A stretch of 6,398 bases of DNA from Candidatus Nanopusillus sp. Lineage in GTDB: Archaea > Nanobdellota > Nanobdellia > Nanobdellales > Nanobdellaceae. The notes beneath the pieces are model-generated. The model was given only the letters and a program-made list of their open reading frames with translations, was not told where the DNA came from and searched no databases. A program made the position numbers and the translations under genes. This document shows, one piece after another, positions 1 to 6,398 of this stretch. Location of the stretch: positions 1-6,398 of the forward strand of contig JAWDMD010000023.1 in NCBI GenBank assembly GCA_046536775.1. Direction: 5' to 3'. Positions within the stretch are counted from its first letter, which is position 1. Every line of letters begins with the position of its first letter.

Positions 1-416
1 CCGAGTATGAATATTACTATTAATGTAAAGATAATTATTGCAGATGTTAACAATATTATTCTTGCTCTATTACCAAGTTGTATTTCTCCACTCTTTTCTT
101 GTCTCTGTAAAAATGGAGAAATTGCCAAGATAAGGAAAAATACTGTTAATAAAAATAATACTATATATGGAATTAGTGTTCTTAATGATAATACAACATT
201 TGCAGATCCAACTATAAAAAACCCAGTAGCTGCAGATACAATTGATATTAAACTTCTTGTAACCTTTCCTTTATCCCCCTCGGCAAAAGGATCACCTAAA
301 ATTTTATAATTACTCAATATACCATACATTACAGCATAAACTAATAGGAATGGCAATATAACATTAAAGAATCCAAGGTTGTTCAATAATGTTATAAACG
401 TATCATAAAATGCCAT
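1..416 (-). CDS. Integral membrane protein, N-terminal 138 codons; the gene continues past the left edge of the window
   Basis: This ORF is absent from the supplied track because it has no stop codon inside the window. Hand translation of the reverse strand from ATG (complement of cat at 414-416) gives MAFYDTFITLLNNLGFFNVILPFLLVYAVMYGILSNYKILGDPFAEGDKGKVTRSLISIVSAATGFFIVGSANVVLSLRTLIPYIVLFLLTVFFLILAISPFLQRQEKSGEIQLGNRARIILLTSAIIIFTLIVIFIL... The frame stays open to position 1. It has four clean ~20-residue hydrophobic segments separated by charged loops. It lies 26 nt downstream of the second ferredoxin on the same strand. I recognise no family. Confidence 0.6.
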   Translation of the reverse strand, partial: MAFYDTFITLLNNLGFFNVILPFLLVYAVMYGILSNYKILGDPFAEGDKGKVTRSLISIVSAATGFFIVGSANVVLSLRTLIPYIVLFLLTVFFLILAISPFLQRQEKSGEIQLGNRARIILLTSAIIIFTLIVIFIL

Positions 417-442
417 ATTTAAAAATAATATTTCATAATTTA

Positions 443-655
443 TTAATCTTTATCTGATATTTCTTCGTAATATATAGCATTTGTAGGACATGCCTTTGCG
501 GCAATTTTTATATCTTCTATATCTTCTTCAGAAGAAATTGTATTATTTTTTATTACTATCCTATTATTTTCAATTGAAAAAATGTTTTTATTTATCAAAT
601 AGCATGCCAAACAATTTATACATTTACTATAATCAATATCTACTATATATTTCAT
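443..655 (-). CDS. Small monocluster [4Fe-4S]-type ferredoxin, the divergent second copy
   Basis: The 70-aa ORF carries CxxCxxC (CINCLAC) plus a distal CP (KACPTNAI), the four-ligand pattern of single-cluster ferredoxins. Its size and layout match the upstream paralog. Its start ATG (655-653) overlaps the upstream TAA (657-655) by 1 nt, read as TAATG on the minus strand. Confidence 0.8.
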   Translation of the reverse strand: MKYIVDIDYSKCINCLACYLINKNIFSIENNRIVIKNNTISSEEDIEDIKIAAKACPTNAIYYEEISDKD

Positions 656-864
656 TAATCATTTACATCTTCTATCTTAATTGAATGTGTTGGGCATGCA
701 ACTTCAGCATCTCTTGCTTTTTGTATTAAATTTGTATCTTCAATAACTTCAACTTTTGCTTTTGCTTTTCCATCAGAATCGAATTCATATATTTCTGGTG
801 CAATTGCAATACAGGTTCCGCAACCAATGCAAGTATCTTTATCAACCCATGTTTTTATTTTCAT
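655..864 (-). CDS. Monocluster [4Fe-4S] ferredoxin, Pyrococcus/Thermotoga type
   Basis: The 69-aa ORF contains DKDTCIGCGTC ... KVEVIED ... ACPTHSI. It closely resembles, from memory, the P. furiosus ferredoxin blocks DQDTCIGDAIC ... KVEVIED ... ACPVSAI. It has all four Cys ligands and lacks the extra disulfide cysteines of the Pyrococcus protein. Confidence 0.9.
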   Translation of the reverse strand: MKIKTWVDKDTCIGCGTCIAIAPEIYEFDSDGKAKAKVEVIEDTNLIQKARDAEVACPTHSIKIEDVND

Positions 865-887
865 ACAGAATATATCGATGTTATACC

Positions 888-896
888 TTATAAATA
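888..896. promoter_or_regulatory. TATA-like box (TTATAAATA) in the 51-nt divergent spacer, possibly shared by both flanking genes
   Basis: The element is centred about 25 nt upstream of the GTG at 916 on the + strand. It is about 27 nt upstream of the ATG at 864 on the - strand, where it reads TTTATAAG. This is the archaeal TATA-to-TSS spacing if both mRNAs are leaderless. The AT-rich background weakens specificity. Confidence 0.35.
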
Positions 897-915
897 TTAA
901 AAATATAAATAGAGC

Positions 916-1743
916 GTGGAATTAAATGATATTTTTGTTAGAGTAACAGATATAACAGATTATATTTTTTGTCCTAGAAAAGTTTATCTAAAAAGAGTTT
1001 TAAGATATTCGGAAGAAGATACTGAACAGAAAATATTTGGATCAATTGTTCATTCTTTATTTGATAAAATAAATGAAAAAGAGAAGGAAATAATATTTAA
1101 TATAAAAGAGTTTGTTGAATATGAAAAAATATTAAATTTATATAATCATTTTTTAATGGAATTACTGGAGGAATCTATAAAAGAATTTGAGGAACAAATA
1201 AAAAATTTAAGTTTAGATAAAAATGGTATAAAAATAAAGGCATATAGCTATGTAATAAAGGATATAGAAGATAGAGCAAAAAATGTATTTAATTTTATGA
1301 AAGATAAAGATGTATATGGAATAGAATTATGGGAATTCTTAGAACCAAAAATAAAGACAGAACTTGATGTTACATCTTTAAAATATAATATAGTTGGAAG
1401 GATTGATAGACTAGAAATATATAAAAAACAAATGATACCTTACGAAATAAAATCTGGATTTTTTAGAAGGGAACATATTACTCAATTATATTCATATTAT
1501 TTATTATTAAAAGACGAATTTCCAAATTATGATATAAAAAAAGGGATGTTATTATATGCAAAAGATAACCATAAAATAGAAATAGAGTTTAGAAATAATA
1601 GTGAAATAAATAAAATACTTGATATAAAAGATAAAATAATTAATATGGTAGACAAAAAAGAGGACCCTGGAAAAAAATTCTCTGAAAAATGCAAAAAATG
1701 TGCTTTTTATAATATTTGTTGGAAAAATGGAAATAAAAATTGA
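916..1743 (+). CDS. cas4: Cas4/DUF83-family PD-(D/E)xK nuclease with a four-cysteine Fe-S cluster signature; no CRISPR or other cas genes in the window
   Basis: Family motifs present: N-terminal DYIFCPRKVYL (the Cas4 CPRK cysteine), GSIVHSLF, GRIDRLE (motif II Asp), PYEIKSG (ExK), QLYSYYLLL (QxxxY), and C-terminal CKKCAFYNIC (Cx2Cx5C). The start is GTG at 916, the first start codon after the in-frame TAG at 910-912. A K/E-rich segment of about 90 aa (residues ~50-140) is inserted relative to typical ~200-aa Cas4 proteins. Confidence 0.85.
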   Translation: MELNDIFVRVTDITDYIFCPRKVYLKRVLRYSEEDTEQKIFGSIVHSLFDKINEKEKEIIFNIKEFVEYEKILNLYNHFLMELLEESIKEFEEQIKNLSLDKNGIKIKAYSYVIKDIEDRAKNVFNFMKDKDVYGIELWEFLEPKIKTELDVTSLKYNIVGRIDRLEIYKKQMIPYEIKSGFFRREHITQLYSYYLLLKDEFPNYDIKKGMLLYAKDNHKIEIEFRNNSEINKILDIKDKIINMVDKKEDPGKKFSEKCKKCAFYNICWKNGNKN

Positions 1744-2491
1744 TACTAGAAAAAGTATATATGAAAATATAAATGAGGTATATGAAAAGATAAAAGAATT
1801 AAAAAATAAAAGACAAAAAATAGAAAGTTTGATAAAAGAATTGGAAGAAAAATTAAATAATATTGAGGAAAAAATAATTATTGAAAAAAAGAAGGAAGAA
1901 ATTAAGAGAAATAAAAAATGGTATGAGAAATTTAGATGGATGTTTACAACAAATAACTTTCTATTAATCGCTGGAAAAGATTCTGTCACAAATGAAATTA
2001 TTATAAATAAATATTTAGAAAAAAATGATTTAGTATTTCATGCGGATATTGTTGGATCTCCTTTTGGTATATTAAAAAATGGAAGAGATGCAAGTGAAAT
2101 AGATATATATGAAGCTGCAAAATTCGTTGGATCATATTCTAGAGCATGGAAAGATAAATTATCATCTATAGATGTATATTATGTATATCCGGATCAGGTA
2201 TCAAAAAAAGCACCTTCTGGAATGTATTTAAAAAAAGGTTCTTTTATGATATATGGTGAAAAGAATTATATAAAAGTAAATTTAGAAATTGCATTGGCAT
2301 TTGAAGATTATAATATTATTTCGGGGGTACCTGAAAGTATAAAAGATAAATATAAAAATTATGTTATATTAGTTCCTGGAAATAAAAAACCAATTGATAT
2401 TGCAAAACAATTAGAAAATATTTTTAAAGTTGATTATAATATTATAGTAGGATATCTTCCTGGTGATAGTGATATACTATCTATCAAGTAA
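1727..2491 (+). CDS. NFACT-R (DUF814) domain protein: the C-terminal half of an NEMF/Rqc2/RqcH-type ribosome quality control factor, lacking the NFACT-N and HhH parts
   Basis: WYEKFRWMFTTNNFLLIAGKDSVTNEIIINKYL..DLVFHAD...AAKFVGSYSRAW...VSKKAPSGMYLKKGSFMIYGEKNY matches the conserved NFACT-R core. From memory, human NEMF reads [24 protein letters not shown]. It is preceded by IKIDTRKSIYENINEVYEKIKELK and a K/E coiled coil, as in the helical hairpin of full-length homologs. I prefer ATG 1727 (MEIKIDT, 17-nt overlap with cas4) over the track start at 1700 (44-nt overlap). Confidence 0.85.
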   Translation: MEIKIDTRKSIYENINEVYEKIKELKNKRQKIESLIKELEEKLNNIEEKIIIEKKKEEIKRNKKWYEKFRWMFTTNNFLLIAGKDSVTNEIIINKYLEKNDLVFHADIVGSPFGILKNGRDASEIDIYEAAKFVGSYSRAWKDKLSSIDVYYVYPDQVSKKAPSGMYLKKGSFMIYGEKNYIKVNLEIALAFEDYNIISGVPESIKDKYKNYVILVPGNKKPIDIAKQLENIFKVDYNIIVGYLPGDSDILSIK

Positions 2492-2496
2492 TAACT

Positions 2497-2504
2497 TTTA
2501 TAAA
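2497..2504 (+). promoter_or_regulatory. TATA box (TTTATAAA) for the surface-protein gene
   Basis: The box is centred about 26 nt upstream of ATG 2527, in the 35-nt spacer after the NFACT-R stop codon. The spacing fits a leaderless transcript. Confidence 0.4.
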
Positions 2505-2526
2505 TTTTTCCATCATAAATTAAATT

Positions 2527-4443
2527 ATGGATAACAGAGTAGTGGTAACAATAAGTAGATTATTTAGTTTTTTAATAGGGGTAGTATTATTAGCACTTGG
2601 TATACATTCACAAGAATTACTAATAGAACCACAAACACAAACATTATTAGCAAATGCAGCAAACAATTCAACATTTATAATAAAGTTATATGGAGTAAAT
2701 CAGATACCTGAGGAGGCATATATGTATTTTAATATATATGCACCAAATGGACAATTAATATATCAATATTATGAACCAATAACAGTATGTACAGGATTAA
2801 ATATATATCAAGTATCAGTAAATCCTTTAGAATTGGAGAATTTAGTACAACAGTATAATTATTCATGTACATATTATGGATGTTCAACACCGCAATATAC
2901 TTTTACAGTACAGGCAAATGTAACATTATTATATCCATCTGGTTTAGAAGATGTAACATCAAGTCAATCATATAATTTAGCATTTGTACCATATAATTTA
3001 ACATTATCATTAATACAATTACCAGAAGTAATTTCACAACAACAAGCACAACAATATGGAATAAATGTACAATCAGTAGTATATTTACAAAATGTTGAAA
3101 CAAACATACAATCCTCTACATTAACATTAACATTATACAATTCACAAGGAAATATTGTATATCAAACACAAGAAAATGTAAATTTGCAATCAGGAGAGAA
3201 TTTATTGACTATAAATATACCAAACTATTATTTAGAAAATGTACAAGGACAAATGTATGTATTAGAACAATTGAATGTTATATTATCTAATGGACAAGTA
3301 TTAACACAACAAGCAGAACAATCATTTTATATATCAAATAATCAAAATGGACAAAACATACAAGTAGTTTCAGTATCACCAAACTTCAATTCATTGAACA
3401 ATTTAGTAAATTCTGTATATAATGTAGAAGTATTAATGGAGAATTCAGGTTATCAGACAGTAAATGCAACAGTTCAAATGTTACTATATGATCAATATGG
3501 GGATTTAATATACAATCTACAAGGTTCACAAATAATATCTTCAGGTTCTCAAGGGGAAGTAACATTACCATTAAATACAATAGGATTACAGCCAGGATAT
3601 TATACAATAGTATTATATATATATCAAAATGGAGCAGAAATATATCAATATAATTATACAATAACAATAAATGAACAACAAATACAACCAGTAAATGTAT
3701 TAAGTGTATATGCAAATACATTTAATGTAAAACCAGGACAATTTATAGAATTATATGCAAATTTAGAATCTAACTTACCAATGAATATACAAGTACAACC
3801 AATAGTAGAATCACAACAATTAAATATATTCCAACAATTATCAACAGTAACATTATTACAAAATCAAGTAACACAATTGCCAATAGTAATATATATTCCA
3901 GAGAATTTAACAGCAGGATATTATCCAGTACAATTTGTATTTAATTATAATGGAATATCACAAACATATACATATAATCTATATGTAAATGGAACAAAAA
4001 TAATAACAAAACCAATAAGTGCATCTTTGGTTGGATATCTACCATTAAAATATGGAGAAAATTCAACAATATATCTAGTAATAAGTTCAAATACAACAGA
4101 AATATATAATTTATTAATACAGGCATATGCATCTGGAGGAGAAGTATATCCAGAACAACAAGAAGTACAGATAGGGGGTATGTATAATGAACAAATACCA
4201 TTAAATGTAACTGCAGAAAGTAATAATGTAACAATATATGTAAATGTAATAGATCAACAAACAGGACAAGTATTATATTCATTAAATGAAACATATTCTG
4301 TATCCCAAGGATCTTCAGTAGCATTACCATCATCAGAATTGATATTCTGGATATTAGTAGTATTAGCAATAATAATAATAGCTGCAGTATTAATGGAATC
4401 AAGAAGAGGTGGTAAAAAAGAAAAGGAAAAAGCTGAAGAATAG
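2527..4443 (+). CDS. Large surface-exposed glycoprotein (S-layer-like or adhesin-like): signal peptide, tandem beta-sandwich-like repeats, C-terminal TM anchor with a K/E tail
   Basis: The N-terminal hydrophobic segment is SRLFSFLIGVVLLALGIHS followed by QE. The C-terminal TM segment is LIFWILVVLAIIIIAAVLM, followed by ESRRGGKKEKEKAEE. Hand counts give 14 N-x-S/T sequons and about 68 Q plus 66 N in 638 aa. Residues 29-604 contain only 5 K and 0 R. A recurring module of about 100 aa carries ..Y..xG.(I/L)(I/V)YQ.. and ..(P/A)GYY.(I/V).(F/L).. motifs: NIYAPNGQLIYQ, LYNSQGNIVYQ, LYDQYGDLIYN, LQPGYYTIVLYIY, LTAGYYPVQFVFNY and DQQTGQVLYS. No specific family is recognised. Confidence 0.8.
   Translation: MDNRVVVTISRLFSFLIGVVLLALGIHSQELLIEPQTQTLLANAANNSTFIIKLYGVNQIPEEAYMYFNIYAPNGQLIYQYYEPITVCTGLNIYQVSVNPLELENLVQQYNYSCTYYGCSTPQYTFTVQANVTLLYPSGLEDVTSSQSYNLAFVPYNLTLSLIQLPEVISQQQAQQYGINVQSVVYLQNVETNIQSSTLTLTLYNSQGNIVYQTQENVNLQSGENLLTINIPNYYLENVQGQMYVLEQLNVILSNGQVLTQQAEQSFYISNNQNGQNIQVVSVSPNFNSLNNLVNSVYNVEVLMENSGYQTVNATVQMLLYDQYGDLIYNLQGSQIISSGSQGEVTLPLNTIGLQPGYYTIVLYIYQNGAEIYQYNYTITINEQQIQPVNVLSVYANTFNVKPGQFIELYANLESNLPMNIQVQPIVESQQLNIFQQLSTVTLLQNQVTQLPIVIYIPENLTAGYYPVQFVFNYNGISQTYTYNLYVNGTKIITKPISASLVGYLPLKYGENSTIYLVISSNTTEIYNLLIQAYASGGEVYPEQQEVQIGGMYNEQIPLNVTAESNNVTIYVNVIDQQTGQVLYSLNETYSVSQGSSVALPSSELIFWILVVLAIIIIAAVLMESRRGGKKEKEKAEE
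4414..4431 (-). terminator. T-rich tract on the minus strand (T5-CC-T4-C-T6), a candidate archaeal oligo-T terminator for the sRNA/operon transcript
   Basis: This is the complement of the purine-rich codons for the GGKKEKEK tail of the convergent surface-protein gene. It is the first T-rich run on the minus strand after the candidate D box (4451), 20-37 nt downstream of it. Confidence 0.3.
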
Positions 4444-4449
4444 TTTTTT
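4444..4449 (+). terminator. T6 run immediately after the TAG stop of the surface-protein gene (archaeal oligo-T terminator candidate)
   Basis: The sequence tagTTTTTTatctgtttgc lies directly after the stop codon. Further T5 runs occur at 4472-4476 and 4522-4526. Confidence 0.35.
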
Positions 4450-4450
4450 A

Positions 4451-4498
4451 TCTGTTTGCTTTAATTCATCATTTTTCAGCCTGGGACGGTTTCTTCAT
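4451..4498 (-). ncRNA. Candidate box C/D guide sRNA
   Basis: The minus strand reads AUGAAGA (C, 4498-4492), then the 12-nt spacer AACCGUCCCAGG, then CUGA (D', 4479-4476), then AAA, then AUGAUGA (C', 4472-4466), then the 11-nt spacer AUUAAAGCAAA, then CAGA (D, 4454-4451). The internal D'/C' pair is canonical and both spacings fit the archaeal layout. The terminal C and D boxes each deviate by one base. Confidence 0.45.
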
Positions 4499-4500
4499 TT

Positions 4501-4554
4501 TGTACCCCCACTAACTCAACCTTTTTCATCTATCTAAGGTTACCCTAGTAGGGG
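4501..4554 (-). ncRNA. Candidate single-hairpin H/ACA-like guide sRNA; the alternative is a long structured hairpin in the 3' UTR
   Basis: The minus strand reads CCCCUAC / UAGGGU / AACCUU / AGAUAGAUGAAA / AAGGUU / GAGUUA / GUGGGGG / U / ACA. The parts are a 7-bp lower stem, a 6+6 internal loop, a 6-bp upper stem, an apical loop with a GA...GA K-loop-like arrangement, and ACA at 4503-4501. The ACA lies 14 nt from the base of the upper stem. The G-U wobbles make the fold specific to the minus strand. The local region is about 47% G+C. Confidence 0.35.
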
Positions 4555-5082
4555 CTATATGTGTTCTAAAAAATTAATTATTATATCTTTATTTAAAACT
4601 TCTGGATGGAACAATGAAAAATATATATTTCTATATTTATACAATACTGGAATATTTTCTACCTTTCCAATTATATAGAATTTTTCATCAATCTTTGGAA
4701 TTTTTGTTATTAAAAAATATGCTTCAAAGTCTTTATCAACTATTTTATCTTTATTTATCATTTTTACATAATATTTTCCAATCAATTCTTTATCTTCAAA
4801 ATCGTAATTTAATAATCTTATTAATATTTGGCTTCCAGAACATATTGCAAGAGTTTTTATATTATTTTCAATTATAAATTCAAAATTTTTTATATAATTT
4901 AAATAATCAAAATCCATTATTGCAGTACCAGTTATTATTATTTTTTCAAAATATTTCTCTATTTTATCCTTATATGAGAAAACTTTATAATTAATGTTCA
5001 ATTCTTTTAAAATATTTATTATTGGATATAGAAATTCATATTTTGATAGTTCTTCTTTATTTGTATGAATTATTCCGATCAT
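4555..5082 (-). CDS. Class I glutamine amidotransferase, GMP synthase subunit A (GuaAA)-like
   Basis: The nucleophile elbow is LAICSGSQIL (canonical G-I-C-L-G-H-Q). The His-Glu of the triad sits in FSLFHPEV (canonical QFHPE). IIITGTA occupies the position of the ILSGGP motif. The C-terminal ...IYFSLFHPEVLNKDIIINFL resembles archaeal GuaAA. The start ATG overlaps the upstream TGA in ATGA (5082-5079). Confidence 0.8.
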   Translation of the reverse strand: MIGIIHTNKEELSKYEFLYPIINILKELNINYKVFSYKDKIEKYFEKIIITGTAIMDFDYLNYIKNFEFIIENNIKTLAICSGSQILIRLLNYDFEDKELIGKYYVKMINKDKIVDKDFEAYFLITKIPKIDEKFYIIGKVENIPVLYKYRNIYFSLFHPEVLNKDIIINFLEHI

Positions 5083-5744
5083 TCTAAATAAGCATTTTTT
5101 ATAATATATTCTGCATAATTTTTTTCTACCCTTATTTCATAATCTTTTATTATTATCCTTTTCTTAAATAATGGTTGATATAAAACAAATGTTTCATATT
5201 CCCCACCTTCTCCTGCAATATTTATTTTATATTTTTCTTTATATTCAATTAATTTTTTTATTATATTTTCCTCAATAACTTTTCCCAAAATATTTATATC
5301 TAAAGGATATGTATACCATCCAACAATTATAAACTGAAAATTATTTTTCAATAATTCATATAAATATTCTTTTTCGTCTTTTAACCATAATGGATTGAAA
5401 CACCATAGATTTAATCTCTTACATATTCTTTGAAATCTAGATCCCTGATATGTAGATCTAATTGCTCCAGTAACAATTCCATCAATATTATATTTTTCTT
5501 TTAAATATTTTAATGCTTCAAATAGTGTTTCTTCCTCATTATTATTTATATAAAATCTTTCTATAGGTATACCTAATGCTTTTGATTGTAGTTCAGTTAA
5601 ATTATTATTAATATAATGATATAAATAACTCTCATTATTTTTTGGGATTATATTTAATAATACAGATACTTCATGATATTTTGATGCAATATATAATGAA
5701 TAATTTGAATCTTTTCCTCCAGAATATAATACTGCAAGTTTCAT
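5079..5744 (-). CDS. dph6: PP-loop ATP pyrophosphatase of the MJ0570/DUF71/COG2102 family (diphthine-ammonia ligase, Dph6-like)
   Basis: The N-terminal PP-loop is LYSGGKDS. Family-specific blocks are GAIRSTYQGSRFQRICKRLNLWCFNPLW and AGEGGEYETFVLYQPLF. The 221-aa length is typical of the archaeal stand-alone enzyme. ATGA overlaps link it to both neighbours. Confidence 0.9.
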   Translation of the reverse strand: MKLAVLYSGGKDSNYSLYIASKYHEVSVLLNIIPKNNESYLYHYINNNLTELQSKALGIPIERFYINNNEEETLFEALKYLKEKYNIDGIVTGAIRSTYQGSRFQRICKRLNLWCFNPLWLKDEKEYLYELLKNNFQFIIVGWYTYPLDINILGKVIEENIIKKLIEYKEKYKINIAGEGGEYETFVLYQPLFKKRIIIKDYEIRVEKNYAEYIIKNAYLE

Positions 5745-6340
5745 ACCATATTTTTTGGTATAGAACTTATTAAATTATATATTAAGTTGTATAAATAATT
5801 TCCAGGTAATTTCTGATAAATTATATTACAATTTTCTGAATAACAAAAAACATTATTTTCATATAAAAATACATTGTCTTTAACAATTATTATTGGATAT
5901 GTCATATTTATATAATATGTTACATTAGAACAAGATGGAAATTCAATGCATCTTATCATTGGACATAATTCTCCAGGTTTGCATGTTATATTGCATGGAT
6001 TTACAATTGGTAAACATTCTTCAATTGTTATATTATAATAAATTGTTTGATTACAAAATATAAATGAAGTAGTATTAATATATTCTACCAATGGTATTAT
6101 ATAATTTATTCCAGGTCCATTATTTTTTATTATAAAATATCCGTCAGTAATATTATATAAATAACACCCATTTCCATATAGATTCAATAAATATAATGAT
6201 ATATTTTGATTATCAATTATAATATTTGTTTTTTCTAAAACATAGTTATTATTAAAGTTTACATTATTTAATAAAAATATAAAAAATAATACCAATATAG
6301 ATGTTATTCCTAGAATTATTGTATAAAAATAAGATCTCAT
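5741..6340 (-). CDS. Secreted or membrane-anchored cysteine-rich glycoprotein; hypothetical
   Basis: The N-terminal hydrophobic segment is YFYTIILGITSILVLFFIFLL. Hand counts of the 199-aa protein give 10 Cys (for example NPCNITCKPGELCPMIRCIEFPSC) and 8 N-x-S/T sequons. No family is recognised. The gene is the first of the minus-strand operon, and its stop overlaps the dph6-like start (ATGA at 5744-5741). Confidence 0.65.
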   Translation of the reverse strand: MRSYFYTIILGITSILVLFFIFLLNNVNFNNNYVLEKTNIIIDNQNISLYLLNLYGNGCYLYNITDGYFIIKNNGPGINYIIPLVEYINTTSFIFCNQTIYYNITIEECLPIVNPCNITCKPGELCPMIRCIEFPSCSNVTYYINMTYPIIIVKDNVFLYENNVFCYSENCNIIYQKLPGNYLYNLIYNLISSIPKNMV

Positions 6341-6360
6341 AATAAAATATTTTTAAGATT

Positions 6361-6370
6361 TTTTTAAAAG
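6361..6370 (-). promoter_or_regulatory. TATA-like box (CTTTTAAAAA on the minus strand) for the three-gene minus-strand operon
   Basis: The box is centred about 26 nt upstream of ATG 6340. The spacing matches the other operon starts in the window and suggests a leaderless mRNA. The AT-rich background limits confidence. Confidence 0.35.
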
Positions 6371-6398
6371 TTTTAATAATGGTAGAAATTGTAATAAA

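Follow-up and report, generated by a model that had tools for sequence, protein, structure and literature searches.

A conserved probable guide RNA gene with an H/ACA module next to a C/D box module in Nanopusillus and related archaea

Introduction

An archaeal RNA in which an H/ACA guide is joined to a C/D box RNA has been described in Pyrococcus. In Pab21 of P. abyssi (Pf1 of P. furiosus; Rfam RF00065, snoR9), the H/ACA guide is located at the 5' end of the C/D transcript snoR9, and Northern blots detected two in vivo forms, one containing and one lacking the C/D motif (PMC4652768, PMC2377435). Pseudouridines of helix 69 of 23S rRNA are established targets of archaeal H/ACA RNAs (PMC2377435; PMC7075261), and pseudouridylation of universally modified uridines of this helix is guided by stem-loop 2 of H. 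volcanii sR-h45 (PMC7075261) and by motif 3 of P. abyssi Pab40 (PMC2377435). In N. equitans, the C/D box sRNA4 is expressed (8,800 reads), and only one H/ACA RNA has been reported, a double hairpin of 159 nt that is separate from sRNA4 (Randau 2012, PMC3491384). Eukaryotic composite scaRNAs, such as U85, also carry H/ACA and C/D domains on one RNA. The H/ACA domain of U85, with its two hairpins and its H and ACA boxes, is inserted within the C/D domain, and the target is an snRNA in Cajal bodies.

Here we describe a locus of Candidatus Nanopusillus sp. in which the minus strand from 4555 to 4451 contains an ACA-tailed K-loop hairpin, followed after a linker of 2 nt by a C/D box RNA. The initial annotation had treated an H/ACA-C/D arrangement as unknown in archaea, which is contradicted by the Pyrococcus precedent (PMC4652768, PMC2377435). 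This guide RNA gene is a real, previously undescribed member of a known archaeal layout, and, given the Pyrococcus precedent for this layout, it represents a new example and not a new kind. Literature searches that combined Nanopusillus with sRNA or pseudouridine returned no account of a guide RNA at 4555-4451.

Results

The window, which is the whole 6,398-nt stretch of DNA analysed, is 100% identical to a GenBank assembly (L014), and its closest named relatives are Nanopusillus/Nanobsidianus. A plus-strand ORF of 638 aa ends with a TAG stop at 4441-4443, and a minus-strand GATase ORF of 175 aa has its stop at 4555-4557 (cta, TAG on the minus strand); the spacer between these convergent stops extends from 4444 to 4554. 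The G+C content of the spacer was 0.378 compared to 0.234 for the window. The initial annotation had described the spacer as the only markedly G+C-enriched stretch. It was indeed the highest-ranked 111-nt stretch, and all 25 stretches with a G+C content at or above its value overlapped it, but uniqueness was overstated, as the values were 0.369 for 187-297 and 0.36 for 741-851. The positions originally assigned to both stops, the spacer, the ACA (4503-4501), the AA (4500-4499), the C-box-like AUGAAGA (4498-4492), a T6 run (4573-4568), the string ATATAATAA (4585-4577) and the T runs at 4431-4414 were all correct. A scan of the window for tRNA and tmRNA genes detected none, and a scan for bacterial-type promoters and terminators detected nothing relevant near the module. 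The features of the locus are listed in Table 1.

Table 1. Features of the guide RNA locus, in order along the minus strand
Feature	Sequence	Position	Strand	Remarks
Candidate archaeal promoter	AAGTTTTAAATAAA; TATA/box A TTTAAATA at 4597-4590	4588-4601	-	Invariant in 13/13, including L008, which has no GATase gene
H/ACA lower stem, 5' strand	GCCCCUACU	4547-4555	-	Nine pairs with 4504-4512
Pseudouridylation pocket, 5' strand	AGGGU	4542-4546	-	Invariant in 13 sequences; can pair with ACCCU, immediately 3' of the UG target in L044 23S helix 69
Upper stem, 5' strand	AACCUU	4536-4541	-	Six pairs with 4518-4523
K-loop, candidate L7Ae site	A-GA-UAGAU-GA-AA	4524-4535	-	N-GA-(5-6 nt)-GA-A(A) in 13/13 sequences; inner loop variable
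Upper stem, 3' strand	AAGGUU	4518-4523	-	From pairing/covariation alignment
Pocket, 3' strand	GAGUU	4513-4517	-	Invariant; can pair with AACUC, immediately 5' of the helix 69 target U
Lower stem, 3' strand	AGUGGGGGU	4504-4512	-	From pairing/covariation alignment
ACA box	ACA	4501-4503	-	Invariant; 14 nt 3' of pocket-closing pair
Linker	AA	4499-4500	-	2 nt (AA or UA) in 12 sequences; 3 nt (AUC) in L008
C box variant	AUGAAGA	4492-4498	-	6/7 of consensus RUGAUGA
D' guide	AACCGUCCCAGG	4480-4491	-	12 nt; core CCGUCCCAG identical in 12/13; GUCCCAG invariant in 13/13
D' box	CUGA	4476-4479	-	Invariant
C' box	AUGAUGA	4466-4472	-	Invariant; 3 nt beyond D'
D guide	AUUAAAGCAAA	4455-4465	-	11 nt; appears degenerate in this lineage
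D box variant	CAGA	4451-4454	-	3/4 of consensus CUGA; CAGA in Nanopusillus, L008 and L009, CUGA in L006 and L011
Candidate termination site	T5, T4 and T6 runs	4414-4431	-	20-37 nt past D box; antisense to 3' end of convergent gene

The module was present downstream of dph6 (73 to 97% identical) in all 12 related loci that were retrieved. These loci include YN1, Nanobdella aerobiophila and two Nanopusillaceae MAGs, and comparisons were made on 13 sequences with the window. The comparison of the spacer across relatives that had been proposed as a check on the initial annotation demonstrated conservation of every box. As ACA, CUGA and UGAUGA-like boxes are frequent in AT-rich sequence, these motifs could have arisen by chance in a spacer conserved merely through its position between two conserved genes. 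This explanation is already contradicted by the comparative data and is extremely improbable: the spacer was more conserved than the adjoining coding ends, the hairpin contains compensatory pairs, the spacing of the elements is exact and N. equitans sRNA4 has corresponding guides. Fold stability of the hairpin and conservation of the whole module with compensatory changes exceeded chance expectation, and both modules that had been proposed for the minus strand are real guide RNA candidates.

The 58-nt hairpin of the 5' module was predicted to fold at -23.4 kcal/mol (z = -4.25), and none of 200 shuffled sequences was as stable. In the alignment, 99% of cells were paired and compensatory changes on both sides occurred in 4 of 15 pairs, values that were reached by 0 of 500 shuffles; slid registers gave only 35 to 58% pairing, and RNAalifold returned the same helices. 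Three of the pairs with both-side changes were in the lower stem (A-U to G-C, C-G to U-A and U-A to C-G), and the pocket-closing pair was A-U, G-U or U-A. A plus-strand reading was rejected, as it contains none of the boxes and would turn 15 G-U cells, which appear as pairs only on the minus strand, into A-C mismatches. In archaeal H/ACA RNAs, the ACA or ANA box lies 14 to 16 nt 3' of the pocket-closing pair (PMC4652768). The hairpin conforms to this and the other published geometry (PMC4652768), with a lower stem of 9 bp (range, 7 to 9 bp), an upper stem of 6 bp (minimum, 5 bp), a 5-nt 3' pocket strand (range, 5 to 6 nt), K-loop G-A pairs 9 to 10 layers above the pocket-closing pair (range for a K-turn or K-loop, 8 to 11) and the ACA at 14 nt.

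Targets were sought in L044, a probable nanoarchaeal rRNA contig with archaeal LSU and SSU rRNA and flanks of ∼20 to 25% G+C. This contig came from the same metagenome sample as a locus (L013) with 99.5% identity to the window, and it has a 16S 5' end that we take to resemble a nanoarchaeal primer. We infer from the sample, the base composition and the 16S 5' end, and not from assembly, that L044 belongs to the Nanopusillaceae. The pocket AGGGU/GAGUU matched helix 69 of L044 23S at 10 of 10 positions around the equivalent of E. coli U1917, leaving an unpaired UN in the canonical register (AACUC-UG-ACCCU). No perfect match was found with 1,000 shuffles, and helix 69 was the only site scoring at least 8.5 in the 16S and 23S of this contig. 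The helix 69 string predicted in the 23S rRNA of N. acidilobi (CP010514), YN1 (AP031373) and Nanobdella (AP019769) is AACUCUGACCCU. Helix 69 had first been taken to have A1916 universally, but a metagenome scan indicated that C is common at that position in archaea, with which the match is perfect; with haloarchaeal 23S, the pocket matched at 9 of 10 positions, with the mismatch adjoining the target. The E. coli 23S copy utilized was 6 nt shorter than the reference, so that the labels U1917 and G2251 incorporate a uniform +6 offset, and they also depend on what we take to be the E. coli reference numbering.

A K-loop hairpin could also serve a genuine C/D RNA solely as an L7Ae-binding, stabilizing 5' element, or could be a structure at the 3' end of an mRNA, and would then guide no pseudouridylation. 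The pocket is of minimal size (5 + 5 nt), the free RNA can partly close it by invariant A-U, G-U and U-G pairs, such that most of the pocket is closed in this fold, and no Rfam H/ACA family was matched in the whole window or in a 151-nt stretch. Set against this, the 10 pocket nucleotides are invariant where the flanking stems vary with compensation, the ACA is invariant at its distance of 14 nt, and the match to helix 69 is perfect, unique and in the canonical UN register. These observations argue for a pseudouridylation guide and make a purely structural hairpin very unlikely.

The elements of the C/D module had a spacing of 7-12-4-3-7-11-4, with canonical C' and D' boxes and guide spacers of 12 and 11 nt, compared with the ∼12 nt expected. 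Position 5 of the C box covaried with position 2 of the D box, with A and A in the window and G and U (AUGAGGA and CUGA) in L006 and L011; the deviating positions of the two boxes face each other in the K-turn. A terminal stem was limited to one possible A-U pair, which was not conserved. Rfam searches of the whole window and the 151-nt stretch detected no family at threshold. The best scores were for snoPyro_CD (17.2 bits; cut-off, 45) and sR9 (16.7 bits; cut-off, 36), and the subthreshold matches consisted mostly of end-to-end alignments, at 4449-4505, to archaeal C/D families. As Rfam C/D models are guide specific, the missing C/D match says little.

An archaeal C/D guide is expected to form at least 9 bp with rRNA or tRNA and to target the fifth nucleotide from D or D'. 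The D' guide formed nine contiguous pairs with the P-loop string CUGGGGCGG of L044 23S, a match that was equalled by ∼20% of shuffles and is not significant by itself, and the fifth-nucleotide rule pointed to the second G of this string, the equivalent of E. coli G2251. In the Nanobdella sequence L009, the core of this guide has a 2-nt insertion (CCAUGUCCCAG). The D guide of the window had no run of more than 7 pairs in the L044 rRNAs, and no rRNA target was detected there. D guides at the same position in L006 and L011 matched 23S positions 2560-2572; that of L011 formed 11 contiguous Watson-Crick pairs with L044 23S, as did 2 of 500 shuffles, in the region to which the D guide of N. equitans sRNA4 is directed. 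Judged by these sequences, the D guide appears to have decayed in the Nanopusillus/Nanobsidianus lineage and to be intact in relatives.

The C/D module resembles N. equitans sRNA4 (PMC3491384), which shares with it the D' guide core GUCCCAGG and the predicted P-loop G target and whose D guide matches the same 23S region as the D guides of the relatives YN1 and KM08. From these guide similarities, the C/D half appears to be orthologous to sRNA4. It differs in the nonconsensus C and D boxes and decayed D guide of the window, and the recorded 40 nt upstream of sRNA4 contain no ACA-tailed hairpin. Kinship with the 159-nt H/ACA RNA of N. equitans was dropped after its pockets, compared with helix 69 by eye, gave no convincing register.

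Upstream of the module, the 14-nt string AAGTTTTAAATAAA sits within the final GATase codons. The box A of N. equitans promoters is TTTAAA and precedes the start by 26 nt (PMC3491384). The initial annotation had pointed to ATATAATAA as a possible internal promoter; this string varies among relatives, and the invariant AAGTTTTAAATAAA is the better candidate. In L008 the GATase gene is absent, and the promoter box and the module are still present in a 182-nt intergenic region. These sequence comparisons suggest that AAGTTTTAAATAAA is a dedicated promoter of the guide RNA gene, from which transcription would start at a purine near 4567-4566, ∼11 nt before the hairpin. Transcripts would terminate at the T runs of 4414-4431 and then be trimmed at the 3' end back to the D box.

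An alternative source, also raised in the initial annotation, is the 3' untranslated region of the dph6-GATase operon mRNA, from which RNAs lacking a promoter of their own would be excised and stabilized by binding of L7Ae and Cbf5. The hairpin begins at the last base of the GATase stop codon (the first G of GCCCCUACU), cotranscription of archaeal C/D RNAs with protein genes is documented (PMC6009581) and TATA-like strings are plentiful in AT-rich DNA. This origin was weakened by the retention of box and module in L008 without GATase, by the invariance of a 14-nt TATA-type box at a suitable distance and by the match of this box to the N. equitans box A, and we regard it as improbable; the two routes are not mutually exclusive.

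Discussion

The combined evidence makes it highly probable that this locus is a guide RNA gene with its own TATA-type promoter, encoding an H/ACA guide for helix 69 and a C/D guide for the P-loop. According to this proposal, the minus strand would be transcribed from the TATA-type promoter within the 3' end of GATase. The 5' module would act as a single-hairpin archaeal H/ACA RNA, with L7Ae bound to the K-loop and Cbf5 to the lower stem and ACA; its pocket would pair with helix 69 (AACUC-UG-ACCCU), and the U1917 equivalent would be converted to pseudouridine. The 3' module, 2 nt further on, would be a C/D box RNA and the ortholog of N. equitans sRNA4. By pairing with the P-loop, the D' guide of this module would target the G2251 equivalent for 2'-O-methylation by fibrillarin.

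Pab21 is likewise a single-hairpin K-loop H/ACA guide located 5' of a C/D box RNA, with a total length of ∼127 nt compared with ∼105 nt here. It belongs to another phylum (Thermococcales) and targets 16S psi891 instead of 23S helix 69, and the RF00065 covariance model had no match to the window or the 151-nt stretch at E values up to 10. Because of these differences and the lack of a detectable match in sequence or structure, the present locus is probably an independent or long-diverged instance, and with Pab21 it makes two cases, in phylogenetically distant archaea, of head-to-tail fusion of an H/ACA guide to a C/D guide. In sR-h45 stem-loop 2, UNUN is unpaired and two pseudouridines are made; the pocket described here pairs through the first U, leaves the typical UN and predicts modification of the U1917 equivalent only. 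Both this stem-loop and Pab40 motif 3 are parts of multihairpin H/ACA RNAs and, unlike the present hairpin, are not joined to a C/D RNA.

Conservation of the tight linker throughout a family of genome-reduced symbionts argues that the two modules are linked by selection and not by accident. Judged by sequence, the mature product may be one composite RNA, two RNAs or both, as with Pyrococcus Pab21. We tentatively raise the possibility, which we consider rather unlikely, that the ∼105-nt RNA persists as one bifunctional particle, in which an H/ACA RNP and a C/D RNP are joined by the 2- to 3-nt linker, with the ACA abutting the C/D K-turn, and dock on helix 69 and the P-loop. Such a particle would couple pseudouridylation, methylation and perhaps folding of the catalytic core of the ribosome at two 23S sites that are ∼320 nt apart, and would give prokaryotes a counterpart of the composite scaRNAs of eukaryotes, retained by selection in a minimal genome. 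In contrast to U85, the modules are in tandem here and a stable composite is hypothetical. The locus offers a compact natural system in which to ask if composite guide RNPs occur outside eukaryotes. It allows two rRNA modifications of universal importance, one in helix 69 and one in the P-loop, to be predicted in a testable form for organisms that can be grown in co-culture (N. acidilobi and Nanobdella). It also presents a case in which one half of a C/D guide appears to decay and the other half remains invariant.

Locus and Conservation

The spacer lay where the initial annotation had placed it, with a length of 111 nt between the stop codons of a 638-aa plus-strand ORF and a 175-aa minus-strand ORF with a weak GATase class-I match. 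Its minus strand consisted of GCCCCUACU-AGGGU-AACCUU-AGAUAGAUGAAA-AAGGUU-GAGUU-AGUGGGGGU-ACA-AA, followed directly by AUGAAGA-AACCGUCCCAGG-CUGA-AAA-AUGAUGA-AUUAAAGCAAA-CAGA-UAAAAAA. The G+C content was 37.8%, compared to 23.4% for the window. The spacer ranked first among 111-nt stretches but was not, as had been claimed, the sole enriched stretch, since two others (~36 to 37%) were close behind. These were located within an ORF with no Pfam match and within a ferredoxin ORF, and neither stretch had an Rfam match at threshold. Two single-cluster ferredoxin ORFs were present in tandem in the window, as was a Cas4/Csa1-like PD-(D/E)XK nuclease ORF overlapping an NFACT-R RNA-binding-domain ORF.

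Coordinates of features (positions in the window unless a contig is named)
Feature	Coordinates	Strand
Stop codon, 638-aa ORF	4441-4443	plus
Stop codon, GATase ORF	4555-4557	minus
Invariant upstream block	4601-4588	minus
Promoter proposed initially	4585-4577	minus
Putative start (near)	4567-4566	minus
Sub-threshold Rfam matches	4449-4505	
First T-runs after D box	4431-4414	minus
Second G+C-ranked stretch (36.9%)	187-297	
ORF containing it	7-309	
Third G+C-ranked stretch (36.0%)	741-851	
Ferredoxin ORFs	443-655, 655-864	minus
Cas4/Csa1-like ORF	916-1743	
NFACT-R ORF	1700-2491	
Locus without GATase gene, L008	3986-6840	
Region with YN1 D guide, L006	5125-5395	
Region with KM08 D guide, L011	5125-5395	
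23S, L044	1415-4350	
16S, L044	10290-11783	
Pairing site of YN1 and KM08 D guides, L044 23S	2560-2572	

The GATase protein was found on 3 public contigs, one of which (L014, from a GenBank assembly) was 100% identical to the window over this region. Using the protein of the neighboring gene, dph6, as the query, 12 loci were identified with 73 to 97% protein identity, including Candidatus Nanobsidianus stetteri, Nanopusillus acidilobi, several Nanopusillus MAGs, Nanoarchaeota archaeon YN1, Nanobdella aerobiophila and two Nanopusillaceae MAGs. The module was present just downstream of dph6, on the same strand, in all 12. In L008, a Nanopusillaceae MAG without the GATase gene, the promoter box and module lay in the 182-nt gap that separates dph6 from the convergent surface-protein gene. 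In the window, the lower stem of the hairpin begins on the G of the GATase stop codon, giving a 1-base overlap of coding region and RNA gene.

Operon read-through is a less likely source of the RNAs than a promoter of their own. A candidate promoter was detected: the longest invariant upstream block, AAGTTTTAAATAAA, was retained in L008, where it is intergenic. The string proposed initially, ATATAATAA, varied among relatives. The candidate promoter of the window fell wholly within the last ~15 GATase codons. In N. equitans promoters, box A is TTTAAA and precedes the start by 26 nt (PMC3491384); at this distance, transcription of the window module would begin at a purine ~11 nt upstream of the hairpin. 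The first T-runs downstream of the D box overlapped the 3' end of the convergent gene in antisense orientation; termination may occur there and be followed by 3' trimming.

The Hairpin as a Probable H/ACA Guide

The hairpin had a folding energy of -23.4 kcal/mol (z = -4.25). A structure comprising a 9-bp lower stem and a 6-bp upper stem was named and examined in an alignment of 13 sequences. Alignment cells were paired in 99% of cases, with changes on both sides in four pairs. These values were matched by none of 500 shuffles, slid registers paired at only 35 to 58%, and the same helices were recovered by RNAalifold. Invariant positions comprised all ten nucleotides of the pocket (AGGGU and GAGUU), the ACA and the apical-loop GA...GA, while the stems and inner loop were variable. 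Folding of the free RNA closed much of the pocket via invariant A-U, G-U and U-G pairs, on which covariation is uninformative. In L004 and L005, the 5' strand of the upper stem (ACCUUU) carried one additional U, which paired with an additional A at the 3' side of the K-loop and extended this stem to 7 bp.

Comparison with collected archaeal criteria (PMC4652768) placed the hairpin within the published range on every count: a lower stem of 9 bp (published, 7 to 9), an ACA 14 nt from the pocket-closing pair (14 to 16), 9 to 10 layers from the closing pair to the second G-A pair (8 to 11) and a 3' pocket strand of 5 nt (5 to 6). Judged by its sequence, the hairpin is most probably an H/ACA-type guide.

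Predicted Target in Helix 69

The predicted target of the pocket was AACUC-UN-ACCCU. Helix 69 (AACUA-UG-ACCCU) gave the best match, at 9 of 10 positions, in a haloarchaeal 23S (L016, a plasmid record). The perfect-match target, GTAACTCTGACCCTNNTAAGGTAGC, was detected by a metagenome scan in at least 120 archaeal 23S contigs, indicating that C at the mismatch position is common in archaea. The helix 69 loop of these contigs (L018-L137), which came from many environments, was AACUCUGA, in which C takes the place of E. coli A1916; in the haloarchaeal example, the equivalent position is occupied by A.

Four of the matched contigs had very AT-rich flanks. One of these, L044, came from the same sample as L013, a contig 99.5% identical to the window, and contained a full archaeal LSU rRNA and an SSU rRNA. 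Its 16S begins TTCCCGTTGATCCTGCG, one mismatch from a nanoarchaeal primer, and L044 probably belongs to the family of the window. The pocket matched L044 at 10 of 10 positions (UAACUC-UG-ACCCU, LSU position 1987), the only site scoring at least 8.5 in its 16S and 23S; a perfect match occurred in 0 of 1,000 shuffles. The target U, predicted to be pseudouridylated, aligned to E. coli U1917. The E. coli copy used was numbered 6 below the reference throughout; the labels U1917 and G2251 presumably follow reference numbering. The two L044 rRNA genes were ~6 kb apart on opposite strands, separated by DNA of ~20 to 25% G+C, and were thus unlinked.

Helix 69 uridines are established archaeal H/ACA targets, guided by P. 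abyssi Pab40 motif 3 (PMC2377435) and H. volcanii sR-h45 stem-loop 2 (PMC7075261). Whereas sR-h45 leaves UNUN unpaired, pairing of the window pocket includes the upstream U, so that a typical UN stays unpaired.

The C/D Module and Its Guides

Box spacing was canonical (C, 12 nt, D', 3 nt, C', 11 nt, D), and C' and D' were exact to consensus and invariant in the 13 sequences. The terminal C and D boxes of the window were off consensus (AUGAAGA and CAGA); YN1 and KM08 had AUGAGGA with CUGA. By K-turn geometry, the two deviating positions would face each other and so change together, probably as a single evolutionary event. The sub-threshold Rfam matches over 4449-4505 mostly involved archaeal C/D families, in end-to-end alignments.

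Twelve of the 13 sequences shared one D' guide core, CCGUCCCAG; in Nanobdella, a 2-nt insertion interrupted it. N. equitans sRNA4 (8800 reads) has the D' guide GGCUGUCCCAGG, with a predicted 23S target of GCUGGmGGCGGCA (Randau 2012 supplement, PMC3491384). The identical 12-mer was present in L044 and formed 9 contiguous pairs with the window D' guide, a match which alone was not significant (equalled by ~20% of shuffles). The fifth-nucleotide rule picks the second G of this P-loop target, the equivalent of E. coli G2251, where 2'-O-methylation would be expected. The 14-nt Nanobdella spacer, UGCCAUGUCCCAGU, still paired over 9 nt with the P-loop via two G-U pairs; it also matched another site, GCUGGGACAUGGU, in the L016 haloarchaeal 23S, which is not Nanobdella's own rRNA.

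The D guides of YN1 (CAGAGAGACGAU) and KM08 (CGGAGAGACGACU) paired with UGUCGUCUCUCCC in L044 23S, with 9 and 11 contiguous Watson-Crick pairs and 14 and 2 of 500 shuffles as good, respectively. This site aligns with E. coli 2502-2517, near the peptidyl-transferase center. The same 23S region is the predicted site of action of the sRNA4 D guide (PMC3491384), which reinforces the apparent orthology to sRNA4. The D guide of the window lineage has apparently become AU-rich and had no match in the L044 rRNAs, and only the D' half appears functional in this lineage.

Comparison with Known Guide RNAs

No account of the guide RNA was found in the literature on Nanopusillus. Within the 40 nt on record upstream of the orthologous N. 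equitans C/D RNA, an ACA-tailed hairpin was absent, and a single H/ACA RNA has been reported in that organism, a separate double hairpin (PMC3491384). As the 2- to 3-nt linker sets the ACA box against the C/D K-turn, simultaneous occupancy by both sets of putative protein partners is uncertain. The mature product may be one composite RNA, two RNAs or both. Archaea already offer a precedent for the layout, which the initial annotation knew only from eukaryotes: Toffano-Nioche et al. described the H/ACA guide Pab21 as lying at the 5' end of a transcript annotated as C/D RNA snoR9 (PMC4652768). The module differs from Pab21/snoR9 in its predicted target and did not match RF00065, and it was therefore regarded as the same arrangement and not as an RF00065 family member. 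Muller et al. observed Pab21 in vivo both with and without the C/D motif (PMC2377435).

Follow-up and report, generated by a model that had tools for sequence, protein, structure and literature searches.

Two adjacent genes on the minus strand of the window, as we call the whole 6,398-nucleotide stretch of Candidatus Nanopusillus DNA analyzed here, quite probably specify a two-subunit diphthamide synthetase that depends on glutamine. The DNA belongs to a nanoarchaeon of the Nanopusillus/Nanobsidianus type. The upstream gene encodes Dph6, and the downstream gene a small class-I glutamine amidotransferase (GATase); across archaea this GATase and Dph6 form a conserved pair or fusion, as in the two-component glutamine-dependent PP-loop amidotransferases. 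An earlier note on this DNA had suggested that the GATase could feed glutamine-derived ammonia to the Dph6-like protein. Every test that we ran computationally was favorable, and the suggestion of such an ammonia supply is strongly supported by comparative genomics: by gene linkage, by natural fusions, by low scores against the GMP synthetase glutaminase GuaAA, and by the lack of another partner. With somewhat less assurance, we also favor a broader proposal, that diphthamide synthetase would be a glutamine-dependent enzyme, heteromeric or fused, in much of the archaeal domain, with a dedicated class-I glutaminase that channels ammonia and is gated by the binding of diphthine-EF-2.

The two genes and their products

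Table 1. Features of the Dph6–GATase gene pair in window coordinates.
Feature	Position	Strand	Details and basis
Dph6, archaeal diphthine-ammonia ligase (PP-loop ATP pyrophosphatase, DUF71/MJ0570 family)	5079..5744	-	221 aa; TIGR03679, PF01902
PP-loop SGGKDS, Dph6 residues 8-13	5706..5723	-	read from sequence
GEGGEYET, Dph6 residues 178-185	5190..5213	-	read from sequence; fits EGGE[YF]ET
ATGA, Dph6 stop (TGA) overlapping GATase start (ATG); predicted translational-coupling junction	5079..5082	-	read from sequence
GATase, Dph6-associated class-I (triad), proposed glutaminase subunit	4555..5082	-	175 aa; PF00117, AF2, 639-cluster family
Catalytic nucleophile Cys81, AICSGSQ elbow	4840..4842	-	Cys invariant in Nanoarchaeota set
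His159-Pro160-Glu161 (FHPE), remaining triad	4600..4608	-	His159 4606-4608, Glu161 4600-4602

The upstream gene had been described as a member of the MJ0570/DUF71 family with two motifs, SGGKDS and GEGGEYET. Both are present, and the protein passes the NCBIfam equivalog cutoff for archaeal Dph6 (TIGR03679, Dph6_archaeal; 248.8 bits against a cutoff of 197.3), with a match of 210 bits to PF01902 (3.9e-62). It is 95-97% identical to Dph6 of Nst1 and N. acidilobi, and the EGGE core is invariant in the alignment of natural fusions (A4). By family score this is a genuine archaeal Dph6, with predicted ligase activity. Ten of ten linked or fused DUF71 proteins likewise lie above the Dph6_archaeal cutoff (228-287 bits against 197.3), and the same ten reach at most 71 bits on the models of the paralogs PAB0415 and TTX_0299, for which the cutoff is 250.

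The downstream product was described in the earlier note as a class-I GATase with an intact Cys-His-Glu signature, and the LAICSGSQ and FHPE motifs do supply the whole triad. Its match to PF00117 is marginal when taken alone (23.3 bits; gathering score 22.8). The identity is nonetheless secure, because the fold matches GuaAA (AF2 model, pLDDT 94.5; Foldseek TM 0.78-0.83 against archaeal GuaAA structures, with 2a9v at 0.83 and 2d7j at 0.81) and because other family members and fusions match PF00117 clearly, at 39.6-77.5 bits. The family comprises 639 clusters at 50% identity, a size that rests on an exhaustive profile search; a word-indexed homologue search reaches only 9 nanoarchaeal proteins. 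Among 158 family representatives the catalytic Cys is kept in 150, the His in 151 and the Glu in 154. The Cys is thus absent from about 5% of representatives, and in P0009, the most divergent nanoarchaeal GATase, Ser replaces the catalytic His. The family has an N-terminal motif of its own, EFxxP, in which E16, F17 and P20 are invariant, and a conserved GT pair (G52, T53) within an IIITGT segment, at the place where GuaA presumably carries a GGP motif. Many members also match Peptidase_C26 (PF07722) weakly, and automatic annotation labels them either ‘GMP synthase (glutamine-hydrolysing)’ or ‘gamma-glutamyl-GABA hydrolase’.

Linkage and fusion of Dph6 and the GATase

The two genes overlap on the same strand by the four nucleotides ATGA, as had been noted. 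This overlap alone means little, since the genome is compact and a lineage-specific, unrelated ORF (5741-6340) overlaps the start of Dph6 in exactly the same manner. The pairing is significant because it is conserved elsewhere. The adjacency, whose recurrence the earlier note had proposed as a test, is found far beyond close relatives, in Nanoarchaeota, Bathyarchaeia and diverse metagenome loci. The GATase gene immediately follows Dph6 in 11 of 12 GTDB Nanoarchaeota species loci, and the pair is kept in three unrelated flanking contexts, with GATase identity as low as 41%; a bathyarchaeial locus (L020) has the same arrangement and the same 4-nt overlap. A metagenome scan with a 20-sequence GATase alignment yielded 80 loci, of which 71 had enough upstream sequence to be assessed. 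Dph6 lies upstream on the same strand in all 71 and is directly adjacent in 69, and the ATGA overlap recurs in 62 of 70 loci. The 80 loci span a wide range (GATase identity 46% at the median, GC content 27-71%, 51 clusters at 70% identity), and pairwise divergences of Dph6 and the GATase are strongly correlated (r=0.88). Dph6 and the GATase are co-inherited, and their linkage is near-obligate across deep divergence.

The pair or the family occurs in Nanoarchaeota and in Woese-, Pace- and Aenigmarchaeota (DPANN), in Bathyarchaeia, and in further lineages of high GC content. Loci of the Woese- and Pacearchaeota type hold both genes in a single cluster, read in the same direction and separated by about 1-1.5 kb, with 2-3 unrelated genes between them. 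One close relative (Nanopusillaceae KM4331-16, L015) has lost the GATase gene from this locus through a clean deletion and kept Dph6.

Linkage extends to outright fusion. At least 18 divergent clusters of Dph6-GATase fusions were found, which share just 30-42% identity with the query fusion P0278, and the order is recurrent, with Dph6 N-terminal and the GATase C-terminal. P0062, P0070, P0111 and P0153 combine PF01902 and PF00117 across linkers of 20-65 aa, and P0294 is present on 7 contigs. An AF2 model of P0294, which rests on only 17 sequences, has a pLDDT of 87.3 and, despite a disordered linker, a pTM of 0.87, which would point indirectly to two domains packed together with confidence. We considered whether such proteins might be frameshift artefacts and rejected this, given the 20-65 aa linkers and the recurrence on multiple independent contigs.

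Proposed mechanism and alternative readings

The completeness of the diphthamide pathway was read in close relatives, as the window itself is 6.4 kb long and carries no Dph2, Dph5 or EF-2 gene. The gene table of N. acidilobi contains Dph2, Dph5, Dph6 and an EF-2. It has a single PP-loop/DUF71 gene beside Dph2, Dph5 and EF-2, and that gene must therefore be the organism's Dph6. Two related Nanobdella-family loci (L001, L007) encode an EF-2 with the loop HEDAIHRGPAQ, in which the diphthamide histidine is kept, and the EF-2 gene is found within about 1-3 kb of the pair in Nanopusillaceae and Nanobdella. The N. acidilobi proteome, in which about 200 of 656 proteins were detected, gives no values for Dph6 or the GATase and is uninformative on their expression. 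Diphthamide, amidotransferase and purine terms are absent from a 2026 preprint on complete Nanobdellota genomes, and Narrowe et al. 2018 do not mention an amidotransferase.

Carboxylate adenylation by the Dph6 family is established in yeast. In the mechanism that we propose, Dph6 would adenylate the carboxylate of the diphthine that elongation factor 2 carries at its conserved histidine. The downstream GATase, predicted to be translationally coupled to Dph6, would hydrolyse glutamine through a Cys81 thioester with the assistance of His159 and Glu161, and nascent ammonia would pass from the GATase to the Dph6 active site, where its displacement of AMP would yield diphthamide. If the split archaeal GMP synthetase (GuaAA/GuaAB) is a guide, Dph6 and the glutaminase probably form a complex, and the glutaminase probably stays off until Dph6 has bound both ATP and diphthine-EF-2. 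We infer that the two proteins associate, that ammonia passes between them, that the reaction depends on glutamine and that the glutaminase is gated. To our knowledge, Dph6 acts without a GATase partner in most archaea and in all eukaryotes, and yeast Dph6 works in vitro with ammonium; the GATase would thus be accessory and not essential to the chemistry.

The earlier note had itself offered another explanation, that the GATase gene is simply guaAA, that chance has placed it beside dph6, and that its guaAB partner is encoded in another part of the genome. There is some reason to think so: the nearest characterized relatives are archaeal GuaAA proteins, both by sequence (1wl8 and 2lxn, which the family profile matches at E about 1e-21) and by structure (the 2a9v match above), and automatic annotation does supply the name ‘GMP synthase’. 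However, the window GATase scores 21.8 bits and the central family member P0081 72.7 bits on the curated NCBI GuaAA equivalog (NF001975 / TIGR00888), far under its cutoff of 198; the best E-value on this model among 138 family members is 1.4e-26. Conversely, no GuaAA chain from the PDB scores above 79.7 bits on the family profile. The range for family members is 177-237 bits, measured on a second, closely related profile that was built from the same sequences but is not identical to the one that scored the PDB chains. Nor is the protein PdxT by equivalog score (NF010050, 24.7 bits against 181). The earlier note had also called for a search of the complete genome for guaAB and other orphan synthetase partners, and none appears in the published gene table of the complete N. 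acidilobi genome, a sister genome that is 95% identical; the absence of GuaAB is a statement about that published annotation. The table has one ‘GMP synth’ entry, which is the GATase, and one ‘PP-loop’ entry, which is Dph6, and it contains no NAD synthetase, AsnB, CarB, PdxS or ‘pyridoxal’ entry. The N. acidilobi paper describes the organism as unable to make nucleotides, cofactors or amino acids, and none of eight Pfam-annotated neighborhoods of the GATase contains a GMP_synt_C or other amidoligase gene. Together with the linkage to Dph6 in 71 of 71 loci and the 18 or more fusion clusters, these results leave the chance-guaAA explanation a negligible probability, and we regard it as effectively refuted already.

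A more serious objection would accept the GATase as a true partner of Dph6 and deny that it donates ammonia. It could instead be a regulatory or scaffolding subunit, a factor for substrate recruitment or proofreading, or a gamma-glutamyl hydrolase of the Peptidase-C26 type that acts on something else in the same process. The weak PF07722 matches, the members that lack the Cys or the His, and the dispensability of the gene in L015 all point this way, as does the precedent of Dph7, the non-catalytic eukaryotic helper at the same step (PMC3541065). Yet the full triad and the GIC[AS]GxQ and FHPE motifs are about 95% conserved, which points to a working glutaminase; a GATase with a PP-loop ATPase is the canonical pairing for ammonia transfer; and the nearest relatives in sequence and fold are all ammonia-donating GATases. 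We therefore consider a partner that does not donate ammonia unlikely. Less likely still is that the pair does transfer ammonia but amidates something other than diphthine-EF-2, be it a different macromolecule or the carboxylate of a small molecule. The DUF71 family has more than one function, as a second subfamily was tied to B12 salvage in the 2012 analysis (PMC3541065) and NCBIfam holds the further paralog families PAB0415 and TTX_0299. The scores of the ten tested DUF71 partners on the Dph6 and paralog models nevertheless argue against a different acceptor, and so do the single PP-loop/DUF71 gene of N. acidilobi in the company of Dph2, Dph5 and EF-2, the diphthamide histidine kept in related EF-2, the near-complete lack of small-molecule biosynthesis in N. 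acidilobi, and the closeness of the EF-2 gene in Nanopusillaceae and Nanobdella. Glutamine-dependent amidation of diphthine on EF-2 is the reading that we carry forward.

Related systems and implications

One close counterpart is the archaeal GMP synthetase of M. jannaschii and P. horikoshii, in which GuaAA, a small class-I triad GATase of about 180 aa, likewise serves a separate PP-loop ATPase, GuaAB, that adenylates and amidates a carboxyl/carbonyl group. The pair described here differs in its partner, which is Dph6 (DUF71) and not GuaAB, and in its predicted acceptor, a modified EF-2 residue in place of XMP. Gene and fusion order also differ: the ATPase precedes the GATase here, and fused GMP synthetases have the opposite order. 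A further parallel is the bacterial lipid II amidotransferase GatD/MurT, which joins a small class-I GATase to a non-canonical ATP-dependent ligase and whose amidated carboxylate belongs to a large substrate other than a nucleotide; its ligase, however, is Mur-ligase-like and not of the PP-loop type, and its substrate is a peptidoglycan precursor.

Accessory modules tied to Dph6 have been described before. Rare fusions of AsnB, which carries a class-II GATase, to DUF71 occur in Methanohalophilus, Methanosalsum and Nanosalinarum, and glutamine was proposed on their account as the source of ammonia (de Crecy-Lagard et al. 2012, PMC3541065). As in the present pair, a glutamine amidotransferase and proposed ammonia supplier is physically tied to DUF71/Dph6. 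The AsnB module, though, is an N-terminal class-II (Ntn) GATase with an extra PP-loop, which leaves the ammonia-receiving PP-loop domain ambiguous, whereas the GATase described here has a class-I triad, lies downstream or C-terminal to Dph6, and is dedicated and widespread. We recovered AsnB-Dph6 fusions as separate proteins (P0311, P0312); the window pair is not of this type, which combines an N-terminal class-II GATase with an Asn-synthase domain, as its partner is a class-I PF00117 protein. Eukaryotic Dph6, in turn, adds two RidA/YjgF domains to DUF71, and this appended module is suspected of generating or handling ammonia (PMC3541065). There the core ligase is the same, but the accessory domain is an imine/enamine deaminase and includes no glutaminase; a Dph6-RidA protein was also recovered (P0313). 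The pairing of a class-I GATase with Dph6 is most likely new within the general GATase and PP-loop design, anticipated only by the 2012 proposal for class-II AsnB-DUF71.

The paper in which Dph6 was identified (PMC3541065) already asked where the enzyme obtains its nitrogen, a point made explicitly by its reviewers as well as its authors, and a glutamine-dependent synthetase, if confirmed, would answer what has been asked since 2012. It would also carry the GATase and PP-loop design from nucleotide and cofactor substrates to the post-translational modification of a translation factor. We know of no class-I GATase to date that serves an amino-acid side chain within a protein as acceptor, and this would be the first. 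That a glutaminase is kept in a 606-kb genome stripped of almost all biosynthesis implies real selective value and bears on nitrogen handling in host-dependent archaea; under the proposed mechanism, strong retention of the pair in host-dependent genomes of 0.6 Mb would suggest that free ammonia is not a supply on which these cells can depend. For annotation, the family assignment corrects a systematic error, as under the ‘GMP synthase’ label a step of purine biosynthesis can be assigned in error to MAGs of DPANN and other lineages.

A separate observation concerns the spacer next to the GATase gene, where a candidate RNA (4451-4555, minus strand) has a predicted hairpin with a covarying stem. 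ARAGORN and Rfam (E<=1) return no match for it, and an H/ACA reading was rejected because a pseudouridylation pocket would not fit into the 3x3 internal loop, all that remains beside the covarying stem. The candidate RNA also carries a conserved putative D' guide, AACCGUCCCAG.

Dph6 and an adjacent class I amidotransferase

The window (GC ~23%) comes from a terrestrial hot-spring nanoarchaeon, since its Dph6 is 95-97% identical to those of Candidatus Nanobsidianus stetteri Nst1 and Candidatus Nanopusillus acidilobi. Its minus strand carries three ORFs linked in series by ATGA overlaps, among them the overlap of Dph6 with a class I glutamine amidotransferase (GATase) that the earlier note had pointed out. 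The note's reading of both genes also holds. By profile and motif, the DUF71 protein is unambiguously Dph6, carrying SGGKDS and GEGGEYET and scoring 248.8 bits on TIGR03679 (cutoff 197.3). The GATase barely clears Pfam (23.3 bits vs 22.8), and its triad is intact, with Cys81 within AICSGSQ and His159 and Glu161 within FHPE. Archaeal GuaAA structures superpose on its AlphaFold model (pLDDT 94.5, pTM 0.91) with a TM of 0.78-0.83.

Features of the window and the evidence for each
Feature	Position	Strand	Evidence
Tandem ferredoxins, ~70 aa each, single 4Fe-4S cluster	443-655 and 655-864	minus	Fer4_13
Stand-alone Cas4/PD-(D/E)XK nuclease	916-1743	plus	TIGR00372, 84 bits
RqcH C-terminal half, 263 aa	1700-2491	plus	positions 380-621 of 645, archaeal RqcH (NFACT-R) profile only
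S-layer-like protein, 638 aa, Q/N/Y-rich	2527-4443	plus	no significant Pfam match
Spacer element	4451-4555	minus	conservation, GC content
C/D-box sRNA-like layout	~4451-4498	minus	box motifs
Hairpin, ~52 nt	~4504-4555	minus	17 predicted pairs
Class I GATase, 175 aa	4555-5082	minus	Pfam, triad, AlphaFold model
Dph6	5079-5744	minus	TIGR03679, motifs
Cys-rich ORF, 199 aa, N-terminal transmembrane segment	5741-6340	minus	no Pfam/NCBIfam family

The 199-aa ORF overlaps the start of Dph6 through a start-stop ATGA and is thus probably translationally coupled to the pair. Its homologs, at 36-88% identity, are confined to Nanopusillaceae and Nanobdella loci and are absent from the Nanoarchaeota loci L004 and L005 and the other phyla examined, so it is a lineage-specific gene outside the conserved pair. 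The N. acidilobi counterpart, Nps_03120, is annotated 'uncharacterized protein'.

Linkage and fusion of the two genes

This window by itself would not exclude a chance pairing, since neighbouring genes commonly overlap by ATGA in genomes this compact. Loci elsewhere make a strong comparative case for a pairing beyond chance. The earlier note had proposed looking for the adjacency in other archaea, and it recurs: the GATase lies directly downstream of Dph6 in 11 of the 12 Nanoarchaeota GTDB species loci found with Dph6, and in L004 and L005 the pair is kept among wholly different flanking genes, with GATase identity down to 41%. An exhaustive profile search over 1.84 billion representatives placed 639 clusters in the GATase family at E<=1e-3 (312 of those at E<=1e-10), and the named database added Woesearchaeota, Pacearchaeota, Aenigmarchaeota and Bathyarchaeia. 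The two genes overlap by 4 nt in a Bathyarchaeia locus (L020). In three Woese-/Pacearchaeota-type loci (L022, L024 and L108) they sit 1-1.5 kb apart within one co-directional cluster, and the inserts differ, each of 2-3 genes (HhH-GPD, MazG and zf; HTH_20 and SIMPL; DUF3977 and TauE). In these lineages, genes seem to have been inserted at this junction repeatedly.

Scanning metagenomes with the family alignment yielded 80 loci. In all 71 that are assessable, Dph6 precedes the GATase on the same strand, and in 69 the two are directly adjacent; the remaining nine were left out, each having at most 135 nt of contig upstream. The 4-nt overlap is found in 62 of 70 loci. With a median pairwise GATase identity of 46%, GC of 27-71%, and 51 clusters at 70% identity (46 with a Dph6-adjacent member), the sample spans more than one shallow clade. 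Divergence of Dph6 and of the GATase is correlated across these loci (r=0.88), which argues that the two genes are inherited together. The catalytic triad is kept in ~95% of 158 family representatives; Cys is missing in ~5%, and in one member, P0009, Ser replaces the catalytic His. By profile score the partner is Dph6 rather than another DUF71 protein: 10 DUF71 proteins linked or fused to the GATase, drawn from six lineages, were tested, and all exceed the Dph6_archaeal cutoff (228-287 bits) and reach at most 71 bits on the models for the paralogs PAB0415 and TTX_0299 (cutoff 250).

Among the top 150 representatives, four proteins of 400-470 aa are fusions, with PF01902 N-terminal, PF00117 C-terminal and low-complexity linkers of 20-65 aa. 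A search with a fusion as query recovered at least 18 fusion clusters (392-499 aa) at just 30-42% identity to it. One of these, P0294, recurs on seven contigs, one of them a 107-kb NCBI MAG contig. The fusions are real proteins, and an origin as frameshift artefacts is rejected. The AlphaFold model of P0294 has a pTM of 0.87 across 438 residues (237-253 disordered), suggesting a confident relative placement of the two domains. By Foldseek, the N-terminal domain resembles the Pyrococcus Dph6 structures 3rk1 and 2d13 (TMt 0.94), the C-terminal domain matches GuaAA, and no PDB chain spans both. The sequence search for fusions also retrieved AsnB (class II GATase)-Dph6 proteins (P0311, P0312) and a Dph6-RidA protein (P0313), architectures already in the literature.

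A probable ammonia donor for Dph6, or a chance guaAA

The earlier note's alternative was that the GATase is simply guaAA, beside Dph6 by chance, with guaAB elsewhere. GuaAA is indeed the nearest characterised relative of the family, yet the family stands apart from it by score. Against an NCBIfam GuaAA cutoff of 198, the window GATase scores 21.8 bits and a central member, P0081, 72.7 bits; no family member comes near the cutoff, the best E-value among 138 being 1.4e-26. In the other direction, the family profile gives PDB GuaAA chains no more than 79.7 bits. The members' own scores are 177-237 bits, on a profile closely akin to that one and rebuilt from the same sequences. Nor does the complete sister genome, N. 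acidilobi, offer guaAB or another synthetase partner: its published gene table has a single 'PP-loop' entry (Dph6) and a single 'GMP synth' entry (the GATase), further amidotransferase-related genes being GatD, GatE and CTP synthase, and lacks NAD synthetase, AsnB, CarB and PdxS. CTP synthase has its own fused GATase. The N. acidilobi paper describes an organism unable to synthesise nucleotides, cofactors, amino acids or lipids. It does encode Dph2 and Dph5, and EF-2 retains the diphthamide loop HEDAIHRGPAQ in the related Nanobdella-family loci L001 and L007. Taken together, these results effectively exclude a chance guaAA.

The linkage with Dph6 is near-obligate and the fusions are colinear. 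Supply of a PP-loop ATPase by a GATase is a classical design, and from established PP-loop amidoligase and class I GATase chemistry we infer that Dph6 would adenylate the diphthine carboxylate on EF-2, that Cys81 of the GATase would hydrolyse glutamine and hand ammonia to the Dph6 site, and that ammonia would displace AMP to give diphthamide. By analogy with archaeal GMP synthetase, which is split into two subunits, the glutaminase probably becomes active only once it is bound to substrate-loaded Dph6. For a few AsnB-DUF71 fusions, De Crecy-Lagard et al. 2012 (PMC3541065) had proposed that Dph6 might draw on glutamine, and the authors and reviewers left the ammonia source open. Full-text searches found no description of a class I GATase as partner or fusion of Dph6, and NCBIfam has no model for the Dph6-linked family; such a partner therefore appears new, the general design being already known. 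Comparative genomics supports the finding well, and it can be tested directly.

Several observations count against this reading, among them the representatives that lack Cys and the Ser of P0009. The GATase is also dispensable to Dph6 in principle, since most Dph6 enzymes are without it. In L015 (Nanopusillaceae KM4331-16; 4660-4850) the gene is cleanly deleted and Dph6 and the downstream RNA element are kept. There the element starts ~60 nt past the end of Dph6, so the glutaminase has been lost from this locus in that lineage.

Neighbouring genes and a spacer RNA element

The gene for EF-2, the substrate of Dph6, is close by in Nanobdella and Nanopusillaceae: it lies on the opposite strand, ~1-3 kb away from the Dph6-GATase operon (L001, 2175-4379; L007, 2254-4458; L003, 1-1718), just past the equivalent of the window's right end, with a CDGSH zinc-finger gene between. 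None of the other lineages examined shows this proximity. Because its match covers just part of the RqcH profile, the 263-aa ORF is the C-terminal half of a split gene, in agreement with PMC4935971, which lists a split 'RNA-binding protein' (Nps_00030/Nps_03140) for Nanoarchaeota. It overlaps the end of the Cas4-like nuclease gene by 44 nt; the window holds no CRISPR array and no other cas gene. A hydrophobic segment marks the N-terminal part of the 638-aa protein, and at its C-terminus a membrane anchor precedes a basic tail (RRGGKKEKEKAEE). The gene keeps its position in every Nanopusillaceae locus, and the N. acidilobi counterpart, Nps_03135, is annotated 'S-layer domain' (arCOG02079). The two ferredoxin genes share one base, and three stand in a row in L001, L003 and L007.

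Between the GATase stop and the convergent stop of the S-layer-like gene, a non-coding spacer is GC-rich amid 20-25% GC and conserved far above its surroundings, persisting in L015 despite the GATase deletion. Four of the 17 predicted hairpin pairs show compensatory double changes across Nanopusillaceae and Nanobdella. What follows the hairpin resembles a textbook archaeal C/D-box sRNA, with a C box (AUGAAGA), a conserved 12-nt guide (AACCGUCCCAGG), D' (CUGA), C' (AUGAUGA) and a variable second guide; the D box is CAGA in the window vs CUGA in YN1 and KM4331-08. The spacer has no ARAGORN or Rfam match, and N. acidilobi encodes fibrillarin and Nop56.
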